From Methanomicrobia archaeon (GTDB lineage Archaea > Halobacteriota > Bog-38 > Methanoflorentales > Methanoflorentaceae), in contig JACWML010000001.1 of the NCBI GenBank assembly GCA_015661395.1, positions 19,273 through 83,272 of the forward strand: a stretch of DNA of 64,000 nucleotides, in the 5' to 3' direction. The notes beneath the pieces were generated by a model. That model was not told where the DNA came from, made no database searches, and saw only the letters and a program-made list of their open reading frames with translations. The translations under genes were made by a program, and so were the position numbers. This document shows, piece after piece, positions 1 to 64,000 of the stretch. Numbering within the stretch: position 1 is the first letter of the stretch; every line of letters starts with the position of its first letter.

Positions 1-61
1 TGGATAATCGTTTCAAGAGAGCACGCTGCTCCCCACAAAAAACGAATGTTTCAAGAAGCGG

Positions 62-976
62 CTAAAAGACAGGCGTGAGCCACCGCGTGTAGCGCGGATC
101 GTTGCCGCGTGCCGCGTTGAAATACGCCTCTTTGAGCTCCTGCGTTATCGCGCCGGCCCCACCGTCACCGATGATGATCCCGTCGACGCTCGTTATGGGG
201 GCCACTTCCCCCGCGGTGCCGGTAAAGAAGAGTTCGTCCGCGGCATAGAGCTCTGTGCGGCCAATCCTCCGCTCACGGACATCGTAACTGCGATCCGCAC
301 AGAGCGTGATGATCGCGTCTCGCGTAATACCCTCGAGAATGTCATCCGAAACAGGTGGCGTGAGAACGGTGCCGTTGCGCACGAGAAACACGTTCTCGCC
401 GCTTCCTTCCGACACGAAGCCGTCTTTGGTGAGCAGTATCGCCTCATCGTACCCGTCTTGAACCGCCTCGACCTTTGCGAGCACGCTGTTGACGTAGGCG
501 CCGGCGAACTTGCCCGTCGGGGGCAGCGCGTTGTCTGAGACCCGCGCCCACGAGCTCACACACACTTTGAGGCCCGCATCGATGTCGTCGAAGTACTTGC
601 CCATCGGTTCGACATAGATCGCGTAGTCGTTTGCCCTGCCGCACGGGTAGAGGCCGACGGTGCCGGCCCCCCAGTACACGATCGGTCGTATGTACACGTC
701 CTCTTTGAGGGCATTTTCACGCACGACGTCAATGATGGCGTCTGCGAACTCCTGCTTGGCGAGCGGCAACGTGAGCCTGAGCACGCGCATGTTGCGATAC
801 AGCCGCTCGACGTGCTCCGTCAGTCGAACGATGAAGCTCTGCCCCTTCCCGTCGTTGTAGTAGGCCCTTATGCCCTCAAAAACAGCAGTACCGTAGTGGA
901 GGGCGTGCGTGCTAATGTGCACCGTTGCGTGGTCCCACGCTACATACGCCCCGTTCATCATAACTTTGCGACTCAT
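62..976 (-). CDS. ilvE: Branched-chain amino acid aminotransferase
   Basis: The ORF 62..1039 contains VAWDHATVHISTHALHYGTAVFEGIRAY and a class IV aminotransferase body. I placed the start at ATG 976 (MSRKVMMNG) because AAGGAG lies 6 nt upstream. Confidence 0.9.
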   Translation of the reverse strand: MSRKVMMNGAYVAWDHATVHISTHALHYGTAVFEGIRAYYNDGKGQSFIVRLTEHVERLYRNMRVLRLTLPLAKQEFADAIIDVVRENALKEDVYIRPIVYWGAGTVGLYPCGRANDYAIYVEPMGKYFDDIDAGLKVCVSSWARVSDNALPPTGKFAGAYVNSVLAKVEAVQDGYDEAILLTKDGFVSEGSGENVFLVRNGTVLTPPVSDDILEGITRDAIITLCADRSYDVRERRIGRTELYAADELFFTGTAGEVAPITSVDGIIIGDGGAGAITQELKEAYFNAARGNDPRYTRWLTPVF

Positions 977-1084
977 CCACGACTCCTTTTGCAGCTCACA
1001 ATCGTCGGCATTAGGTTTGGTGTGTTCTCCAATGCGCAACTACCCATTTAAACCTTTTTTTCTCGTGCACGGCTATCAGATCAG

Positions 1085-1092
1085 TTATATAC
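1085..1092 (+). promoter_or_regulatory. Putative archaeal TATA box for the tRNA gene
   Basis: TTATATAC is centred about 29 nt upstream of tRNA position 1, which is typical archaeal promoter spacing. Confidence 0.4.
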
Positions 1093-1116
1093 CTGCCAGC
1101 GCAACTAGTAGTGCAC

Positions 1117-1190
1117 GGGCCTGTAGTATAGTCTGGATAGCACAGCGGCCTCCGGAGCCTCAAACCCGGGTTCAAATCCCGGCAGGCCCG
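1117..1190 (+). tRNA. tRNA, probably tRNA-Arg(CCG)
   Basis: The acceptor stem is perfect over 7 bp (GGGCCTG/CAGGCCC). The T arm is CCGGG-TTCAAAT-CCCGG. The anticodon loop CTCCGGA gives anticodon CCG, with one C.U mismatch in the anticodon stem. I could not fold the D arm cleanly. No CCA is encoded. Confidence 0.75.
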
Positions 1191-1273
1191 CTCTTGCTCG
1201 CGGCTGCAGTGATTTTTGCGCTATGCGCGGCCTGACCGCGCCCGACTTTGACGTCAGAGCTCGTCACGCGAAG

Positions 1274-1981
1274 CTACTCTCGCTTCTCCAAGCCGTTGCT
1301 CTGTCGAATGCCTTCGAGGGCGCGACGCCTCACTTCAAGCCTCAGCACGTTGAACGGGACGTTGCAGAAGGGGAATAGTCGAATCTCCGTTATGTCGCGC
1401 GTTTTACGATCGACGACGAACGGGAACTCCACGCAGACTGCAGGTCGATCGGCATAGACCCGGCATCGGCCGCCCTCTTCGAGAAACGCGCACGGCTGAG
1501 CTTTTTTTAGCGCGTACGTGTAACGGCGGTCGTGATTATCGGCGTACGATACGCAGTGCTGCGCAACAAACTCGTCGAGCGACAGTTCAAGGTGCGCGCG
1601 CAAGCGCTCCACGTCATCAGACGTCAGCCTGATGATATCGAAGTAGCAACACCCCGGCAGCGAACAGTCAGCGCACAAGTGTCGCGACGAATGATCGTTC
1701 GCGCGAAGATCGTCGAGCAGTCGTTCGGGCGACAACGAAAAGTGCCACCCCCCTTCACGTTCCGTGATGATCTGATCAACGATGCCAAGTACGCGTTCGC
1801 TGGCGAGTGCCTCTGGCGCGTTAAGCCCCCCTGTCACCTTTGACGCGAGCGTTCGCCGCAGGTCGTCCTCTCGCCTTGGCTCAAAGAGACTGCCGTACGA
1901 CGCTTGCGTGGCCGCGCCGCGTGACGCACGATATTTGGCCCACCGACCCGCATCACCTACTCGCTGCTGTTTTGTTACCAA
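1274..1981 (-). CDS. YkgJ/UPF0153-type putative zinc/iron-chelating (CxxCxxCC) domain protein
   Basis: 235-aa ORF with CADCSLPGCCYFDI and later CAFLEEGGRCRVYADRPAVC, the cysteine pattern of the PF03692-like family. Confidence 0.6.
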   Translation of the reverse strand: MVTKQQRVGDAGRWAKYRASRGAATQASYGSLFEPRREDDLRRTLASKVTGGLNAPEALASERVLGIVDQIITEREGGWHFSLSPERLLDDLRANDHSSRHLCADCSLPGCCYFDIIRLTSDDVERLRAHLELSLDEFVAQHCVSYADNHDRRYTYALKKAQPCAFLEEGGRCRVYADRPAVCVEFPFVVDRKTRDITEIRLFPFCNVPFNVLRLEVRRRALEGIRQSNGLEKRE

Positions 1982-2168
1982 ATGCTCATCGCTCCCCGAG
2001 ATCCGCAGTCACGATCTTGCTCAGCACCTTTATAGCACTTCCCACGCAGCCACGCTTCAGCCGGCAGGGCTGAACGCGTACCTCGCGCAGAGTCATCCCA
2101 ACGAAGGCTGGCTAAAGCTCCTTTTTCGTAAGAAACCTATTAATGTTAGGATGCGCTCTTGTAGAGTG

Positions 2169-3227
2169 ATGTCAGACAAGCTAGACGGTTTGCGGAATTT
2201 GCTTGAGCGGCTATCAAATGCCCACGGCGTTTCCGGGCACGAAGGGAGCTCCCGCGACATACTCACGCACGAACTCACGCCCTACGTCGATGAGATCAGG
2301 ATTGACGCGTTCGGCAATCTGATCGCCACAAAATCAGGGAAAGGACCTTCCGTAATGCTCTCTGCGCACATGGATGAGGTGGGCCTTTCCGCCAAGTACA
2401 TTGACGAAAACGGGTTTATCTACTTCATCGGTATCGGCGGTTGGTTCGACCAAACGCTGCTAAACCAGCGCGTGCGCCTCCACGGAACCAAAGGCGATAT
2501 TCCTGGAGTGATAGGTTCTAAGCCCCCACATATTCTCGAGGAGGAGGAAAAGAAAAAACCGATCCCGATGAAGGACATGTTTATCGACATCGGTGCCGCA
2601 AGTGCCGAGGACGTCGAAGGCCTCGGCGTTCAAATCGGCACACCCATCACGATCGATCGCCAGTTTACCCCACTTTCGAGCAACTTCGTTACGGGAAAGG
2701 CGCTGGATGATCGAGCCGGATGCGCGATGATGATCGAGGCCATGAAACGCACCAAGGCGACGACCACCGTGTTCGCGGTCGGTTCGACGCAGGAGGAGGT
2801 CGGCTTGAAGGGTGCCAAAACGGCGTCATTTGGGCTGAATCCCAACGTTGCCATCGCCACGGAGACCAACATAGCGGGGGACCACCCAGGCATCGAAAAG
2901 AAGATGGCGCACTTGGAGCTCGGCAAGGGCCCCTCGGTCACCGTCGTCGACGGGGCGGGGCGCGGCCTCATCACCCCGGACTCGGTGCTTCGCTGGATCG
3001 AAGGGACGGCTCAGAAGGCGCGGATCGCATACCAGCGCGACGTCAGCTCGGGCGGCACCACAGACGCCACGGCGATCAACCTCACGCGGGCGGGGGTCCC
3101 CGCGGGCGTCGTCAGCGTCGTCACGCGGTACCTCCATACCCCCGTCGAGGTGCTCAACCTCGAAGATCTCGACGACGCCGCCGAACTCGTCGCCCGCATG
3201 CTCGAGACCGTCGCGGACTACTTTTAA
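2169..3227 (+). CDS. M42 family metallo-aminopeptidase (FrvX/TET-like)
   Basis: Contains GVSGHE, SAHMDEVG and GKALDDRAGC motifs. The start is set at ATG 2169 (MSDKLDGLRN), giving about 352 aa. The long upstream extension of ORF 1782..3227 overlaps the antisense gene. Confidence 0.85.
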   Translation: MSDKLDGLRNLLERLSNAHGVSGHEGSSRDILTHELTPYVDEIRIDAFGNLIATKSGKGPSVMLSAHMDEVGLSAKYIDENGFIYFIGIGGWFDQTLLNQRVRLHGTKGDIPGVIGSKPPHILEEEEKKKPIPMKDMFIDIGAASAEDVEGLGVQIGTPITIDRQFTPLSSNFVTGKALDDRAGCAMMIEAMKRTKATTTVFAVGSTQEEVGLKGAKTASFGLNPNVAIATETNIAGDHPGIEKKMAHLELGKGPSVTVVDGAGRGLITPDSVLRWIEGTAQKARIAYQRDVSSGGTTDATAINLTRAGVPAGVVSVVTRYLHTPVEVLNLEDLDDAAELVARMLETVADYF

Positions 3228-3272
3228 CCTTCCAACGCGTTCAACGGGGCCAAAACTCGCGCGCGTGAGAGC

Positions 3273-3281
3273 TTTTATATA
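3273..3281 (+). promoter_or_regulatory. Putative TATA box upstream of the cimA/leuA-ilvBNC cluster
   Basis: TTTTATATA lies about 45 nt upstream of the point where the cimA/leuA reading frame opens. Confidence 0.4.
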
Positions 3282-3390
3282 GTTACGGCTTCCTTCTACA
3301 GCAAGGAAGTGACTACCGTGAGGGATCGCTTTATTTAACGACATCAAGTTTTTCGACACGACGCTGCGCGATGGAGAGCAAACCCCTGGT

Positions 3391-4806
3391 GTGTCGCTCA
3401 CTGCCGAGAAGAAACTGTGGATTGCTAAGGCCCTAGACAAACTCGGCGTGGACGTTATCGAAGCGGGATCCGCGGTCACGTCGGAAGGCGAGCGGACCGC
3501 CATCAAAGCGGTCGCCCACGAAGGATTGCGCTCCGAGATATGCAGCTTCGCGCGCGCCCTTCGGGGGGATATCGACTACTGCCTCGAATGCGACGTGGAC
3601 TCAGTGCACCTCGTCGTGCCCGTGTCGGATTTGCACATCGAAAAAAAGTTGCGCAAGGATCGAGACGCCGTGCTGCGCATGGCCGTGGACACGACGGAAT
3701 ACGCCACCGAGCACGGCCTCATAGTGGAGCTTAGCGCCGAAGACGCGTCACGAGCGGACGGCGATTTTCTGCGCGTTTTCTATCGTCAAGGCGTCGCTGC
3801 CGGCGCCAAACGGCTCTGCTACTGCGACACCGTTGGCGTGCTCATCCCCGATCGCGCGGCCGCTGAGTTGGCTGACCTCGCGACGATAGCACCCCTAAGC
3901 ATCCATTGCCACGACGATTTCGGCCTCGCGACGGCGAATTCCATCGCGGCCCTTGGCGCGGGCGCGACGCAGGTACACGTGACGGTGAACGGTCTGGGTG
4001 AGCGTGCGGGAAACGCGTCGCTCGAAGAGCTCGTGATGACGCTCGAGTCACTGTTTGGCTACACGACGCGCATCAATACGACCGAGCTCTACCCTATTTC
4101 GAGGCTCGTGAGCAGGCTTACGGGCGTGCCCGTTGCCCAGAACAAACCCATTGTCGGAGAGAACGCGTTCACGCACGAGTCAGGCATCCATACCCACGGA
4201 CTGCTGGCAGACACACGGACGTACGAGCCGATAACCCCTGAGATGGTGGGTCGAGAGCGACGGATTGTGCTCGGAAAACACGCGGGCAGCGCGTCGGTGC
4301 GACTCGCGCTACAAGAGCTCGGTCTCGACGCGGACGATGAGCAACTGAGCGACATACTGAAACGCATCAAGGAGCTGGGCGACAAGGGAAAACGCGTCAC
4401 CGACGCCGACCTACAAGCCATTGCCGATGCTGTGCTCGAGATCAATCGCGAGGCGCGTATAAAGCTGCAAGAGCTGACAGTCGTGTCGGGAAACATCGTT
4501 ACCCCGACGTCGTCAATCAAACTCTCAGTCGATAACCAAGAGGTCGTCGAAGCGGGCATCGGTCTCGGGCCGGTTGACGCCGCGATAAACGCGCTTAGAA
4601 AGGCGATAGGAAAGCTTGCGGACATAACGCTCGAAGAGTACCACGTTGATGCCATCACCGGCGGCACCGACGCACTGGTCGAGGTGTGGGTGAAGCTAAG
4701 CCGAGACGGTCACGTCATCACAGCGCGCGGCGCGCGCGCTGACATCATCATAGCGTCGGTTGAAGCGGTCGTTGAGGGCGTAAACAGGCTACTAACGTTG
4801 AAATGA
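3391..4806 (+). CDS. (R)-citramalate synthase / 2-isopropylmalate synthase family protein; true N-terminus lies upstream of this GTG
   Basis: DRE-TIM body with a LeuA-dimer-like C-terminal domain, sited next to ilvBNC. The conserved [13 protein letters not shown] is encoded in frame at 3349-3390, upstream of the first canonical start (GTG 3391). See findings. Confidence 0.85.
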
Positions 4807-4819
4807 TAGGTGAGATGCA

Positions 4820-6493
4820 ATGAACCTGAGCGGTGCCAAGGCACTTTTGAAAAGTCTCGAATACGAACACGTGGATACGATTTTCGGCATCCCTGGAGGC
4901 GTCGTCATACCCATCTACGACGAACTCTTTAACCAAGATGCCATTACGCACTACCTCGTGCGCCACGAACAAGCAGCCGCGCACGCAGCGGATGGCTACG
5001 CGCGAGCAACCGGGAAAGTAGGCGTGTGCATGGCCACCTCAGGTCCCGGAGCAACGAACCTCGTCACAGGGATCGCGACCGCCTACATGGATAGCGTGCC
5101 CCTCGTCGCGCTTACGGGTCAGGTGACCACGGATCTCATCGGCAACGACGCCTTTCAAGAGGCCAACATAACGGGCATCACACTCCCGATCACGAAGCAC
5201 AGTTACTTGATTCACGAAGCGAGCGAGATTCCACAGACGATAAAGGAGGCGTTTCACATCGCATCCACCGGTCGACCAGGTCCCGTCTTGATCGATATCC
5301 CAAAGGACGTGCAGACGACGAGTGCCCGGTTTGAATATCCGAAAAAGGTGCACTTGCCCGGATATCAGCCGACCTACGAAGGACACCCAGGTCAGATTAA
5401 GCGCGCGGCGAAGGCCATTAATGAGGCGCACCGACCCGTAATCTACGTCGGAGGCGGCGCCAAGATCAGCGGAGCTTCCGAAGAAGTCCGTGCACTCGCC
5501 GAAACTATTGTGGCGCCGGTGACGATGACGCTTATGGGCATGGGAACGTTGCCCGCTGAACATCCACTTTCGCTAGGGATGCTCGGCATGCACGGGACAA
5601 AGTACGCGAACTACGCCGTTACCGAATCAGATCTCATCATCGCGATCGGAGCGCGCTTCGACGACCGCGTAACGGGTAAAATCGCGAGCTTCGCCCCCAA
5701 CGCGAAGATCATTCACATCGACATCGATCCGGCCGAGATCGGCAAGAACGTCAGAGTCGACATACCGATCGTCGGCGATGTGAAGCGAGTGCTCCAAAAA
5801 CTGATCCCACTTCTCAAGGACACGCGCACAAAAGAGTGGATGGAAAAGGTGCAGACGTGGAAGCGCGAGTACCCGCTTGAATTCGGCGAGACAGGCTTAA
5901 AGCCACAGTACATCGTGCGAGAGATAAGCAGACTGTGCCCAGACGCCGTCGTGTGCACCGAAGTCGGGCAACATCAGATGTGGGCTGCGCAATACTTTAG
6001 CCACCGCCACCCGCGAAACTTCATCTCTTCGGGAGGCTTGGGGACGATGGGGTACGGGTTCCCCGCGTCCATCGGAGCGAAGATCGGTCGGCCCGAAGAG
6101 ACCGTTTTTGACCTTGCCGGAGACGGGAGCTTCACCATGAACTGCCAAGAGCTTGCCACAGCAGTCGCTTACGACGTTCAGGTCAAGGTCGCGATCTTCA
6201 ATAACGGCTACCTGGGCATGGTGAGGCAATGGCAAGAGCTCTTCTACGACCGTCGGTACTCCCAGACGAAGCTCTCCGAGATCAACTTCGTGAAGCTCGC
6301 CGGCGCGTTCGGCGCTCACGGAATACGCGTGGACTCGCCGAGCGAAGTAGCGCCCGCCATCGAAGAGGCGCTTGTGGTGCCAAAGCCCGTTATCATCGAC
6401 TTCAGAATCGAACCCGAGGAGTGCGTGTTCCCCATGGTTCCAGCAGGAGCGGCGCTTAACGAAATAATCGACGCAAAGAACGGGAGGGTGTAG
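4820..6493 (+). CDS. ilvB: Acetolactate synthase large subunit (ThDP-dependent)
   Basis: 557 aa. Contains IFGIPGG, a ThDP motif region [15 protein letters not shown]...GDGSFTMN, and sits in ilvBNC context. Confidence 0.95.
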
Positions 6494-6496
6494 CGG

Positions 6497-6997
6497 ATGA
6501 AACACACCGTATCTGTCCTCGTTCAAAATAAGCCCGGCGTACTGGCGCGAACCGCTGGCCTTTTCAGCAGACGGGGCTATAACATAGAGAGCCTAACAGT
6601 CGGCGTTACCGAAAACGAAGCCGTTTCACGTATGACCATCGTTGTGACCGGCGACGATACCGTGGTCGAACAAGTCACCAAGCAGCTCAACAAGCTCATC
6701 GAGGTCATCAAGGTGAGTGATCTCACCAAGGAGTCGTACGTGAACCGAGAGCTCGTGCTCATAAAGGTCACCGCCGACAGCTCAAATCGAGCGGAGATTA
6801 TGCAGATCGTCAACATCTTCCGGGCGCGAATCGTCGACGTGGCACCCAAGAGCCTCATCATCGAGGTGACCGGTGATGAGGGAAAACTGGACGCGCTTAT
6901 TGGTATGCTCAAGCAATTCGGCATCAAGGAGATCGTAAGGACGGGCACGCTAGCTCTAGGGCGAGGACCCAAGGTGATACAAAGCGGCAAAGACTAG
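6497..6997 (+). CDS. ilvN: Acetolactate synthase small (regulatory) subunit
   Basis: 166 aa. ACT domain start [33 protein letters not shown], immediately downstream of ilvB. Confidence 0.9.
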
Positions 6998-7183
6998 AGC
7001 GCTGTGACTAAGAGACGCCGAGCAACGAAAATCACTAAAGCGCAGCGGGACATCACCCCCCGATCGAGGGCGAGGGATGGCTTGCCGGGATATGTCTCAA
7101 TGCGGGCGGCACACGCTCGCGCCACAAGCTTTTTTATACGGCTCATAAACTAAGAGACGATTGATGGAAAATGGAGGGTTAAC

Positions 7184-8170
7184 ATGGTTCAAATCTTTTA
7201 TAACGAAGACGCTGACTTGAAACATCTAAGCGGCAAGACAATCGCAATCATCGGTTATGGCAGCCAAGGGCACGCCCAAGCACAGAACCTCAAGGACTCG
7301 GGACTAGATGTTCTCATCGGTCTGCGCAAGGGGAGATCGTGGGATCAGGCGCTAAAAGACGATTTTGAAGTGCTCAGCGTCGCAGAGGCGGCAAATCGCG
7401 GGGACGTCGTGCAAGTGCTTCTGCCCGACGAACGCCAGGCGGCTGTGTATAAGGCTGAAATTGAACCGCAGCTCCAAGAGGGGAACGTGCTATCGTTTTC
7501 GCACGGCTTCAACATTCATTATAACCAGATCGTTCCCCCGGCACACGTGGACGTAGTTATGGTTGCGCCCAAAGGTCCGGGCCACCTCGTACGGCGCATC
7601 TATACCCAAGGGGAGGGCGTCCCAGCACTGGTGGCCGTGTACCAAGATTACACGGGTAACGCGTTCCAGACGGCGCTCGCGTATGCTAAGGGCATCGGCG
7701 CCACGCGAGCGGGCGTGCTAGAGACGTCGTTTAAGGAGGAAACAGAGACCGATCTGTTCGGGGAACAAGCTGTTCTCTGTGGCGGAACCACCGCGCTCAT
7801 CAAAGCCGGCTTTGAAACGCTGGTCGAAGCAGGCTACAAGCCTGAAATCGCGTATTTCGAGTGCCTGCACGAATTGAAGCTCATCGTCGACCTTATCCAC
7901 GAAGGCGGGCTCTCGTGGATGCGCCATTCAATCAGTGACACGGCAGAATACGGCGATCTCACCAGAGGGGAGTGCATTATTACCAATGCGACACGCGACA
8001 CCATGAGGGGGCTGCTCAAGGACATTCAAACAGGGGAGTTCGCACGCGAATGGATACTCGAGAATCAAGCTAACCGCCCGGTGTTTAACGCACTCACGCA
8101 ACGAGAGAGGGAGCATCCAATAGAAACGGTGGGCGCAAAGCTCCGCGCGATGATGACGTGGCTCAAGTGA
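7184..8170 (+). CDS. ilvC: Ketol-acid reductoisomerase
   Basis: 328 aa with [25 protein letters not shown] lies upstream of the ATG, and TTTTTATAC at 7131-7139 is a candidate TATA box. Confidence 0.95.
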
Positions 8171-8402
8171 CGGCGTGCTTGACTGGCCCCGGTTTTTAGT
8201 GCAGATGCGTGACTGTGGCCCACAATGATCAACGAACGCTGAGCGGAGTTTCACGAATCCCGTCGCCGCTTAGCTTCCCCATTTGACCGTCTGCAGCTGA
8301 CGGCTCTTTGTTGCTTGGCCTCGCAAATAGCTGGCAATGCGTGCGCAAACTCTTATACTCTCGCAAAGAATTAGAAGGCGAGAAGGCTATGGTGGCCGCC
8401 AT

Positions 8403-8966
8403 ATGACCCAAGCCAAGCGCATCTGTGGTATCGGAGCGATTGTGTTTCTGATTTTGCAGCCCACGGCACTAGCAACTCACGCTCTGACAAGCGTTACTTC
8501 GTTTGCGCCGGTGAACGCGACGCGCGACCAAGGCTTTTCCCAGACGTGGCTTTCTGAACAGGGCACTGGCGCGGCACGCAGCCCGGCGATGGTATACGCG
8601 CTTGCGGTAGACGTTCCAGTTGCTCAGAGCGAGATACCTAATGTTTTAGTCCCCTCGACGATTCCGTCTGCTGAGCCATCGCTTCCTACCGTTAGCCCGA
8701 CGCCGCAGCCGGCCACGGCCTCAACGAACAGCACCAACGGCACGGCACCGACCAGCGCCGGGAATGGTATCGACCTCGGCAAGGTTATCGGCAGCATTTC
8801 GCCCTACCTCATCATCGCTCTAATTCCGCTTCTTTTTGTCATCGGAGCCTTGTTTTATTTCTTTTTCATGGGCGATCAAGATCGCGGGGCTCCGAACGAC
8901 GAAAACGAGGCAGACATTCAATTCACCGATGCAGGCGAAGATACCGGGTGGAGAGAGCTCAAGTAA
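8403..8966 (+). CDS. Hypothetical secreted or membrane-anchored protein (signal peptide, Pro/Thr/Ser linker, C-terminal TM helix)
   Basis: N-terminal MTQAKRICGIGAIVFLILQPTALA, a low-complexity PSxP/T-rich linker with NxT sequons, then the TM segment ISPYLIIALIPLLFVIGALFYFFF and an acidic tail. Confidence 0.5.
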   Translation: MTQAKRICGIGAIVFLILQPTALATHALTSVTSFAPVNATRDQGFSQTWLSEQGTGAARSPAMVYALAVDVPVAQSEIPNVLVPSTIPSAEPSLPTVSPTPQPATASTNSTNGTAPTSAGNGIDLGKVIGSISPYLIIALIPLLFVIGALFYFFFMGDQDRGAPNDENEADIQFTDAGEDTGWRELK

Positions 8967-9247
8967 GCTAGGTCTGATAATTTCACGGTTGCCCCAGACA
9001 GGCAGCGCTACAGCGTTAATAACGCTAGCGACACTGTGGCGTCTGCACACCAAAAAGAGGCAATCAACCCCCGAAGGGGGGTCGTATCACCGCCACAAAA
9101 AAACTCGTAGACGGCCAATCAACGGTTATTTCTGCTTCTAAACGGGCAATTGATAAAACGTTATATATTGTGCGGATCATCAGAGGGGTGTGGACTAAGG
9201 CTTGCACGACGCGCACAAAAACAGCGCTGGACGTCGGGGTGAACGCG

Positions 9248-9511
9248 ATGCCGGACAAACAGGATATCATAAAAAAGAGCGTTGATATTCTCGCCCGTAT
9301 CGTTGGGGATGATTCGGTGCCGAGAAATATCCGCCGCGCTGCCGACGAGGCCAAAACGAGGCTGCTCGATCGAGAGGAGTCCGAAGCTGTTCGCGCAGCG
9401 TACGCGATTTCGATACTCGACGACATAAGCAACGATCCGAACATGCCACTCCACACGCGAACGCTCATTTGGAACGTAGCAAGTCAGCTTGAGAAGGTTT
9501 CGATGGAATGA
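9248..9511 (+). CDS. UPF0147 family small protein
   Basis: An 87-aa product from the internal ATG (MPDKQDII...). It carries VPRNIRRAA and [13 protein letters not shown], which I recognise as UPF0147 signatures. Confidence 0.6.
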
Positions 9512-9823
9512 TTGATAGCTTAAGCGCCAAGAGTTAGGGGGTGCGCGTTTGAACTCAACCCTCGTAATGGTCACTTTTTTTGCGTAGATGCGCAATCCGC
9601 GTCTGTGCGATCGTTAGGGCGCCGCACGGATCAACGTTCCTAAGGAAAGGTCGTCGCACAAGGTCGTCGCAAATAATAAAACGACCTGTAAGCATTTTTT
9701 CTGATTTAGAGCGCAATATGAGATGCGAAAAAGTTCGGTGCGCTCATCAAAGAGGAATAATAATATAACATAACGTACGAGTAGTTTTGCGCTTCGGGAG
9801 CGTGAGTAAGGTACGGTGACCTC

Positions 9824-10114
9824 ATGGACGTTGACGAACAGGCCAATAAGATTAAGAGTTGGGCCAGAAAGCATGCCGAGAGACGAGGAATTCAGCTCAA
9901 TCCTGACGAAGAGCGAGTCGATGAGGTCGCAAAGGGTCTCGCTGCCAGGCAGGAAAAGTTCGGAAAGCGTTACTGCCCGTGTCGCATTATTACGGGAGAC
10001 GCCGATGAGGATCGAAAGATAATCTGTCCGTGCGTTTACCACGAAGAAGAGCTCAAAGAGCACGGCATGTGTCATTGCAAGCTTTTTGTTACAAAAGAAC
10101 GTGCGTTGGGATGA
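9824..10114 (+). CDS. Ferredoxin:thioredoxin reductase catalytic-subunit-like protein (FTR/FDR family)
   Basis: 96 aa with the CPC-x16-CPC-x8-CHC cysteine pattern (RYCPCRII...IICPCVYH...GMCHCKLF). Its stop overlaps the next ATG (ATGA). Confidence 0.8.
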   Translation: MDVDEQANKIKSWARKHAERRGIQLNPDEERVDEVAKGLAARQEKFGKRYCPCRIITGDADEDRKIICPCVYHEEELKEHGMCHCKLFVTKERALG

Positions 10115-10526
10115 GCGGTTGCGCGAGCATCTCATCAGGCGGCTACGAGTTTAAAAGCGGAATAACGCCCCCTACAGTGGTTGGCAACTTGATGCAGAAC
10201 AAAACGGTCATCCTGTTCATCACGCAGAACAACTGCCCTGATTGCGAGCAGGCACGACCACTGATAGCGAGTCTTCAATCGCAGTACAATGGCACGAACG
10301 TAACATTTGTTAACTTCAACATCGACAACAACACTACGTCACAGAATGTCGCCAAAGCCTATGGCGTGACCGCAACCCCGACAACCGTTGTGTTACGCAA
10401 GGACGGGTCCGCCGCGATCTTCGTGGGTGTCTTCGACCCGAGCACGGTGAAAAGCGCCATTGACGACGCACGCAGCACTTACTAAGGACGCGCGCACATG
10501 GAAGTAAACCCACTGATCGCTTTCGG
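9914..10526 (+). repeat. Segmental duplication, copy A (3' part of FTR-like gene, thioredoxin, first ~30 nt of ccdA)
   Basis: Collinear with 11299..11927 by manual alignment. A 155-nt block, 9946-10100, differs from the other copy by a single base. Confidence 0.85.
10111..10485 (+). CDS. Thioredoxin-fold protein, CPDC active site
   Basis: 124 aa. Has VILFITQNNCPDCEQARP and a cis-Pro-type TPTTVVLRKDG. Translationally coupled to the FTR-like gene. Confidence 0.8.
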   Translation: MSGCASISSGGYEFKSGITPPTVVGNLMQNKTVILFITQNNCPDCEQARPLIASLQSQYNGTNVTFVNFNIDNNTTSQNVAKAYGVTATPTTVVLRKDGSAAIFVGVFDPSTVKSAIDDARSTY

Positions 10527-11160
10527 AGCAGGCCTGATTAGCATTTTTTCTCCCTGCGTGTTACCCTTGCTACCGGCCATCGTCGCCTCATCAACGGATC
10601 GCGGCAGATACCGGCCTCTCGCCATCGTCCTGGGCCTAAGCATATCCTTTACGAGCATGGGACTCGTCGCATCGGCTTTTGGCGCCGTTTTTACGGCGTA
10701 TAGTTATTATCTCTTCGCAGCGGCGATATTCTTCATTATCGCAATGGGATTCTGGATGCTCTTCGATCTCCACCTACCCTACAGTGCGCCGCGGCTAGGT
10801 CTCATCGATCGGGTCTCAAAGAAAACGTATGACATTCCGACCGAAGGCATTGCGAGCGGGCTGCTGTTGGGACTTGCACTCGGCATTGTGTGGCTTCCGT
10901 GCACGGGACCGGTGCTCGGCACGATACTCACGTGGGTCGCCGCGAAGGGCGACGTCATGACGGGCGGCCTGCTGCTCATCGTTTACTCGCTCGGCTTCGC
11001 CGTTCCCATGCTGGCGATCGCGTATTCGACAAAGATGTCGTCATCACTTGTCGGCAAATCGTCCAAGACTATCTGGATTAAGCGCGTCGCGGGCTTAATG
11101 CTCATCGTGGTAGGCGTTTATCTGGTTTGGCCGTACCTCGCAACGCTTACTCAGTTTTAA
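10498..11160 (+). CDS. ccdA: CcdA/DsbD-family transmembrane thiol:disulfide electron transporter
   Basis: 220 aa, about 6 TM segments, with SPCVLPLLP and LPCTGPVLG motifs. Confidence 0.85.
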   Translation: MEVNPLIAFGAGLISIFSPCVLPLLPAIVASSTDRGRYRPLAIVLGLSISFTSMGLVASAFGAVFTAYSYYLFAAAIFFIIAMGFWMLFDLHLPYSAPRLGLIDRVSKKTYDIPTEGIASGLLLGLALGIVWLPCTGPVLGTILTWVAAKGDVMTGGLLLIVYSLGFAVPMLAIAYSTKMSSSLVGKSSKTIWIKRVAGLMLIVVGVYLVWPYLATLTQF

Positions 11161-11191
11161 AACGTCTTTTTGTGAACGAGGCCACAGCAGT

Positions 11192-11310
11192 ATGCATTGG
11201 ATTGTGCAAAAGAAAGAGATAGCGCCTTCCACGTTCGCGTTAAGATAGATGCACCGCTAGTCGCCAAAAAAGCAAGAGCGGGTCAATTTGTGGTCGTACG
11301 AGTCGATGAG
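11192..11310 (+). pseudogene. 5' remnant of a PyrK-like NfnA/SudB-type subunit gene
   Basis: ATG 11192 gives MHWIVQKKEIAPSTF. After a 1-nt frame change the sequence reads RVKIDAPLVAKKARAGQFVVVRVDE, the typical N-terminus of the FAD/NAD-binding small subunit. Homology stops there. Confidence 0.6.
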
Positions 11311-11505
11311 GTAGCCAAAGGTCTTGCCCTCAGGCAGGAAAAGTTCGGAAAGCGTTACTGCCAGTGTCGCATTATTACGGGAGACGCCGATGAGGATCGA
11401 AAGATAATCTGTCCGTGCGTTTACCACGAAGAAGAGCTCAAAGAGCACGGCATGTGTCATTGCAAGCTTTTTGTTACAAAAGAACTATGCTTGCTGAGCG
11501 TCGCG
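11311..11505 (+). pseudogene. Partial duplicate of the FTR-like gene (C-terminal ~60 codons), fused in frame to flanking sequence
   Basis: Encodes VAKGLALRQEKFGKRYCQCRIITGDADEDRKIICPCVYHEEELKEHGMCHCKLFVTKE. It lacks its own N-terminus, and the first CPC has become CQC. Confidence 0.7.
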
Positions 11506-11886
11506 ATGAGCGGGTGCCTCAACATCAATCAGTCGGGTTACGAGTTTAAAAGCGGGATAACACCACCAGCAGTGGTTAGCAACTTGATGCAGAACAGAAC
11601 GGTCGTCCTGTTCATCACGCACAACAACTGTCCTGATTGCGAGCAGGCACGACCGCTGATAGCGAATCTTCAATCGCAGTACAGTGGCATGAACGTGACG
11701 TTTGTGAACGTTAACATCAGCGCCAACAGGACGTCCCAGGACGTCGCCAAAGCGTATGGCGTGACGGCGACCACGACCCCGACAACCATTGTTTTACGCA
11801 AGGACGGATCTGCGGCGACCTTCGTGGGTGTCTTCGACCCGAACATCGTGAAAAGCGCCATTGACGACGCGCGCAGCTCGTACTAA
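11506..11886 (+). CDS. Thioredoxin-fold protein, CPDC active site (diverged paralog)
   Basis: An internal ATG gives a 126-aa product. About four fifths of residues match the 10111..10485 product by manual alignment, with a 2-residue insertion. The active site is intact. Confidence 0.65.
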   Translation: MSGCLNINQSGYEFKSGITPPAVVSNLMQNRTVVLFITHNNCPDCEQARPLIANLQSQYSGMNVTFVNVNISANRTSQDVAKAYGVTATTTPTTIVLRKDGSAATFVGVFDPNIVKSAIDDARSSY

Positions 11887-11927
11887 GGACGTGCGCACAT
11901 GGAAGTAAACCCACTGATCGCTTTCGG

Positions 11928-12254
11928 CGCGGGGCCTATCCCAAGATCTTCTGCGGCAGAGACAGAACGCCGCACTTCTCGATTGATACGGCCTGCGCCG
12001 TGCTGCGCCCGAAATTCGATGGCTGGTCTTTGATTCCAGAAGGCTGCCGCGTGATAATCGATGCCTTCGCGCCGGAAGGCGATGTCCTCGCGCCTAGCGT
12101 GACCGCAGCCGATTCGTTAATCCGCGACGCAGACGAGGTTCTCGTTTCCGGTCCCGGGGCGATGACTACGAGAAGAGCTGCAATGCCCGGGGGCGAGATG
12201 ATGCGATCTGCGCACGGAGTGGCCGTCCTGGTGCGTAAGGTAAAAAGACTATAG
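11928..12254 (+). pseudogene. Orphan PUA-domain fragment (C-terminal piece of an ArcS/TgtA-like gene)
   Basis: The frame is open from 11910. It encodes ...RVIIDAFAPEGDVLAPSVTAADSLIRDADEVLVSGPGAMTTRRAAMPGGEMMRSAHGVAVLVRKV, matching the PUA consensus pattern. No catalytic domain lies upstream. Confidence 0.5.
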
Positions 12255-12341
12255 GTTCAACTAGTAGGATACATTGCAGAATATCCATGGAGTGAAAAGG
12301 TTGTTCCGTATCGAAAACGCCGGACAGAAAGGGGGAGAATT

Positions 12342-13514
12342 ATGAACACCCAAACCGTTGCACAGAAAACAAAGGGTATCGTGATCGCCGTTGTAAAGGA
12401 ACAGGCCCCGCATGAGCAGCGCGTTGCGACCGTGCCCGAGGTGGTCCAGAAACTCACGAAGTCGGGGTACGAGGTCCGGGTCGAGCATGATGCGGGAGCG
12501 GGAGCTTTCTACCCAGACGACCTCTATGTTGCCGCCGGTGCGAAGATCGCGCCCGGTCGGGCCGAACTGCTAGACGGTGCAACAATCGTGTTGTGCGTAC
12601 AGCCCCCAGCCATAGCCGATGTCGAGATGCTCGCAGCGAGCACGATCGTCATAGGGTTCATGAACGCGGCAAACAACCTTTCAACCGTTGCACGGATGCG
12701 TGACCGCAAGGTCACCGCCTTTGCCCTCGAGCTTGTCCCGCGGATCACCCGCGCCCAGAGCATGGACGCACTCAGTTCCCAGGCAACGGCCGGCGGGTAC
12801 GCAGCAGCGATTCTCGGCGCATACAACTGCCCCAAGTTCCTCCCGATGCTGACAACGGCTGCGGGCACGATCCGGCCGGCAACGGTGCTGATCCTTGGCG
12901 CGGGCGTTGCCGGCCTCACGGCGATCGCCACAGCCAAGCGCCTTGGCGCCATGGTCGAGGCATACGATGTCCGGCGTGCCGCAGGCGAACAGGTCCGGAG
13001 CCTCGGCGCGAAATTCCTCGAGCTTGAGATCAATGCGGAAAGCGAGGGAGGCTATGCCCGAGAGCTCACGCCGGAAGAGAAGGTGAAGGAACAGCAGATG
13101 GTCTCTGCCGCGGTGGCGCGGGCTGACATCGTTATCACGACTGCCAGCATCCCCGGCCGGAGGGCGCCGATCCTGATAACGAAAGAGACCCTCGCAACGA
13201 TGCATCCGGGCGCCGTCATCGTCGACCTTGCTGCTGAATCAGGCGGCAACTGCGAGCTGACACAATGTGGAAAGACGGTAAAGGAGCACGATGTCACTAT
13301 CGTGGGCCCGCAGAACCTCCCGGCCCGGGTCGCGTTTCACGCAAGCCAGATGTACGCAAGGAACCTCCAGTCGTTCCTCTCGCTCCTTGTTAATGAGGAC
13401 GGGGCGTTCACCCGTGAGTTCACTGACGAGATTCTGGCAGCAAGCCTCCTGGTGAACGCAGGCGAAGTGCGGCATCAACCAACGCTTGACCTCATCAGCG
13501 GAGGGAGGCTGTGA
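12342..13514 (+). CDS. pntAA: NAD(P) transhydrogenase subunit alpha part 1
   Basis: 390 aa, alanine-dehydrogenase/PNT fold with VLILGAGVAGLTAIATAKRLGA. GGGGGAG lies 5 nt upstream of the ATG. Confidence 0.9.
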   Translation: MNTQTVAQKTKGIVIAVVKEQAPHEQRVATVPEVVQKLTKSGYEVRVEHDAGAGAFYPDDLYVAAGAKIAPGRAELLDGATIVLCVQPPAIADVEMLAASTIVIGFMNAANNLSTVARMRDRKVTAFALELVPRITRAQSMDALSSQATAGGYAAAILGAYNCPKFLPMLTTAAGTIRPATVLILGAGVAGLTAIATAKRLGAMVEAYDVRRAAGEQVRSLGAKFLELEINAESEGGYARELTPEEKVKEQQMVSAAVARADIVITTASIPGRRAPILITKETLATMHPGAVIVDLAAESGGNCELTQCGKTVKEHDVTIVGPQNLPARVAFHASQMYARNLQSFLSLLVNEDGAFTREFTDEILAASLLVNAGEVRHQPTLDLISGGRL

Positions 13515-13822
13515 CCGAGATCACTGCGTTCTGGATCGCTATCTACATCGCAATGCTGGCGGCATTCACCGGCTACGTTGTCATTAGCCGTATCCCCGCC
13601 ATCCTACACACACCTCTGATGAGCGGCTCGAACTTTATCCACGGGATCGTGCTCGTTGGGGCGATGGTAGCGCTCGGCCTTGCCAATACGCCTACAGAGC
13701 AGGTGATCGGGTTCATGGCAGTTGTTCTCGGGGCAGCGAACGTGACTGGCGGTTATGTAGTCACGGAACGGATCCTCCAGATGTTCGACCGTAGCGGAAA
13801 GAAGCCCGGCAAGGGGGCGTGA
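13511..13822 (+). CDS. pntAB: NAD(P) transhydrogenase subunit alpha part 2 (membrane)
   Basis: 103 aa, three or more TM helices, 4-nt overlap with pntAA. Confidence 0.85.
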   Translation: MTEITAFWIAIYIAMLAAFTGYVVISRIPAILHTPLMSGSNFIHGIVLVGAMVALGLANTPTEQVIGFMAVVLGAANVTGGYVVTERILQMFDRSGKKPGKGA

Positions 13823-13823
13823 C

Positions 13824-15206
13824 GTGGCTGACTTCTCCTTTGCCATCGAACCCGTATACATTGCGACGATCTTCTTCTTCATCGTCGGGCTGCAGCGGAT
13901 GAGCAACCCGCTCACGGCTCGGAGCGGGATCGTTTGGGCCGGCGCCGCGATGCTGATCGCAACGCTCGTCACGTTCTTTACCCCAAATCTCACCAACATC
14001 GGCCTGATCGCGATCGCGATCGTGATCGGTGGCGGCTTCGGCTATATATCGGCCAAGCGCGTGGCGATGACCAACATGCCCCAGATGGTTGCATTCTTCA
14101 ACGGGATGGGGGGAGGCGCGGCAGCCGGGATCTCGGCAGTCGTGCTCCTTGGCCCGACCACTCCCACCAGCTCGCTTGCGGTCGTTGGCGGCTTGATCGG
14201 GGCTGTCTCGTTTTCAGGCAGCCTCATCGCGTTCCTGAAGCTGCAGGGCTGGATGCCATCGCGGCCGGTTACCTTCACGGGCCAGCAGATCGTCAACATG
14301 GCAGTCCTGGTCCTCGCCATCGTTTCCGGTGTGTTCGTCATCCTTCAGCCGTCATCGAGGCTGCTTTCCGTAAACGCGTCTCTCCCGCTCTTCTTTATTC
14401 TCGCTCTCGGCTTCGGGCTCCTCATGACGCTCCCGATTGGCGGGGCCGACATGCCTGTAGTGATCTCGATGTACAACGCCTTCACCGGCCTGGCCGTTGC
14501 GCTTGACGGGTTCTCGTTTGTCACCCCCAACTATGCGATGATCATAGCGGGCGTCATTGTCGGCGCTGCGGGTTCGCTGCTCACGCTCAAGATGGCTAAG
14601 GCAATGAACCGCTCGCTCACAAACGTCTTCTTCGGAGCCTTCGGCGCAACGGAGGAGCAGGCGGCGCATGTATCGGGCAGCGTGAAAGCGATCGAGGCTG
14701 ACGACGTTGCAGTCATGCTCGCCTACGCGGACCGGGTTATCATCGTCCCCGGCTACGGCATGGCAGTCGCTCAAGCCCAACAGAAAGTGAAGGAGCTGAC
14801 CGACGTGCTCGAGCGTAGGGGCGTGCGGGTGAAGTTCGCGATCCACCCGGTTGCCGGACGTATGCCTGGGCACATGAACGTCCTGCTTGCCGAGGCAGGG
14901 GTTGCCTACGACCACCTCTTCGACCGCGATGAGGTGAACCCTGAGTTCCCCAGCACTGACATCGTCCTTGTCATCGGGGCCAACGATGTCGTAAACCCGG
15001 CGGCACACCGGAAGGGCAGCCCGCTTTTCGGCATGCCAATCCTCGATGTCGAACAGGCAAAGAACGTGATCGTCCTAAAGCGCGGGCAGGGAAGGGGCTT
15101 TGCGGGGATCGAGAACGACCTGTTCTACCGGGACAACACGCGGATGCTCTACGGCGACGCGCAGGAAACGGTCGGCAAGCTTGTGCAGGCCCTCAAGAAA
15201 CTCTGA
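13824..15206 (+). CDS. pntB: NAD(P) transhydrogenase subunit beta
   Basis: 460 aa. Polytopic N-terminal half and a C-terminal NADP(H) domain (IIVPGYGMAVAQAQ...HPVAGRMPGHMNVLLAEA). GTG start 1 nt after the pntAB stop. Confidence 0.9.
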   Translation: MADFSFAIEPVYIATIFFFIVGLQRMSNPLTARSGIVWAGAAMLIATLVTFFTPNLTNIGLIAIAIVIGGGFGYISAKRVAMTNMPQMVAFFNGMGGGAAAGISAVVLLGPTTPTSSLAVVGGLIGAVSFSGSLIAFLKLQGWMPSRPVTFTGQQIVNMAVLVLAIVSGVFVILQPSSRLLSVNASLPLFFILALGFGLLMTLPIGGADMPVVISMYNAFTGLAVALDGFSFVTPNYAMIIAGVIVGAAGSLLTLKMAKAMNRSLTNVFFGAFGATEEQAAHVSGSVKAIEADDVAVMLAYADRVIIVPGYGMAVAQAQQKVKELTDVLERRGVRVKFAIHPVAGRMPGHMNVLLAEAGVAYDHLFDRDEVNPEFPSTDIVLVIGANDVVNPAAHRKGSPLFGMPILDVEQAKNVIVLKRGQGRGFAGIENDLFYRDNTRMLYGDAQETVGKLVQALKKL

Positions 15207-15383
15207 ATCCCACGGGGATCTGCGAGACCGATCATACGGCCCCGTCGAGGTCAACGGGAGCGACTTCTACTCAACGCAGCGTTTATCGATGTGATCGGTC
15301 AAGACCCCCCAACATTCTTCCCCCTCTAACGTGCGGCAATCCATAAGGGAACAGATGTAATACCTTTATTGACGATGATTGTC

Positions 15384-15509
15384 TCACCTTTTTGCAACAC
15401 TCGTTGCCGATGAAGATGTTGCTACAAAGCGGCAACCGTAATTAGCGCGATGGGTGCAGGAAAGCGCACCGCGCGCGCGGTAGAGGCATTCATAAAGCAG
15501 GGTCCGTAA
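15384..15509 (+). pseudogene. 3' remnant of a GltD-like NfnB/SudA-type subunit gene
   Basis: Encodes ...FATLVADEDVAT, then after a frame change AATVISAMGAGKRTARAVEAFIKQGP-stop. This is the characteristic C-terminal end of glutamate-synthase-small-subunit-like oxidoreductases. No gene body lies upstream. Confidence 0.55.
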
Positions 15510-15647
15510 GGGCTATAACAGCCCAAAAAAGGACTGAAAGCAGTGCTTTCGAGATAAAGCGCTTGAACTGACTTACCTTGCAGAAAATATTTAATTAATC
15601 AACGGGATACTACAAGTCATAAGTACATACGGAGTGTTTTTCTAAAA

Positions 15648-17582
15648 GTGTCACAAGCGGAAGAAGTCAGCACCGACACGGAAGCACCAGCAGTTGAGCA
15701 CAAAGCGTCAGCTTTGCTTGGAGGCCTAGACATAGCGGTCACCGACGAGATCGCTGTCCCTCCAATGCTTGTCGACCAGGTGATTGGACAGGAACAGGCC
15801 GTTGAGGTGATCAAAAAGGCGGCCAAGCAGCGCCGGCACGTCATGCTGATCGGCTCTCCAGGCACAGGAAAGTCAATGCTCGCCCGGGCCATGGCAGAAC
15901 TCCTTCCCAAAGAAGAGCTGCAGGACATCCTCGTATATCACAATCCTGAGGATGGCAACAGCCCTAAGGTGCGTGTCGTACCGGCAGGGAAAGGGCGGCA
16001 AATCGTCGACTCACACAAACGGGAGGCACAAAAGAAGATCCAGTTCAGGAATATGCTTTCGATGGTGATTGTTTTCGCAATCGTCGGTTACTCTTTTGCG
16101 ATCAATCAACCGATAATGGGTATCATCGCCGCTGCTATGCTTTTCATCGCGCTGCGCTACATTACGCCCCGTGAGGACGTGTTGATACCAAAGCTCCTCG
16201 TTATGAACGATGGCAAAGAGACCGCCCCCTATATCGACGGGACCGGAGCGCACGCGGGGGCCCTTTTGGGCGACGTGCGACACGACCCGTTTCAATCGGG
16301 AGGACTTGAGACGCCGGCGCACGACCGGGTCGAGGCAGGGGCTATTCACAAGGCGAACAAAGGCGTTCTTTTCATCGACGAAATCAATACGCTCAGAATT
16401 GAATCGCAGCAACAGCTCCTTACGGCGCTACAAGAGGGTGAGTTTCCCATCACCGGCCAATCCGAGCGCTCAAGTGGCGCCATGGTAAAAACAACCCCTG
16501 TGCCGTGCAATTTCGTGATGATCGCTGCCGGAAATCTCGACGCCGTGAAGGGCATGCACCCCGCTCTACGCTCGCGTATCCGCGGCTATGGCTACGAAGT
16601 ATACATGCGCGATTCCATGCAGGACACGCCAGAAAATCGCCGAAAAATCGTCCGGTTTGTGGCTCAAGAGGTGAAAAAGGACGAGAAGATTCCCCACTTC
16701 ACTGCCGATGCGGTCGAAGAGATAATCCGTGAGGCACGCCGACGATCAGGGAGAAAGGGGCACATCACCTTGATGCTGCGAGATCTTGGCGGCTTGATCC
16801 GCGTCGCGGGGGACGTCGCTCGGGCCGAAGCGTCTGAATACACGACCGCTAAACACGTTATCGCAGCCAAGAAGATGGCGCGGTCGGTCGAACAGCAGCT
16901 TACAGATCAATATCTCGAGCGCCGCCGCGACTATCAGATGTTTCGAAATACCGGCGCCGAGGTGGGCCGCGTAAACGGCCTCGCGGTAATGGGTGATGAT
17001 TCAGGCGTCGTCCTGCCCATCGTGGCAGAGATCACCCCTGCGCAGTCAAAGCAGGAGGGCCGCGTAATCGCGACTGGCCTGCTTAAAGAGATCGCTCTTG
17101 AGGCAGTGCAAAACGTCTCGGCGCTCATCAAGAAGTTTTCAGGCGAAGACATCACCGACAAAGACGTGCACATCCAGTTCATCGGTACCTATGAGGGCGT
17201 CGAGGGGGACTCGGCCTCAATTTCAATCGCCACCGCCGTGATCTCCGCGCTTGAAGACGTTCCAGTTGACCAGTCCGTTGCGATGACCGGATCCCTTTCG
17301 GTCCGGGGAGAGGTGCTGCCCGTTGGGGGGGTCACGCCCAAGGTGGAAGCAGCCGCTAAGGCGGGCATCACGCGCATACTCATTCCGAAAGACAACGAAG
17401 GCGACGTCATGCTCGAGAAGCAGTACAAAGACACGGTGCAAATAATCCCCGTTAGCTCTATCCGCGAGGTTCTCGAAAACAGCCTGCTCGGTCGAAAGCG
17501 CGACGGCTTGCTCGAGCACCTCAAGAAATTCACCATAAATTCACACGATCTGACGGGCCGTTCGAGCGCGGTCCCTCAGTAA
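15648..17582 (+). CDS. lonB: Archaeal membrane-bound ATP-dependent Lon protease
   Basis: 644 aa. Has Walker A GSPGTGKSML, two TM helices inserted in the AAA+ domain, and a C-terminal Lon protease domain (GDSASISIATAVISAL). Confidence 0.9.
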   Translation: MSQAEEVSTDTEAPAVEHKASALLGGLDIAVTDEIAVPPMLVDQVIGQEQAVEVIKKAAKQRRHVMLIGSPGTGKSMLARAMAELLPKEELQDILVYHNPEDGNSPKVRVVPAGKGRQIVDSHKREAQKKIQFRNMLSMVIVFAIVGYSFAINQPIMGIIAAAMLFIALRYITPREDVLIPKLLVMNDGKETAPYIDGTGAHAGALLGDVRHDPFQSGGLETPAHDRVEAGAIHKANKGVLFIDEINTLRIESQQQLLTALQEGEFPITGQSERSSGAMVKTTPVPCNFVMIAAGNLDAVKGMHPALRSRIRGYGYEVYMRDSMQDTPENRRKIVRFVAQEVKKDEKIPHFTADAVEEIIREARRRSGRKGHITLMLRDLGGLIRVAGDVARAEASEYTTAKHVIAAKKMARSVEQQLTDQYLERRRDYQMFRNTGAEVGRVNGLAVMGDDSGVVLPIVAEITPAQSKQEGRVIATGLLKEIALEAVQNVSALIKKFSGEDITDKDVHIQFIGTYEGVEGDSASISIATAVISALEDVPVDQSVAMTGSLSVRGEVLPVGGVTPKVEAAAKAGITRILIPKDNEGDVMLEKQYKDTVQIIPVSSIREVLENSLLGRKRDGLLEHLKKFTINSHDLTGRSSAVPQ

Positions 17583-17584
17583 CC

Positions 17585-17591
17585 TTTTTTT
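17585..17591 (+). terminator. Oligo-T tract after lonB
   Basis: TTTTTTT lies 3 nt after the lonB stop. Archaeal termination commonly uses T-runs. Confidence 0.3.
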
Positions 17592-17631
17592 GCGCCCCAT
17601 TTCACAGCGACGGTGACTGAGGCCATATACC

Positions 17632-18606
17632 ATGGACGAAGAGAGCGTGCCACAGTATCGAAGGGCGCGAACGATAGAGACAAACGCCGATCTAAGCGCT
17701 CCCACTGAGGAGCTGTGGCACATTCACGACAATTTTGCCGCAGGAGAGCAAAAGGAAACGGCCGTCACGACCACGTCCCTCCTCGATCTGAAGATCGAAA
17801 TAGCGCAGCGTATGTGTCGTGAGTGCCACTTCTGTGAACGGCGGTGCTACGCCAACAGAGCAGAGAGACCGGGATTTTGCGGCGTCCAGCGATCGAAATA
17901 TTCATCCGAATTCCTTCATTATGGTGAGGAACGCGAGCTCGTGCCATCGCACACGATTTTTCTCACGGGCTGCACGTTTCAGTGCGCCTTCTGCCAAAAC
18001 TGGGATATCGCACGACATCCGAAGGCGGGTGCGATCGCTGATGCAGATGCGCTTGCACGGCGAATCTACGCACGATCAATCGCGGGCGCGCGCAACGTGA
18101 ACTGGGTCGGGGGAGATCCCACCCCGCATATCGGTACTATTCTGAAAACCATGCGAGCCCTCGCCGACCTCGAACAAAAAACGGAGGGCGATGCACGATT
18201 CTTGAACGTGCCGATGGTCTTTAACTCCAACACCTACTACTCCACGGAAGCCGCTAAGCTTCTCGATGGCGTGATCGACGTCTATTTGAGTGATTTCAAA
18301 TACGGCAACGACCGCTGCGCGAAACGGTACTCACACGTTGACAAGTACGTGGAAACCGTTACGCGAAACCTGCTCGCATCGCAACAAAGGCTTATGATAC
18401 GCCATCTCGTAATGCCCGGACACGTTCAGTGCTGCACGGGGCCGATCGTCGCGTGGGTGCGCGAGACCATGCGCGACGTCAAGTTCAACTTGATGTTTCA
18501 GTACTCACCCTATAACGTGACCGATTACCCTGAAATTAATCGGTTCGTGAGCGATGCAGAGCGGCGCGAGGCGACAAATATCGCAAAGGGCTTAAATCTC
18601 ATCTGA
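17632..18606 (+). CDS. Radical SAM protein, PflX-like (pyruvate formate-lyase activase-related)
   Basis: 324 aa. CTFQCAFCQNWDI is a CxxxCxxC motif, and there is an extra N-terminal cysteine cluster CRECHFCERRC. Confidence 0.8.
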   Translation: MDEESVPQYRRARTIETNADLSAPTEELWHIHDNFAAGEQKETAVTTTSLLDLKIEIAQRMCRECHFCERRCYANRAERPGFCGVQRSKYSSEFLHYGEERELVPSHTIFLTGCTFQCAFCQNWDIARHPKAGAIADADALARRIYARSIAGARNVNWVGGDPTPHIGTILKTMRALADLEQKTEGDARFLNVPMVFNSNTYYSTEAAKLLDGVIDVYLSDFKYGNDRCAKRYSHVDKYVETVTRNLLASQQRLMIRHLVMPGHVQCCTGPIVAWVRETMRDVKFNLMFQYSPYNVTDYPEINRFVSDAERREATNIAKGLNLI

Positions 18607-18620
18607 CGTTATCTTTGACT

Positions 18621-19376
18621 ATGGGGATTATAACCCTCATTTCTGACTTTGGGACGTTCTATCCCGCCGTAATGAAGGCCGTCATCCTCGGCATAGCACC
18701 GGACGTCAGTATCGTCGATGTAACTCACGACATTTCGCCCCAGAACGTGCGCGAGGCGGCGTTCATCCTCCGAGAGACAGTCAAGTACTTCCCTCGAGGC
18801 ACAACGCACATCGCCGTCGTTGATCCGACCGTCGGGACGGGCAGGCGGGCCTTAGTCATCGAAGCGGGAGGGCACTACCTCGTTGGCCCCGACAACGGAC
18901 TTCTGATTCCTGCAGCACGCTCCTTAGGCGATTTTGAAGCGATGTGCGTCCACGTGGCGGCCAAGTCAAGAACGTTTCACGGGAGAGACGTCTTCGCCCC
19001 GGTGGGGGCGCATGTCTCTCTGGGGCGGCTGCGAAACCTTGAGCCTGCGCCCGCGCACGTAGACCTTGAACTCCAAGACCCGCAGGTGTCTGAGCACACC
19101 GTTAGCGGCACCGTCGTCTACGTCGACCGGTTTGGGAACTGCGTGACGAATATCAGCGGTATCCTTATGGCACGACGATCGGGCTACGGCAGCACGCACC
19201 TTCTCAACGGTTCCGTCGCGGTACAGTTTGTGAGAACGTACGACGAAGTAGCTCACGGACACCCGTTGTTGACCGTTGGAAGCTTCGATTTGGTGGAGGT
19301 GTCCATCAACCAAGGAGATGCTGCCACAGAGCTTAATCTTAATTCAGGTGACACGGTAACGCTCGATCGATTGTGA
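18621..19376 (+). CDS. SAM hydroxide adenosyltransferase / SAM hydrolase (DUF62 family)
   Basis: MGIITLISDFGTFYPAVMKAVILG and the later FHGRDVFAPV match the family pattern. The start is set at ATG 18621. Confidence 0.8.
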   Translation: MGIITLISDFGTFYPAVMKAVILGIAPDVSIVDVTHDISPQNVREAAFILRETVKYFPRGTTHIAVVDPTVGTGRRALVIEAGGHYLVGPDNGLLIPAARSLGDFEAMCVHVAAKSRTFHGRDVFAPVGAHVSLGRLRNLEPAPAHVDLELQDPQVSEHTVSGTVVYVDRFGNCVTNISGILMARRSGYGSTHLLNGSVAVQFVRTYDEVAHGHPLLTVGSFDLVEVSINQGDAATELNLNSGDTVTLDRL

Positions 19377-19420
19377 CGAACGTCATCCTTGCAAGAAGCA
19401 GGGCGCTCTTTCCACGAACG

Positions 19421-19900
19421 TCAGAGCGGGTCCTCTACGCTTTGCGAGCACACGCCTTCAAGCAGAAGCAGTTTTCGTTTGATGTCAACGCCCCAAGAAA
19501 AGCCCCCAAGGCCGGACGCGGCTACGACGCGATGGCACGGCACAAATAGCGGAACCGGGTTGTGGTGCAGCGCATTGCCTACCGCTCGGGCCGCTTTCGG
19601 CTTCCCTAATAACGCCGCCAATCCCGAGTAAGTCGCCGTACTCCCTCTTGGTATCCCTCGCACCGATTGCAGTACGGCCCGTTCGAATGCCGAGCGGTTT
19701 CCAAGGTCGACCTGAAAGGTGCCAAGGTCAACGTTCTCTCCTTTCAAGTAGCGTTCAAGTGCTTTTGCGGCTGCTGTCGTAGTGCGTGCGTTAAACGAAC
19801 CCGCTGCCCCGAGTGCAACTTGACAAACGACGTCGTTGCTTAGCGCAACAGACACGAATCTACCCAGGTATTCAGAATAGAAGCACCCGGTTTCAGTCAT
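19421..19900 (-). CDS. ogt: Methylated-DNA--protein-cysteine methyltransferase
   Basis: 159 aa with the active-site motif VPCHRVV and TYSGLAALLGKPKAARAVGNAL. Confidence 0.9.
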   Translation of the reverse strand: MTETGCFYSEYLGRFVSVALSNDVVCQVALGAAGSFNARTTTAAAKALERYLKGENVDLGTFQVDLGNRSAFERAVLQSVRGIPRGSTATYSGLAALLGKPKAARAVGNALHHNPVPLFVPCHRVVAASGLGGFSWGVDIKRKLLLLEGVCSQSVEDPL

Positions 19901-19905
19901 GGCTG

Positions 19906-20589
19906 TTAAAGGAGGTACCAGTCGTAGTCATACAAAGCCTTTACAAGCGTCCCTAATTGGACGTCTTCGCGAGGATCGACCACGAGTGAACGTAACGCAT
20001 CCTTCAAGTCAGCCAAATATTGCGCGTTGCTCAAGCTCCCGTACTCAAACCTCCTGCCGCGAACCCGGCAACGTTCGAGCGTCTCCTGCCGAGGTAGAAT
20101 GGTGACAGAAAGGTCGGTCATTTCACAAGCCTGTTGCATGGCTTTCCTAAAATCACCGGTGCAATAGGCAACACGGTGGCGGTAGTTGCTCCGCGTCTTT
20201 TCTAGATATCGGTGGAGCCGCGCACTCTCTAGTTCGATGAACTTCTTCTTGACTGACATGACGTCGCAGTCGCCGAGTACGAAATCGTAGTGAGCAAATG
20301 GGTACTCGGTATCAAGCTCCCTCGGAGTGACGCCGCACGTCCCAAATGCGACGATGTGCACTTCTTCTGGCTCCAAAACGCTGAAAATGACCTTGTCGTA
20401 ATTTTGATGACTTGGACTCGTGTGATAAGGCTTCACCTTCGCACACGGCACAAAAATCAATACCTCACGCACGGGCGCAACGTACTCACGCAGCACGTGC
20501 TCATTTGCCCTCACCATGTCAGGATGGGCAAAGATCTTCTCTCCAACCAGCGACAATTTTGAGCGCTCTGATTCAGGGATTATCATCAT
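19906..20589 (-). CDS. Stand-alone DUF5591 / ArcS core-domain protein
   Basis: 227 aa containing PCAKVKPYHTSPSH. This fits exactly the PC-x3-KPY-x2-S-x2-H motif that I recall as defining archaeosine synthase ArcS. No TGT-like or PUA domain is attached. Confidence 0.65.
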   Translation of the reverse strand: MMIIPESERSKLSLVGEKIFAHPDMVRANEHVLREYVAPVREVLIFVPCAKVKPYHTSPSHQNYDKVIFSVLEPEEVHIVAFGTCGVTPRELDTEYPFAHYDFVLGDCDVMSVKKKFIELESARLHRYLEKTRSNYRHRVAYCTGDFRKAMQQACEMTDLSVTILPRQETLERCRVRGRRFEYGSLSNAQYLADLKDALRSLVVDPREDVQLGTLVKALYDYDWYLL

Positions 20590-20615
20590 CAGCGCAGTGG
20601 CCAGCGCTCAACAGC

Positions 20616-21197
20616 CTACAAAAGGCTTAGGCTTTTGAGTTCCTTAACAATTCGATCAACCGCATTAGCCGCGTCTTCGGGCTTTCGACCGCCAGTGACT
20701 ACCAGTTTGCCGGAACCAAACAAAAGAACCACGACTTTAGGATCTGACAAACGGTACACGAGGCCCGGAAACTGTTCAGGCTCGTACTCTATGTTCTCTA
20801 GCCCGAGCCCTATCGCAATCGCGTTCAAATTCAACACTGAGTGAAGATCTGCTGACGCGACGATGTTCTGGACTTTAATCTCGGGCGTTCCCTTCACCTC
20901 GATTCCAATATTGCGAAGACTTTGAAATACGTTTTCAAGGCCCTTATAAACGTCATCGATGCTTTTTGCGCCCGTGCAGACAATTTTTCCCGATCGGAAA
21001 ATTAACGCTGCCGTCTTCGGGTCCTTGGTCCGGTAGACGAGGCCCGGAAACTGTTCGGGGTCATAATCTGCACCCTCTAACGCAAGCGTGATTTGCTTGA
21101 GGTTTATCTCTATTCCGATGCCGGTTGAGGCTACCACATTTTCGATCTTAATGGTGTCTCGCGGTTCGATATTACTAGTGTCTCGCGGTTCAACCAT
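20616..21197 (-). CDS. tbp: TATA-box binding protein
   Basis: 193 aa with two TBP repeats (ENVVAS...FPGLVYR / QNIVAS...FPGLVYR). AT-rich TATA-like elements lie at 21223-21250 upstream. Confidence 0.95.
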
Positions 21198-21329
21198 ACG
21201 CTTTCTCCCCCGTTCTTTGTTGCTTTATAAAGGCTTTTTATATATAACGTTAAGGGGCTCTCGTTGGTGTTCTGAAAGCGATCCGCCTCAAAATCTGGGG
21301 CGCTTCGCAATTACGCGAGCACAGCAATT

Positions 21330-21361
21330 TTATCTACCCGGTGGCTTATCTACCCGGTGGC
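21330..21361. repeat. Perfect tandem direct repeat, 2 x 16 nt (TTATCTACCCGGTGGC)
   Basis: Read directly from the sequence, in the tbp / trm11 divergent intergenic region. Confidence 0.9.
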
Positions 21362-21552
21362 CATAGCATATATCCTCGCATGACGCCTACGCTACGTGAT
21401 GTTCACGAATTTGTCGGACGGTGATTCACGAGCGACTTAGGCGTTCGCAGCCCGCGAGTGGACCAAGATAACCAGCGATTGTGGCCCAACCAGAGTCGTG
21501 GGCCAACGGCAAGTCGGTTTTTACGAGCTTGCGGGTATGACCGGAGTACGAC

Positions 21553-22533
21553 ATGAGACTTGCATTTGAGCTATCTGGAGAGAACAAAAGTATTCCACGA
21601 GCAGAGGTTCTCGCACTTTTCAGCGGCGCCCTAGAACGAGAGCTTGAACGCGTTCTCGTGATTGATGTCGATACCTATGACCAGGCTCTCGGTGAGCGCT
21701 TAGCGATGACGCACGCGATACTCGAGGTTAAGGACGTGTGTTCACAAGAGCTCGAATCTATCTACCGAGCAGCCGGAAGCATTGAGCTACCTCGGGTCAG
21801 CGTCGCGGTGCGGGCTAAGCGCATTGGACACGGCCTGAAAAGCACAGAGGTCGAGGCTACGATCGGAAAGGCGCTTGCTGAGCGCGGATACGAAATCGAC
21901 CTTACCCATCCGCAGCTTCAAGTGAGGGCTCTGCTCAGCGAGGGCGTTTGCATAATCGGGGTACCATTAGCGTTGATCGATCGCTCGCGCTTCGAATCGA
22001 GGCGCCCGCGTGTGCGGCCCTATTTCTATCCCGGCGTGCTCCTGCCGCGGTTCGCCCGAGCCGCTGTAAACCTCACACGTGTTAAAGCTGAAGAGCTCTT
22101 GTTAGACCCGTTCTGCGGCACAGGCGGAATACTGCTTGAAGCTGGTCTCCTCGGGGCTACAATCATGGGGTCAGATGTCGACGGTAGGATGGTTTTTGGA
22201 ACGAAGATGAACCTCGACTACTATGACGTTCTGAGTGATCTGCTGGTCCAAGACGCTCGACGATTAGGTCTAAGGGACGAGTGTGTGGACGCTGTCGCAA
22301 CCGATCTACCATATGGCCGTTCCGTAAGTGTACGAGCCCATTCGCTGAATCAACTGAAGGCAGCGGCCTTAGACGAAATTTTTCGCGTGCTAAAACGCAA
22401 CGCGCTGGCCGTTTTGATATCCCATAGCCCGATTGAGTACGAGGTCACGGATGCTGGTTTCACGATCGAAGGACGCCACACGCAATACGTGCATAAGAGC
22501 CTAACAAGAGAAATCGTCATAGCGCGTAAATGA
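21553..22533 (+). CDS. trm11: tRNA (guanine(10)-N2)-methyltransferase, THUMP domain (aTrm11/Trm-G10)
   Basis: 326 aa. N-terminal THUMP-like region, SAM motif DPFCGTGGILLEAG and catalytic DLPYGR. Confidence 0.85.
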   Translation: MRLAFELSGENKSIPRAEVLALFSGALERELERVLVIDVDTYDQALGERLAMTHAILEVKDVCSQELESIYRAAGSIELPRVSVAVRAKRIGHGLKSTEVEATIGKALAERGYEIDLTHPQLQVRALLSEGVCIIGVPLALIDRSRFESRRPRVRPYFYPGVLLPRFARAAVNLTRVKAEELLLDPFCGTGGILLEAGLLGATIMGSDVDGRMVFGTKMNLDYYDVLSDLLVQDARRLGLRDECVDAVATDLPYGRSVSVRAHSLNQLKAAALDEIFRVLKRNALAVLISHSPIEYEVTDAGFTIEGRHTQYVHKSLTREIVIARK

Positions 22534-22724
22534 CAGCTATGCGCCTTACCAGCGCAGAGCCCGGGTCTGGTTCGCTGCTGGCAGCCGAGCGGTCACATCA
22601 AGCGTCTGGGGGTTGAAACAATCCGCGGCAATTTCAGGCGAGGAACACGAGCTCATCTGCACGTTCCCAAAGAACCACCGTGCGAACAGAGTGCAATCTC
22701 AAGCAAGCACGGATTTGGGGGGCG

Positions 22725-23009
22725 TTACACGCGATGCATATAGCGGAAAACATCTTCGTGCTGGGCGGTAATTCTCACACCCTGGGAGGCACCAACGGCG
22801 TCAAGTCCCTTTTTTAGGTCGTCGAACTTCGCCGCGCCGATGTTGACGATCATAATCATCGTAAACAGCTCGGACACGATGGTCTGGCTAATATCCTCGA
22901 TGTTGGCATTCACGCTCGCGAGTAGAGTGGTGACGGCCGCTACGATGCCGGGATGATCAGAGCCGGTCACCGTTACGATGATCCGCGCGCTGCACGATGG
23001 GGGAGCCAC
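22725..23009 (-). CDS. ACT domain protein (UPF0237-like)
   Basis: 94 aa with [33 protein letters not shown]. It lies directly downstream of metG on the same strand. Confidence 0.7.
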
Positions 23010-23021
23010 GCTTCGACCTCC

Positions 23022-25016
23022 TTATTTGATTCTGGTGCCCGACTGCATCTTTCCTGCCGGTCGAATGAGGACCGACCGACTGTCGTTCTCAGCGACGAGC
23101 AGCATGCCGCGAGATTCGATGCCCATCAACTTCACCGGCTGCAGATTGATAAGCACGACGACGTCAGTGCCAATCAGGTCCTCAGGCGCGTAGTCTTTGG
23201 CGATTCCCGCCACAATCTGCCGGGTCTCTTCGCCCAATTGTGCTGTAATTCTCAAGAGCTTATTAGATCCTTGGACCGGTTCGGCTTCGACGACGCGGGC
23301 GACCCTCAGATCAATTTTCTTGAAGTCGTCAAGCTTGATTGCCGCCTCCTCCGTGCTCGGCTCCTTGCCGGGACCTTTAAGATCCGCCCCGGCGATTCTT
23401 TCGTTTAGTATAGCCTCCATTGCACCGATCTTCTTCTCGTCGATCTTAGCGAACGGCAGCGCCGGCTTGGGAAGACGCAACGGTTCAACCTCCACCGTTG
23501 CGTCGGAAAAATACGTCGTGGTCAGGCCAAGCTGCGCTTGAACGCCACGCATCGTCGATGGCATGACAGGCTCCAACAACACGGACAAGGCTTTCACAAG
23601 CTGTATGCAGTTCTTGAGTTCACTTGCGCACGCCGTCCTATCGGATTTCACTAGATTCCAGAGCTCTCTTGACTGGAAATACGCGTTGCCGAAGTCTGAG
23701 AGCGACATCGCCGCGTCGACGACCTTCTTAAACTCATACTCCTCCAGTGCGCTCACCATCTTCTCGCGCGTCTCGGCTACGCGCTCCATTATCGCAGAAT
23801 CCACGGGACCTTCAGGTACGCGCCCGAAGTTTTTGTACGCGAAGTGCAGGGTGCGATAGATGAAGTTCCCCAGCGACCCAACGAGTTCACGGTTGACCTT
23901 CTCACCAAAGACTTGCCATGAGAAATTCAGCTCCTTCGTGTGTGACGTATAGCTGGCGAGATAAAAGCGAAGTAAATCCGGATGAAACCCGTGGTCGAGG
24001 TAATCTTCATCTACCCAAACCACATACCCGCGACTTTTTGAGAACGTCTTGCCGTCGACTTTGACCATTCCCGACGCGACGATAGCCGTCGGCAAGGTGA
24101 AGCCCGCTCCTTTTAATAGCGCCGGCCAGAAGACGGCGTGATGGTAGATGATGTCGGTGCCGATGAAGTGAATTATGTTCGAATCGCTCTTCCAGTAGTC
24201 TTCCCAGACGCTTGTCGCTTCCTCGGTAAATGAGATATACCCTATCGGGGCGTCAACCCATACGTAGACCACCAGATCCGTTCCGGGAAATGAGACGCCC
24301 CACGCCAGATTTCGCGTAATACACCAGTCTTTCAATTCGTTGCTGACCCATTCGCGCGCATAGTTGCGGGCGTTGGCCGTTCCTCCGAGTCTTTCAAGGT
24401 ACGCTAACAAGAAGTCCTTGAACGCGGAGAGCTTGAAGAAGTAATGCTGCTCTTCCCGATACTCCGCACTGGCCCCACACGTCTTACACGTCGGATCGAC
24501 AATTTCCCCCGGTTCTAGATGGCGGCCGCATCCTTGATCGCACTCGTCCCCGCGCGCCGGCATGCCGCAAAAAAAGCACGCTCCCTCGACGTAGCGATCC
24601 GGTAGAAAACGATCGCATTCGGGACAGTACGCTAATCGTATGACCAGTGGGTATATGCAGCCGTTTGCTTGGAGCGATTTGACGATTTCCTGCGTTCTGA
24701 AGTGATTTGTGGGAGCATCGGTATTCCCATAATGGCTAAAGTCGACTGACAGAGCCTTAAACGTGTCCTCCCAGTAGCGGTGATAATACGCGGCAAGCTT
24801 GGCTGGCGTCGTTCCTTGTTGTTCAGCGTTAATCACGATGGGAGTTCCGTGCGTGTCCGAACCGCACACAAAGAGCGGGTCCTGCTGGAGCTTCTTAAGG
24901 CACCGAACGTAAATGTCCGCCGGGACGTACGTCCTGAGGTGACCGATATGGCACGGCCCGTTTGCGTAAGGCAGGCCGCACGTGATCAAAAGCGGTTTGA
25001 TCGAAAGCGATGTCAT
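23022..25016 (-). CDS. metG: Methionine--tRNA ligase with C-terminal tRNA-binding domain
   Basis: HIGH-type motif (PCHIGHL), KFSKSRG (KMSKS), a zinc knuckle CPECDRF...CFFCG, and a C-terminal EMAP/Trbp111-like domain. The start may be ATG 25016 (MTSLSIKP) or 25037. Confidence 0.95.
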   Translation of the reverse strand: MTSLSIKPLLITCGLPYANGPCHIGHLRTYVPADIYVRCLKKLQQDPLFVCGSDTHGTPIVINAEQQGTTPAKLAAYYHRYWEDTFKALSVDFSHYGNTDAPTNHFRTQEIVKSLQANGCIYPLVIRLAYCPECDRFLPDRYVEGACFFCGMPARGDECDQGCGRHLEPGEIVDPTCKTCGASAEYREEQHYFFKLSAFKDFLLAYLERLGGTANARNYAREWVSNELKDWCITRNLAWGVSFPGTDLVVYVWVDAPIGYISFTEEATSVWEDYWKSDSNIIHFIGTDIIYHHAVFWPALLKGAGFTLPTAIVASGMVKVDGKTFSKSRGYVVWVDEDYLDHGFHPDLLRFYLASYTSHTKELNFSWQVFGEKVNRELVGSLGNFIYRTLHFAYKNFGRVPEGPVDSAIMERVAETREKMVSALEEYEFKKVVDAAMSLSDFGNAYFQSRELWNLVKSDRTACASELKNCIQLVKALSVLLEPVMPSTMRGVQAQLGLTTTYFSDATVEVEPLRLPKPALPFAKIDEKKIGAMEAILNERIAGADLKGPGKEPSTEEAAIKLDDFKKIDLRVARVVEAEPVQGSNKLLRITAQLGEETRQIVAGIAKDYAPEDLIGTDVVVLINLQPVKLMGIESRGMLLVAENDSRSVLIRPAGKMQSGTRIK

Positions 25017-25385
25017 TTTGAAGTCCTCGTAGCCCAAGATCGCATTTCGGCATCCACAGCTCGCGCAGGATTCACCTTAAAACGCCTCCGGCGCGCACCA
25101 CGTAGGAGCTGCGTTTCGTGTCGCCAAGCCGATTCTGCGAAACGGGCTTCACAATGCATTGTGATAGTGGCTACCTATTTTAACTCTTCGAGAGCAGCGC
25201 TCTTTTCCGTCAGTCTCAGGACCCCACAGTTTGGACGTGGGGCTGCCACAGACCAATGCATACGCGTATCGTTCGAACTGAGGCACCTCAAAGGCAGGTC
25301 ACGGTTGAAAAGGCTTAAGTCTTGACAACCCGTGATCATTGTGCAAAGGAATTCGCGTGCATTGACGACGGAAAGGAGGCCTCTT

Positions 25386-25862
25386 ATGAGTGAAGAAGAG
25401 TCTTGTCAAACGTGTGGTGCCCCGCTACCACTTAATGCGCAGTTCTGTGTTCAGTGCGGAACCCGTGTAGATAAGAACGCCCCAGCAGCTGGTCCAAGTG
25501 CGGGGTCACCGATGCCAGGCTCACCCATTGCCATAGACGGGGTTCTGGTAGTAAGTTCAAATTGGATCCCAGGATACACTATTATAGAAACACGAGGATT
25601 CATCTACGGCCTTACGGTGCGGAGCAGAGGGCTTGGAAGAAATATTACAGCAGGATTGCGGTCTCTCGCAGGAGGAGAGATTCGCGAGTACGTAGAGATG
25701 ATGCAACACGCCAGAGATGAAGCGCTATACCGACTCGTGGAGCACGCGAAAGCAGTCGGTGCCAATGCCATAATAAGCGCCTACTTTGATTCTTCGGAGA
25801 TTTCTGATTATATGCAGGAGATCTTGGCATACGGAACGGCTGTGGTGATCGGGAAGAAATAA
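25386..25862 (+). CDS. Zinc-ribbon plus YbjQ/UPF0145 domain protein
   Basis: N-terminal CQTCGAPL...CVQCG, followed by the YbjQ-like body (GYTIIETRGFIYGLTVRSRG...GANAIISAYFD). Confidence 0.75.
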   Translation: MSEEESCQTCGAPLPLNAQFCVQCGTRVDKNAPAAGPSAGSPMPGSPIAIDGVLVVSSNWIPGYTIIETRGFIYGLTVRSRGLGRNITAGLRSLAGGEIREYVEMMQHARDEALYRLVEHAKAVGANAIISAYFDSSEISDYMQEILAYGTAVVIGKK

Positions 25863-25956
25863 TCGGGACAGTCGCCAGCGTCGAGGACGTAGAATGCAGC
25901 CACGCCGCTTGCTAATGCCCTCGTGGTCTTGGCAGATGGCTGCGACGTCACTGCAA

Positions 25957-26592
25957 TCACTCCTGGGTGAGATCGGGCCGAACCCTGCTCAAATAATCAA
26001 CAAAAAAGCCCGTTACAACTGCCTCGCCGACTGCCACAATGATGGTTAGTATCGGGATCTGGATCAGGTAAGTGAGTAGTGCGACGCCCTGTCACTCAGT
26101 TCCTTATGCGCCTGAAACCAGTATGACAATGAGAAAAACGTCGTTGACGACCAGCCACCCAGCAATGGCAGCGACAGCACCCCCGGTGAACATCTCAATT
26201 CGGCCTTTTGTCATTCTGAAGACGTAGAATGCGACCACGGTCTCGCTCAAGTTCACGATCGTGTTCGCTCCGACTAAGCCGCATCTGCCGTGACCAATGG
26301 CTGCGCTCAAGAGATTTACGATGAAGATAACAAGCAATCAGATGCCCTATCCGGCCAAGATGCCGATAAGCGGCGTGAGGTTCATGTGAACGCCTTGTGC
26401 GAACGGAATGTTGATCTGGAAGACTGCGAAGAGACTGCGGCAAGCAAGCAGGCGATCGCTAGCCGCTGAATTGCGATCGTGCGCCTTCGCGTGACAACGA
26501 GTGCGACAAGGAGCAGCGCGAGGGCTAGTAACCACCAAAATAGGGGCCCACTGGATGGGAAGAACGCCATCCGGAAGATGAATGTGCGCCAT
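25957..26592 (-). pseudogene. cbiM: Decayed cbiM/nikM-type ECF transporter substrate component
   Basis: MAHIHLPDGVL start, INIPFAQGVHMNL, GANTIVNL and a C-terminal GEAVVTGFFVDYL are all recognisable. The gene is interrupted by TAG, TGA, TAA and TGA in frame and by two frame changes near the N-terminus. Confidence 0.7.
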
Positions 26593-26712
26593 GTTAGAGC
26601 TCCGCCAAATGTAACGAATTGCTCGTTTGGCTATTAGGTGAAGCTTTCTGTGTCGAAGATGCGCTGGAGCTCGGAGCACGATTATGAAAAAGAGGCGGTG
26701 ATCACAGCTCGG

Positions 26713-28710
26713 TCAATCTTCGTCAAATGGCAGCCTGTCGTGCTTTTCTAAACCCGCCGGTTCTACGTCCAAGGTTCTGAATCGATGGTAAGGCCACTCG
26801 TAGATGATGACCGGATTAGCGAGTACCTTTGCGCCTTTTCCAAAAAGCGATATCCGTGTGTAGGTAGAGGTCTCATCCAAAGGATAATCGCCTGCCGCCT
26901 CGGCAAAAAGGTGCTCCACGCGCCCTCGACATTGGGAAAGATTCCTCTTGTACCACTCCTGTGCAAGATGGAGCTGGTCAGCGGTTTTTTCGGATGTTGT
27001 GCCCCTCATTATGGTGTCCGCTGAGTGGAGGGCCAGCGTGTAATCAGCGCCGTATAATCCCTTAAAATTCCTGAGCGAAGGCTCTATAGCCGCCTCATCG
27101 TTTCCGAAAGATGGTGCGTTTGGCGTTTTATTTCCTACAAAGACTGCGATAATAGCCACCGCAAAATCTTGTAGGTGGCGTTTCAGGTCTGTCAACAGTG
27201 AGTTTTCATCAAAAGCCGCTCTTGTTCGAACGGAATCTGTGAGTCTCCCGGCATTGGTCGATGCACGCGGCAAATGATCTAAGATTATCAACATTGACCT
27301 ACCCTCATTCGCGTCAACTTGATTTTGGGCCGTGCGCAGGGCACTTCTCACACCTGTGATGTTCGTTCCTGCATTTGCTTCAACGACCGTCAAGTAACGG
27401 GCCACCCCTCTGCTCAATCGTTCTCCTGCTTCAATTACCTGCCCCAATGTCGTTTCTTCTGCCTCAGAATCAAAGGCATTCTCGCGATACCGTGAAAGCT
27501 CCGTTGCATCAATCCCGCTGTGCCGTGCAAGTGCGCGCTCTGCAAAGTGTTCTTTGCTCATGCCATAGCTTACGTATAGCGTAGGAAACCGACGTTGCGC
27601 AGCAAAGTCAGCACACCACGCAATGAAGTCCGTTGCCTCCGTATCGCACGATGCAGTCACCGCGTATAACTTGCCTGGCTTCCAGCCCCCACCAAAAGCG
27701 AAGTTTAGCCACTCTGAGGGGGTAGGTATAATATCCTTCCTCTTTGCAAAAAGATTCGTGACGAAGAAATCGAGGTCTTCCCCAAAGGTACGTGTTTTAT
27801 CGCTCGCTTCAAACAACAATGTGTTCGATTGATCTCTAAGCGTCCTCAAGACGATTTCAAGCGGAAGAGTGCTCGAAGCTAGAGCCGTTTCCGCCATTTG
27901 AACGAGTTCTTGCGCTCTGAATCGCGCGCCACGTGCGTTTGTGAGGTTCAAGTACTTCATAAATGTATCACGCTGGCACGGTGCACGGTTTCGTAGCCGC
28001 TGCACATATCGCGCTATTTCGTTCACGTGTGCGCGCATCTCAGGGCTTCGAGAGAGGAGGCTCAAGATTGCACTGTATTGTATCTGTCGGTCGTGATATG
28101 CGAGATAGTGACACGCGTGCCACAGCACGCGATTAAAAGGCAAACGAATGCCCCCCCTGGACACGTACTCATCCGCGAATCCCTCCGGGCGGAGCCCCAG
28201 CCTTAGCCCTTCGGTGACACTGTCTGGATCGTTAAGCAGATACGTGATGATCTCTTCTTCCATTGAAGCATGGTCCTCACTACGTTCGTAGTTCAGGTCT
28301 CTGATTGGCCTCGCTTGATAGTACTCGCAGTTCCAGCCCGTGCATGCCGAGCGCTCTCGGAGTCTCTTGCTCAACCAGATATCCTCGCAGCTCCAGCAGT
28401 ACGTCCAGGGATTCTCTCGAGCCTGTGAAAGGCATTCCACAAACTTCTGGGCGTCGCTTGCCTCCCTCGAGCCCCCAAAGAAGACCGAATTCCGCATCAT
28501 CGTCTGCGCCATTTTTCTCCCTTGCACGTCGCTGAGCCCTTTTGTCACAACGTATCGCACGAGGAGCAAGTGCGCCGTATCGCACTCTAGATCAGAAGAC
28601 ACGCCGTGATGCAACAGATCAAGGATACACGGCGGATGGCGAATTCTTTTGCGAAAAGACTTCTGAAACTGGGGTTCCACATTTTGACTGGACACGAATC
28701 TCTGCCTCAC
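26713..28710 (-). CDS. Zinc-ribbon plus DnaB-like (N- and C-terminal domain) protein with degenerate Walker A
   Basis: Has CWSCEDIW...CTGWNC, then a DnaB-N-like segment (EEEIITYLLNDPDSV...GFADEY...LWHACHYL). A RecA/DnaB-C-like segment follows (GGGWKPGKLYAVTASCDTEAT...MLIILDHL) that lacks GKT/S. An alternative start is ATG 28512. Confidence 0.6.
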   Translation of the reverse strand: MRQRFVSSQNVEPQFQKSFRKRIRHPPCILDLLHHGVSSDLECDTAHLLLVRYVVTKGLSDVQGRKMAQTMMRNSVFFGGSREASDAQKFVECLSQARENPWTYCWSCEDIWLSKRLRERSACTGWNCEYYQARPIRDLNYERSEDHASMEEEIITYLLNDPDSVTEGLRLGLRPEGFADEYVSRGGIRLPFNRVLWHACHYLAYHDRQIQYSAILSLLSRSPEMRAHVNEIARYVQRLRNRAPCQRDTFMKYLNLTNARGARFRAQELVQMAETALASSTLPLEIVLRTLRDQSNTLLFEASDKTRTFGEDLDFFVTNLFAKRKDIIPTPSEWLNFAFGGGWKPGKLYAVTASCDTEATDFIAWCADFAAQRRFPTLYVSYGMSKEHFAERALARHSGIDATELSRYRENAFDSEAEETTLGQVIEAGERLSRGVARYLTVVEANAGTNITGVRSALRTAQNQVDANEGRSMLIILDHLPRASTNAGRLTDSVRTRAAFDENSLLTDLKRHLQDFAVAIIAVFVGNKTPNAPSFGNDEAAIEPSLRNFKGLYGADYTLALHSADTIMRGTTSEKTADQLHLAQEWYKRNLSQCRGRVEHLFAEAAGDYPLDETSTYTRISLFGKGAKVLANPVIIYEWPYHRFRTLDVEPAGLEKHDRLPFDED

Positions 28711-29377
28711 TCGCTGAACCGGGCATCGAACACCTATAGCTCAACTTCAGCCAATGGCGAATCGTCGTGGCGATGAGTACGCCACCGGTTCTTGCTTTTT
28801 GCGAAATAGCCCGTATACGTTATCTGTGCGTTAGGTGAAAGTGTATCGTTAGTGCTCGTCACGATCACAGAAGCGTGCACCTTCGACCGGCGCCTAACGT
28901 CACACGTTTCCGGCACGCATTATCCGATTCTCAACGCTCCAAGATCAAACGCGAGTTAGGCGCCCCAACCGACCTGACAGCTTACGATGCCGCCATACCG
29001 CCACCGATTGATAAGGCGCGCGTGATGCCTCGGGACCCTCGCCGATACCCAACTTCGCGCGCACTCGACGTGTTCGCCGTGGCGATCAAAGGCATTCTAG
29101 CGTCTACCAGCGAACTACTACTTTGGTGAACTCTCGCAAAACCCTATTGATGCTATTTCGTTCATCACAAAAATCACACAATAACTGCTGACTTTGGCCG
29201 ACGCGGCCGAGTCTTTGCTTTGCGCTTTATGAGAGACACCCACCCTGAGTTGCCTTTTTTTTGTAAGCGCCTTTATCATCCTGCCCCACGCGAACAGCGT
29301 ATTGGAGACAAACTCACCCAAATAGCGAGCGATGAAATTGTTTAAATACGCCGAAACACCTAACACTACGTGGTTCA

Positions 29378-30121
29378 ATGCGCGAAGCCGACACCAGTTC
29401 AGTCCCGTACGGAAGATACGAAAAAGATGAATCAATTTTCGGTCTCTCAGATCTAGCGAGCCTGGCTGCGTTCATCTATCTTTTGTTCTTTCTCCTGGTG
29501 CTCGTAATATATAGCGCGAATCCTTTCGAGCCGGCAGTGTTCGGGTTCTACAAACTCTCAGTCTTCTTTCAAGTCGTGTCGTTCTTCGGCATCTTTTTTG
29601 TTCCGACCTTGCTGATCTACTTCGCCCTCGACTTCACAAAGAGCGTTGGGCACACGGTTGTCGTGCTCGGGTACCCGATTCTTGCGCTTGGAGCAGCAGC
29701 AATCCTTAACATACCAGATGCGCCACTTTTCGCAGCGCTGAGCGGAGTCGTGCTCTTTGCGTTCTATTTTTTGGCGGGGCTCAATCGTTCGGCGATCGAG
29801 AGACGACAGCGCGCCCCATATGCCCGGAGTGCCGTCCGTCAGAGTCCAGTTGTTCTACCCCCACCGCGGCTGCCTCCTCAACGACGGCCGTCAGATCAGC
29901 GTCCTCCCGCTCAGAGGCGGCAGATGTCACAATACGCGCCACCGAGCCGTCCTTCTGATTTCGGACGAGAGGTCAGGCCACAATACGGATCCTCAGATGG
30001 CTTTCTTTCTCGGCTCGACCGATTTCTCGATCGGTACGACTACGTGGACGGCGAAGCCGTGCGAAAGGGTTCCCGACGCAGCGGGAAATACGAAAGGGAT
30101 CGACGGCGCGGCGGCCGATAG
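29378..30121 (+). CDS. Hypothetical membrane protein with Pro/Arg-rich C-terminal tail
   Basis: Four predicted hydrophobic helices followed by PPPRLPPQRRPSDQRPPAQRR low-complexity sequence. No family recognised. Confidence 0.4.
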   Translation: MREADTSSVPYGRYEKDESIFGLSDLASLAAFIYLLFFLLVLVIYSANPFEPAVFGFYKLSVFFQVVSFFGIFFVPTLLIYFALDFTKSVGHTVVVLGYPILALGAAAILNIPDAPLFAALSGVVLFAFYFLAGLNRSAIERRQRAPYARSAVRQSPVVLPPPRLPPQRRPSDQRPPAQRRQMSQYAPPSRPSDFGREVRPQYGSSDGFLSRLDRFLDRYDYVDGEAVRKGSRRSGKYERDRRRGGR

Positions 30122-30151
30122 GCGCTATTTCCGCTATTCGTAGCTATAAGC

Positions 30152-31978
30152 CTAGGAGGCAATCGCCGCCATGATGACACGATGGATGATCTCCATCAAA
30201 GGGAGCATCATTCCCGGACGCGGGACACCTATTGGGGTCTTCTGCCAGATCCAGCACGCGACAAACAGCCAATACGACGAGACGAACGTGGCAAATCCCA
30301 CCAGGATGGCCAAATCTTTCAGGCGTTTTCTGAAGCCCACGAAGTACGGCACGAAGAGACTCATCGTGACCATGGTAACGACTCCAAGCGTGCGGTTCAG
30401 CGAGAAACCTAACGCTCCGATAAGACCGCTTACTGCAGGCGCGACGAGCGCCGCGTACCCGAGCACTGATCCGCTGAGCACGATCCACGCAGCGGCAAAT
30501 GCTTGTTTAATAGTGGACGCGTGAACGAGAACCTCGCGTATGCTTGCGAGTGTGAAGAAGATTAGCGGGACATAAAGCGGCAGAAAGTAGCGCATATCAA
30601 GGCCAAATCCTTGGTTTAGGCCGAACGGCGCGTAGATTATGACGTGCGCGACGATGCAGATGAAAAACGTGACTGCGATTGCGCGGCTCTTCTCTACCCT
30701 TAGGCGCGTCGCGCCCGTCCTGAATCTCAGCAGCGTTCGCGCGACGTACGGGACAGCTGCGAAGAGGGGAATTATGAGCAAGGGGCATATCTGAAATACC
30801 GAGAGCGTCACCGGCATGTCGACATAGAACAGCACGTGATAGAGGGTTTGAGGCCAGCTCGGCACGGTTTGTAGTTGCCACGTGGCTAAAAAGAGGTTAG
30901 GCAGACTTTGGATCGTGGAGAAAAGTGCGGAACCGGTGGTTGCGTTAATCGGGGAGGCCTGCTGCGAGATTTCTGGGTGTGCACTGAGATAAACTGGCGA
31001 CAAGAAAGGGTTGTGAAAGAGCAGATAGTTATTGATGAAGTACGGGATCATCGCGAGCAGCACCGTGGCCGCAGCCGTAATCACCGCCCTGATTCTCGCT
31101 GTTGACGTCAACAAATCCGTCATAACGATGGCGATCAGGAGCGGAATGGCGTCAAAAACCCGCACCCAGACGCTGAGCCCGACGAAAACGTAAGAGAGGT
31201 AGCGATAGCGCTGCTTGCCGGCCAGCAGATACGTGTAAAGGCTCCAGACGCTCGCTGTGATGAGCAACACCGACGCTGTTTGATCTTTCGCTGAGACCGC
31301 CCAGAACGTGAGGGGCGTCGCGATCAGTATATATGCAGCCCCAAAGGCGGCCACGCGGTCATCAGCGAAGTACCGCGTGAAGATTCGCAACGAAAGCAGG
31401 ACGATGGCCGCCATCGCCAAGATATTGAACAGCTGGATGGCCATAAGAGCGCCCCACTGGTCAAAAACAAGCGGCGGCAGACGAGTGCCGATGTAAGCGT
31501 TGATGATGAAAAGGGTAAGCGCGACAAACGCGCCCAAGCTGCGACCGAGTCGTGGCCGGTGCCACCGCCTTCCCAGAAGCGAACCCACCATGAATACGCT
31601 AAATGACCAGAGAGCAGCGAAGAAGAGCCTAATGCCGACCGTGACACTGATGAGGTAAAGGAGGGCGTAAAACGGAGACGCGAAGACCGGAATGGCGTGT
31701 GTGTAGAAGGCGTACGTATGGCCCTGGAAGGAAAACCCAAGGATGGGGGCTGAGCCTCCAAAACTGAGGCCCTCGTAGAGCTTGGTAGGCAGCGTGTCGA
31801 TCGAGAGCGACCCGCGAGCAAGATTGATGAGCTCCGCCGCGAGGGTCACCTCGTCGTTGATGAAGATGTTAACGTTCCAAATCGCGATGCAGACTGCAAG
31901 CGATGCGTAGAAGAGTAGCGCAGCCGTTTCGTTAGGTAAAACGCGTGTGTAGAGACTCCGTAGCTTGTTGTTGCTCAT
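30152..31978 (-). CDS. Large polytopic membrane protein, possible GT-C-type glycosyltransferase
   Basis: 608 aa, more than 12 hydrophobic segments, an acidic NDE in the first loop, and a position adjacent to a GT4 gene. The assignment rests on architecture only. Confidence 0.5.
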   Translation of the reverse strand: MSNNKLRSLYTRVLPNETAALLFYASLAVCIAIWNVNIFINDEVTLAAELINLARGSLSIDTLPTKLYEGLSFGGSAPILGFSFQGHTYAFYTHAIPVFASPFYALLYLISVTVGIRLFFAALWSFSVFMVGSLLGRRWHRPRLGRSLGAFVALTLFIINAYIGTRLPPLVFDQWGALMAIQLFNILAMAAIVLLSLRIFTRYFADDRVAAFGAAYILIATPLTFWAVSAKDQTASVLLITASVWSLYTYLLAGKQRYRYLSYVFVGLSVWVRVFDAIPLLIAIVMTDLLTSTARIRAVITAAATVLLAMIPYFINNYLLFHNPFLSPVYLSAHPEISQQASPINATTGSALFSTIQSLPNLFLATWQLQTVPSWPQTLYHVLFYVDMPVTLSVFQICPLLIIPLFAAVPYVARTLLRFRTGATRLRVEKSRAIAVTFFICIVAHVIIYAPFGLNQGFGLDMRYFLPLYVPLIFFTLASIREVLVHASTIKQAFAAAWIVLSGSVLGYAALVAPAVSGLIGALGFSLNRTLGVVTMVTMSLFVPYFVGFRKRLKDLAILVGFATFVSSYWLFVACWIWQKTPIGVPRPGMMLPLMEIIHRVIMAAIAS

Positions 31979-31981
31979 TAC

Positions 31982-33013
31982 TTAGACAGCCGAGCGCTCG
32001 GCTTCACGCTCCATGATCGTATCATAGACGCTGATGTACCCGTCGACCATGCGATCCACATCAAAGCGCTCCGCGCGTCTCCTGCACCGCTGTCTTCGAA
32101 TGCTGCCAACCTCGCCCACTTTGTCGATCGCGTCGCGCACGCTCTTAACGATAAAGCCTGTCTCTCCGTCGACGAGTATCTCCCGCACGCTGCCTTGGTC
32201 TGTGGCAATGACGGGCGTACCACTTGCGAGAGATTCAACCAGGGTAAGACCAAACGGCTCAGCAAAAGAGATCAGGTGCAAGCTGCAATACGCCTGCTTG
32301 AAAAGCTCGTTTCTCGTTTTTTCGTCCACCGTGCCGAGATACTGTATCTGCTCCCCGTCGATCTCAGGCTTGACGCACTTCTCGAAATAGGCGCGATGCT
32401 CGCTCGCGACGAGCCCGGCAATCTTCAGCGTCATTCCGGTTTCTTTTGCCACCTCAATAGCGCGGTGCGTGCCCTTGTCACGCGATATGCGTCCGAAGAA
32501 CAGAAGATAATCATCGGGAGCGTCACCATACTCAAAGGAGCCGACGTCGATCCCGTTGTACACGGTGGCAACGTAGTTTAGGCCTTCCGTTCGATCGGCG
32601 TTGCTGATGGACACGTAGTAGTTATCCCAGTACTTTCTGTACACGGGCAGAATCCGATCTGAAGAGAATCCGTGTATGGTCGTAAGAAGAGGAGTATCCG
32701 TGAGCCGTGAGAAGGTTAGCGGATAGAAGTCGTAGTGACTGTGAAGAATATCGAATTCGTGCGCTTTTTCGAAGGCGTTTGATATGTGGAGCCATTGATA
32801 GACGCCAGCGTCAAGCGATTCATCTTCATAAAATCCGTGCGGACACACCCACTCAAGCTTCGCCTTCGTGACAGAGTCGCCGGTCGCGAAGAGCGTAACG
32901 TCATAGCCTCGCTCAACCAAGCCTTCGGTCAGGTAATGGACGACGGTCTCCCAGGGTCCGTAACGGCGTGGCGGGGTTCTCCACGAGATGGTGCCCAGCA
33001 TTCCTATCTTCAA
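31982..33013 (-). CDS. Glycosyltransferase family 4 (GT-B)
   Basis: 343 aa with the typical EPFGLTLVESLASGTPVIATDQGSVREIL motif. Confidence 0.85.
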   Translation of the reverse strand: MKIGMLGTISWRTPPRRYGPWETVVHYLTEGLVERGYDVTLFATGDSVTKAKLEWVCPHGFYEDESLDAGVYQWLHISNAFEKAHEFDILHSHYDFYPLTFSRLTDTPLLTTIHGFSSDRILPVYRKYWDNYYVSISNADRTEGLNYVATVYNGIDVGSFEYGDAPDDYLLFFGRISRDKGTHRAIEVAKETGMTLKIAGLVASEHRAYFEKCVKPEIDGEQIQYLGTVDEKTRNELFKQAYCSLHLISFAEPFGLTLVESLASGTPVIATDQGSVREILVDGETGFIVKSVRDAIDKVGEVGSIRRQRCRRRAERFDVDRMVDGYISVYDTIMEREAERSAV

Positions 33014-33081
33014 TCGACAACCTCCCCCGAGCGCGCTCAGCGTTGTGAACCAGACACCATCTCGCCTCGCGCAATCCTCGC

Positions 33082-34350
33082 TTAGCTCGATGCTTTCGGC
33101 GCCGCATTAGCCGCGTTCGCGTCGCTTTGTAGCGCCTCCACACTATCGGTGCGCTCCCACGGCAGATCGAGATCAGCGCGACCAAAATGCCCATAGGCGG
33201 CGACTTGTCGGTAGATCGGACGTCGAAGTCGCAGTGTGTTAATGATCCACCCCGGGGTGAGCGCAAAACGGCGCCCAATAATCTCAGAGATGGACTCCTC
33301 AGGTATGCGGGCCGTGCCGAACGTATTGACGTATATCGCGATAGGTTGAGCTACGCCTATCGCATACGAGATCTGGATTTCGCACTTGTCGGCGAGTTCG
33401 GCTGCAACAACGTTTTTCGCGATATACCTGGCCGCGTACGCTGCCGATCGGTCGACCTTTGTCGGATCCTTCCCCGAAAAAGAGCCCCCGCCGTGGCGCG
33501 CCATTCCTCCGTATGTATCGACGATGATCTTACGCCCCGACATGCCAGCATCGCCCTTGGGGCCTCCGATCACGAACCGACCCGTAGGGTTGACGTAAAC
33601 TTTCGTGTCCTTATCGATCATCTCAACGGGGATGACGACGTCGATCACGTTCGCCTGAATATCCCGTCTGATGGTGTCAAGTTCGACGTCCGGAGTGTGT
33701 TGCGACGACACGATTACCGTGTCGACTCGGACAGGCCGATCGTCAACGTATTCCACCGTGACCTGCGTCTTGCCATCGGGGCCGAGATAGCCTATTTCTC
33801 CAGATTTCCTGACCTCAGTCAGCCTCAGCGCAAGCTTATTCGCGAGCAGAATCGGCATCGGCATCAGCTCCGGTGTTTCATTCGTGGCATAGCCGAACAC
33901 CATCCCCTGATCGCCCGCGCCGAGTTCGGCATCCTCATCTACGTCCGCAGGCACCTGTAGACACTCGAGGTCGAATCCATCGTCACCCACGGCTGAGACC
34001 CGGCACTCAAGCGACTTGTTGACCCCTTGAGCGATATCGGGAGACTGTTCTTTGATCGATACGATGATCGCGCAGTTGTCACCGTCGAAACCGAATCGCG
34101 AATCGGTGTAACCTATCTCGCGGATCGTATCACGCACCACGCGTGGTATGTCCACGGTACAAGTCGTCGTGATTTCGCCGATCACCACCGCGAGCCCCGT
34201 AGTCACTGCGACTTCGCACGCGACTCGCGCGTTCTTAGGGTCGCGCTCGATGATCGCGTCCAGTATAGCATCCGAAATCTGGTCGCAGATCTTGTCGGGG
34301 TGCCCTTCCGTTACCGATTCGGAAGTAAATAAAAAACGATTCTTAGACAT
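33082..34350 (-). CDS. metK: S-adenosylmethionine synthetase, bacterial/eukaryotic type
   Basis: Contains [39 protein letters not shown] and [19 protein letters not shown]. The start is set at ATG 34350 (MSKNR) because the TATA-like element at 34408-34420 would lie too close to ATG 34404. Confidence 0.9.
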
Positions 34351-34407
34351 CCTGCCTCGATTCGCTCCACGATTGACAACCTTTTTACCGGTTGGCTTTA
34401 TCATTGG

Positions 34408-34420
34408 TATCTATATAAAG
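34408..34420. promoter_or_regulatory. AT-rich near-palindromic TATA-like element in the metK/ahcY divergent intergenic region
   Basis: TATCTATATAAAG lies about 35-55 nt from both proposed starts and could serve both orientations. Confidence 0.35.
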
Positions 34421-34466
34421 CGTATGGTTGCCGGAAGCAACTGCGTAGCAGATGAGGAATTTTGCG

Positions 34467-35720
34467 ATGAAGAACATAATTAAGGACATCAGCCTCGCTG
34501 GTGCAGGGGAACGACGAATTGAATGGGCTCGCAGGCACATGCCCGTTCTTGAGAAGATTAAGAGTGAATTTGCCCGCGAAAAACCGCTGGATGGCATTAA
34601 CGTTGCTGCGTGTCTTCACGTAACGGTCGAAACCGCGAACCTTATCCGTGTGCTAAGCGCCGGAGGAGCGAATGTCGCGCTCACAGGCTCAAATCCACTC
34701 AGCACCCAAGACGACGTCGCCGCCGCCCTCGCAAACGACGGGATCTCCGTATGCGCCTTTCGCGGCGAAAGCGACGCTGAGTATCATGCGTGTTTGGAAG
34801 AGGCACTCAAGATCGGCCCGCAGGTCACGCTTGACGACGGCGCGGACGTTATCGCCACGGTTCACAATGATCATCCTGAATACCTGAGCGCGGTGATGGG
34901 CGGCTGCGAGGAGACGACAACGGGCGTCGTCAGGTTGAGGGCAATGGCGGCAGAAGGCGCGCTCAAATATCCTGTGATCGCCGTCAACGATGCCGAAACC
35001 AAGATGATGTTTGACAATCGGTACGGGACGGGACAAAGCACGCTTCACGGCATCATGAATGCAACCAATTTCTTGTTTGCCGGAAAAACCGTCGTTGTCG
35101 TCGGCTATGGGTGGTGTGGCCGAGGCGTCGCAGCGCGCGCAAAAGGCCTCGGCGCGAACGTGGTTATTGTCGAGGTCGAGCCACGAAAAGCCCTTGAAGC
35201 GGCAATGGACGGCTTCAGAGTGATGCCGATGCGCGACGCGGCAAGGATCGGCGATCTCTTCATCACGGTCACCGGCGATATCGCAGTAATTCGCGGGGAA
35301 CACTTCGCGGTTATGAAAGATCAGGCTATCGTCTGCAATTCAGGACACTTCAACGTAGAACTCGATCTGGAAGAGCTCAAGGGGATGGCGACAAGCACGA
35401 CGAATGTCAAAGAGAACGTGGACGAGTATCGCATGCCCGATGGCAGGACGCTTTACGTGCTTGCCGAGGGGAGGCTGATTAACCTCTCGGCGGCCTTCGG
35501 GCACCCACCCGAAGTCATGGACATGAGCTTCGCGAACCAGGCACTGTGCGTCAAATACGTCGTCGAAAATCACGCGCATCTGAGCAACTCCGTGCACGGC
35601 GTGCCGACCGCAATAGACAAACGGGTCGCCATGCTGAAGCTTAGTGCGATCGGTATTGAGGTTGAGCAACTTACCCCGCAGCAAGAGGCGTACCTCCACT
35701 CGTGGACGCTCGGAACGTAG
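34467..35720 (+). CDS. ahcY: Adenosylhomocysteinase
   Basis: Archaeal-length SAHH with an NAD-binding site (VVVVGYGWCGRGVA), HFNVE and EGRLINL. ATG 34452 is an alternative start. Confidence 0.9.
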   Translation: MKNIIKDISLAGAGERRIEWARRHMPVLEKIKSEFAREKPLDGINVAACLHVTVETANLIRVLSAGGANVALTGSNPLSTQDDVAAALANDGISVCAFRGESDAEYHACLEEALKIGPQVTLDDGADVIATVHNDHPEYLSAVMGGCEETTTGVVRLRAMAAEGALKYPVIAVNDAETKMMFDNRYGTGQSTLHGIMNATNFLFAGKTVVVVGYGWCGRGVAARAKGLGANVVIVEVEPRKALEAAMDGFRVMPMRDAARIGDLFITVTGDIAVIRGEHFAVMKDQAIVCNSGHFNVELDLEELKGMATSTTNVKENVDEYRMPDGRTLYVLAEGRLINLSAAFGHPPEVMDMSFANQALCVKYVVENHAHLSNSVHGVPTAIDKRVAMLKLSAIGIEVEQLTPQQEAYLHSWTLGT

Positions 35721-35773
35721 CTCGTCTGTCACGTTTCTCTAGGGGAAAGGTTTGAATGGAAGGAACTTAAACG

Positions 35774-36844
35774 ATGACCGCGATCGATGAATATATAAAA
35801 GACGTATTTGGAAGCGATGCGAACGTCGTACAGGTCAGCGAACTGGGTCACCCGACCGAGGAGCTCAAAGGCTTTGGTTATGGGCGGCCCTATCAGATTA
35901 CGTTTTCGATCGACGGCGAGCTCAAATCCGTTGTGCTTTCGTCGATGCGACGTGAGGGTGGCTTTGGCCACGATCACTTCTCCGACCGCGCCCAGATACT
36001 CATCTGGCAGCACGCCACCTTTGGCTCCCTCCCTCGACACGTGCGCGCGTTCGACGTCGGCTACTTCACCCGTAATGGAAGGATGCGATCTGCCCGCGAG
36101 GCCGACGAGTACTTCATCCTGATGGATCTGGTCTCGGGAACCGAGTACTTCCACGACCTCAATACCATTAGGGACTCGAGCACGCTGACCGATCTCGACG
36201 TGGCCCGTGCAGAGGCGCTCTCAAATTACCTCGTCGCTATACACGCCGTGAAACGTGACGAACCTGTCATCTACACGCGCCGCATACGCGAGCTCATAGG
36301 TCACGGCGAGCTCATTATGGGCCTGATCGATAGCTACCCGAATAGCTTCGACGCGTTTTCGCAAGATGATTTCCGCCTGCTCGAAAAGCGCTGCATTGAT
36401 TGGCGATATGCACTAAAAGATCGCGCGCATCGACTTTGCGTGGTCCACGGCGATTATCACCCGTGGAACATCATGTTCAGAGACGGCACTGATTTTACCG
36501 TTCTCGACCGGAGCCGTGGAGAATTCGGAGAAGCCGCCGATGACGTGACGTCGTTAAGCGTGAACTATCTCTTTTATTCAATACAGAAGTACGGGAAGCT
36601 GGCAAGAGAGTTTAAGACGCTGTTTGACTCGTTCATGAGAAACTACCTTCAGGAGACGCAAGATTACGAACTCCTTGAGGTTATACAACCATTCTATGCG
36701 TTCAGGGGGCTTGTTGTGGCAAGCCCTATATGGTATCCAAACATCGATCAGCAGGTGCGGCAGAGGCTGTTCAACTTCGTGCGAAACGTGCTTGAAGCCG
36801 AAACGTTCGACTATCAGAACGTCAACGCACTCTTGAAGGATTGA
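35774..36844 (+). CDS. APH/choline-kinase-fold phosphotransferase, substrate unknown
   Basis: 356 aa with the catalytic loop VVHGDYHPWNIMF and a downstream DRSRGEFGEAADDV. Confidence 0.7.
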   Translation: MTAIDEYIKDVFGSDANVVQVSELGHPTEELKGFGYGRPYQITFSIDGELKSVVLSSMRREGGFGHDHFSDRAQILIWQHATFGSLPRHVRAFDVGYFTRNGRMRSAREADEYFILMDLVSGTEYFHDLNTIRDSSTLTDLDVARAEALSNYLVAIHAVKRDEPVIYTRRIRELIGHGELIMGLIDSYPNSFDAFSQDDFRLLEKRCIDWRYALKDRAHRLCVVHGDYHPWNIMFRDGTDFTVLDRSRGEFGEAADDVTSLSVNYLFYSIQKYGKLAREFKTLFDSFMRNYLQETQDYELLEVIQPFYAFRGLVVASPIWYPNIDQQVRQRLFNFVRNVLEAETFDYQNVNALLKD

Positions 36845-36863
36845 CCCCCGGGGTGACTCTTGA

Positions 36864-37400
36864 ATGGCCTGGGCTATCTGGATTACTGGACTTCCCGGAA
36901 GCGGCAAAACCACTATCGCACGAGAAGTTGCCGACAGGCTCAAGGACGAAAGGCTGAAAACGCTGCAACTTGACGAGATTAGAACTGTCGTCACTCCCCG
37001 GCCAACGTATTCAGAGCAGGAGCGCGATATCGTCTACGCGTTTCTCGCATACACGGCGAAGGTACTTACCGAATGTGGGGTGAACGTTATCATTGACGCG
37101 ACGGCAAACCGAAAACGCTATCGCGATCTCGCTCGTCGACTCATACCCCGCTTCGCCGAAATTTATGTCAGCTGTTCGCTTGACACGTGCGTGCAGCGCG
37201 AGGCACATCGCGTGACAGAGTTCACACCACCAGGCATTTATGAGAAATCGCACGCGAGAGAGGCTGCCGTGCCTGGGGTGAACGTAGCATACGAGACGAC
37301 CGAAGACCCGGAGTTGACCATAGACAGCGAGCGGGTTGCGCCGACCGAGGCAGCCGGAGTCATCGTGCAGGAGACAAGGCGACTTTTCGATGGAACTTAA
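36864..37400 (+). CDS. Adenylylsulfate kinase-like P-loop kinase
   Basis: 178 aa with WITGLPGSGKTTIAREVA and an APS-kinase-like layout. Confidence 0.75.
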   Translation: MAWAIWITGLPGSGKTTIAREVADRLKDERLKTLQLDEIRTVVTPRPTYSEQERDIVYAFLAYTAKVLTECGVNVIIDATANRKRYRDLARRLIPRFAEIYVSCSLDTCVQREAHRVTEFTPPGIYEKSHAREAAVPGVNVAYETTEDPELTIDSERVAPTEAAGVIVQETRRLFDGT

Positions 37401-38202
37401 TAGCATTGTGAGCATGGCTACGCGGGCAATGGAGTCCGTGCTTGCGTTCGTCAAAACGGAGACAGATTTCTCCGCGATAACAAAGCAGAAAGAGCGCGAC
37501 GTGACGCGGAGGTTCGATCTTGTTGCGGAGCAAGCGCTGCAAGACGAGCTGCTCGCCAGAGGGATCAGCGCGCGGATTGTCTCAGAAGAGTGGGGCGACC
37601 GCACCATTGGAGAAGACCCGCAGTGCACGTTCATCTTCGATCCGGTCGACGGATCCACCAACGTCGCTATCGGTTTTCCGTACTTCTGCTCGTCGCTCGC
37701 TTACGCCCCGAAAACCGACGAGGTCACCTTGAGTGATATCACTATGGGCGCAGTAGTCACGAACTCCTTAGACGTGTATGCTGCCAAACGAGGCGAAAGC
37801 GCGCGCTTCAACACGACGCCGCTCGTGAGGAAAAAATCCCTTAGGCTTAGGAAGCCCGTGGTCGCTGGATATGCTTATGGGGTGTCGCGCGTTCCGCGTG
37901 GACTCATCGAGCTCGAAAAGCGCAGCATCGTGCGGATTTTCGGAAGTATTGCCTACGACCTGTGCCAGGTTGCCTCGGGAACGCTCGACGCAGTTATTGA
38001 CACGCGAGATCGCCTGAGCAGTTACGACATCGCCGCCGCGCAGCTCATCGTGCGCGAGTCGCACGGATTCGTCACGACGGGTGATGGCAGCCCACTAGAT
38101 GCCCCAGTCACCGCCACTAATCTATCCCTCGTTTGTTCCACAGACCCGACACTGCACGACACGATCGTGCAGACGTTGCGCCAATTCTCAAACGATGGAT
38201 AG
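37390..38202 (+). CDS. Inositol monophosphatase / CysQ / FBPase-IV family phosphatase
   Basis: Has FIFDPVDGSTN and EEWG motifs. ATG 37390 overlaps the preceding gene by 11 nt. Confidence 0.8.
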   Translation: MELNSIVSMATRAMESVLAFVKTETDFSAITKQKERDVTRRFDLVAEQALQDELLARGISARIVSEEWGDRTIGEDPQCTFIFDPVDGSTNVAIGFPYFCSSLAYAPKTDEVTLSDITMGAVVTNSLDVYAAKRGESARFNTTPLVRKKSLRLRKPVVAGYAYGVSRVPRGLIELEKRSIVRIFGSIAYDLCQVASGTLDAVIDTRDRLSSYDIAAAQLIVRESHGFVTTGDGSPLDAPVTATNLSLVCSTDPTLHDTIVQTLRQFSNDG

Positions 38203-38377
38203 ACCAAACCAAACAACGACACTTCTTGACTGGTCAAGCCTTCCTTTTAGTTTTGTCGAAGTGAATCCAACGACGATTAGTGGCGCCCGTGACTGCACCT
38301 TCGCTGACGCAAAGCTCGAGCTCTACGCTCACTCCGGAAGAAGAATAGCCATTAAGTCTCTGCTACAAAACTAGGGC

Positions 38378-38431
38378 CTGGGGGGGAAAAGCAGATTTGA
38401 ACTTCTGAGGTCAGGTTCCGTTTCCCCCCAG
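38378..38431. repeat. Imperfect long hairpin / palindromic element
   Basis: CTGGGGGGGAAA pairs with TTTCCCCCCAG. An inner GAAC..CTGA..TCAG..GTTC palindrome lies between the arms. AGGGCCTG direct repeats flank it. Confidence 0.6.
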
Positions 38432-38617
38432 ACTAAAGGGCCTGTAAAAAATCGATACTGTGTTGACTTACTAGAATATAAACCTGACTTGAAACAAGAG
38501 TCTTTGCTGTGGCGTCGCAGTTAAAGAAGTCGCTGTGATGGCGGTTCGCGGCTGCTTCAGCGATTTTCTGCGCAGCGCCCCGAACCTACCACGCCAGTAG
38601 CTCTAAGCCCTCGATAA

Positions 38618-38842
38618 TTACGTCTTTTCGTAACACGCCCACATCTTGAAAAAATCGGTCCTAGTCATTTTCAGCTCGTGAATGATGCTGTGGAGCAACC
38701 CCTTAGGAAGCTGGCGATGAGCGTGTATCGGTATTGTGGTTGCCTGGCCGTCGTCCGAAACTAGCCGAACGTGTGAACCGCGCGTTCGAGTGACGCGATA
38801 ACCTATGGTCTCCAGGAACTTAACGAGTTCGCTGCCGCTCAT
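38618..38842 (-). CDS. hicA: HicA-type toxin (mRNA interferase)
   Basis: 74 aa with LVKFLETIGYRVTRTRGSHVRL, the typical HicA/YcfA signature including GSH. Confidence 0.85.
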   Translation of the reverse strand: MSGSELVKFLETIGYRVTRTRGSHVRLVSDDGQATTIPIHAHRQLPKGLLHSIIHELKMTRTDFFKMWACYEKT

Positions 38843-38904
38843 CGACGGAAACTTCTCAATATGCGCCGCAGCGGCGCCCGTTTGCTCGCAGCTCGGGATC
38901 AGCT

Positions 38905-39078
38905 TCAGTTCCGTCCCTCCTCCTCAAGCTCTTCCTCGCATAGCTGAATACACTCCTTGATGTTATCCAATGCCTCTTCGAGAGTTGTGCCGTATGAGTG
39001 ACAGCCTTTTAAGGTCGGACACGTTGCGATGTAGTAACCGGCATCATCTCTTCTGATAACGATCTGGCATTCCTCCAT
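38905..39078 (-). CDS. hicB: HicB/UPF0150-type antitoxin (short form)
   Basis: A 57-aa ORF below the track cutoff, translated by hand: MEECQIVIRRDDAGYYIATCPTLKGCHSYGTTLEEALDNIKECIQLCEEELEEEGRN. It has the typical HicB N-terminal fold motif and lies directly upstream of hicA. Confidence 0.7.
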   Translation of the reverse strand: MEECQIVIRRDDAGYYIATCPTLKGCHSYGTTLEEALDNIKECIQLCEEELEEEGRN

Positions 39079-39337
39079 GAACTAGCCCCCTAAGTGGGCT
39101 TGTCGTGCGCGTATAATAATGCTTGCACCGGCGATAGTGTTCTCAAAAGCTGATGAGATTGACTCCGGTTCCATCGAAGCGAGACTTGATACGGCAGGTA
39201 ATGAAGAGCTTCGCCATGAGTGTGCCGTTGAGCTCCGACGGGGTGGCAACAAAGGCTTAAGTTTGTAGACACTCCTTTCTGAATAGGTCATCCGACCGTG
39301 TTTTGCACGTTCCGCAACGTGAAGAGGATGCGCTGTT

Positions 39338-40417
39338 GTGTTGATTGAAGGGCAAGACAATCAGAAGCTCAGCCGAGTCGGTGCGCGGATAAAGTCTCGC
39401 GTAGATCAAGCGAGCGATGCTGCTGACGAAGAGAGAGTGAGTTCTTCTCAGTTCATTCCCGGACTATTCTACCCCACGGACCACAGCGGCTATGCGCAAG
39501 CATTTGCGCTCAAGCGAGCTTTAATCGAGAAGCACGACGGAAAAGCGCTCGAAGAGGTGACTCCTGGAACCGAACTCGTCACTGAGCGCGGGACGTGTTA
39601 CCGCGTAGAGACGGAAGAGGGGGTAAGCATACGTACGATACCTCCAAAGAGAGCCAAAGAGAGCCTATTAACAGATTTTAAGCTCCTCCACGGCGTTAGA
39701 GAGACGACCGAGCGCGCATTGAAGGAACGCGGATACCGCAGCATCGCCGATCTCGTCGAGCACGACCGCTTTGGCACCCAGGCGCTCCGCTTCTTAAAGC
39801 TTGTCGAAATGCGCGACTCGGGTGAATTAATCGAATGGGTTGGAAGAAGGTTTACGAGATCCGACCCGCTCGCACTGAACGCCTCAGGCTTTCACACGCC
39901 AGACCAGTTGCTTTTTGTGGATCTCGAGACCCTGGGACTCTTCACGAGCCCAATTATAGTCATAGGAGTTGCTGAGGCGATCGACGAGACCCTGACCGTT
40001 CGCCAGTATGTTGCAAGGAACGTGGGCGAAGAACCGGCGGCACTGGAAGCGCTGCTTTCGCACGTTGACGCAAGCACTGCTCTTGTAACGTTCAACGGGA
40101 GGGCTTTTGACGTTCCTTTCCTTGAGCAACGCCTCGCTTACTACCGGATCCACGGCAATCTGCAGAGAGCTCACTTCGACGTACTCCAGTTCGCGCGACG
40201 AAGGTGGCGAGGGCTGACTCCTGACTTCAAGCTGGCCTCGTTGGAAAAACACGTAATGGGCGCTCGTCAATCAGATATTCCTAGCGCGTTAGTACCGGAA
40301 TTCTATGAGACGTACCTGCGCACACAGAACGCCGGACCGTTAGTCGCGATTATCGACCATAATAGACAGGATCTAGTCGCGCTAGCGCACATTTTCTCCA
40401 AGGTTTGTGAGGGGTAA
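39338..40417 (+). CDS. RNase H-fold 3'-5' exonuclease-like protein (YprB/MrfB, COG3359-like)
   Basis: 359 aa. The C-terminal half has LLFVDLETLGL...LVTFNGRAFDVPFLEQRL...HFDVL...DHNRQDL, which are DEDD-like exonuclease motifs. Confidence 0.7.
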   Translation: MLIEGQDNQKLSRVGARIKSRVDQASDAADEERVSSSQFIPGLFYPTDHSGYAQAFALKRALIEKHDGKALEEVTPGTELVTERGTCYRVETEEGVSIRTIPPKRAKESLLTDFKLLHGVRETTERALKERGYRSIADLVEHDRFGTQALRFLKLVEMRDSGELIEWVGRRFTRSDPLALNASGFHTPDQLLFVDLETLGLFTSPIIVIGVAEAIDETLTVRQYVARNVGEEPAALEALLSHVDASTALVTFNGRAFDVPFLEQRLAYYRIHGNLQRAHFDVLQFARRRWRGLTPDFKLASLEKHVMGARQSDIPSALVPEFYETYLRTQNAGPLVAIIDHNRQDLVALAHIFSKVCEG

Positions 40418-40491
40418 TCATATCGGTCGAGACTGTTCTGCGAATCCTGCAAAGCGACCCAAGGTTCAGCCGGAAGGTTGCGCACACCGAA

Positions 40492-42696
40492 GTGTTGTCT
40501 GCCCGAGAACCGATCTTTGCCGAAACGGCCGAAGAGATTGCACCAAACGTCCAGGCCTACCTGCGCAAAAAGGGCATTCGGTTGTACCGGCACCAAATCA
40601 AAGCGCGCGCTGCGTTGCGCGAAGGCAAAGACATAGTTATCGCAACCCCCACCGCTTCGGGCAAGACGCTCGCGTTCAACGTACCCATTTTTGAGGAGCT
40701 CGACCGTGAGCATAACGCGACTGCACTCTACCTCTATCCAACAAAAGCGCTCTCGAATGATCAACTGAAGGTGCTTCAAGAGCTCGAGCTTATTAGCGCC
40801 GTGCGTGTCAATCCGAGCGTTTACGACGGGGACACGCCATCGCATAAGCGGCCAAAGATTCGAACGAGTGCGAGGATCGTGATCAGTAACCCCTACGAAC
40901 TCCACCACGTCTTACCTTGGCACTACAAATGGCAGCGATTCCTCGCGAACCTAAAGTTCATTGTCATTGACGAGGCACACGTGTATCGTGGGGTCTTTGG
41001 ATCGAACGTCGCTCTTTTGATACGGCGCCTGCGGCGACTCTGCTCGTATTACGGATCCGAGCCGCAGTTTGTTATCTCAACGGCGACCCTTGCAAATCCG
41101 ATTGAATTTGGCGAGAAGCTCACGGGAAGGACCTTCACTCTTATATCTGAAGATGGATCCCCGAGAGCGCGCAAGTACTTCGTCCTGTATAACCCGTACG
41201 CTGACGGCATAGGGAAACGGTCCGCCCATCAGGAGGCCAAAGACTTGTTCCTCCTCTTTATCCGCAACCATCTGCAGACACTCTGTTTCGCACCGTCGCG
41301 AAAGATGGCAGAACTCATTGCCCTTTGGGCAAAAAATGAGGCTGAAGAATCGACACCGTTGCTCGCCGACCGGATTGCAGCCTATCGGGCCGGCTACTTG
41401 CCGTCGACACGGCGGCGGATCGAAGAACGGTTAAGAAGCGGTCACTTGGTAGGCGTAACGTCTACGAACGCACTGGAGCTCGGCATTGACATCGGTAGCT
41501 TAGACGCTGTCATCATGGCAGGGTATCCGGGCACGATCATTTCGACGTGGCAACAAGCGGGGAGAGCGGGCCGCGGGCAGGACGAATCGCTCGCGACCCT
41601 GGTCGGATTTCACGACCCGCTCGACCAGTACTTTATGAAGCATCCTGGCGCGCTGTTCGGAGGGTCGCACGAGCACGCCATTATCGACCTATCGAACGAG
41701 TACATCACCCTAGGACACGTTATGTGCGCGGCTGCCGAGTTTCCGCTTCGGCTACCTCGCGACGTCGCGTACTTTCCTGCTCTCCTCTCAGAATCGCTTG
41801 AGGAGCTGGAGCGCCAAGGCTTAGCCAAGGACACTTCGAACGGGTGGGTGTACTCAGGCAGCGGCAGGGCCACCGAGGCGGTCCCCCTGAACGCGCTCTC
41901 ATCTCAGATATTCAAAGTGCTCTGCGAGGGGCGGCTCCTCGAAACGCTCGACAAGACTCGCGCATACCGAGAGGCTCACTCGGGGGCGGTGCTGCTTCAC
42001 GAAGGCGAGACCTACGTCGTCGAGCAGCTCGACTTAACCAACCGCATCATTTCCGTGAGCAAGAAAAACGTGGATTACCACACAGAACCGATGAAAACCG
42101 TTGATCTTCGGATCGTCAAAGAGCTCGAAAAAAGGCCTCACGGTGCGCTCGTGGTGTCATTCGGCATCGTCGAAGTCGTTGAGCAGTACGTTGGATACAA
42201 GACGCTCCGCTACGATCAAGTCGTGGGAATCGAGAGCCTTGATTTACCGCCGCTCCGCTTCACCACGATGGCGCTGTGGTTCAGGGTCCCGGATGAGGCC
42301 GTCACGCAAGTGGCAAACGAGCAGCTCGACATCGGGGGCGGTCTGCACGGCGCAGAGCACGCGCTGATCGCCATGATGCCCCTGCACGTTATGTGCGATC
42401 GGTGGGACATCGGTGGCGTTTCGACCACGTGCCACCCAGATACCACTGCTCCAACGATCTTCATCTACGACGGTTTTGAGGGAGGGATCGGCCTCGCCGA
42501 AAAAGCCGTGGAGCTGATTGCTGAAATTGTCACCGTCACCCGTGAGCTTGTCACCGGGTGCTCCTGTGACATCGGATGCCCGGCGTGTATCTACTCCCCG
42601 AAATGCGGAAATGACAACAAGCCGCTCGACAAGCAGGCCGCAATCGTCGTGCTAGAACAGCTTGCGAATCTGGCGTCCGCTGCCTCTAACAGATAA
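40492..42696 (+). CDS. DEAD/DEAH-box helicase with C-terminal DUF1998/MrfA zinc domain (YprA/MrfA, COG1205-like); true N-terminus lies upstream
   Basis: Has TPTASGKT, VIDEAH, QQAGRAGR and a C-terminal CSCDIGCPACIYSPKCGNDN. Conserved N-terminal residues are encoded in frame upstream of GTG 40492. See findings. Confidence 0.85.
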   Translation: MLSAREPIFAETAEEIAPNVQAYLRKKGIRLYRHQIKARAALREGKDIVIATPTASGKTLAFNVPIFEELDREHNATALYLYPTKALSNDQLKVLQELELISAVRVNPSVYDGDTPSHKRPKIRTSARIVISNPYELHHVLPWHYKWQRFLANLKFIVIDEAHVYRGVFGSNVALLIRRLRRLCSYYGSEPQFVISTATLANPIEFGEKLTGRTFTLISEDGSPRARKYFVLYNPYADGIGKRSAHQEAKDLFLLFIRNHLQTLCFAPSRKMAELIALWAKNEAEESTPLLADRIAAYRAGYLPSTRRRIEERLRSGHLVGVTSTNALELGIDIGSLDAVIMAGYPGTIISTWQQAGRAGRGQDESLATLVGFHDPLDQYFMKHPGALFGGSHEHAIIDLSNEYITLGHVMCAAAEFPLRLPRDVAYFPALLSESLEELERQGLAKDTSNGWVYSGSGRATEAVPLNALSSQIFKVLCEGRLLETLDKTRAYREAHSGAVLLHEGETYVVEQLDLTNRIISVSKKNVDYHTEPMKTVDLRIVKELEKRPHGALVVSFGIVEVVEQYVGYKTLRYDQVVGIESLDLPPLRFTTMALWFRVPDEAVTQVANEQLDIGGGLHGAEHALIAMMPLHVMCDRWDIGGVSTTCHPDTTAPTIFIYDGFEGGIGLAEKAVELIAEIVTVTRELVTGCSCDIGCPACIYSPKCGNDNKPLDKQAAIVVLEQLANLASAASNR

Positions 42697-42942
42697 GACG
42701 CACTCTGAACTGCCCTCAGGCGTTCGACTCAAAGCAGCTCTTAGTGCCTCTGGTTCTTGCTCATCGCGTTCCAGCTCATAACGCATTACGGTTCACCTTT
42801 GGATTGCAAGCTCCGTGGCAGATAAGCAGGCACCTGATCGCGCGTTGAGCACTCGTTGTGACAAGCGGTGCAAGCTACAAACAGTTAATACGATGCAAAA
42901 CAGACCGAGTGCATTGTCTTACCGTAGGGATGTGCTGAAATC

Positions 42943-43665
42943 GTGCCGTTCGAGGTTATTCCCGCCATTGACGTTAAGAATGGTCGTTGCGTCCAGCTTG
43001 TCGGAGGGGTACCTAATGATGTCCTCGTTTCGCTCGAGGACCCGCTTGCCGTCGCAGAACGCTGGATCAGCAGTGGCGCTGACCGCCTTCACGTCATCGA
43101 TCTTGATGGCGCATTCGGGAAGCCGCGGAATCTGAAGCTTATCTATCAGCTAGCAAAACTCGACGCGCTTATCGAGGTTGGCGGCGGGATTCGCGCATAT
43201 GAAGACGTCGCTGATTTGCTTCAGGTCGGCGCAAACAGGGTGATTCTGGGCACCGCTGCTGTACGAGATCCGACCATTGTCCACAACATGAGTCGTGAGT
43301 TTGGCAGCGAGTCCATCATGGTGGCGGTCGACGCGCGAGGCGGTGAGGTCCTCATTGAGGGATGGACCCGAAGCTCCGGCTTGAGGCCGCAGGAGCTTGG
43401 CATACTCTTTCAAGAGCTAGGCGCAGGTTCACTGCTCTTTACGGACGTTGAAACAGAGGGGAGGATGCGTGGGGTACGTGGCGACGTCATACATGCTCTC
43501 GTGGAACACGTAGACATCCCTGTCATCGCGTCTGGCGGCATCGGCGTTCTGGATGACATTAGAGCGGTTGCTCGGACGGGGGCAGCCGGCGTTGTGATTG
43601 GCTCCGCGCTATACACCGGTAAGTTCACGCTCAACGAAGCGTTTAACATAGTGAGTGACCTCTAG
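42943..43665 (+). CDS. hisA: ProFAR isomerase
   Basis: 240 aa with VIPAIDVKNGRCVQL and the later GGGIR and SGGIG motifs. GTG start. Confidence 0.9.
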   Translation: MPFEVIPAIDVKNGRCVQLVGGVPNDVLVSLEDPLAVAERWISSGADRLHVIDLDGAFGKPRNLKLIYQLAKLDALIEVGGGIRAYEDVADLLQVGANRVILGTAAVRDPTIVHNMSREFGSESIMVAVDARGGEVLIEGWTRSSGLRPQELGILFQELGAGSLLFTDVETEGRMRGVRGDVIHALVEHVDIPVIASGGIGVLDDIRAVARTGAAGVVIGSALYTGKFTLNEAFNIVSDL

Positions 43666-43670
43666 AGTAT

Positions 43671-44243
43671 ATGATCGATATGCGCACGGCTGACGTTGCG
43701 AGAACAACCAAAGAGACCAAAATCGACCTTCATATTAATCTCGATGATGCTTCGGAGAGCGCCATTGACACCGGCGTGCCATTTTTTACGCACGTGCTCG
43801 AGGCGCTATCTTTGCACGGCGGCATAGGGATACGCCTTACTGTGCTAAGCGACGGCAATCCGCATCACGTCGTGGAGGACGCCGGCATCGCGCTCGGAAT
43901 GGCCCTTAAAAGTGTGATCACGAACATGGAGGGCATCAAACGGTTCGGAAGTGCCTCTATTCCCATGGACGATTCACTCGCGACCATCGCCGTCGATGCA
44001 GCCGGACGGAGCTACCTGGTATTTAATACCACGATCGCCTCAGGCGTCGACGGCATCGATGCCAGCTTGGTCAGACACTTCATCCAATCGCTCGCCTCTC
44101 ACGCTATGCTAACGATTCACGTGAACGCCTACGGCACCGATGACCATCACACGATCGAGGCTATTTTCAAAGCGCTGGGCGTCGCCCTCAATGATGCGCT
44201 GCAGCCCAGAGAGGGAGTGCGGAGCACAAAGGGGGTACTATAA
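43671..44243 (+). CDS. hisB: Imidazoleglycerol-phosphate dehydratase
   Basis: 190 aa with ARTTKETKIDL and GTDDHHTIEAIFKALG. Confidence 0.9.
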   Translation: MIDMRTADVARTTKETKIDLHINLDDASESAIDTGVPFFTHVLEALSLHGGIGIRLTVLSDGNPHHVVEDAGIALGMALKSVITNMEGIKRFGSASIPMDDSLATIAVDAAGRSYLVFNTTIASGVDGIDASLVRHFIQSLASHAMLTIHVNAYGTDDHHTIEAIFKALGVALNDALQPREGVRSTKGVL

Positions 44244-44338
44244 GCTATTTTGTTGGTGAGAAGCCGAAAAGCCCAACAATTGCTCGCAATTTCTCACAAT
44301 GCGCCCCGTCAAGCCGGCGGTGATTGCACAGCTGGTCT

Positions 44339-44584
44339 TCAATTTTTAGAGTCATCGAGGCCCTTTTTTGCCTTTAGAGACGTACAGCAGGCATACCACT
44401 CTTGCCATTCCTCGTGCGCATTCCAAAAAGGGCATTCGAACATCGGACACGTCCATTGCTTGAGACGCGCACAATAGTAGCTCTGCGTCGCGGCAGCATC
44501 GAACTTCGTCTGATGACGGCATAGCGAGCAGCGGCGGAGCGGGATGTATCCAGCATCAAAGCTTTGCCAATCAATGTCGCCCAT
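44339..44584 (-). CDS. Small cysteine-rich protein of unknown function
   Basis: 81 aa from ATG 44584, preceded by GGAGGG. Eight Cys residues (CSLC, C, CPMFEC, CC) and several Trp. No family recognised. Confidence 0.45.
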   Translation of the reverse strand: MGDIDWQSFDAGYIPLRRCSLCRHQTKFDAAATQSYYCARLKQWTCPMFECPFWNAHEEWQEWYACCTSLKAKKGLDDSKN

Positions 44585-45016
44585 TTGTCCCTCCGGACTT
44601 AATATGCTAGAAACAGTTTTGCACTCAATACATGCACCCAACGCATGGACTACTCGCACCTGATTCTACAGCTCACAACGATGAATACCGGCATAACGTT
44701 TGCGCTATCCTCGGAAGGGTAACTTCGTCGTGCTATCGCTCCCCTTTTTTTTGTACGCGACATTGCATCGAGATTAGCTTCTGCTAGAAACCAAGCGAAA
44801 CCTCTTCAGTTAGAGGCTTTCGGACAGCACGGTTTGCAAGGTCCCCCCTTTCACTCAACTATCAGCCGAAAGAACAACAACCCACAGAAGGAGGGCTTGA
44901 TTGCAGTTCGGGAAAACGGCGAATAAAACCCGCAGCTTACAATTCTCATTGAAGACCGCAATTATGATGCCGAGGCGACCCAAAGGCATAAGTCCAACCG
45001 CTACGTATTCCCGCCT

Positions 45017-45877
45017 ATGCAGCAGGCGTTAATCGAAAAGCTGGAAGCATTCGGCCTCAGCGCGAAAGAGGCGCACCTGTACGCACTGTTGCTGAAGTAC
45101 GGTCCGAAAACGACAGGCGAACTCGCTAAACTGCTGCACAGCTATCGAGTCGACGTGTATCGGATCCTGGAAACGCTCGCAGAAAAGGGGATGGTTGAAG
45201 AGTCGGTCGAGAAGCCGACAAAATATGCGGCGGTTTCAGTCGAAGCGGCGCTCGAGGCCGCTATGATGCGCCACGCGTATGAGCTTCGCTGGATGGAAGA
45301 GAATCGAGATGAAGTGTTAAAGCTCGCACACGAGTACTTATCCAGTGACGTCCTCGCGAACGACCTTTATACGTTTAAAGTGATAAAAGGCCGTTCTAAC
45401 ACGCTCGCCGCTATGGAGCAGCTGGTTAAGACCGCCGAAGAACGCATCGTATTCATTTCGTCACTCGGCGGCATTCCAATACTCTCTGCAAGCGGGCTAC
45501 TCGAGTATTTTATCGACGCGACAAATAGGGGCGTTCGCGTGCGGTACATCACCGAAATCATGCTACGTAACATCGATTCGGTGCGAGAGGCTCTTGCAGG
45601 GGGCATCGAGGTCCGCCACCACGATGACTACGCGGGGATGCGCTTTCTCGTCGCCGACGCTCACGAAAGTCTGACGACCATAACGTTTGACGCGCTCCGC
45701 CATGGAAAAGACGCAGCTGATACCGCTTTCTGGACGAATAGCCCCGAATATGCACAATATCTCGAGGCCAGCTTTGAGCTCCTGTGGGACAACTCCGCCG
45801 ATGCCCTGCAGCGCATTGATCACGTGCTGGCAGATACACAAATGACACAGCCAAACGCAGCCAAAAATAGCCCTTAG
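45017..45877 (+). CDS. TrmB family transcriptional regulator
   Basis: N-terminal wHTH LEAFGLSAKEAHLYALLLKYGPKTTGELAKLLHSYRVDVYRILETLAEKGMVE plus a TrmB-type C-terminal domain. Confidence 0.8.
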   Translation: MQQALIEKLEAFGLSAKEAHLYALLLKYGPKTTGELAKLLHSYRVDVYRILETLAEKGMVEESVEKPTKYAAVSVEAALEAAMMRHAYELRWMEENRDEVLKLAHEYLSSDVLANDLYTFKVIKGRSNTLAAMEQLVKTAEERIVFISSLGGIPILSASGLLEYFIDATNRGVRVRYITEIMLRNIDSVREALAGGIEVRHHDDYAGMRFLVADAHESLTTITFDALRHGKDAADTAFWTNSPEYAQYLEASFELLWDNSADALQRIDHVLADTQMTQPNAAKNSP

Positions 45878-45977
45878 CTCGCGTGTGCGCCGATAAGTCA
45901 AGTTCGAAGCGTTTTTATAGCTATACGTTTCACCATGCGTGCGGGGCCGAGCGACCGTTTTTGCGGTGTGATGTCTC

Positions 45978-47258
45978 ATGAAGAGAGAGCGCGTACGTTG
46001 GTGTATACCTATCCTTATAGTAGCCGCGCTTATTGCTGCTTTTATTGCCGCGCCGATCGCAGCGACGACGATGATTTCTGTTGACAAGACGCAGGTCAAT
46101 GCCGGAGGCGCAGTCCTCATACAGGCCAATCTCGGCAAGCCAGGAGATACGGCAAAGATCGAGTACTACTATGACGCCAATAAAAACGGCATCGACGATG
46201 ATGGAAGTGTGTGGACGTCCATCGCCGTTGTCAAAGACGGCGGCGCGAATAATATGATTCAAGGCACGAGCGGTCAAATCGAATACCGCTGGGTGCCGCC
46301 GGCCGACCTCGCTACAGGCCAGTACCTGATCCGGGTGACCGATTCAGACAACTCCACCCCCAAGATCGCCCCCGTCGAAATCACCGATCCGGCGACGCCG
46401 CAGATTTCGTTCCTGGTCAACGGCACTGCCACTGATCGCGTCAGCCCCGGAGGATTCGTTACGGTTCAGGCAGACGTCAGCAACAACTGCGCGCTTTGTC
46501 ATAGCGGCGACCCGTCGACGTGGAGTGACTCAAACGCCAGTTTCGATCAGCAGAAGATGCAAACGCACGTAACGGCGGACTTGAGTGGCCTCACCGGTAA
46601 TCCAAACGACACCGCAGTACCTGCTGAGATGATGCTCGGGCACGGCCTCGTCGGTTGGAATGTACAGCTATCCCCAGACTTACCCGAAGGCGCCGTCGGC
46701 CAGGTCTACATCCAAGTGACCCAAGCGAATTTGACGATATCGAGTCACAACGCGATCCAGGGCAGTAACGCCACTGGTAATGCGACTAATGCCACGAGCA
46801 ACGCGACTAACATTTTAAACGAAACCAACGCCACGGAAAGCAACACCACCCTTACCATCACGGCGATCTCTGCGCCCGCCTATCAAAACGGCAGCGTCTC
46901 GGTCAATGTTACGGTGCTGAACCGAGGCGCCGACACCGCAAGCTCCACGTACCTCGTCTTCCAAGACCTGCCAAAAGATATCAGCGTTGATAACGGAGGC
47001 GCCTTTGATATCGCGTCCAATTCAACAGCAGTCTTCTTAGTGAATATCACCGCCGCGAGTGGCGCTTCAGGCAACTACGACCTTAACTTCCACGCGACCA
47101 GCGGAAACCTCACGAGCGAGAATCGAACGATTCCCATCCAAATCGGCAACCCGACCGTCGCTGCAGCCACGAGCGGAAACCCGTTACCCGGCTTCGAGGC
47201 TGCCTTCGCTGTCGTCGGACTGGTAATCGTCGCGTACGTCGTAAGCAGAAGGCGGTAG
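45978..47258 (+). CDS. Secreted, heavily sequon-decorated surface protein with PGF-CTERM anchor signal
   Basis: N-terminal signal/TM segment, a run NATGNATNATSNATNILNETNATESNTT, and a C-terminal PLPGFEAAFAVVGLVIVAYVVSRRR. Confidence 0.75.
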   Translation: MKRERVRWCIPILIVAALIAAFIAAPIAATTMISVDKTQVNAGGAVLIQANLGKPGDTAKIEYYYDANKNGIDDDGSVWTSIAVVKDGGANNMIQGTSGQIEYRWVPPADLATGQYLIRVTDSDNSTPKIAPVEITDPATPQISFLVNGTATDRVSPGGFVTVQADVSNNCALCHSGDPSTWSDSNASFDQQKMQTHVTADLSGLTGNPNDTAVPAEMMLGHGLVGWNVQLSPDLPEGAVGQVYIQVTQANLTISSHNAIQGSNATGNATNATSNATNILNETNATESNTTLTITAISAPAYQNGSVSVNVTVLNRGADTASSTYLVFQDLPKDISVDNGGAFDIASNSTAVFLVNITAASGASGNYDLNFHATSGNLTSENRTIPIQIGNPTVAAATSGNPLPGFEAAFAVVGLVIVAYVVSRRR

Positions 47259-47309
47259 CCCGTCGCACGTTAAGGTGTGTATATATACATCCCTACACTA
47301 TCTTTTAGT

Positions 47310-47744
47310 ATGCGAGCCGGCCAAGTCTCTGACGACCTCGAAGCCGTCATCATGGCGGTGAACGAAACCCCTGAGTACCGAGAAGAGATTATAGACGGGT
47401 TCATCGACCAGATGCTGCGCCGCCGAAAGCGCCGATTTGCGAAGTGGCGCACGACGGCAATTCTTCTTGCTGTCGGCATTTTTGGAACGCTGTTTATCGA
47501 CCGACTCATTTCGTTCCCGCTAAGTCTCTTTGCTCTTGCCTTCCTGTGGATCCTTATCGTTGCCACCTGGGCGACCACCCGAATGGTTGCGATCCTCGAG
47601 CGTCACGTCGCGCGCTACACGCTCATGTGGCTCCTCACGCGGACAGCCTTGCGGCGAGGTGTGTCGGAAGGTATCCTAACGTTGCTGACGCTCTCTGTTG
47701 CAAAAACGTGGCTTAAGCGAATCGTCAGCCGGTATCTGGGCTGA
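47310..47744 (+). CDS. Hypothetical membrane protein
   Basis: The start is set at ATG 47310, about 25 nt downstream of the TATA-like GTATATATAC (47279-47288). Two or three hydrophobic helices. Confidence 0.4.
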   Translation: MRAGQVSDDLEAVIMAVNETPEYREEIIDGFIDQMLRRRKRRFAKWRTTAILLAVGIFGTLFIDRLISFPLSLFALAFLWILIVATWATTRMVAILERHVARYTLMWLLTRTALRRGVSEGILTLLTLSVAKTWLKRIVSRYLG

Positions 47745-47890
47745 GCTTGGGTTGGCTGCGGCAGCGTCCGAACCGGCGTAAGACTTTAAAAAAAACGAGC
47801 GCACGCCACGATTCTGCAAACCGTCGGCGGGCGTAATGCCGCCCGTCCTAAAATAGCGGGACGGTCGCCGGAGTTGAAAAGCGGCGCTGG

Positions 47891-48679
47891 CTACCGTCGT
47901 ACAGCCTCGTCGACGTCGTAACCTTCGTGCACCACGCGCGCGATTTTCCTCACTAAGCTGGTCGGATCCTTCGCTTGAAATATGTTCCTGCCTATCGCGA
48001 CGCCACGCCCTCCTGCGTCGATCGAGTCTCTGACCATCTGCAGCAGCTCGTGCTCAGTGTCCATTTGCGGGCCACCCGCGACCACGACCGGCACCGGGCA
48101 GCCAGCGATGACTTCCTTGAAGGTGTCGATCTCGCCCGTATAGTTTGTCTTGACGATATCGGCCCCCAGTTCCGCGCCAACGCGCGCAGCGAGTTTCACG
48201 TATTCGACGTCGTGTTCATCTCCGACCTTATCGCCTCGCGGATACATCATCGCGAGCAGCGGCATGCCCCAGTAGTCGCATCGTTCCGAAACTTGTCCGA
48301 GCGTGGCGAGCATTTCGGATTCATTCTGTGCCCCAACGTTCACATGAACGCTGACAGCGTCCGCGCCAAATTTGATGGCCTCTTCAACGGTCTTTACGAG
48401 TACCTTGCGGTTTGGATCGGGAGCAAGCGACGTGCTCGCTGAAAGGTGCATTATCAGCCCGACGTCACGACCATAGCCTCTGTGACCGTGTTTTGCCAAG
48501 CCGATATGCCCAAGCACAGCATTGGCCCCACCCTCGGCGACCCTGTTGACGGCGATGCGGAGATCTTCGAGGCCTCTGATGGGACCTACGCTGACGCCGT
48601 GGTCCATCGGCACGATTATGGTATTGCTCGTGTCGCGGTTAAAAATACGCTCAAGGCGAACTGACTTACCGATATGCAT
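47891..48679 (-). CDS. DhnA-type class I aldolase (FBP aldolase / ADH synthase family), paralog 1
   Basis: 262 aa with [22 protein letters not shown] and [12 protein letters not shown] Schiff-base lysine context is present. Confidence 0.85.
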
Positions 48680-48892
48680 ATAGCCGAGATTACAGCGCGC
48701 GGGTTATAAGCTTATGGCCGCTTCAAAGCGGGCTGCGTCGCTACCGACAATCAAACTCTACTCAGCGCAAACGGCAGCTTGAGCACTTAAGCAAGTATTT
48801 AGAGACGAGGTACCGCTCGCTCCGAGTTATTTCGCCACGCTCTCGGCGAGGCTTCATTGACGTCGTGCGCTTTAAACGCATGGGGTTCATAG

Positions 48893-49111
48893 ATGCTACT
48901 TGCCCACATCCCGCGCTGCTTTCAATGCGCTCACCGGTGCCCGAACTCACAAACCACCTGCAAAGCGTTTCCCAAAGGGATTCCCGCAGATATCCGCTAC
49001 GGCGAACACGATCATCGCGACCCCTATCCCGGGGATGGCGGAATACGGTTCAAGAAACGCACGACACCGGCACGCACTCGATCTTGCAGCCTAAACAAGT
49101 CATCACGTTAG
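48893..49111 (+). CDS. Small cysteine-rich hypothetical protein
   Basis: 72 aa with CFQCAHRCP...[31 protein letters not shown]. The motif looks family-like, but I cannot name the family. Confidence 0.35.
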
Positions 49112-49316
49112 TGCCTCCAATTGCGCAACGCGCTTGCGCCGCGCTAGGAAGCAGAAGACAGTGATGCGCACCAAAGCTCGTAACGCGACCACAGTGGCGA
49201 GATTTCGAGACGCGTGCGTGGACTGTAGGATTCGCCTAAAAAAGTGTATTAACATTTTTTCCTTACGAAGTTATTTGAGCTTTGGCGAATGATGAACGTA
49301 TAGCAGAGGCGAGATC

Positions 49317-49688
49317 ATGCCACGGCACCTGGACGACTTGCGATGCAAGCAAGACCAGTTTATCCATACGCTCTATTCAGTGACGCAGGGCGACACCTGC
49401 ACCTGCGGGGACGTTCGTACAATCACACGAAAACTGGGTTTCGATCACAATACGTGCGTATCTGTAGTCAGCTATTTTATGACCAAGGGAATTATCGAGC
49501 AGCGCCACGAGTCCCTTTCCCACCTCGTGAAGTTGACTTCAAGAGGCATCGACTTTGTGGAGGTAACGTTTTCTGCCGTTACCCACGTGTTTGAAACGAA
49601 GTTGGACGATTGCGCCGATGGTGCAGCGTGCGTGTTCGAAGGACTCAATTCGCCTGCGCCTAAAGAGCCAGTGAGAAAAACAGCCTGA
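49317..49688 (+). CDS. Small putative winged-helix protein, paralog A
   Basis: The core FIHTLYSVTQG...RKLGFDHNTCVSVVSYFMTKGIIE...VKLTSRGIDFVE aligns with the 58433..58681 product. Confidence 0.4.
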   Translation: MPRHLDDLRCKQDQFIHTLYSVTQGDTCTCGDVRTITRKLGFDHNTCVSVVSYFMTKGIIEQRHESLSHLVKLTSRGIDFVEVTFSAVTHVFETKLDDCADGAACVFEGLNSPAPKEPVRKTA

Positions 49689-49911
49689 ACTCGGTTCCGA
49701 TGGAGGCGACCGTTTAAACGCAGAAGCCCCGGCACGGCTAGGCTTCAAGCGTTAGCAAGTGTTGTTAGCAGAGGAACGAAGCTGCAAGAGGCGCTACAAT
49801 TACTCTCAGTGAATCTTACCTACGAGCCTAACGGCTAAAGTAGCATTCACTGCGGCGCGATGCACGCATAACGCCTAAGCGCACACAAATGACGCGTGGA
49901 GGAACTAACAT

Positions 49912-50421
49912 ATGGATGCATTAGAAGCTATTCTGACGCGAAGAAGTGTTCGACGATACACGGACGAGCAAATTGATGATGAGACGATGCAAAAACTCCT
50001 TGCGGCGGCGATGAGTGCGCCTTCAGCGGCGAACGAACAGCCCTGGGAGTTCATTATTATCAGGGACCGGACAATGCTCGATGCTATTCCGACGTTTAGC
50101 CCGTTTGCGAGCATGGTGAAGCGCGCGCCCCTTGGCATACTCGTCTGTGCTGACACGAGGAACGTTATCGTTCCGGGATTTTGGGTGCAAGATTGTTCGG
50201 CGGCGACACAGAACCTGCTCCTTGCTGCTCGCGCGCTTGGATTGGGAGCCGTATGGACCGGTGTCTATCCGATGGAGGGACACGTGGCAGGATTTGCCAA
50301 GCACTGCCAGCTCCCCGAAGGCGTGATTCCGCTGGCATTTGTGGTGGTCGGCCATCCGGCCGAAGAGTCGCCAGCACAACACAGGTTTAGCGCGGACAGG
50401 GTCCACTCAAACGTGTGGTGA
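49912..50421 (+). CDS. Nitroreductase family protein
   Basis: 169 aa with ILTRRSVRRYTDEQI and SAPSAANEQPWEFIII. Confidence 0.85.
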   Translation: MDALEAILTRRSVRRYTDEQIDDETMQKLLAAAMSAPSAANEQPWEFIIIRDRTMLDAIPTFSPFASMVKRAPLGILVCADTRNVIVPGFWVQDCSAATQNLLLAARALGLGAVWTGVYPMEGHVAGFAKHCQLPEGVIPLAFVVVGHPAEESPAQHRFSADRVHSNVW

Positions 50422-50644
50422 TGTCACGTCCACCGCAGCACACCGCCGAGAGAGGGAGCTGGCGCTGCCACCCGGATTGCAAACCGCGCGTTTGCTACCA
50501 CTATTCGTGCGTCAGACTTGCCCTGAAAGCCGACCGTCAGCGCCGCACTTTCGTAGTGAAATGCTTAAGTACGATTATATCTGAATATATATCTAAAGAC
50601 ATCTTCCTACGACACCCTTTGCACACTGTTCAGAACGGAGCACT

Positions 50645-51145
50645 ATGGACGAATATTTAATCAAATTGCTTGAAAACGCTGAAACGCTGTCTGACATCTT
50701 CGAAGTGGTCAAGGCGACCGTCGAGAAGTCAACGGGCATGAGCCGAGGCGGCATCATGCTCGGCTTGGCCAACCTCGGCAACCACCCAAACGGCTTCTTC
50801 GGCGCCTTCTACCCGGTCGGCTCGAACATCATCGTCATGAACCAAGTGCCGCTGCAGCGGATCAAGGAGACCGACCCCACGCTGTGGAAGCCCTACGTGT
50901 TCCACGTGCAGCTCCACGAGTACATGCACTCGTTGGGCTACCTGAGCGAGCGCGTCGTCCGACAGCGCGTCCACGCGATTACGAAGAACGCCTTCGGTGA
51001 CGAGCACCCCGCGACACTTCTCGCGGCAAATACCGAGCGTTTCATCCCGCACCTCGCGTACCCGAACGTCTCGTGGCAACCGAAGGATCTCAAAATCAAG
51101 CTCGTAGAAGATTTTGACCGATCGAGCGCGAGTTACTTCGCGTAG
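50645..51145 (+). CDS. Hypothetical protein with HExxH zinc-metallopeptidase-like motif
   Basis: 166 aa with VQLHEYMHSLGY. No further family assignment is possible by eye. Confidence 0.5.
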   Translation: MDEYLIKLLENAETLSDIFEVVKATVEKSTGMSRGGIMLGLANLGNHPNGFFGAFYPVGSNIIVMNQVPLQRIKETDPTLWKPYVFHVQLHEYMHSLGYLSERVVRQRVHAITKNAFGDEHPATLLAANTERFIPHLAYPNVSWQPKDLKIKLVEDFDRSSASYFA

Positions 51146-51213
51146 TCTGATTTCTCGTGCGCGTTACCTAATGCTTTTTTCAAAACGGCGCAGAGATTTT
51201 CTTTTTGCATGCG

Positions 51214-52653
51214 CTACCGCACCTTCCCGCGCACCAGCGACGCAAAGATGCCGAGGATGCAGAGCACCGTGAAGAGTGAGAACGCGAGTTGATTGCTCTT
51301 GAGGAACAGCTGCGAAGAACTCGGCGTAATCAATTCCTGTCCGATGATGAGCGCGAAAATAAGCTCAACGAGTGCCACGCTCACCACTTGCCCGATGGTG
51401 CGCATGGTCGCGACCGTTCCTGCTGCGAGCCCGTAGAAGCGGCTTTCAACGGAGCTCATAACGGCGTTCGTGTTTGGAGAATTGAAGAGACCAAACCCAA
51501 ATCCGAGAATGGCCAAACTCGCGATGATTAGCGGTATAGGCGTCGTCGCCGTCAAAAAAATGAAGGGAGCGAGACCGACCGTGGTTATTCCCATGCCGAT
51601 CGAGGCGACAATCCGCGGTTCGGTCCTGTCCGAGAGCCGTCCAGCCACCGGCGATACGGCAGCCAGCACGATGGGCTGTGCTATCAGGATGATGCCCGCT
51701 ATCTCAGGGTTGAATCCCCGCACGCTCTGCAAGTAGATGCTCAGCAACAGGGTTACGGCAAACGTCGCGCTGTAGCTGATCAGCGCTGCCACGTTTGAGA
51801 AGGCGAACGCCCGATTCCTGACGAGGAGATTGACATTAAAGACAGGAAATCGTACCCGCATCTCCCAGACAACAAACGACGCGGCCGCCGCGACCCCAAC
51901 GACGATGAGTCCAAGGCTGCTCAACGCAGGAATCTGCGTGAGACCAAACACCAATGAAAGAAGGGCGATCCCGTATACGACCGAGCCGACGAGGTCGAAG
52001 CGTTCGCCCTGCGCGTCGGCCCACTCCACCTTGAGCTTGCGAACGCTCACCAGAGCAATGATGATCCCCAGCGGGATATTGATGTAAAAGATGCTGCGCC
52101 ACCCGATGTACTGCGTCATGAGACCGCCGAGGAACGGGCCGACCGATAGACCGAGATAGACGGCGGCGACGCTTATGCCGATCGCCTTGCCCTTCTCGCC
52201 CGCTGGATACGCTGACGTGAGGATGGCAACGCCCGTGCCGGTTATCATAGCCGCTGCGAAGCCCTGGAACGCCCGAAATGCGATAACCGACGTGCTTGAA
52301 AATGAGAGCGAAATGAGAAATGACGCGACGGCAAAGAGGATCGCCCCGTAGGCGAAGACGCGCTTTTGGCCATAGATATCGGCGAACTTGCCGAACGGGA
52401 CGAGAAAAATCGCCAGTGTGAGCAGGTACGCGGTCGCGACCCAGGCGAGCGTGACGGCGTCCATGGCGAACTCACTTGCGACCGACGGAAGCGCGATATT
52501 CACGGCGGACACGTCAAACGGCGTGAGGAAGGAGGCAAGAGCGACGACGATCAAAACGAGCGTCCTGTCTGCGGCAGCGACCGTTTGTGCATCGGTATCT
52601 CCAGAGGGCACCAAACCGTTCACCTTCCCGTTGCCATGAGACGACACGGTCAC
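51214..52653 (-). CDS. MFS transporter, DHA2 (14-TMS, EmrB/QacA-like)
   Basis: 479 aa, about 14 hydrophobic segments, typical MFS loop motifs (GKFADIYGQKRV). Confidence 0.85.
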   Translation of the reverse strand: MTVSSHGNGKVNGLVPSGDTDAQTVAAADRTLVLIVVALASFLTPFDVSAVNIALPSVASEFAMDAVTLAWVATAYLLTLAIFLVPFGKFADIYGQKRVFAYGAILFAVASFLISLSFSSTSVIAFRAFQGFAAAMITGTGVAILTSAYPAGEKGKAIGISVAAVYLGLSVGPFLGGLMTQYIGWRSIFYINIPLGIIIALVSVRKLKVEWADAQGERFDLVGSVVYGIALLSLVFGLTQIPALSSLGLIVVGVAAAASFVVWEMRVRFPVFNVNLLVRNRAFAFSNVAALISYSATFAVTLLLSIYLQSVRGFNPEIAGIILIAQPIVLAAVSPVAGRLSDRTEPRIVASIGMGITTVGLAPFIFLTATTPIPLIIASLAILGFGFGLFNSPNTNAVMSSVESRFYGLAAGTVATMRTIGQVVSVALVELIFALIIGQELITPSSSQLFLKSNQLAFSLFTVLCILGIFASLVRGKVR

Positions 52654-53158
52654 GCGTTCCCCCCTTGAGCGCCGCTACAGCGTAAGCTGTCCACGTGCGT
52701 GTGTCGCTGGCCTGATGTGCGTTAGAGTAACGTAGCTCCTCACTTTTTGCCTTTTCGGAGCGCCGACGAGCGGAACGGCGAGGAGATAAGACTCCGCGGC
52801 ACGCGCCCACGAACAGGTGGGTTTTTTGCTTGCGATTGAGCAGATAAGTAACTTCTTTCGCGGGTTCTACTCATTTCTTCACGTGTGCGAGGGCAGTTTG
52901 GCGCATGCTGGGAAGCCGTGCGAGAACTACCACTGTCTCGACAATGACGTTATGGTGAGTGGATTTTGGCTGCGCAACGAGATGGACTGTGCGGCTGATA
53001 CCTCCAAAACAGAAGCATTTGGCATCATGAAGGAGCACGGTGCAGGGCCGCAGGAACAAGAGCCTTGACGGCGCACAAAGAAGCGATTTAAGTACGGTAA
53101 AGACTAACTAGTAACGGTTCAACCCGTTCAAAAAACAAAAGTAGGAGGTGAGGCCGCT

Positions 53159-53353
53159 ATGGCCACGTTTATATGGCGCGGCACCTGGACCGCGAAAGGG
53201 ATGGAGAAGATCAATGACTTGCCCCAGCGCTACGAGACGGCTCAAAATGCGTTCAAGTCGGCGGGGGCAGAGTTGAAAGACCTCTCAGCACCGGACTGGC
53301 AAAATCGCAAACAATGTCTGCGGTCCACATCGCAAAAGCGCTCGATATCATAA
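53159..53353 (+). pseudogene. Truncated GYD-domain gene
   Basis: MATFIWRGTWTAKGMEKINDLPQRYETAQNAFKSAGAELKDL matches the first half of GYD-family proteins. The expected GxYD core and second half are missing in all frames. Confidence 0.35.
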
Positions 53354-53474
53354 AAGATCTCGATGAGTCACGGAAAGCGCTGGGCGCTGAGTACGGCAGG
53401 CAGTAGCTGAGAGTCCGTTTCGTTGATGACAGACAAGAACAGTCTGAACTCCTCCGACAACACCGGCATAGGAC

Positions 53475-54145
53475 ATGGACACCTCAGCGATACGAGCCAT
53501 CGTCAATCGCCATAAGAAATGGCGGCTGGAGCAGCGAGGCGGGAGGAGGGCAGACTTGCGAAACGCCGAATTGCGCGAGGCCGAGTTGGGCTGGGTCGAT
53601 CTTAGTGGTGCCGACCTTCGTAACGCGGATCTTACCGCCGCCGATTTGGTGCCTTGTGCGATGCCAACCTGAGCCGCGCGTCTATGGAACGGGCGACGCT
53701 ATATAGGGCTGACCTGACGGGCGCCGACCTCTCTCGAGTGACGCTCTCGCGTGCAACAGTAGAGAGAGCGCAGCTCAATCGCGCGAACTTGGCGCACGCA
53801 AATCTTAGTAGCTCGAATCTCAAGGGTGCTATTCTCATCGATGCTGATTTGCACGGCGCCGACGTGCGCTTCGCGGTGGTCACTGGAGCTGATCTCACCA
53901 GCGCGGACCTCAGAGGGGCAAACTTGGCACACGCCGACTTGACGTACGCCGTTCTCTCGGGGGTCAAGCTCGAAGGTGCGGTATTTTTAGCGAGAGCCAC
54001 GCGAGATCAGCCAGAGAGTGGTTCGGTGCCTCCACACTTTGGAAAAAACGAGCAAGTCGTTGCGTGGCAAAGACGCACCAGCACCAAACGGGGCCGCAAA
54101 AGACGAACACGCACCGCAAGCATCAAAATCGTCAAGTTTAAGTGA
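53475..54145 (+). pseudogene. Pentapeptide-repeat protein gene split by a frameshift
   Basis: A(D/N)LxX repeats run through ORF 53475..53672 and continue in a different frame in ORF 53654..54145. The frames switch near 53640-53655. Confidence 0.7.
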
Positions 54146-54258
54146 ACGACTGACTAACAGTCCTCAAAGCTTAGGGTTCCCTCGTCCGCCATTTTCCGAT
54201 CCGACGCAACGTTGCTATCGGACATATGCACAATGTGGGTGTGCTAACGCCGGGGTGA

Positions 54259-55353
54259 GTGCAGACGGCTACCGACATAGGAGATGAGTTAACAGGCGCG
54301 CGCCTATCGCCGCTGGCACGCCTTCTAGTCATCGCAGCAAGCGTTATAATCATCCTCGCCGGCCTAAAGGCTGCAGCCGAAATTGCAGCTCCTATTCTTT
54401 TTGCGATCTTCCTTGCGACGCTCGCGAGTCCGTTGCTCCAAGGTCTTGAAAATCGGGGGCTCTCCACTGCCCGCGCTTTGGCAGTGATGATTGCTGGAAC
54501 GCTAGCGCTTGGCGGCGGCTTTGTCGCGCTAATTTACCTCTCGATTCGCCAGATCCTCATTCTGCCGTCCGCCGCGAACGCTGGAGCGCTTGGAGCTGCG
54601 CGCTCGTCGCTCGTAGGCCTCGGACTTAACGGAACGCTGGAACCAGCGAATATCCTCAGCGACAGGTTCGTGCTTCAAGCGAGCGGGGCTATCCTGCACG
54701 CCGTCAGCAGTGCGGTCCTGCAATTGGTCATCCTGATCACGCTGTTCGTCTTTTTCTTGATCGCGTTTCCGAGGTTCCGTTCTACAGAGCTCGTGGACTA
54801 CGTCGACTCGAACCCCCTATTTGCTCCGTTGCTGGCGGTCAGGAAAGACCTGTGGAGCTTCCTGGTCATTCGCACTAAAGTGAATGCCTTTATGGCGATT
54901 CCCGCCACGATCTTCCTCGTCGCAGCGGGCATCGACTTCGCTTTGCTATGGGGAGTCTTGCTCTTTATCTTCAGCTTTATTCCATACATCGGGTTCGCGC
55001 TGGCGACGATTCCACCCGCGTTGTTAGGGTGGATAGAGTACGGGCCTATCGGGGCGATCGCGGTCGTCCTCGTTTTTGTTATACTCAACATCATCGCGGA
55101 ATACATCCTCTTCCCCCGATACGCAGGCAAAGGGCTCAACATCCCGCCGTGGGTCGTGCTCGTTTCGGTGTTTTTCTGGGGCTGGCTTCTTGGCGCGCTG
55201 GGAACGCTTATTGCAGTGCCCATCACGTTGTTGATTCGAGTCTTGCTGAGCAATTTTACGGAGGCGCGCTGGCTTGTGGATGTTCTTGGAGGCGATGCCA
55301 CCAACATCGGGTCCGATGACGCACCGGATCCGACAGTCGCGTCAAAGCAGTAG
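54259..55353 (+). CDS. AI-2E/PerM (UPF0118) family transporter
   Basis: 364 aa, about 8 TM segments, with C-terminal FFWGWLLGALGTLIAVPIT, typical of the family. Confidence 0.8.
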   Translation: MQTATDIGDELTGARLSPLARLLVIAASVIIILAGLKAAAEIAAPILFAIFLATLASPLLQGLENRGLSTARALAVMIAGTLALGGGFVALIYLSIRQILILPSAANAGALGAARSSLVGLGLNGTLEPANILSDRFVLQASGAILHAVSSAVLQLVILITLFVFFLIAFPRFRSTELVDYVDSNPLFAPLLAVRKDLWSFLVIRTKVNAFMAIPATIFLVAAGIDFALLWGVLLFIFSFIPYIGFALATIPPALLGWIEYGPIGAIAVVLVFVILNIIAEYILFPRYAGKGLNIPPWVVLVSVFFWGWLLGALGTLIAVPITLLIRVLLSNFTEARWLVDVLGGDATNIGSDDAPDPTVASKQ

Positions 55354-55430
55354 ATGCGTTCGCTTTTCCCGTCTCGGATAGGGAATCCCAACCATTGGCT
55401 TGCCTAGAACGTCTGCGAAACATGATGAAC

Positions 55431-55649
55431 TCACTCAGGGACGAGCAGCGTGCTTGCGCCGTATAGTATCCCTGCTGCGACCACAAATACTCCGACATAG
55501 GCAACAAGTGCTTGGCTTGGGGTGGTGGCGCTCAACGTGTTGTTGGCTACGTAGATGAGGGCTATACCAGCAACTATTGCTATCGCAGCTACAGCAAGCC
55601 CTTTGCGCCCCTGTCGAACACGGGCGCCCCTATCCTCCGCTTGCGCCAT
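55431..55649 (-). CDS. Small hypothetical membrane protein
   Basis: 72 aa with two hydrophobic helices. Support is weak. Confidence 0.3.
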   Translation of the reverse strand: MAQAEDRGARVRQGRKGLAVAAIAIVAGIALIYVANNTLSATTPSQALVAYVGVFVVAAGILYGASTLLVPE

Positions 55650-56395
55650 GTGGTATCGGTCTCCTAACCCCGCTGATTCTTACGGCGACCAACGAGTAAC
55701 TCACCACTTTTGCTGTGTTCGAGACTCCGGACGCGACAGAAACCAATAAAAAGAGCATAAATTTGAAACAGAATGTGCCTATTTGCTAAGATCCTCGTGC
55801 CGTGACTAAGAGCGCATTGAAGGCGTAAGGCGATGTCCCGCTTGCCACGCGCGACACAGAAGGCTCCATAACAGCCATCTTTTGCGAGTCGCGCCAGTGA
55901 ATAGAGAGCAGTTAGTCGCTTTGACAGCACGAACTACGCTTCATCACGGATTTTCGCAGCACAGGGACCAACAGCACAACGTGGATCAATAGGGTCACTG
56001 CCAATACAAGGACGTGTATCAAGACGATTACGAAACCTAGTATCAGCAGCAATTTCGTGAGCGCTAGTTTGCCTAACATCCTTCACCTCGCGTACGACGG
56101 TACATCGCTTACCAGAACGTGCAGCCAGAGATAAACGTTTTCCCTCCTTGGCTTCGAACACCGGCCCAGCTTGAACGACGCGGAAAGACGAGAACAACGT
56201 GAGGCTTCGTCCGCCAGAGCGCAGAGCGCTCATCGGTCAGCCAAGAGCGACGCGTGCTCAAGCGCGTTGGCTCCGCACACTCTGTCGCCGCACGTGACTG
56301 ACGGTCAGCGAAACAACAAACGGGGAAGGCCCGTGGGCACCGTCCGTTCTTCGCTTATCGCCAGCCGTTTATAGGAAAATGCAAAACATGAGGCG

Positions 56396-57541
56396 ATGAA
56401 CGAAAAGAGTGAGATCGCTATACTGGTCGCCGTCTCGATCGTTTCATCTCTGCTCTTGTACCTACCCTTTGCGTTAAATGTTCACGCCATTCTGGGGGTA
56501 CAATTGCCAGCTACAGGGATCACCGTGATCGAGCGGTACTACGACGGACCGCTCTACGCCGTGGTTTCAAAAACGTTCTACGCCCCGAGCGCTAGTATCT
56601 ACGGTGCCCTTGGCTTGCCGGCGGCGTACTATGCAGCGCACTTGCCTGGGTACCCGTCCGTGATATGGCTCTTTTCGCTGGTAACTGCTCCGCTTACCGC
56701 GATGGTGGTGGCGAACCTTGTTATCTCCGCGGGGACAGTGGTCACTTTTTACGTGTTCACGGCGCGATTCAAACTGGTGCACGATCCATTTTCCTCCTCC
56801 CTGTTGTTCCTTTTCTTCCCACCGCGATGGTTCTTGTACCGAAGCGTCGGCGCATCCGAACCGCTGTTCATGCTCGTAAGCTTGCTGATGCTCTACGCTT
56901 TGAAGAAAGATGCGCCGGGCAAGGCGACGCTCTGCGGCGTCGCGGCTTCGCTGACACGGATATGGGGCGTGCTCAGTTTTTTTGTGCTGGTAGGTTCCTG
57001 GCTCTGGAATAAGAAACTGACACCAAAAAGAGTCGTATTAGCCCTCGCGGTCCCTGCATCCTTGTTGCTACTGTTCACGTTTTACGCGTATTCGCTGGGT
57101 AACTTCTTCGCCTACTTTGCGGTGAACGCGGGGTACCTGCAGATTATTCCCTTGCTGCTCATCCCTGCAAAAACCGTTCTTCCTGAGAGCAGCAGTGCAT
57201 TTGCTGGCGAGTGGTACGTCGTGCTCTTTTTCCTCTATGGCCTCGGTATTGTCAAGCTTTATGAAAAGCGCTTTCGAGAGCTCTTTCTGTACGCGCTCGT
57301 GATGTTTCTCCCGCTGCTGTTTGTTTTCCACGAAGACATTAGCCGGTATTTGCTGCCTATTGCACCGTTCGCACTCATCATCGGCTTCGACGAGCTCATC
57401 CCAAAGAAGCGAGTGCTTTTCCTTATCCCTCTCGCACTACTCTGCGTGGCAGCCTATCTTTACTGCGTGGCAGTCTTACCAACTAACGTGCTGCCACTTG
57501 ACGCGTTTCAACGTCTATCGCAAGCACTCGGAACCACCTGA
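56396..57541 (+). CDS. Polytopic membrane protein, possibly GT-C/PIG-V-like mannosyltransferase
   Basis: 381 aa, about 10 hydrophobic segments. Architecture-level guess only. Confidence 0.45.
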   Translation: MNEKSEIAILVAVSIVSSLLLYLPFALNVHAILGVQLPATGITVIERYYDGPLYAVVSKTFYAPSASIYGALGLPAAYYAAHLPGYPSVIWLFSLVTAPLTAMVVANLVISAGTVVTFYVFTARFKLVHDPFSSSLLFLFFPPRWFLYRSVGASEPLFMLVSLLMLYALKKDAPGKATLCGVAASLTRIWGVLSFFVLVGSWLWNKKLTPKRVVLALAVPASLLLLFTFYAYSLGNFFAYFAVNAGYLQIIPLLLIPAKTVLPESSSAFAGEWYVVLFFLYGLGIVKLYEKRFRELFLYALVMFLPLLFVFHEDISRYLLPIAPFALIIGFDELIPKKRVLFLIPLALLCVAAYLYCVAVLPTNVLPLDAFQRLSQALGTT

Positions 57542-58052
57542 TCAAAAAAGACCGACTAGTGGCTAGACCGGACCCAGCACGTTTGGCCACTACGCCGCTC
57601 CATTAATCTTCCTGATGTTCGCCTACAGCGGTCCCTTCAAGCTTGGCACCTCAGCTTGCATCGCCTTGAGTTCTGCAAGATCGACCTTAATTTCATCGGT
57701 CCGCTCCGCCACCCTGCAGGCTTGATTGGAAGCTGTGCGCCACATTCACGGGCGGCCTGCAATCAGACGAACGACTAAATGTCTATTCACATGAGCCGAG
57801 ATAAGACAAAAGCGCGCGGGTTGTGCGTTAATAGCTTTGCTCAGCGGTTCTAAGCCACAACATGAACACGCTCGGCATCAACTGGGCTTAACGCGAAGGG
57901 TGGACGATTTCAAAGTCACACGGCCAAAACTGCAAAAAAACGGTCGGACAAAGCTCCAATTATTGGCGCCCGTATGCTCGTCCGCTGACGACAGTATCGA
58001 ATCAGCGAGTAGATATGAGTGCGACACGCGTCGCTCGTTCAACGTAAGCGTC

Positions 58053-58268
58053 TCAATCTGCCGCGCCGTGTATGCAAAAGTAGGCGCCGCCTAGGCTATA
58101 TTCCGCGTAGAGGGGGCAGCTCAAGCAGTTACACCCCTTCATTGCGGGCTTCTTTTCGCTCACGCCCATTGCACAGTACGTGCCATCGGTAAGGTCGTTT
58201 TTTTGAAAGGTCGGACAGCCGGGGCAGATGCACTTCATCATCGTGTCTTGATTAAGTGGAACTTTCAC
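58053..58268 (-). CDS. DUF2769-like small cysteine-rich protein
   Basis: 71 aa with CICPGCPTF...CNCLSCPLY...FCIHG. Confidence 0.6.
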   Translation of the reverse strand: MKVPLNQDTMMKCICPGCPTFQKNDLTDGTYCAMGVSEKKPAMKGCNCLSCPLYAEYSLGGAYFCIHGAAD

Positions 58269-58432
58269 GGGATTCGCCTCCAGATCGTCAACGTGCGCAG
58301 ACTATTAATGCCTTTCTTCATGCGTTCAACTTGGTAGAGGGCGTATGCTCGCGATCATGGTCAGCAGTGCTATTCCCAATGGAACTAGCTAACGTGAAGT
58401 AAGAGCTCAATTATGAGTACTGAGGTAGTGAA

Positions 58433-58681
58433 TCACTGAGCGCTTTCGATGCGTTCAACTCCTTTGAGCGTAAGCGATGCGTACAGCGTGCCCTCATACG
58501 AAGCGATAAACCCTTTTGCCTCCAAGTACTCGACGATCGTTTCGAGTGTCTCCCAATCAAACCCGTGCTTTTCGCCGACGTCATACGAATCAATTAGGAC
58601 CCCGAATCGACCCTGCGCAATAGTGTACATTTCGCGCAAGAATCGCCGCTTTTTCTCCTTCATCTCAGCTGCAAAGCTCAT
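58433..58681 (-). CDS. Small putative winged-helix protein, paralog B
   Basis: 82 aa from ATG 58681. The core is FLREMYTIAQG...EKHGFDWETLETIVEYLEAKGFIA...LTLKGVERIE. Confidence 0.4.
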   Translation of the reverse strand: MSFAAEMKEKKRRFLREMYTIAQGRFGVLIDSYDVGEKHGFDWETLETIVEYLEAKGFIASYEGTLYASLTLKGVERIESAQ

Positions 58682-58763
58682 CGCGTAATGCAATACAAAT
58701 CTGAAGGGAAAAACGTTGCGAGAGCTGAGCGAAAATGAACTGACGCCGCGCACCACGTCACTC

Positions 58764-59165
58764 ATGCTCGCCTACGCGGGCCCACAACTCTTCCGGACGC
58801 AAGACGAAAAGCCCCTGTTGAGCAGAAACAAGCAAATAAATCCCAAAAGGCTGCGTAAGCTTTTTGTAATTGCAGCGAAACTGTATGCCGAGATGGTAGA
58901 GAGCTGGTCTACCGAGGATGCCAATCGAGCGGTCATAGCCATTGCCGTTATCCTCAAACGTGTCGGAGCCCTTCCAAAGGTGCTCGCAGACGCCTATCAG
59001 CACGAGATCGAGATGGGTGAAGTGTCAGTAACGCGACGCTTCTACGAACAACTGGCGGTCAACTGCCCAGCCGCGCTTGATTACTTCACGGAGCGCGCGG
59101 CTGACGCGCGCGAAAGCGAAAAAGATCGCGTCGAAGGCTCTCTTCGACAGATTCCAATCGATTGA
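58764..59165 (+). CDS. Hypothetical protein
   Basis: An ORF with plausible coding look. The start is uncertain (TTG 58716 or ATG 58764). No family recognised. Confidence 0.3.
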   Translation: MLAYAGPQLFRTQDEKPLLSRNKQINPKRLRKLFVIAAKLYAEMVESWSTEDANRAVIAIAVILKRVGALPKVLADAYQHEIEMGEVSVTRRFYEQLAVNCPAALDYFTERAADARESEKDRVEGSLRQIPID

Positions 59166-59200
59166 TTAACGCGCGCCACATAGGCGAGTGCGCCTCCATC

Positions 59201-59920
59201 TCATGAGGATTTCAATAATCCGAAGTGCTCTATTCCTTCGATGATTCCTGCAGCGTAGTTTTCGCGCGCCCAGTAAACGTCCTCAGGCAGCGCGTCAGCG
59301 TTGAGCTCCGATTTATGGTTGCCGACGACGACCGCCAAAAACCCTGCAGAGAGCAGCTCGATGTCGTTCCCGCTATCGCCCGCCGCGAGGACGCTGCGTG
59401 GACGAATTCGAAGCCTCTTTCTAACGTAGCCGACCGCTTCTCCCTTCCCCGCTCGTTCCGGAATGACGTCGAGGTCGGTCCCGCTCGAGTAGACAACCTT
59501 GTGTGCGATGCCGATCTCATCGAGCCGCTTATGGATCTCTGGTATGACGACATCGGCTTTGCGAAAAAGATGATAGCTCTGCTTAAACTCAAACTGGCGC
59601 GACTGTTGGAAAAGATACGGTATCGTCGCAAGTGCCTGGTGTAGCTCAAGGCGGTCCCACTGACGATCGATGTGCCGCGTCCACGCGTCATCCCGCCGGT
59701 AATCGGGCCCCTCATAGACTTCTGTGCCGACGTTACACAGCAAGTAATCCGGCTCGCGTAAGCACTCGGCGACCATAATCTCAAACATTTGGATCTTATC
59801 GCGGCCCGTGACGTAAGCGACAGTGACGTCACGATGCATCGAGAGCAGTGCGACTAGGCTTGAGTAAGCGGCGCGGTCACCCGTGAGCGTGTTGTCGACG
59901 TCGGTAGCGAGCAGCTTCAT
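59201..59920 (-). CDS. HAD-IIB hydrolase (sucrose-phosphate-phosphatase/MPGP-like)
   Basis: Motif I LLATDVDNTLT and motif IV AGDSGNDIELL. Confidence 0.8.
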   Translation of the reverse strand: MKLLATDVDNTLTGDRAAYSSLVALLSMHRDVTVAYVTGRDKIQMFEIMVAECLREPDYLLCNVGTEVYEGPDYRRDDAWTRHIDRQWDRLELHQALATIPYLFQQSRQFEFKQSYHLFRKADVVIPEIHKRLDEIGIAHKVVYSSGTDLDVIPERAGKGEAVGYVRKRLRIRPRSVLAAGDSGNDIELLSAGFLAVVVGNHKSELNADALPEDVYWARENYAAGIIEGIEHFGLLKSS

Positions 59921-60201
59921 GCTCTCTTCTCATTGCGCCCCGTCGTATTTAGCATCTGTGACCAGAGGCGTGCGGTCGCGGGCAGTAGTCATACCTCCGG
60001 TCGTCCGTGTGCCACCCACACGAGGCGCAGCGCCTGGCCGGGGGAACCGCCTGCCGACACAACAGAAACAGGATTATCGGGAGAAACACGAACACGAGTG
60101 GCTTGTGAAGCGTGGCGATGAGAACGACAGTGGACGCCCTCGGTCCGATAAACGCTATTGCGAGAAGAGCTGTATCCGGATGCTTTGTGGCCCTATTGCC
60201 G

Positions 60202-61020
60202 TTATGGGCTAAAATGGGTTTCGGAAGTGTACGAGCCGAGCACCTTTAGTCGCGATACGTGCTTTTGTAGCGCACTTAACGCATCCAAGACCACGGAGTC
60301 GGACGCACTGCCCTGAAGGTCGATGTAGAAGATGTACTCACCGAGCGACCGCTTTGCGGGCCGCGACTCAATCTTCGTGAGGTTAAGCTGCCGTTCCGCA
60401 AACACGTGGAGCACCTCATAGAGGGCCCCTGGTCTATCCCGTTTCAGCTCGAGCACGATTGACGTCTTCAAATCCTCTTGAACGTTCGGCTGTCCACCAC
60501 GCCGCTTCACGACGACGAATCGTGTGAAGTTCTCTTTGACATCCTGAATGTCCGCCTCGATGATCTGCAGGTGATAGCGTTCCACGGCACGAGATGATGC
60601 AATCGCTGCCGCGCGTCGATCCTCGCTCGCCATGTGCGCAGCTTGTGACGTACTGCTCACCGCGACCACTTGCCGCCCAAACGCGCGCAAAAACGTGTTG
60701 CACTGAGCGATTGCTTGCCAATGAGAGTACACCACTTGAACGTCTGCGCCCTCGAGGGCCGCAAGAAAGTGGCGTATGGGTAGGATGATTTCGCGGGCGA
60801 TCTGCAAGGGCAGGGTGAGCAGCACGTCGAGCGCGGTTCCGACCGACCCCTCGATCGAGTTCTCCAAGGGGATGACGCCGCAGTCAAGCTGGCGCCCGAT
60901 AAGGTCACGGGCAACGTCTTCTATGGTGGTAAAGTAACACAGCGTGTCTTCTGGAAAGCCCAGAGCTAGCGCGGCCACCTCACTGTACGTCCCTTTTGGT
61001 CCGAGCACGCCAACGAGCAT
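60202..61020 (-). CDS. pheA: Prephenate dehydratase (PDT plus ACT domains)
   Basis: 272 aa with GPKGTYSE and [21 protein letters not shown]. Confidence 0.9.
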
Positions 61021-61120
61021 ACGTTCTCTTTCTGGTCGCTTGAGTAATAAGGGTTCTTCAAAAAAGTTTATATCGGAAGCCGCGTTACTGTGTTACACTT
61101 TAGCAATATGGAGGATTGAC

Positions 61121-61918
61121 ATGGAAACAGGCAAAGTAGTACGACTAGAGCGTATCACCAATCGGGAGAGCGGCAACATCGTTATCATCCCGATGGATCA
61201 CGGAATCTCTATAGGCCCGGTCAAAGGCCTCGTAAACCTTTCCGACATCGTGAATAAGGTGGCCGCCGGAGGAGCAAACGCAGTTTTAATGCAGAAGGGA
61301 ATGGTGGCACACGGTCATCGCGGGTACGGCCGCGATATCGGGCTGATCGTCCACATGAGCGCCTCGACCTCATTGGGCCCCGACCCAAACGACAAGGTGC
61401 TCGTGTGTACGGTCGAGGAGGCCCTCAAAGTAGGCGCGGACGCGGTCAGCGTGCACATAAACATCGGCTCGGAGACGGAAGCAAACCAGCTTCAAAAGCT
61501 TGGTCACGTTGCGGAACGCTGCAACGAATGGAGCATGCCCCTCCTCGCCATGATGTACCCCCGCGGTACCAAGGTCTCGGACCAGTACGGCGAGGAGGTC
61601 GTCGCCCACGCCGCGCGCGCAGGCGCAGAGCTTGGTGCCGACATGATCAAGACGAACTACACCGGCGACCCTGATTCGTTTGGACGCGTGGTCGAAAGCT
61701 GTCCGGTACCAGTCATCATCGCCGGAGGCCCCAAAGTAGACACGGACACTGAGCTCCTCCAGATGATCTCAGACGCGATCGCGGTAGGGGCACGAGGCGT
61801 GGCCATCGGGCGCAACGTGTTCCAGCACGACAAGCCGACTCACATCGTTCGCGCGATATCGCGCATCGTGCATGACAACGCTTCCGTCGAAGAGGCGCTC
61901 CAAGAACTAGAGCGTTAA
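61121..61918 (+). CDS. aroA': 2-amino-3,7-dideoxy-D-threo-hept-6-ulosonate synthase (DhnA-type aldolase paralog 2)
   Basis: 265 aa from ATG 61121, with TATA-like GTTTATAT about 50 nt upstream. It lies first in a cluster with DHQ synthase II, aroD and aroE. Confidence 0.8.
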
Positions 61919-61956
61919 CGTTAAATGACTGAGGGCGATGTGCATGGTGGGAAATT

Positions 61957-63078
61957 ATGAAGAGCGTGTGGATTAAGGCGGACGCGGGCCAGTGGGAGGA
62001 ACGAAAGCCGATCATTACCTTCGCGCTCGAATCGGGCGCCGATTGCGTGTTGGTCAACGAAACAGACGTGGATGCCGTGAAGCAACTTGGCGGGATAGCC
62101 GTGGCGGCCTTTGACGAGGGGCGAGACGATCACGCTGACATTTGCGTCGTGGGAAGAGGTGGAGAAGGCGACGGAACGCTCCTTCTTCCAAGCACGACAA
62201 CCGACGCGACCGACTACAAACGGCTAAGCTCGCTGGCCGCTGAGACGGCGGCCTATGTCGTGATCTCCGATAAAGCCCATGAGCGGTTCGCACAAGAGGT
62301 CGCAACGGCGTGCGGCCACCTCATCATCATCGGAACGGATTGGAAGGTCATCCCCCTTGAGAACTTGATCGCCGCGTTGCAGGGAACTGTCGACATTATC
62401 GCCGGCGTAAGATCGTTCGAAGAGGCAAAAACCGCGCTTGAGACCTTGGAACACGGTGCGGACGGCGTGCTCCTCGATACCGATGATCTATCACAAGTCG
62501 CAAAAACGATCGAATTTGCGCATAAATCAGAGCACATCATCGAGCTTGTACCCGCCACCGTAACGACCGTGAAGCCTGTCGGCATGGGCGACCGCGTGTG
62601 CATCGACACGTGTTCACTCATGGTCAGCGGCGAGGGCATGCTTATCGGGTCAGGCGCCAACGGCTTTTTCCTAGTCCACGCGGAGACCGAAGAGAGCCCG
62701 TACGTCGCTCCGAGGCCGTTTCGCGTAAATGCCGGACCGGTGCACGCGTATATCTATGGGGAGGAAAAGACGCGCTACCTCTCTGAGCTACAGGCAGGAG
62801 ACGACGTGATGATCGTGCGCAGTGACGGGGAGACGCGTCACGGCGTGATCGGCCGCGTAAAGATTGAGCGGCGCCCACTCATTCTGATTGAGGCTGACGT
62901 GGACGGGACGACGATCAAGACGCTGCTTCAGAACGCCGAGACGATCAAGCTTGTCGCGAAAGGGGGCACACCCATCGCCGTTACCGAATTGAAACCAGGA
63001 GATGTGGTGCTAACGCACTGCGAGCGAGCAGGACGGCATTTCGGCATAGGCGTCGAGGAGACGCTCATCGAGAGGTGA
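61957..63078 (+). CDS. aroB': 3-dehydroquinate synthase II (archaeal type)
   Basis: 373 aa. Begins MKSVWIKAD..., with family-typical length and context directly after the ADH synthase gene. Confidence 0.85.
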   Translation: MKSVWIKADAGQWEERKPIITFALESGADCVLVNETDVDAVKQLGGIAVAAFDEGRDDHADICVVGRGGEGDGTLLLPSTTTDATDYKRLSSLAAETAAYVVISDKAHERFAQEVATACGHLIIIGTDWKVIPLENLIAALQGTVDIIAGVRSFEEAKTALETLEHGADGVLLDTDDLSQVAKTIEFAHKSEHIIELVPATVTTVKPVGMGDRVCIDTCSLMVSGEGMLIGSGANGFFLVHAETEESPYVAPRPFRVNAGPVHAYIYGEEKTRYLSELQAGDDVMIVRSDGETRHGVIGRVKIERRPLILIEADVDGTTIKTLLQNAETIKLVAKGGTPIAVTELKPGDVVLTHCERAGRHFGIGVEETLIER

Positions 63079-63082
63079 TGAT

Positions 63083-63811
63083 GTGATTCAGCTAGGCGAT
63101 GTGATTATTGGAGGAGACGAAGGACCAAAGATCGTCGGGGTCATATACGAGCCAGGCCAAGCGCGACAGGCCGTTGAGGAGGGGGCGGATATCATCGAGT
63201 TTCGCGTCGATCTCGCTGATGATACGAACGGCGTACTGCGCGACCTCGAAGAGGTCTCGCTACCCGTCATTCTCACGAACCGTCGAGTCGAAGAGGGCGG
63301 TAACGCCGCGATGAACCGCCGCGAGCAGCTCGTCCCCCTCATTTCGTACGCGTCGATCGTCGACATTGAGCTCATGGCGCCGGATAGGGACGACCTGATT
63401 GCTGAAGCGGCGACGCACGGGCGTCCGACGTTGATCTCTTATCACGACCTCGACGGAACGCCTGCGGAAGCTGCAATGCTTGAAATCGTGCGAACGGCAA
63501 ATGGTTACGGCGACGTCGTCAAGCTAGCAGTCACCATTGAGCACCTGCGAGACGTGCCGAGGGTGCTTGACATGAGCCTAGCCGTGCGAGAAGAGGGCTT
63601 TACTTTCTGCCTGGTGCCCATGGGCGCCCTCGGATCACATATCAGGCCACTTATGGGAATTTACGGTTCATCGCTGCTTTATGGGTACGTGGGACAGCAC
63701 ATCTCCCCCAAGATGCGGCCGTACGGATTCACCGGAAAGCGCGCATCACCCGGGATGCTCAGCGTTTCACGGCTAAAGCGCGCAATTGAAGAGATCCGTT
63801 CATGGCAGTAA
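63083..63811 (+). CDS. aroD: 3-dehydroquinate dehydratase, type I
   Basis: 242 aa with IIEFRVDL and SYHDLDGTP motifs. GTG start. Confidence 0.85.
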   Translation: MIQLGDVIIGGDEGPKIVGVIYEPGQARQAVEEGADIIEFRVDLADDTNGVLRDLEEVSLPVILTNRRVEEGGNAAMNRREQLVPLISYASIVDIELMAPDRDDLIAEAATHGRPTLISYHDLDGTPAEAAMLEIVRTANGYGDVVKLAVTIEHLRDVPRVLDMSLAVREEGFTFCLVPMGALGSHIRPLMGIYGSSLLYGYVGQHISPKMRPYGFTGKRASPGMLSVSRLKRAIEEIRSWQ

Positions 63812-64000
63812 CGACCGTTTATGGCGTGCTTGGCAGCCCGATAGCTCATTCGCTTTCGCCGGTCATGCATAACGCCGCGTTCGCCGCGCTGGACCTCGAT
63901 GCGGCGTACATCGCCTTCGACGTGGACAAGGAGCGCGCTGAAATGGCAATACGGGGAGCGCGGGCGCTCGGGTTTGGCGGACTCAACATTACCTTTCCCC
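63802..64000 (+). CDS. aroE: Shikimate dehydrogenase (5' part, runs off the window)
   Basis: MAVTTVYGVLGSPIAHSLSPVMHNAAFAAL. Overlaps the aroD stop by 10 nt. Confidence 0.85.
   Translation, partial: MAVTTVYGVLGSPIAHSLSPVMHNAAFAALDLDAAYIAFDVDKERAEMAIRGARALGFGGLNITFP

Follow-up and report, generated by a model that had tools for sequence, protein, structure and literature searches.

A partial copy of an FTR-thioredoxin-CcdA gene cluster in a peat methanogen: probable microhomology-mediated copying, gene decay and recent gene conversion

Introduction

For the catalytic subunit family of FTR, three cysteine pairs (CPC, CPC and CHC) coordinate the 4Fe-4S cluster and provide the active disulfide. 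In plant FTR these pairs are spaced as CPC-X16-CPC-X8-CHC. Furthermore, pathways of the CcdA/DsbD type with extracytoplasmic thioredoxin-like partners are known, such as CcdA-ResA and CcdA-HCF164.

Here, a stretch of 64,000 nucleotides (the window) was analyzed. It stems from a peat methanogen that belongs to the Bog-38 type group and is listed in public records as a 'Halobacteriota archaeon' MAG. An original prediction, made from the letters of the window alone, had proposed a partial tandem duplication of an FTR-thioredoxin module in this stretch.

The FTR-like/Thioredoxin/CcdA Cluster

A cluster of UPF0147, an FTR-like reductase, a lipoprotein-type thioredoxin and CcdA is kept across the family. 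The window contains it as follows:

9824..10114, forward strand: FTR-like gene, copy A (Pfam PF02943, 90.4 bits, cut-off 22)
10111..10485, forward strand: thioredoxin A with a CPDC active site (Pfam thioredoxin families), 5'-truncated in the window
10498..11160, forward strand: ccdA, a membrane thiol-disulfide transporter of the DsbD_TM family (PF02683, 77.6 bits, cut-off 27.1)

Like the FTR catalytic-subunit-like proteins of methanogens and anaerobes, copy A fits PF02943 over almost its full length, and it shares the CPC, CPC and CHC pairs of the known family. Its pattern is CPC-X14-CPC-X12-CHC, which is common to 86 of 87 homologues and differs from the plant spacing. The solved relatives used for comparison were PDB 4tpu and 7pwe as well as the plant/cyanobacterial FTR 1dj7 and 2pu9; 7pwe and 4tpu match copy A with E = 1e-20 and 1e-19, respectively. 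The protein comprises 96 amino acids in the window vs. 93 (ending in TKEQ and a stop codon) in public contigs. In contrast to known FTR-like systems, this 93-amino-acid protein stands alone, with no rubredoxin or other extension, and its gene adjoins a secreted thioredoxin and CcdA instead of a cytoplasmic thioredoxin.

The ccdA gene is the sole complete copy, and the identical protein is indexed in 74 collection blocks. C20 (SPCVLP) and C135 (LPCTGP) do not vary across 4 species. As in the CcdA/DsbD pathways, a DsbD_TM membrane protein with two conserved cysteines lies beside a CxxC thioredoxin with a putative signal peptide. In contrast, the cytoplasmic partner next to ccdA is an FTR-like iron-sulfur enzyme instead of an NADPH-linked thioredoxin system. 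None of the loci examined showed cytochrome c maturation genes next to the cluster.

Drawn from the known roles of these families, an electron path from the FTR-like enzyme via CcdA to the thioredoxin can be inferred. Here, reducing power would come from the cytoplasmic iron-sulfur enzyme, cross the membrane via CcdA and be used outside by the membrane-anchored thioredoxin. The cluster thereby hints at a ferredoxin-driven extracellular disulfide reduction in abundant peat methanogens. Such a route lay outside the claims of the original prediction, and a literature search on FTR and CcdA in methanogens gave no usable match.

Two Collinear Copies with Mosaic Identity

The two copies share the following elements:

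9914..9927, forward strand: junction 14-mer CGAGTCGATGAGGT, source side, FTR codons R V D E V
9946..10100, forward strand: tract in copy A, the likely donor of a gene conversion (1 difference in 155 to copy B)
11299..11485, forward strand: FTR piece of copy B, residues 31-92 (PF02943, 61.2 bits, cut-off 22; profile positions 28-89)
11486..11886, forward strand: thioredoxin B, a beta-type allele with CPDC and two inserted codons (full form 148 amino acids, VKSRVSIRYITLIAALCLLSVAMSGC...)

That the 3' part of the FTR-like gene, the thioredoxin gene and the start of ccdA occur as collinear partial copies was confirmed by local alignment and by a repeat search. In the alignment, 9914-10535 and 11299-11937 are collinear over 640 columns with 82 differences, and the repeat search recovered this match as three blocks of 96%, 86%, and 90% identity. 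Both copies open with CGAGTCGATGAGGT, as had been noticed. Directly after this 14-mer, 7 of 18 nucleotides differ (39%; 11313-11330 in copy B). Positions 9946-10100 and 11331-11485 then have one sole difference, C at 9978 and A at 11363, which turns CCG (Pro) into CAG (Gln) and the first CPC into CQC; the alignment bears out the predicted single-base change. The flanks of this tract diverge by 13-32%. The thioredoxins share 79% protein identity (about 80% had been predicted) and copy B carries the expected 6-nt insertion, in addition to 10 nt after 11485 that are found in this window only.

With a substitution rate of 0.133 outside the tract, one difference or none in 155 nt would be expected with P = 6e-9. 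Within the 52 codons of the tract there are 0 synonymous differences at 28.7 synonymous sites, vs. a pS of 0.36 in the thioredoxin. The mosaic pattern of identity, claimed from the outset, is thus not due to chance.

The possibility that the second copy is an assembly artefact, raised with the original prediction, is ruled out: copy B is identical in six independent loci from JGI, NCBI, and ENA, and the intact thioredoxin B is present on about 40 contigs.

Insertion of Copy B into a Relic-Filled Spacer

Copy B is surrounded by remnants of other genes:

11192..11312, forward strand: 5' relic of an nfnA-type gene, frameshifted (three-frame translation; MHWIVQKKEIAPSTFALR and a stop codon, then ...VKIDAPLVAKKARAGQFVVVRVDE in another frame)
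11899..11927, forward strand: start (~29 nt) of a second ccdA, where copy B ends on the right and meets the ancestral spacer at a microhomology of 1-2 nt
11928..12254, forward strand: C-terminal PUA relic of arcS, archaeosine synthase alpha (PF01472; NCBIfam NF040592 positions 469-575, E = 4e-24)

The nfnA relic is homologous to intact NfnA-type ORFs that follow ccdA in the related loci L027, L028, and L031, of which that in L027 belongs to NCBIfam PRK06222. The arcS relic is older than copy B, and L007, L011, L016, L017, and L022 contain it as well. A second full nfnA or PUA gene was not found elsewhere within the window. After ccdA lies an oligo-T run (11165-11172), which might end transcription before thioredoxin B.

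Only one copy is found in each of some 20 related Bog-38 type species (19 related loci). The closest species (L007, L008, and L011) display the empty site, consisting of ccdA, the nfnA stub, a 24-nt spacer, the arcS relic and pntA. In the window, a copy of ~630 nt, bounded exactly by CGAGTCGATGAG and GCGCGGGGCC, stands in place of these 24 nt. The left junction is a microhomology of 12 nt, CGAGTCGATGAG, common to FTR and the nfnA relic, and RVDE is encoded in both. This identity in both parents, together with the empty sites, supports the view that the duplication was joined at a microhomology, and the mere ~29 nt still present of the second ccdA agree with the proposed truncation of the second copy.

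After the split from the nearest sampled relatives, a stretch of ~630 nt, running from FTR codon 31 through the thioredoxin gene to nucleotide ~29 of ccdA, would thus have been copied into the spacer that follows ccdA and is filled with relics, using the 12-nt CGAGTCGATGAG on the left and 1-2 nt on the right. The route may have been a tandem duplication followed by a deletion of ~830 nt or a single repair event with templated insertion. A full tandem intermediate, containing a second complete ccdA and a second stub, was not found among the six strain loci, and the one-step insertion would fit as well as duplication and deletion. Judged by these comparisons, copy B is species-specific and a case of ordinary genome evolution.

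Three parts make up the FTR piece of copy B, namely the junction 14-mer (11299-11312), 18 hyper-divergent nucleotides (11313-11330), and the converted tract (11331-11485), in which CQC occupies 11362-11364. Compared with the FTR family, it is devoid of residues 1-30. Of 87 homologues, 85 have the first CPC unchanged, and the two with CQC are both copy B. Its only in-frame starts are TTG at 11197 and GTG at 11290, with the frameshifted nfnA relic upstream. Since the N-terminus and a usable start are absent, the piece is classified from its sequence as a pseudogene or relic; a functional FTR would have a complete domain, the CPC motif and a translatable gene.

Recent Gene Conversion from Copy A to Copy B

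Two explanations were considered for the near-identity of the 155 nt. For a nucleotide-level element kept by selection, such as an RNA structure, a binding site or a regulatory sequence, only the identity of the tract itself speaks. However, the same 155 nt differ by 6-11% in close species and by 28% in deeper relatives (19 orthologues); the copy A tract is 6-10% away from its orthologues, like the rest of FTR-A. The single difference between the copies is non-synonymous and lies in an invariant motif. Furthermore, no Rfam match was obtained in the tract at E <= 1, and its folding energy is no different from that of shuffled controls (z = -0.08), by which an RNA element or structure is ruled out. 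Taken together, a selected element is extremely improbable.

A recent gene conversion from A to B, deduced from these divergence patterns, explains the tract, and of the two possibilities left by the original prediction, conversion is favored over constraint by the missing synonymous changes, the cross-species divergence of 6-28% and the negative Rfam and folding results. The direction follows from the comparison with L007: the tract differs from it by 6%, as FTR-A does elsewhere, while all B-specific FTR sequence is 19-34% away from every species. The conversion would have overwritten no less than 155-164 nt of FTR piece B, ending on the right where the two copies have alpha and beta sequences that cannot be aligned. 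CQC would then have arisen by a subsequent C-to-A substitution in copy B, which is free of constraint.

Thioredoxin B, Allele Types and the Origin of Copy B

The thioredoxin of public contigs and of 11 related species carries a conserved putative signal peptide that ends in a lipobox-like ...MSGC, the lipobox being read by eye. The full thioredoxin A is a lipoprotein-type precursor of 146 amino acids (MNLKSSKRYVAVVAVLCLLCVGMSGC..., sequence from L002). Both thioredoxins score above the cut-offs of PF00085, PF13905, and PF13098 and both contain CPDC. On about 40 public contigs, the intact thioredoxin B ORF (148 codons) begins with GTG, is preceded by a separate ribosome-binding site and encodes a putative signal peptide of the lipoprotein type. 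Against the beta-type orthologues (L007, L011, L015, and L020) its dN/dS is 0.19-0.33. Five synonymous and 10 non-synonymous changes are specific to B (ratio 0.6), vs. 4 and 2 for A (0.15).

Thioredoxin B therefore looks functional in the other assemblies, and its function can be inferred from the intact ORF with its own signals and a dN/dS of 0.2-0.3. Together with CQC occurring only in copy B, this agrees with the earlier proposal of a possibly functional thioredoxin beside an FTR relic. Having kept ribosome-binding site, start codon and signal peptide, it would persist as a second, faster-evolving extracytoplasmic thioredoxin on the single shared CcdA.

The signal peptide of copy A is alpha-type and protein-identical to L014 and L018, while copy B is beta-type. 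The alpha and beta segments diverge by 32% at the nucleotide level, with the active sites CPAC and CPDC. The thioredoxin divergence between A and B partly reflects two old allele types and not drift after duplication alone; the predicted value of about 80% stands, but part of it belongs to the alpha/beta difference. As a less likely reading, the segment of ribosome-binding site, signal peptide and N-terminus could represent two old allele classes, shuffled among closely related peat methanogen species by recombination or under balancing selection, both captured here via the partial duplication. This would imply two extracytoplasmic thioredoxins of different targeting or specificity, fed by one ferredoxin-linked FTR-CcdA route.

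With 0.49, the dS of thioredoxin A vs. B lies above the dS between this species and its empty-site relatives (0.11-0.26); therefore, a simple duplication after the split with clock-like drift misfits. Due to this excess, an in-place duplication needs an extra step, in which copy A later gained the alpha-type 5' segment, or B was imported. Also against an in-place history, the 18 nt by the junction contain seven B-specific changes, five of them synonymous, where 1-2 are expected under neutrality.

In the case of an import, copy B would stem from a related lineage as a piece of its beta-type FTR-Trx-CcdA operon, which entered through illegitimate recombination and was then converted in part by A. 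The beta type of B beside the alpha-type signal peptide of A, a dS above the species background, and the 39% divergence of 11313-11330, mostly at third codon positions and thus fitting divergence while functional, are in line with this. Exchange between lineages is also common at this locus, as ccdA reaches a dS of 0.65-0.82 between species while the flanking genes are at 0.13. Nevertheless, the B-specific synonymous divergence of the mature thioredoxin (0.06) is not above that of A (0.047) or L007 (0.072), and B is 9-13% away from the beta alleles of sister species, as expected if beta was resident and A was later replaced. Moreover, both junctions would have to be illegitimate with no homologous anchor, and no donor of the 18-nt variant was found among 19 species. 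An import is hence considered rather unlikely.

For the in-place copying, the whole history, with FTR decay, retention of thioredoxin B and later A-to-B conversion, is regarded as fairly probable. Within it, the copying into the spacer, the use of the junctions and the conversion are demonstrated as far as sequence comparison reaches.

Two Deletions Specific to This Assembly

Comparison with public contigs revealed two segments absent from the window:

10100..10101, no strand: 73 nt absent from this assembly
11485..11486, no strand: 62 nt absent from this assembly

The 73-nt segment holds the FTR stop codon, a GAGGG ribosome-binding site, ATG and the first 18 signal-peptide codons of thioredoxin A. 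The 62-nt segment likewise holds a stop codon, a ribosome-binding site, the GTG start and the first ~15 signal-peptide codons of thioredoxin B. Both window thioredoxins are consequently devoid of a start codon and of n-region and h-region. The undeleted version carries AGTAGAGGGAGTCAGTTATGAATC... and [A/G]GTAGAGGGGGTCAGGTGTGAAATC..., while in the window ...AAAGAAC is joined to GTGCGTTGGG and ...AAAGAAC to TATGCTTGCT, respectively.

The loss of 62 nt at 11485..11486 creates the in-frame fusion ORF of 229 amino acids. This ORF (11197..11886) and the 10-nt longer linker, both described in the original prediction, are present in the window, but are products of deletions unique to this assembly. 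The predicted FTR-B chimera would be marked by the junction peptide VRVDEVAKGLALR. Intact 146-amino-acid thioredoxin A was found on 48 contigs vs. one with the junction-spanning ORF of 173 amino acids; intact 148-amino-acid thioredoxin B on 23 + 16 + 1 contigs vs. one NCBI contig (126,057 bp) with a fusion product of 198 amino acids. Exact look-ups of the window-type ORFs gave no match, in which GTG- and TTG-start ORFs may have been missed, as the first codon is then not read as Met; for one ORF the negative disagrees with the protein cluster table, so that the two indexes differ. Scans of genome and metagenome contigs for the window-type junctions were negative as well, but say nothing about their occurrence, as even the known public-type junction is absent from the metagenome set and the genome set contains only a relative with 95% CcdA identity. 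Over ~62 kb, the window differs from JBEKKA010000001.1 by one SNP apart from the deletions.

If both deletions were real, a single concerted event in one strain would have removed the translation start and signal peptide from thioredoxins A and B alike, resulting in a cytoplasmic thioredoxin A coupled to FTR and a fusion of the FTR piece with thioredoxin B. Both occur on one deposited NCBI contig, which rules out an edited or unique window, and the private SNP at 39879 marks the window as an independent data set. Moreover, the left ends of the two deletions fall on one homologous position, as could result from a homology-dependent process such as the removal of a loop in an A/B heteroduplex. 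However, the intact forms are found on 36-48 contigs vs. 1 deleted, and with one SNP in ~62 kb it would be extraordinary for two indels to have arisen independently at paralogous sites. The shared left end is the first A/B difference in 5 of 6 public strains, and thus a branch point of an assembly graph; the ends are without microhomology, and the signal peptide would be stripped from both CcdA partners. Real deletions are thus possible but doubtful.

The two deletions are probably assembly errors, and our preferred guess for their cause is an artefact at the branch point of the assembly graph. An origin from read cross-mapping or consensus is unsupported, since none of five aligner-like scoring schemes applied to copy A vs. 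copy B gave gaps of 73 or 62 nt. Caution is needed, as the FTR-thioredoxin ORF of 229 amino acids rests on two short deletions in one deposited MAG, which are absent from dozens of otherwise identical contigs.

Comparison with Known Processes

The locus represents a clean example of three known processes, namely microhomology-mediated partial duplication, gene decay and recent interlocus conversion. It shares the 12-nt junction microhomology and the empty site in sister taxa with microhomology-mediated duplication or templated insertion. As in ectopic (interlocus) conversion between tandem paralogues, a sharp tract of identity lies within older, diverged copies, and the recipient is a pseudogene. 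Compared with known interlocus conversion there is nothing unusual in kind; particular to this locus, 7 substitutions cluster within 18 nt beside the junction, and the right boundary of the tract lies at the alpha/beta allele heterology.

A second, partial FTR-thioredoxin run

The region contains the following features, where FTR stands for a protein resembling the catalytic subunit of ferredoxin:thioredoxin reductase.

9824-10114, FTR-like gene of the first run, copy A (PF02943, 90 bits)
10111-10485, thioredoxin A, CPDC
10498-11160, ccdA (PF02683)
11192-11312, frameshifted 5' stub of nfnA, all that is left of the nfn genes in the clade of the window
from 11299, second run after ccdA, copy B: FTR piece and thioredoxin, followed by the first ~29 nt of ccdA
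11928-12254, relic of archaeosine synthase alpha (ArcS), C-terminal ~107 residues with the PUA domain (NF040592, E = 4e-24), just upstream of pntA
from 12342, pntA, after the second run

A local alignment of the two copies (9914-10535 versus 11299-11937) gave 82 differences in 640 columns and a repeat search returned the same blocks, confirming the collinear segments of the original prediction. Both copies start with the common 14-mer CGAGTCGATGAGGT. The predicted early divergence follows in 11313-11330, where 7 copy-B-specific substitutions in 18 nt, 5 of them synonymous in the FTR frame, lie well above the neutral expectation of 1-2. This excess could stem from error-prone synthesis at the junction or be the leftover of a more divergent donor. 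Next comes a tract of 155 nt (9946-10100 versus 11331-11485) with a single base change (9978 C versus 11363 A), which turns CPC into CQC. The thioredoxins have diverged to 79% protein identity and differ by the predicted 6-nt insertion. Overall, the observation is confirmed, and its interpretation is supported with refinements.

Two stretches missing from this assembly

The CcdA protein of the window is indexed in 74 collection blocks, and copy B was found in all six public loci of the same genome type (L001-L006; from JGI, NCBI and ENA), which rules out the duplication as an assembly artefact. However, each of these loci is longer than the window by 73 nt at 10100|10101 and by 62 nt at 11485|11486. 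With the missing stretch, FTR lacks its stop codon (CAG TAG) in each copy, and the thioredoxin its ribosome-binding site (GAGGG), its start codon and most of a lipoprotein-type signal peptide (MNLKSSKRYVAVVAVLCLLCVGMSGC for A, VKSRVSIRYITLIAALCLLSVAMSGC for B). The 10-nt longer linker after 11485 and the 229-aa ORF (11197-11886) of the original prediction are therefore present in the window, but as consequences of these two assembly-specific deletions.

In the protein collection, the fusion product (198 aa) and an ORF of 173 aa on the minus strand across the first deletion junction occur once each, both on the same NCBI contig of 126,057 bp. An altered window sequence was rejected, since both junction-spanning products are present in the collection. 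The intact forms are far commoner, with thioredoxin A on 48 contigs, thioredoxin B on 23+16+1 and the 153-aa counterpart of the minus-strand ORF on 36.

Both deletions start at the first base separating A from B in 5 of the 6 public strains (A AGTAG, B GGTAG), a base that is a branch point in an assembly graph, and no microhomology was found at the deletion ends. An assembly error is for these reasons rather likely and a real double deletion the less probable explanation. Cross-alignment of copies A and B, one specific candidate for the artefact mechanism, did not reproduce the gaps. The deletions have a common start base but end 10 nt apart. The 229-aa fusion ORF is thus probably an assembly error.

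Apart from the two deletions, the NCBI contig JBEKKA010000001.1 differs from window positions 571-62653 by one SNP only. This SNP at 39879 (A in the window, G in the public loci L034, L036 and L037), the sole other difference from public contigs in ~62 kb, lies within a 359-aa ORF (39338-40417; RNase_H_2-like, PF13482). A collection entry from a related species (P0090, ENA contig of 2,238 bp) contains a 54-aa FTR product reading ...RVDEVA then SVTARVALLRETPMRIER, frame-shifted by an internal deletion just 3' of the RVDEV codons; this is one more indel at that hotspot, whether real or introduced by assembly.

Ancestral arrangement and origin of copy B

Annotation assigns the FTR homologues and the related loci to Halobacteriota or Methanomicrobia MAGs from bogs and fens, with the isolate names bog_38, fen_3 and SPRUCE, in addition to Microflora Danica genomes. 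In 19 related-genome loci, mostly of different species, the UPF0147 - FTR - thioredoxin - ccdA cluster is single-copy. In deeper relatives (L009, L026-L028, L031), ccdA is followed by NfnA-type and NfnB-type genes (L009 8664-10845, L027 6925-9102) and then lon, whereas the clade of the window has pntA-pntA'-pntB at that position (12342-15206). NfnA/NfnB are of the electron-bifurcating transhydrogenase type, while Pnt is a proton-translocating transhydrogenase; the change from nfn to pnt replaced one system in place by a functional analogue. The ccdA-pntA interval of this clade is left with relics, the nfnA stub and the ArcS fragment, the latter of which may have arrived together with the pnt genes. 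A more decayed ArcS relic is also present in L007, L011, L016, L017 and L022.

The empty site of the nearest species (L007, L008, L011) reads ...GTACG-TCGATGAG CGTATTGACGGAAAAAAGCAGCCT GCGCGGGGCCTAACCC..., and copy B takes the place of exactly its middle 24 nt. At the left junction, a 12-nt identity, CGAGTCGATGAG, encodes RVDE in FTR and in the NfnA relic alike, and at the right junction the overlap is 1-2 nt. The empty site and the left-junction identity confirm a species-specific event joined at a microhomology, in line with the proposed kind of junction. Mechanistically, the empty-site comparison would fit either a tandem duplication followed by a deletion of ~830 nt or a one-step templated insertion.

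Gene conversion of the FTR piece

Divergence between the copies is not uniform. At the substitution rate of 0.133 outside the tract, the probability of at most one difference in 155 nt is 6e-9, so the mosaic is highly significant. None of the 28.7 synonymous sites in the 52 tract codons differs, compared to a dS of 0.49 for the thioredoxins. Unusual constraint had been considered as an alternative to recent gene conversion. However, these 155 nt vary between species, by 6-11% among close ones and by 28% in deep relatives, arguing against constraint at the nucleotide level; an Rfam search of the tract returned no match and its fold energy is at the level of shuffled sequences (z = -0.08). These results support gene conversion.

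The distance of the tract to L007 (6%) equals that of FTR-A elsewhere, whereas the B-specific FTR sequence at 11313-11330 is far from every species. This identifies copy A as the probable donor, and these distances argue for conversion from A to B. In L002, the identity extends 9 nt more to 164 nt, ending where the copies turn 32% different. Of 87 homologues, 85 keep the CPC motif, and the only two with CQC are copy B, so that the Pro-to-Gln change arose in an unconstrained relic after the conversion, in line with the relic status suggested for the FTR piece.

Thioredoxin alleles and selection

Across species, the thioredoxin sequence from the ribosome-binding site into the first part of the mature protein, signal peptide included (L002 9531-9700; homologous parts of L007-L022), occurs in two types, 32% apart at the nucleotide level. 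Type alpha (L013, L014, L017, L018, and L019 by nucleotide distance) shows M[NK]LKSS...CVGMSGC [AST]SISS and the active site CPAC. Type beta (L007, L010, L011, L012, L015, L016, L020) shows VKS...SV[AST]MSGC (LN)INQ with CPDC (L007, L011, L015, L020), CPAC (L010, L016) or CPEC (L012). Thioredoxin A combines an alpha signal peptide, identical at 100% of protein positions to L014 and L018, with a mature part that has CPDC and is nearest to L007 and L011 (6-7% nt) in its second half, while thioredoxin B is beta throughout. Therefore, much of the divergence between A and B is allelic rather than post-duplication drift, which resolves the apparent paradox that their dS exceeds that between this species and its empty-site relatives (0.11-0.26).

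Within the mature thioredoxin, changes unique to B amount to 5/83 synonymous and 10/277 non-synonymous sites (ratio 0.6), compared to 4/84 and 2/276 for A (ratio 0.15). Pairwise dN/dS of B versus beta orthologues (L007, L011, L015, L020) is 0.19-0.33, and an intact 148-codon ORF with its own translation signals is present in about 40 contigs. Accordingly, thioredoxin B is most likely a functional paralogue, as had been suggested, with its constraint relaxed or shifted.

The dS of ccdA reaches 0.65-0.82 between species whose flanking genes (PntA, Lon) have a dS of ~0.13, which points to frequent inter-lineage exchange at the locus. The alpha/beta distribution is likewise patchy among species with such PntA and Lon values; together with the high ccdA dS, this is suggestive of inter-lineage recombination or a long-lived polymorphism at the locus.

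The FTR-thioredoxin-CcdA system

The closest solved relatives of the FTR-like protein are 7pwe and 4tpu. Judging from established family roles, this iron-sulfur protein would act as a cytoplasmic ferredoxin-dependent disulfide reductase, CcdA would pass reducing equivalents through the membrane and the lipid-anchored thioredoxin would work outside the cell. The duplication would then have provided a second external thioredoxin, with one CcdA common to both.

In sister species (L007 7270-7312, L010, L009), one extra A (AAAAGAAACAG vs AAAAGAACAG) lengthens FTR from 93 to 102-103 aa, with a 17-nt overlap with the thioredoxin start; the FTR C-terminus and its thioredoxin coupling therefore vary between species. 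Furthermore, the genomes of L023-L025, L029 and L030 hold 1-2 more thioredoxin-CcdA pairs (CcdA 70-73% identical), with no FTR-like gene detectable next to these extra pairs. These methanogens thus have several CcdA systems, of which the FTR-linked cluster is one. The phenomenon seen in copy B is itself an ordinary one of paralogue birth, decay and ectopic conversion.

Follow-up and report, generated by a model that had tools for sequence, protein, structure and literature searches.

The 64,000 nt window analysed here, from a peat-bog methanogen of the Bog-38/Methanoflorentaceae lineage, contains a locus at which, with a probability of about 0.85, a pntAB transhydrogenase operon replaced an NfnAB-type operon in situ, between ccdA and lonB, in a Bog-38 ancestor. 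The insert is bracketed by stubs of both genes of the earlier operon, whose order is kept, and everything lies on one strand. The native left flank is the gene of a CcdA/DsbD-type thiol-disulfide transporter (ccdA, 10498..11160, + strand; Pfam DsbD_TM, E = 1.1e-21), which is syntenic across all relatives, and the native right flank is the archaeal Lon protease gene (lonB, 15648..17582, +; Pfam Lon_C and LonB_AAA-LID), which served as the synteny anchor. The initial annotation had read the locus as a non-orthologous replacement caught with its scars, and this reading is supported by profile searches, the relatives' stubs, independent assemblies and the 3′ end of a donor arcS gene. The event is not specific to the window genome; all sampled Bog-38 relatives have it, and the cassette has moved between species.

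The left remnant (nfnA′, 11192..11310, +) corresponds to the N-terminus of a PyrK-like NfnA/SudB small subunit, of which about 40 codons are left. In particular, positions 11192-11236 encode MHWIVQKKEIAPSTF and, after a frame change near 11236, the reading continues as RVKIDAPLVAKKARAGQFVVVRVDE to 11310; these 40 residues match positions 1-40 of 281 of the NF004862 profile (E = 1e-10). A composite of the window and relatives' sequences has three PDB matches at E ≤ 0.001, all of them Nfn-type small subunits: P. furiosus NfnI (5jca_S, E = 1.4e-16), T. maritima NfnA (4ylf_A, E = 2.6e-13) and 5vj7_B. Homologous stubs in relatives have 55-126 codons; those of related genomes with the same locus are longer and better preserved than the window's (74-126 codons), with motifs such as ERGEQIPLTIA and IKIIFQEVGLTTKKL. 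When the 126-residue stub P0001 was used in an exhaustive HMMER search, NfnA-like proteins aligned from its residue 6 to about residue 115, the nearest intact ones being only about 50% identical to it.

The right remnant (nfnB′, 15347..15509, +) corresponds to the C-terminus of a GltD-like NfnB/SudA large subunit, of which some 50 codons are left, up to the original stop codon. It reads ...LFATLVADEDVATK and then, in another frame, AATVISAMGAGKRTARAVEAFIKQGP with a stop at 15507-15509, while a third frame takes it upstream to about 15347 (GNRCNTFIDDDCL...). The 40-residue window peptide matches the end of NF009414 (positions 718-751 of 752, E = 7.8e-6) and of TIGR01316 (E = 1.9e-3); for a frameshift-corrected consensus of several species, the matches extend over positions 705-751 (E = 6.9e-10) and 405-449 of 449 (E = 6.3e-8), respectively. 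The stub is kept in L007, L008, L087 and L088. Both peptides and their frame changes are present as the initial annotation described them, its assignment of the pair to an NfnA/SudB N-terminus and an NfnB/GltD C-terminus holds, and, judged by the profile statistics, the matches are far beyond chance. Because relatives keep the same locus and stubs, with a longer and better preserved nfnA part, the stubs are real pseudogene remnants. Between pntB and nfnB′ lies a spacer without assigned function (15207..15346), which has no family match on either strand in a profile search; its homology to the pnt cassettes of other genomes stops near 15220, and the part beyond is conserved in L007 and L087 and deleted in L008.

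By sequence, the lost genes belong to the PyrK-like/GltD-like NfnAB/SudAB family, with a putative Nfn transhydrogenase activity. The remnants correspond to the first 40 small-subunit residues in the window (up to about 110 in relatives) and the last 47 or so large-subunit residues, in the order small then large subunit. Unlike an NfnAB-type enzyme, the locus encodes no functional member; there are only frameshifted remnants without the FAD, [2Fe-2S], two [4Fe-4S] and NAD(P)H sites, and the ancestral activity is therefore a presumed one.

The inserted operon comprises pntAA (12342..13514, +), encoding the NAD(H)-binding dI part of the alpha subunit (Pfam AlaDh_PNT_N and AlaDh_PNT_C; NF006942, E = 2e-113), pntAB (13511..13822, +), encoding the membrane part of the alpha subunit with four transmembrane segments (Pfam PNTB_4TM, E = 3.2e-30; NF006942 positions 423-509), and pntB (13824..15206, +), encoding the beta subunit with its membrane dII and NADP(H)-binding dIII (Pfam PNTB, E = 2e-170, positions 4-455 of 456). 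As described initially, the three genes are intact and covered over their full length by Pfam and NCBIfam models, and a GGGGGAG ribosome binding site is located at 12331-12337, 5 nt ahead of the ATG. Their dN/dS ratios range from 0.06 to 0.40, mostly 0.1-0.25 (0.14-0.25 for pntAA and 0.10-0.16 for pntB), and the relatives examined have all three reading frames undamaged, with the exception of L098, where pntAA is called in two pieces. To judge from its intact genes and this purifying selection, the operon is functional. Its third codon positions are indeed richer in GC than those of its neighbors: GC3 is 0.72, 0.72 and 0.80 for pntAA, pntAB and pntB, compared to 0.664 for lonB and 0.665 for ccdA, and 34 other open reading frames in the window average 0.651 (sd 0.048, maximum 0.735). 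The excess is genuine, if modest. The split alpha subunit (dI plus the four-segment piece), the dII and dIII of the beta subunit and the overlapping or abutting genes, as in a translationally coupled operon, all resemble known three-gene PntAB systems; the differences are that the host belongs to a hydrogenotrophic methanogen lineage and that the operon would have arrived through archaeon-to-archaeon transfer. A literature search for pnt in Methanoflorens or Methanoregula returned nothing relevant.

Upstream of the operon, a fragment of the gene for archaeosine synthase subunit alpha (arcS′, 11928..12254, +) preserves the last 108 codons, with the PUA domain among them. The initial annotation had recorded a PUA fragment here, and positions 12000-12254 do match the Pfam PUA domain (E = 3e-4); the fragment is, however, no unrelated scrap but the C-terminus of a donor ArcS (NF040592 positions 468-575 of 575, E = 2.5e-24). 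It has 56% amino acid identity to Methanoregula-type ArcS C-termini (E = 8e-33 and 3e-32). In Methanoregula sp. L097 and the closer L100, TGT and a full-length arcS precede pntAA-pntAB-pntB, with arcS adjoining pntAA, and the window is collinear with L097 from 11969 to 15199 (3.3 kb, 77% nucleotide identity). The arcS 3′ end, the spacer and the pnt genes are all shared with these two loci, whose PntB proteins are 85-87% identical to that of the window. The Methanoregula-type loci differ in having AMMECR1 and TGT upstream and arcS genes of full length (548 and 543 aa; 594 bits against NF040592 for L097), of which the window keeps just the last 108 codons. Overall, PntB is 84-89% identical to its counterparts in Methanoregula and other Methanomicrobiales, whereas LonB is merely 65-68% identical to Methanoregula LonB.

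This collinearity with a Methanoregula-type arcS-pnt locus indicates that donor context travelled with the operon, and it supports acquisition of the pnt operon from another methanogen, from a Methanomicrobiales locus resembling that of Methanoregula. L097 and L100 themselves were rejected as the actual donor; their synonymous sites are saturated with respect to the window (4-fold degenerate site identity of 0.40-0.54). The conserved arcS-pntAA spacer (12255..12341, +) aligns with L097 and with L098 and L099 and is the probable site of a promoter and 5′ UTR belonging to the cassette itself; it contains no conserved RNA structure and has no Rfam match. A native ArcS-related gene, encoding a 227-aa DUF5591 protein, is located elsewhere in the window (19906-20589).

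The interval between nfnA′ and arcS′ is occupied by the partial FTR/thioredoxin duplicate already noticed in the initial annotation. Here, 11299..11933 (+) is a direct copy of 9914-10532 (repeat families D1-D3, 86-96% identity) that contains FTR′ from codon 31 to its end, a thioredoxin paralogue and ccdA′ codons 1-12. The source region holds the ferredoxin-thioredoxin reductase catalytic subunit gene (FTR, 9824..10114, +; Pfam FeThRed_B, E = 8.9e-26), whose 3′ end has a 73-nt deletion relative to contig L001, and the first copy of a thioredoxin-like lipoprotein gene (10101..10485, +; Pfam Thioredoxin matches). In the window this copy has no ribosome binding site, start codon or signal peptide; in L001 and L008 its product has 142-146 aa, signal peptide and lipobox included. 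The thioredoxin paralogues have a dN/dS of 0.31. The duplicate sits at a pre-existing nfnA′|arcS′ junction, its edges are microhomologies (left CGAGTCGATGAGGT, right an imperfect GCGGGGCCT), and it is present only in the window genome and its near-identical twin contig L001. Because L093-L096 have the same type I junction without the duplicate, it was a later, separate event.

Two junction types occur among the relatives. In type I (the window and L093), about 40 nfnA′ codons are joined to about 110 arcS′ codons; in type II (L008, L086 and L087), 75-110 nfnA′ codons are joined to about 40 arcS′ codons. Each type is without sequence that the other has, and the original left integration junction is kept in no allele seen. 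The order ccdA, longer nfnA stub, pnt and (on contigs that extend so far) lonB is found in L008, L086 and L087-L092. When the window is compared with L008, 4-fold degenerate sites show an identity of 0.77-0.82 in the pnt genes and of 0.43-0.51 in six flanking genes; by its synonymous sites the cassette is thus much younger than the genes around it, which implies spread by recombination. Further, the cassette is found in other archaeal contexts (L098 and L099). L099 has an unrelated context and a GC content of 60%, yet it carries a type II nfnA′|arcS′ junction with about 15 nfnA′ codons. Relatives share the locus and its stubs, but none of those examined has ccdA and lonB flanking an intact nfnAB, so that the ancestral nfnAB state is read from the stubs only. 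The next-closest LonB locus inspected, that of Methanocellales L009 (LonB 76%; the comparison left out L010 at 77%), has no synteny.

An assembly chimera or a chance similarity of the stubs has a negligible probability. Several metagenome contigs do break between the pntB 3′ end and lonB, with L002-L006 beginning at equivalents of window positions 15099-15564, and the window carries two odd deletions relative to L001. The breaks are attributable to the 90-95% identity of the cassette among co-occurring species. The junctions are reproduced in independent assemblies (ENA, JGI, Logan and GenBank MAGs), each being crossed by at least five of them at 99.9-100% identity; L001, L002, L004 and L005 (99.9-100% identical) span them, as do JGI and GenBank contigs. 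Moreover, diverged species share this architecture, and the profile matches of the stubs, with the E-values given above, fall on the correct protein termini. It is also unlikely, though far less so, that the nfnA′-arcS′-pnt-nfnB′ block was built in another organism and arrived whole, Bog-38 never having had nfnAB here. The cassette is clearly mobile, even carrying an nfnA′ piece in L099, no relative has an intact nfnAB at the locus, and the whole block, stubs included (identity 0.67-0.70), is less diverged between species than ccdA and lonB. Such intermediate stub values, between those of flank and cassette, are nevertheless the expected product of recombination within the stubs. Against an imported block, nfnA′ keeps its start codon, 31 nt past ccdA, and nfnB′ keeps its stop codon, 138 nt short of lonB, a spacing expected of a resident operon, and a divergent patch between the window and L087 includes ccdA (79%) and stub A (69%) together, with flanks of about 95%, which ties stub A to the native flank. 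The copies outside Bog-38 have at most 15 nfnA′ codons and no detected nfnB′ (only L098 is informative, as L099 ends about 100 nt past pntB), and so they are subsets of the Bog-38 allele and not its source.

Somewhat less improbable, but still doubtful, is that the lost pair had a different job, for example as a sulfide dehydrogenase/polysulfide reductase, an Xfn/NfnII-type enzyme (substrate unknown) or a glutamate-synthase-like enzyme, and that the apparent exchange of one transhydrogenase for another is a coincidence of the insertion site and no functional replacement. The PyrK-like/GltD-like family is functionally heterogeneous, the survivors comprise just 40-110 N-terminal small-subunit and about 50 C-terminal large-subunit residues, the best NCBIfam models bear generic names ('sulfide/dihydroorotate dehydrogenase-like' and 'NADPH-dependent glutamate synthase'), and the PDB match 5vj7_B was deposited as 'Ferredoxin-NADP(+) reductase subunit alpha'. 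However, the two Nfn small subunits that match best in the structure database, P. furiosus NfnI and T. maritima NfnA, have both been characterised biochemically, and the order of the stubs is that of nfnAB. Uncompensated loss of an enzyme with an essential function is less likely than a like-for-like exchange, and in all sampled relatives Pnt became fixed and has stayed under purifying selection.

Under the preferred reading of an in situ replacement, the Bog-38/Ca. Methanoflorentaceae ancestor would have had, between ccdA and lonB, an operon of the nfnAB/sudBA type with two genes, one for a PyrK-like small subunit and one for a GltD-like large subunit. A fragment of a Methanoregula-like Methanomicrobiales locus (TGT-arcS-pntAA-pntAB-pntB), starting inside arcS and ending about 14 nt past pntB, would then have integrated by illegitimate recombination, leaving of the old operon only the 5′ part of nfnA and the last 50 or so nfnB codons. 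The pnt operon would have kept its function with its own upstream spacer and ribosome binding site, while frameshifts, stop codons and lineage-specific deletions eroded what was left of nfnA′, arcS′ and nfnB′, giving rise to the two junction types. In the window lineage, the 0.6-kb FTR′-Trx-ccdA′ copy would later have inserted at the type I junction via microhomology. The replaced allele would also have spread among Bog-38 species by recombination and entered at least one further lineage of archaea.

In situ displacement is usually inferred from phylogeny, the old gene being entirely gone. Here, as in other cases of in situ non-orthologous displacement, a transferred, analogous but unrelated gene set occupies the exact old position between unchanged flanks; the differences are that a three-gene operon replaces a whole two-gene operon, rather than a single gene within an operon, and that both ends of the displaced operon and a fragment of the donor neighbor survive, so that donor context, recipient context and orientation are directly readable. 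The concept reportedly goes back to Omelchenko et al. in 2003 ('Evolution of mosaic operons by horizontal gene transfer and gene displacement in situ'), and the locus is a new, well-documented example of it, clear, yet with precedents. Because other nfn copies, an Fno or further NADPH sources may exist outside the 64-kb window, the metabolic meaning is conditional: at this locus, a soluble enzyme that bifurcates electrons and depends on ferredoxin would have given way, in NADPH/NADH balancing, to one that resides in the membrane and is driven by the proton motive force.

In the window, an nfnAB/sudBA-type operon has been truncated to its two ends, and a foreign arcS′-pntAA-pntAB-pntB block of Methanomicrobiales type lies between them. 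Every element of the layout described in the initial annotation was found in place: two stubs, a duplicate of ferredoxin-thioredoxin reductase and thioredoxin (FTR/Trx) sequence, a PUA fragment, and a pnt operon with its ribosome binding site. The upstream remnant, nfnA′ (stub A), starts on the forward strand with its own ATG 31 nt past ccdA, reads MHWIVQKKEIAPSTF from 11192 to 11236 and, past a one-base frame change, RVKIDAPLVAKKARAGQFVVVRVDE up to 11310. In an NCBIfam profile search, its 40 residues aligned to positions 1-40 of the 281 in NF004862 (E=1e-10), corresponding to the N-terminal FAD-binding beta-barrel segment from profile position 1 onward. The match scores 41.6 bits against a curated cut-off of 220, and a complete NfnA of ~280 aa, with its NAD(H)-binding Rossmann domain and C-terminal [2Fe-2S] site, is not encoded; homology to NfnA extends no further than 11310 in the window and about codon 110 in relatives. 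Stub A is a pseudogene remnant and not a functional NfnA member.

The downstream remnant, nfnB′ (stub B), lies on that strand too, the small subunit preceding the large one, has no gene body upstream, and is split across three reading frames. In particular, an upstream extension reaching to about 15347 reads GNRCNTFIDDDCL, and the remaining peptide reads ...LFATLVADEDVATK and then, in another frame, AATVISAMGAGKRTARAVEAFIKQGP, ending in its own stop codon (15507-15509) 138 nt ahead of lonB. The window peptide matches positions 718-751 of 752 in NF009414, a fused NfnA-NfnB model (E=7.8e-6), and positions 419-449 of 449 in TIGR01316 (E=1.9e-3); a frameshift-corrected consensus across several species improves these values to 6.9e-10 and 6.3e-8, respectively. 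It is the C-terminal FAD/NADPH-domain segment (...GGD..TG.ATVI.AMG.GK.AA..I..), aligned to the profile end, and not a complete NfnB of ~460 aa with two [4Fe-4S] clusters and both the FAD and NADPH domains. The two peptides had been read by eye as an NfnA N-terminus and an NfnB C-terminus, and the profile searches thus place both in those families at the expected ends. The full-length NCBIfam models detected both short peptides, and Pfam returned no matches to them. Between pntB and stub B, 15207-15346 gave no family match on either strand when tested for nfnB, inverted nfnA and other gene remnants. Most of this spacer (15221-15346) is 88-90% identical to the L007 and L087 loci of relatives, is deleted in the L008 locus, and has no match to donor-type loci; it may represent nfnB sequence that has decayed heavily, or DNA from downstream of the donor operon. 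An inverted 'GERIPL' match 3′ of pntB in another locus, L099, was weak (E=0.056) and was judged to be chance.

The comparison with close genomes that the initial annotation had proposed held in part: relatives share the layout with longer nfnA remnants, but an intact nfnA orthologue was not found at 55% identity or more in word-indexed and exhaustive HMMER protein searches. LonB places the window in the Bog-38 lineage, with identities of 98% to L006 (the MAG 'bog_38'), 93% to L007 and 92% to L008 (both GenBank MAGs), the next matches being Methanocellales at 76-77%. L001 is a near-identical, independent contig with the whole layout, and four more contigs cover pntB-stub B-lonB at 99.9-100% identity. 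L007 and L008 are different species, whose flanking genes are 72-83% identical at the nucleotide level. The L008, L086 and L087-L092 loci read ccdA - nfnA′ - pntAA-AB-B, followed by nfnB′ - lonB where the contig extends; the L007 contig covers only pntB - nfnB′ - lonB. Among 80 GTDB LonB loci, the upstream region is common only to L007 and L008; the L006 contig ends 150 nt before lonB, and a Methanocellales locus (L009) has unrelated genes upstream of lonB and no shared synteny. Since diverged relatives carry the same layout with longer remnants, the stubs are genuine and decay independently, and the layout does not stem from an artefact of assembly.

In these relatives, gene callers report nfnA remnants as ORFs of 74-126 aa. 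For example, protein P0001 reads ...GQFVVVRVDQKGERIPLTIAETYPESGLIKIIFQEVGLTTKKLRCIGEGGEIADLVGPLGTPTDLRKWGTVVLV, and its residues 6 to about 115 are aligned by NfnA-like proteins in the exhaustive HMMER search. Among 5.8 billion proteins, the word-indexed search retrieved only other stubs at ~70% identity, followed by mostly partial bacterial NfnA-like proteins at ~50%. The exhaustive HMMER search, run on 1.84 billion representatives from a library clustered at 50% identity, returned NfnA matches of at most 53% identity, none below E=1e-30; because of that clustering, an nfnA orthologue could still escape it. As a side observation, of five independent metagenome or MAG contigs, L002, L003, L004 and L005 start within 15099-15564 of the window and L006 starts 150 nt before lonB. 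These breaks between the pntB 3′ end and lonB are probably due to the cassette being shared between species; breaks in the assembly graph fit its identity of 90-95% among species that co-occur.

The pnt operon between the stubs is complete. On the forward strand, pntAA (12342-13514) covers AlaDh_PNT_N positions 2-134 of 136 and AlaDh_PNT_C positions 1-213 of 214, pntAB (13511-13822) covers PNTB_4TM positions 2-85 of 85, and pntB (13824-15206) covers PNTB positions 4-455 of 456 (Pfam). This end-to-end coverage of all three ORFs bears out the earlier reading of an intact operon, in which the dI domain, the 4-TM alpha piece and the beta subunit occupy intact adjacent ORFs. The NCBIfam models NF006942 (E=2e-113) and NF006974 (E=1.8e-119) also match, with whole-protein scores below curated equivalog cut-offs that were built on the fused two-gene form. 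The ribosome binding site GGGGGAG lies at 12331-12337. The GC3 values of the pnt genes (0.72, 0.72 and 0.80) exceed the mean of 0.651 for the 34 other window ORFs (sd 0.048, maximum 0.735); by eye, their third codon positions had looked GC-richer than those of lonB and ccdA. The genes are maintained by selection, with dN/dS ratios of 0.06-0.40, mostly 0.1-0.25, across 11 pairwise comparisons, and with ORFs that are intact in L001, L008, L086 and L087.

Upstream of pntAA, an ORF at 12000-12254 has a PUA-domain match (Pfam), and 11928-12251 encodes, in a single open frame, the C-terminal 108 residues of archaeosine synthase subunit alpha (ArcS). This arcS′ fragment aligns to positions 468-575 of 575 in NF040592 (E=2.5e-24; 85.8 bits, the cut-off being 440), does not amount to a full-length ArcS with its DUF5591 catalytic region and C-terminal PUA domain, and shares 56% identity with each of the two Methanoregula-type ArcS proteins (E=8e-33 and 3e-32). 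The order AMMECR1 - TGT - ArcS - pntAA - pntAB - pntB is found both in a Methanoregula contig (L097) and in a closer donor-like locus (L100, PntB 87%); full-length ArcS (DUF5591 and PUA) lies directly upstream of pntAA there, and against NF040592 the gene of L097 reaches 594 bits. Collinearity between the window and L097 runs through the spacer and covers 11969-15199, with 77% nucleotide identity, and homology to all foreign cassettes stops at 15199-15220, at most 14 nt from the pntB stop. The PUA fragment is therefore the 3′ end of the gene next to pnt in the donor, which means that the transfer ran from a genome carrying intact arcS beside pnt into Bog-38. The window also holds a resident ArcS-related gene on the reverse strand (19906-20589), encoding a 227-aa DUF5591 protein that covers ArcS profile positions 260-412 only; because this protein has no PUA domain, the arcS′ fragment at 11928-12254 is not its copy.

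The 87-nt spacer between arcS′ and pntAA (12255-12341), with the arcS stop upstream and the ribosome binding site at its 3′ end, has stayed conserved between Bog-38 and Methanoregula (L097, 4392-4481) despite saturated synonymous sites. It has no Rfam match, and a structured RNA was rejected, the consensus fold having a free energy of -4 kcal/mol and no compensatory pairs or covariation. The likeliest reading is that the spacer is a promoter and 5′ UTR imported with the cassette.

Two types of left junction occur. In type I (the window and the relatives' loci L093-L096), ~40 codons of nfnA′ are joined to ~110-116 codons of arcS′; in type II (L008, L086 and L087), 75-110 codons of nfnA′ are joined to ~40 codons of arcS′, at GTTCTCGTTTCCGG. 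Each type holds sequence that the other lacks, and both therefore go back, through independent deletions, to an ancestor whose remnants were longer, the original left junction being lost. Type II was considered as the original integration junction and rejected, as type I has ~75 arcS′ codons that are absent from it.

Further, 11299-11933 is a direct duplicate of 9914-10532 at 86-96% identity. L093-L096 have the type I junction without this FTR/Trx duplicate, which makes the 0.6-kb duplicate of the window a later insertion. It replaced 24 nt, with microhomology at both ends: on the left, CGAGTCGATGAGGT, which encodes 'RVDE' in nfnA′ and in the FTR gene alike, and on the right the imperfect GCGGGGCCT, common to the ccdA 5′ end and arcS′. 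In L001, 3693-4133 and 5151-5597 are thioredoxin-like lipoprotein paralogues (window 10101-10485 and 11486-11886). The duplicated thioredoxin of L001 is complete, with 148 aa, its own ribosome binding site, a signal peptide and a lipobox, and its dN/dS against the parent is 0.31 (dS 0.49); it is probably a functional paralogue. The FTR′ fragment has a dS of 0.14 to its parent, and its redox motif has changed from CPC to CQC. Relative to L001, to which it is otherwise 99.6-99.99% identical, the window misses 73 nt at 10100/10101 and 62 nt at 11485/11486 (L001 3676-3748 and 5134-5195), at equivalent positions in both FTR-Trx repeats. Each gap removes the ribosome binding site, start codon and signal-peptide n/h-region of a thioredoxin lipoprotein; no direct repeats flank either one. 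The 62-nt deletion creates a chimeric 229-aa ORF (11197-11886) that combines the nfnA′ frame, FTR′ and Trx′, and the 73-nt deletion alters the FTR C-terminus, giving a 96-aa product that is not on record in public assemblies. These deletions could reflect true strain variation or an error of assembly or consensus calling.

Overall, foreign genes occupy the locus of a displaced analogue between conserved flanks, on the basis of donor-type synteny with arcS′, stubs that bracket the insert, syntenic ccdA and lonB, and protein identities that differ between insert and flank. The nearest PntB proteins outside the Bog-38 clade, from Methanomicrobiales and Methanoregula spp., are 84-89% identical (90-97% within the clade), as against 65-68% for LonB compared with Methanoregula LonB. 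We infer that illegitimate recombination inserted the block into a resident operon; the alternative, in which a composite block had formed elsewhere and was imported whole into Bog-38, we regard as improbable. The lost enzyme was presumably a true Nfn transhydrogenase. NF004862, of the NfnA/SudB family, carries the broad title 'sulfide/dihydroorotate dehydrogenase-like FAD/NAD-binding protein', and the lost operon may instead have encoded another PyrK/GltD-type oxidoreductase, which we consider unlikely though less so than the import of a composite block. When stub A was extended with the L008 sequence, the composite matched NF004862 positions 1-87 (E=5.5e-27) and three PDB chains, all of them Nfn-type small subunits: 5jca_S (P. 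furiosus NfnI, E=1.4e-16), 4ylf_A (T. maritima NfnA, E=2.6e-13) and 5vj7_B.

The cassette is far less diverged between species than its surroundings. Between the window (12138-15220) and L008 (6658-9742), identity at 4-fold sites is 0.77-0.82 for pntAA, pntAB and pntB, versus 0.43-0.51 for ilvC, ccdA, lonB, radical-SAM and SAM_HAT in the flanks (7184-11160 and 15648-20589); dS amounts to 0.21-0.31 in pnt, as against about 1.0-1.1 in the flanks. The neutral remnants have values between or near those of the cassette (arcS′ 80%, stub B 67-70%). Moreover, the window is 92-97% identical to L087 and L088 except in a patch comprising ccdA (79%) and stub A (69%). This patch (window 10498-11310, L087 5880-6694) falls where type I gives way to type II and points to a recombination tract from another, L093-like lineage (ccdA 94%, stub A 89%). 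The low pnt divergence relative to the flanks, together with the patch, indicates that the locus is a recombination mosaic in which the replaced allele moved between species after their divergence.

The pnt cassette has also left the Bog-38 family. It is carried in an unrelated context by L099 (5269-8401; JGI 3300012931, GC 60%, labelled 'Methanomicrobiales archaeon' at NCBI), whose pntAA and pntB have a 4-fold identity of 0.74-0.75 to the window, and by L098 (6407-9399; ERZ25039519, GC 62%), also in an unrelated context, where pntAA is called in two pieces and only the last ~7 arcS codons (RKVKRL*) are present. Both are 87-89% identical in nucleotide sequence to the Bog-38 loci (window, L086 and L087). 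L099 retains the type II nfnA′|arcS′ junction with ~15 nfnA′ codons (PLGTPIDVRKGGTVVFVSG), and its copy therefore derives from a Bog-38 type II allele. We tentatively propose, with a probability of about 0.35, that the nfnA′-arcS′-pnt-nfnB′ allele is a case of adaptive introgression. The allele would have had a single origin and then swept by homologous recombination across already-diverged Bog-38 (Methanoflorentaceae) species, the nfn stubs serving as homology arms against resident intact nfnAB operons, and its type II form would have been re-exported to GC-richer peat archaea (L099 and L098).

In situ non-orthologous displacement by horizontal gene transfer is a known phenomenon, and it is the physiological consequence that we still infer: from a single locus in a 64-kb window, which may miss other nfn or Fno genes, NADPH/NADH balancing would have become pmf-coupled where it had been ferredoxin-coupled (for background on the reactions of NfnAB and PntAB, see PMC4518329). 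Compared with such displacements generally, the physical record is unusually complete: the insert still has recipient remnants to its left and right and a piece of the donor gene that adjoins pnt, and two deletion-derived junction types, a subsequent microhomology-mediated duplication and the onward spread of the cassette can be read as well. For Methanoflorens and Methanoregula, a literature search returned nothing relevant on pnt or nfn. Bog-38 (Ca. Methanoflorentaceae, Rice Cluster II) methanogens are hydrogenotrophic and among the most abundant in northern peatlands (bioRxiv 10.1101/2025.08.21.671631), and their ferredoxin/NADH/NADPH balance bears on models of energy metabolism. The scars at this locus would record how a membrane-bound transhydrogenase coupled to the pmf took the place of an Nfn-type system that depended on ferredoxin, with the new operon taken from a co-occurring methanogen order and moving on between peat archaea. 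If the allele did spread by adaptive introgression, it would imply strong, recent selection in acidic peat methanogens for pmf-driven over ferredoxin-dependent NADPH supply, and a working route for genes to pass between species and orders of methanogens in peat.

Follow-up and report, generated by a model that had tools for sequence, protein, structure and literature searches.

We describe here a gene for an MrfA/YprA-type helicase without a normal start codon; the most likely reason is that its translation starts at a rare ATA codon. The gene lies in a 64,000-nucleotide stretch of DNA (the window) from an archaeon of the Bog-38 lineage, directly downstream of an exonuclease gene. We propose, with a probability of roughly 0.75, that the helicase is translated from ATA 40420–40422 by near-cognate AUA initiation, assisted by a Shine-Dalgarno (SD)-like motif and probably coupled to termination of the exonuclease. 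The features of the locus are as follows.

39338..40417, + strand: MrfB/YprB-like RNase-H-fold exonuclease, 359 aa, ending ...TGT GAG GGG TAA (from the open reading frame, its translation and Pfam)
40407..40413, + strand: heptamer GTGAGGG, composed of bases 2–3 of a Cys codon, a Glu codon and bases 1–2 of a Gly codon of the exonuclease, and holding the TGA (40408–40410) that closes the helicase frame
40409..40414, + strand: SD-like GAGGGG, 5 nt upstream of ATA 40420, with a duplex of -7.5 kcal/mol with the assumed 16S tail GAUCACCUCCU
40415..40417, + strand: exonuclease stop TAA, replaced by TAG in L083 (from sequence and translation)
40418..40419, + strand: two-base intergenic spacer, unconstrained, with three bases at each position (TC, GT, CC and CA among the clade haplotypes)
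40420..40422, + strand: ATA, proposed near-cognate helicase start; ATA in 11 of 12 clade haplotypes, ATG in L171, GTG in L100/L002
40420..42696, + strand: proposed full helicase coding sequence, 758 aa, of the MrfA/YprA type with DEAD, Helicase_C, WHD and MZB domains (Pfam domains; PDB 6ZNP)
40492..40494, + strand: GTG, the first canonical start, used by gene callers (P0003 and P0004 are called from here)

The helicase frame and its proposed start

The helicase has the MrfA/YprA architecture of DEAD, Helicase_C, winged-helix and C-terminal MZB (DUF1998) zinc domains (PF00270, PF00271, PF22982 and PF09369, all over the Pfam cut-off), and the similarity is full-length, with residues 10–726 aligning to residues 11–732 of 6ZNP_A (E 2.5e-149). 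With a start at ATA 40420 its N-terminal length is within one residue of that of Bacillus subtilis MrfA. The upstream gene product matches RNase_H_2 (PF13482, E 5e-33, profile positions 1–163 of 165), and the same exonuclease gene also precedes the helicase in relatives. MrfAB (YprA/YprB) is a DNA-repair helicase–exonuclease pair of B. subtilis, the proteins of which act together; the locus described here shares the order of the helicase domains and the adjoining gene for an RNase-H-fold exonuclease, but the host is an archaeon, the exonuclease gene comes first and the genes abut. By likeness to MrfAB, a role of the helicase in repair of crosslink or mitomycin-type DNA damage is putative.

The sequence and the open reading frame listing agree with a preliminary description of this locus in that the helicase frame is open from 40411, just after the in-frame TGA at 40408–40410, and has no ATG, GTG or TTG ahead of GTG 40492, such that the first canonical ORF is 40492..42696; likewise, GTG 40407 is out of frame and opens an ORF (40407..40694) of 95 aa. 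Twenty-seven helicase-frame codons, conserved and coding, lie between the TGA and GTG 40492, and a frame that is closed upstream with conserved coding sequence ahead of its first canonical start is what a near-cognate start predicts. The same description took the segment before GTG 40492 for the conserved N-terminus of the helicase, and it does match the N-termini of YprA/MrfA and of dozens of homologues, aligning to residues 11–35 of the B. subtilis protein in the 6ZNP comparison, with GTG 40492 itself, as had been suspected, inside a conserved H-x-E-V-L motif aligned to the YprA structure. Across the 12 clade haplotypes the 24 codons from 40420 to 40491 vary at codon positions 1:2:3 in the ratio 3:3:13, which is a coding signature, and compared with L100 they have 7 synonymous and 9 non-synonymous codon differences.

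These observations bear on the simplest alternative, that the protein starts at GTG 40492 and that the 24 upstream codons are a decaying remnant after loss of the start codon. GTG 40492 is the gene callers' choice and has a moderate SD-like score of -6.7; such a protein would exclude the N-terminal stretch SVETVLRILQSDPRFSRK, and peptides are expected only downstream of LSAREPIFAETAEEIAPNVQAYLR. We consider this unlikely, however, as 13 of the 19 variable sites are third-position and residues are retained across relatives of 82–96%, which indicates purifying selection on 40420–40491, and the GTG falls within the H-x-E-V-L motif. Because the 24 upstream codons are under purifying selection, GTG 40492 is probably internal, and most likely is simply Val codon 25.

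Constraint starts at ATA and not earlier, consistent with near-cognate initiation there. From 40423 onwards variation is mostly third-position, whereas between the GGG and the ATA every base left unconstrained by the exonuclease (40414, 40417, 40418 and 40419) varies in the clade. Because this free variation contrasts with helicase codon positions 1 and 2, at which only 18% and 12% of sites are variable, 40414–40419 appears to be untranslated in the helicase frame. Close relatives also have a canonical start at the homologous codon, as expected of a near-cognate start: L171, which belongs to the same 90% cluster and has a local context identical to that of the ATA-bearing L099, reads GAGGGGTAACC ATG TCT GTC GAG, and the sister lineage L100/L002 reads GAGGGGTAATA GTG ACC GTA GAA. 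Homologues P0018, P0015 and P0246 start with M/V-SVE at the ATA-equivalent codon (M/V-SVETV in P0018 and P0015). The invariance of ATA is not diagnostic by itself, because distant homologues have Ile at the same position (M-G-I-T-V-E). Codon 17 is AGG in the window and ATG in most clade members, in which it is a possible alternative start.

The SD-like GAGG core attributed previously to the heptamer is present as GAGGGG at 40409–40414. Scored with a 16S 3' tail that is the general euryarchaeal consensus and may not be this genome's, its duplex is better than those of 66% of 41 window gene starts and falls in the top 8% of random positions. The 5-nt spacing suits a ribosome-binding motif and is typical of the genome, as in GGAGGG-TTAAC-ATG of the gene at 7184. 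Of the earlier suggestions, non-AUG initiation after a GAGGGG-type SD is thus the one supported for the helicase, with ATA 5 nt after GAGGGG and ATG or GTG in its place in relatives. AUA 40420 would be read by the initiator tRNA to give a 758-aa protein starting (M)SVETVLRILQSDP, and GAGGGG, situated inside the last codons of the exonuclease, may position the small subunit at ATA; alternatively or additionally, ribosomes that end exonuclease synthesis at TAA 40415–40417 could reinitiate two bases on.

Termination–reinitiation coupling occurs at overlapping and abutting gene pairs (Huber et al. 2019, PMC6728339; 2023, PMC10666635), and in Haloferax and E. coli it works when the two genes lie -8 to +10 nt apart (PMC10666635). 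The exonuclease–helicase pair resembles these in that the genes are co-directional, encode partner proteins (MrfA/MrfB), and are separated by a gap of +2 nt from stop to ATA, within the coupling range. The ancestral arrangement of the family is a stop/start overlap, seen as ATGA in L115 and as TGA GGA ATG in distant lineages, whose overlap is 11 nt. The pair differs in that the helicase start codon is non-canonical, and coupling is putative here, on the assumption that the two genes are co-transcribed. Because an SD-like motif is also present, independent initiation is inseparable from coupling at the helicase. What the sequences show directly is where the start lies, the SD-like motif at its spacing, the signature of coding and the agreement between assemblies; AUA initiation itself and the relative shares of coupling and SD pairing are what we infer from them.

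Other possible starts and frameshifts

A near-cognate start could lie one codon earlier, at ATC 40417–40419, which is in frame, follows the SD-like motif and parallels the ATC of cimA. This is improbable given that the codon is not conserved, being AGT, GTC, ACA, ACC or ATA in relatives, and that just 2 nt separate it from GAGGGG, with the exonuclease stop overlapping it.

A homopolymeric P-site run beside a slow A-site is known to favour frameshifting; here four G (40411–40414) precede a stop codon, and the helicase frame is the -1 frame of the exonuclease. If tRNA-Gly slipped by -1 on G-GGG at this stop (GAG GGG TAA read as GGG GTA), the product would be an exonuclease–helicase fusion of about 125 kDa, with junction peptide CEGVIISVETVLR and fusion peptide ...VCEGVIISVETVLR. 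We find this difficult to credit, because the run is broken by GAG GGC TAA in five clade contigs (L087-91 and L118), 40414–40419 is unconstrained, and none of 80 related loci has a fused gene; the ATG or GTG at 40420 in relatives points instead to independent initiation.

A programmed +1 shift is more doubtful still. In this configuration translation would start at GTG 40407, skip the A and continue at GGG 40411 (M-G-V-I-I-S-V-E), with the corresponding event at cimA (GTG 3318, A, GGG), and the fused or frameshifted product would carry GVIISVETVLR or the junction peptide ...SKVCEGVIISVE. In favour of such a shift, both genes have frames that fit, the heptamer does not vary within the helicase clade, and at cimA an out-of-frame start codon, found in 79 of 84 genomes, lies right at the site with a good SD (-9.1 kcal/mol). 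However, the invariance of GTG 40407 is forced by the exonuclease codons in which it is embedded, and its frame lacks a functional start with a ribosome-binding site: the SD score of GTG 40407, -3.5 kcal/mol, is near the random median and is equalled or bettered at 48% of random positions. Re-pairing from GUG to UGA is impossible for the initiator tRNA. The codons at 40414–40419 are hypervariable in the clade (the third codon is I, S, V or T) and do not show the conservation expected of translated sequence, and in relatives codon 40420 is ATG or GTG, or else an ATG immediately follows TGA GGR, with no frame-restoring indel and no fused homologue. The premise that AGG is a rare, slip-promoting codon also fails on codon usage, since it accounts for 123 of 1011 Arg codons in the window (12%) and thus is not a hungry codon that would give a slow A-site. 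The recurrent slip at GUG-AGG-G that had been envisaged is therefore not supported, there being no SD, a common AGG, and slipped codons that are the most variable in the region.

Established programmed +1 sites include prfB (CUU-UGA-C with an upstream SD), Ty3 (GCG-AGU-U) and Ty1 (CUU-AGG-C). The helicase site is superficially similar to these in its SD-like G-run, its AGG codon and the +1 frame change needed, but it has neither a functional first-frame ORF with a ribosome-binding site nor a slippery P-site codon, and its AGG is not rare; unlike at those sites, the codons that follow are under no constraint, and what relatives restore is a start codon, with no fusion of the frames. Archaea have no established cellular +1 frameshift (PMC8211752).

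A systematic sequencing artefact had also been raised and is rejected, because independent assemblies agree on the arrangement TGA GGG [G/C]TA NNN ATA. Loss of the start codon through an indel or base error has nothing in its favour beyond the anomaly itself, and its likelihood is negligible in view of 22 further contigs of the Bog-38 clade (12 haplotypes, L171 included), which come from many independent peat metagenomes and assemblers and are polymorphic in the ordinary way around the site.

Readings in which the TGA is decoded were considered and rejected. TGA ends 16 of 49 confident genes, contrary to reassignment (code 4 or 25) or selenocysteine insertion; a start at TTG 40405 with TGA read-through would use a TTG without an SD (+0.2 kcal/mol), and the codon before the TGA at cimA is CCG; and recoding of the TGA at cimA would meet a second in-frame TGA another three codons upstream, itself preceded by no start. 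Eleven other window genes with a long open stretch before the first start were checked, and because these stretches appear non-coding and the starts as called seem plausible, only cimA and the helicase are affected in the window. An Rfam search returned one tRNA and nothing else.

The heptamer GTGAGGG and the cimA leader

GTGAGGG is present at 40407–40413 and at 3318–3324, in both cases placing a TGA in frame with the gene that follows, a coincidence that the preliminary description found hard to dismiss as chance. A scan of the 64-kb window against shuffles shows no enrichment, with six copies found where 5.8 are expected and six reached in 53 of 100 shuffles, and the remaining four copies are gene-internal or antisense. 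Nor do the two copies represent one common signal. The helicase copy consists of the exonuclease Cys-Glu-Gly codons and is kept far outside this organism, since an exonuclease C-terminus of ...[C/H/Y]-E-[E/G] keeps T-GAG-G at the junction even in distant lineages, whereas the cimA copy is part of a leader conserved across Methanosarcinales; the distance from the heptamer to the likely start is 6 nt at the helicase and 0 nt at cimA. We conclude that coding and ribosome-binding sequence happen to yield the same heptamer at the two genes, and that it is no recoding signal. At the helicase, the in-frame TGA and the out-of-frame GTG 40407 would be by-products of the exonuclease TGT GAG GGG with no part in helicase decoding. 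Of the interpretations placed on the heptamer, non-AUG initiation after an SD therefore survives for the helicase, and the +1 slip, the artefact and the common signal do not.

The cimA site has the following feature.

3318..3338, + strand: GTGAGGG (3318–3324) opening a 6-codon out-of-frame ORF, GTG AGG GAT CGC TTT ATT TAA (MRDRFI*)

This ORF overlaps ATC 3325, the codon annotated by NCBI as the CimA start in a sister genome, and NCBI CimA starts include both ATC (Bog-38 MAG) and ATT (Methanococcoides), a precedent inside the window for the start proposed at the helicase. Of 84 Methanosarcinales and Bog-38 genomes, 79 have a start codon in the same alternative frame, 4 or 10 nt ahead of the GGG-ATY conserved at cimA, with a strong SD where SDs are used. 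The small ORFs are 6–10 codons long (MRDRFI*, MRDYII*, MNAWDRFIW*), and what they conserve is the presence of one or two Ile codons, often with a stop or a slow codon next. Isoleucine synthesis begins with the CimA reaction. Given this conserved out-of-frame ORF over the annotated cimA start, we tentatively raise the possibility that the heptamer at cimA marks real translational control, in which ribosomes loaded on the small ORF would sense the supply of Ile-tRNA and gate a weak ATY start, or would shift +1 into cimA; if true, archaea would gain their first described case of a cellular +1 frameshift or of leader-peptide control. In-frame fusion of the small-ORF peptide to CimA is seen in none of about 160 homologues and cluster members; one candidate, P0178, was rejected as another ATT-start annotation without the small ORF. 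A canonical start at the ATC position was seen in no Bog-38 cimA cluster member, and the 493/495-aa form occurs in NCBI entries only. A Methanosarcina mazei Ribo-seq paper and its 14 supplementary files do not mention cimA or citramalate synthase.

Proposed near-cognate initiation and helicase annotation

Near-cognate AUH starts are exemplified by the AUU of bacterial infC. To our knowledge conserved near-cognate starts in archaea are poorly documented, and we know of no direct evidence for AUA initiation in any archaeon. The helicase resembles infC and the NCBI CimA ATT/ATC starts as a conserved gene whose 5' end has no ATG, GTG or TTG, with a near-cognate codon where relatives have ATG or GTG and a weak start kept clade-wide. 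It differs from them in that its codon is AUA rather than AUU or AUC and initiation is deduced by comparison, and from bacterial infC in that the host, an archaeon, selects starts through aIF1/aIF2 and the helicase has no known autoregulatory logic. In E. coli near-cognate AUH codons support well under 1% of AUG initiation, with ATT at 0.3% (values of Hecht 2017 as quoted in PMC10666635).

Gene finders restricted to ATG, GTG and TTG shorten the helicase by 16–24 residues in hundreds of entries (clusters of 265, 8 and 2 members), and comparative evidence of the kind used here can correct its start annotation. The idea of an organism-wide recoding signal is a false lead that can be removed, which shifts attention to the cimA leader. 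At the helicase, the clade-wide presence of an AUA abutting the exonuclease stop suggests that helicase output is deliberately low and tied to translation of the exonuclease.

The helicase start

The start of the helicase gene, which lies directly 3' of an exonuclease gene in this uncultured peat Bog-38 lineage (Halobacteriota), is a real anomaly. Its frame carries a TGA at 40408-40410, is open from 40411, and has GTG 40492 as its first ATG, GTG or TTG, as read earlier from the sequence; GTG 40407 lies one base off this frame and opens an ORF of just 95 codons. The two genes are:

39338-40417, + strand: MrfB/YprB-type exonuclease with an RNase-H fold (Pfam PF13482), 3' end ...TGT GAG GGG TAA
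40420-42696, + strand: helicase, proposed coding sequence from ATA 40420

The helicase has the MrfA/YprA architecture, with DEAD, Helicase_C, winged-helix and MZB zinc domains (Pfam), and its sequence matches 6ZNP, the YprA structure from B. subtilis (E 2.5e-149). Judged by its conservation, the segment preceding GTG 40492 is translated. Homologues from many lineages share this N-terminal stretch, which resembles that of YprA, as the preliminary description had proposed, and aligns with YprA residues 11-35. In 12 haplotypes, drawn from 23 Bog-38 clade contigs, the variable sites of its 24 codons (40420-40491) number three at first positions, three at second and 13 at third. Relative to the sister lineage L100 (82% identical) there are seven synonymous and nine conservative-looking non-synonymous codon differences. 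This leaves no credible case for a start at GTG 40492, and the occurrence of the same arrangement in many independent assemblies excludes the sequencing artefact raised as an alternative.

Three kinds of evidence agree on ATA 40420-40422 as the probable start. The bases between GGG and ATA that are free of exonuclease constraint all vary in the clade (40414 G/C, 40417 A/G, 40418 C/G/T and 40419 A/C/T), with variation at just 18% and 12% of sites at helicase codon positions 1 and 2; the ATA itself is fixed in the substitution comparison, and the codon that follows changes only synonymously (TCG/TCT/TCC). One cluster member, P0246, has the N-terminus MSVEAVLR, encoded at locus L171 by GAGGGGTAACC ATG TCT GTC GAG, in a local context identical to that of L099, which has ATA; the sister lineage (L100, L002) has GTG at the homologous codon, and the homologues P0018 and P0015 begin M/V-SVETV. 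GAGGGG lies 5 nt 5' of ATA 40420, the same spacing as in GGAGGG-TTAAC-ATG of the gene at 7184, and its duplex of -7.5 kcal/mol is stronger than those of two thirds of the gene starts in the window, scored against a consensus euryarchaeal 16S tail that may not be the host's; with this consensus tail GTG 40407 scores -3.5 and TTG 40405 +0.2. Begun at ATA 40420, the helicase has an N-terminus equal in length, within one residue, to that of B. subtilis MrfA.

We also note that AGG at 40468-40470 (helicase codon 17) is ATG in most clade members (L001, L085-L098 and others), which gives rise to the 744-aa form in databases, whose first residues are MFSRKVAHTE. Since R, M and K all occur at this residue, the ATG is probably incidental.

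Evolution of the junction and models of initiation

Alignment of the exonuclease-helicase junction across 80 metagenome loci shows that T-GAG-G is kept far outside the organism of the window, because the exonuclease C-terminus reads ...F-S-K-[L/V]-[C/H/Y]-E-[E/G]. The helicase ATG of distant lineages comes at once (CA TGA GGA ATG GGA ATA A...), overlapping the exonuclease 3' end, and L115 has an overlap of the ATGA type. The junction of the 77-80% relatives L102-L109 is TTG CGA GGG ATA AGC; here the exonuclease stop is now TAA, so that the former helicase ATG is ATA, and a TGC/TGT change, synonymous for the exonuclease Cys, separates CGA from the TGA of the window (40405-40422) in the helicase frame. 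The window's clade has TGA GGG [G/C]TA NNN ATA TCN GTC GAG. These junctions suggest a path from the ATGA overlap, through ATAA with an upstream TTG-CGA, to GTAA with ATA, ATG or GTG two bases on. The in-frame TGA and off-frame GTG are thus by-products of the exonuclease Cys-Glu-Gly codons.

Two bases separate the exonuclease stop from ATA. Termination-reinitiation coupling has been shown in Haloferax and E. coli at gaps of about -8 to +10 nt, dropping steeply beyond (PMC10666635; PMC6728339), and the ancestral ATGA-type overlaps of the family fit such coupling. Given this gap and these overlaps, we propose that AUA may serve as the start, with initiator tRNA, for ribosomes that have just completed the exonuclease, for small subunits positioned by GAGGGG, or for both; helicase output would then be low and tied to exonuclease translation. 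We infer initiation at AUA itself. In E. coli, initiation at near-cognate codons is very weak (ATT 0.3%, as cited in PMC10666635), and we found no archaeal measurement. Non-AUG initiation after a Shine-Dalgarno (SD) sequence, a secondary idea of the preliminary description, is supported for the helicase.

A -1 slip on G-GGG-TAA, yielding an exonuclease-helicase fusion, is geometrically possible, but it is contradicted by GGC variants in L087-91 and L118, by a spacer free of constraint and by the lack of fused homologues among the 80 aligned loci. The +1 slip at GUG-A-GGG first suggested is not supported: GTG 40407 is without a ribosome-binding site, tRNA re-pairing is impossible, 12% of Arg codons are AGG, codons 3' of the shift site are unconstrained, relatives regain a start codon with the frames unfused, and every feature of +1 frameshift sites examined failed. 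The sole established cellular frameshift in a review of archaeal recoding is a -1 event (PMC8211752).

The heptamer and the cimA leader

GTGAGGG does recur at 3318-3324 before cimA, in the same phase as at the helicase, but the proposal that it is a recoding signal is not supported. It shows no enrichment in the window, with six copies for 5.8 expected, the remaining four being gene-internal or antisense. At cimA it directly adjoins ATC, and at the helicase 6 nt separate it from ATA. TGA acts as a normal stop, terminating 16 of the 49 genes. We found no tRNA-Arg(CCU) in the 64-kb window, where tRNA-Arg(CCG) (1117-1191) is the sole RNA gene found.

NCBI starts CimA at ATC in the Bog-38 MAG JBAULJ010000089.1 and at ATT in Methanococcoides methylutens CP199767.1 (window 3325-3327; L168 and L169, 301-303), so what the two genes most simply share is a near-cognate ATH start rather than a recoding heptamer. 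JGI and ENA gene callers cut CimA to 471 aa from GTG 3391, within the conserved catalytic motif region. Of 84 genomes, 41 have TGA-GGG-ATY and lack any canonical in-frame start, among them cultured Methanolobus, Methanosarcina and Methanococcoides; the nearest genomes carrying the window's cimA are the MAGs bog_38 and fen_3 and several MFD bins.

3318-3338, + strand: small ORF GTG AGG GAT CGC TTT ATT TAA (MRDRFI*), off-frame, overlapping the cimA start

Nevertheless, the cimA leader appears to be more than a plain near-cognate start. A start codon in the frame of this small ORF, 4 or 10 nt 5' of GGG-ATY, is present in 79 of the 84 Methanosarcinales and Bog-38 genomes (window, L003-L082, L163-L170), with strong SDs in Methanothrix, Bog-38, Methanoperedens and ANME-2; one Methanoperedens MAG is wholly without the ORF. 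The small ORF always retains Ile codons, either one or two (as in MRDYII*, MNAWDRFIW* and MNRRDRFI*), and CimA catalyzes the first step of Ile synthesis, its gene leading the cluster cimA-ilvB-ilvN-ilvC. The overlapping Leu codon TTA 3331-3333 (in G-I-x-L-F of the CimA N-terminus) is near-invariant in GC-poor and GC-rich lineages, with TTA accounting for 4.5% of Leu codons in the window, which suggests that selection acts on the nucleotides themselves or on the alternative frame. Several genomes have Ser for Phe in the cimA frame and still retain the Ile of the alternative frame. Candidate explanations are a weak start alone, a leader ORF that senses Ile, and a +1 shift; we found no homologues fusing the small-ORF peptide to CimA.

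Further 5' are a TATA-like archaeal box, TTTATATA (3274-3281), kept in all Bog-38 relatives, and a 7-bp inverted repeat without mismatches, CTTCCTT...AAGGAAG (3289-3295 and 3303-3309), overlapping the SD-like GGAAGTGA. Methanolobus leaders (L024, L027-L030, L034, L037, L038, L046, L060, L071) have a 5' hairpin in which some changes look compensatory (CTGTTAC..GTAACAG versus CTGCTAC..GTAGCAG), and an ATCCCTC about 35 nt 5' of GAGGGAT could pair with it.

Implications for annotation

Two contigs in public MAGs are probably mis-binned: L070 (DBTV01000023.1), filed as 'Acidobacteriaceae bacterium UBA1307', shares its cimA leader, base for base, with the Methanocellaceae MAG L072, and L025 (DATKUV010000028.1), filed as 'Candidatus Nanoarchaeia', has an ANME-2-like leader. 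The ORF called from TTG 18615 (18615-18623) reads L-T-M-G-I-I-T-L-I-S-D-F-G, and ATG 18621 looks the more plausible start, a minor matter of annotation. The helicase is a fresh example of an already known kind of feature, and its start is of practical value for annotation and of modest biological interest.
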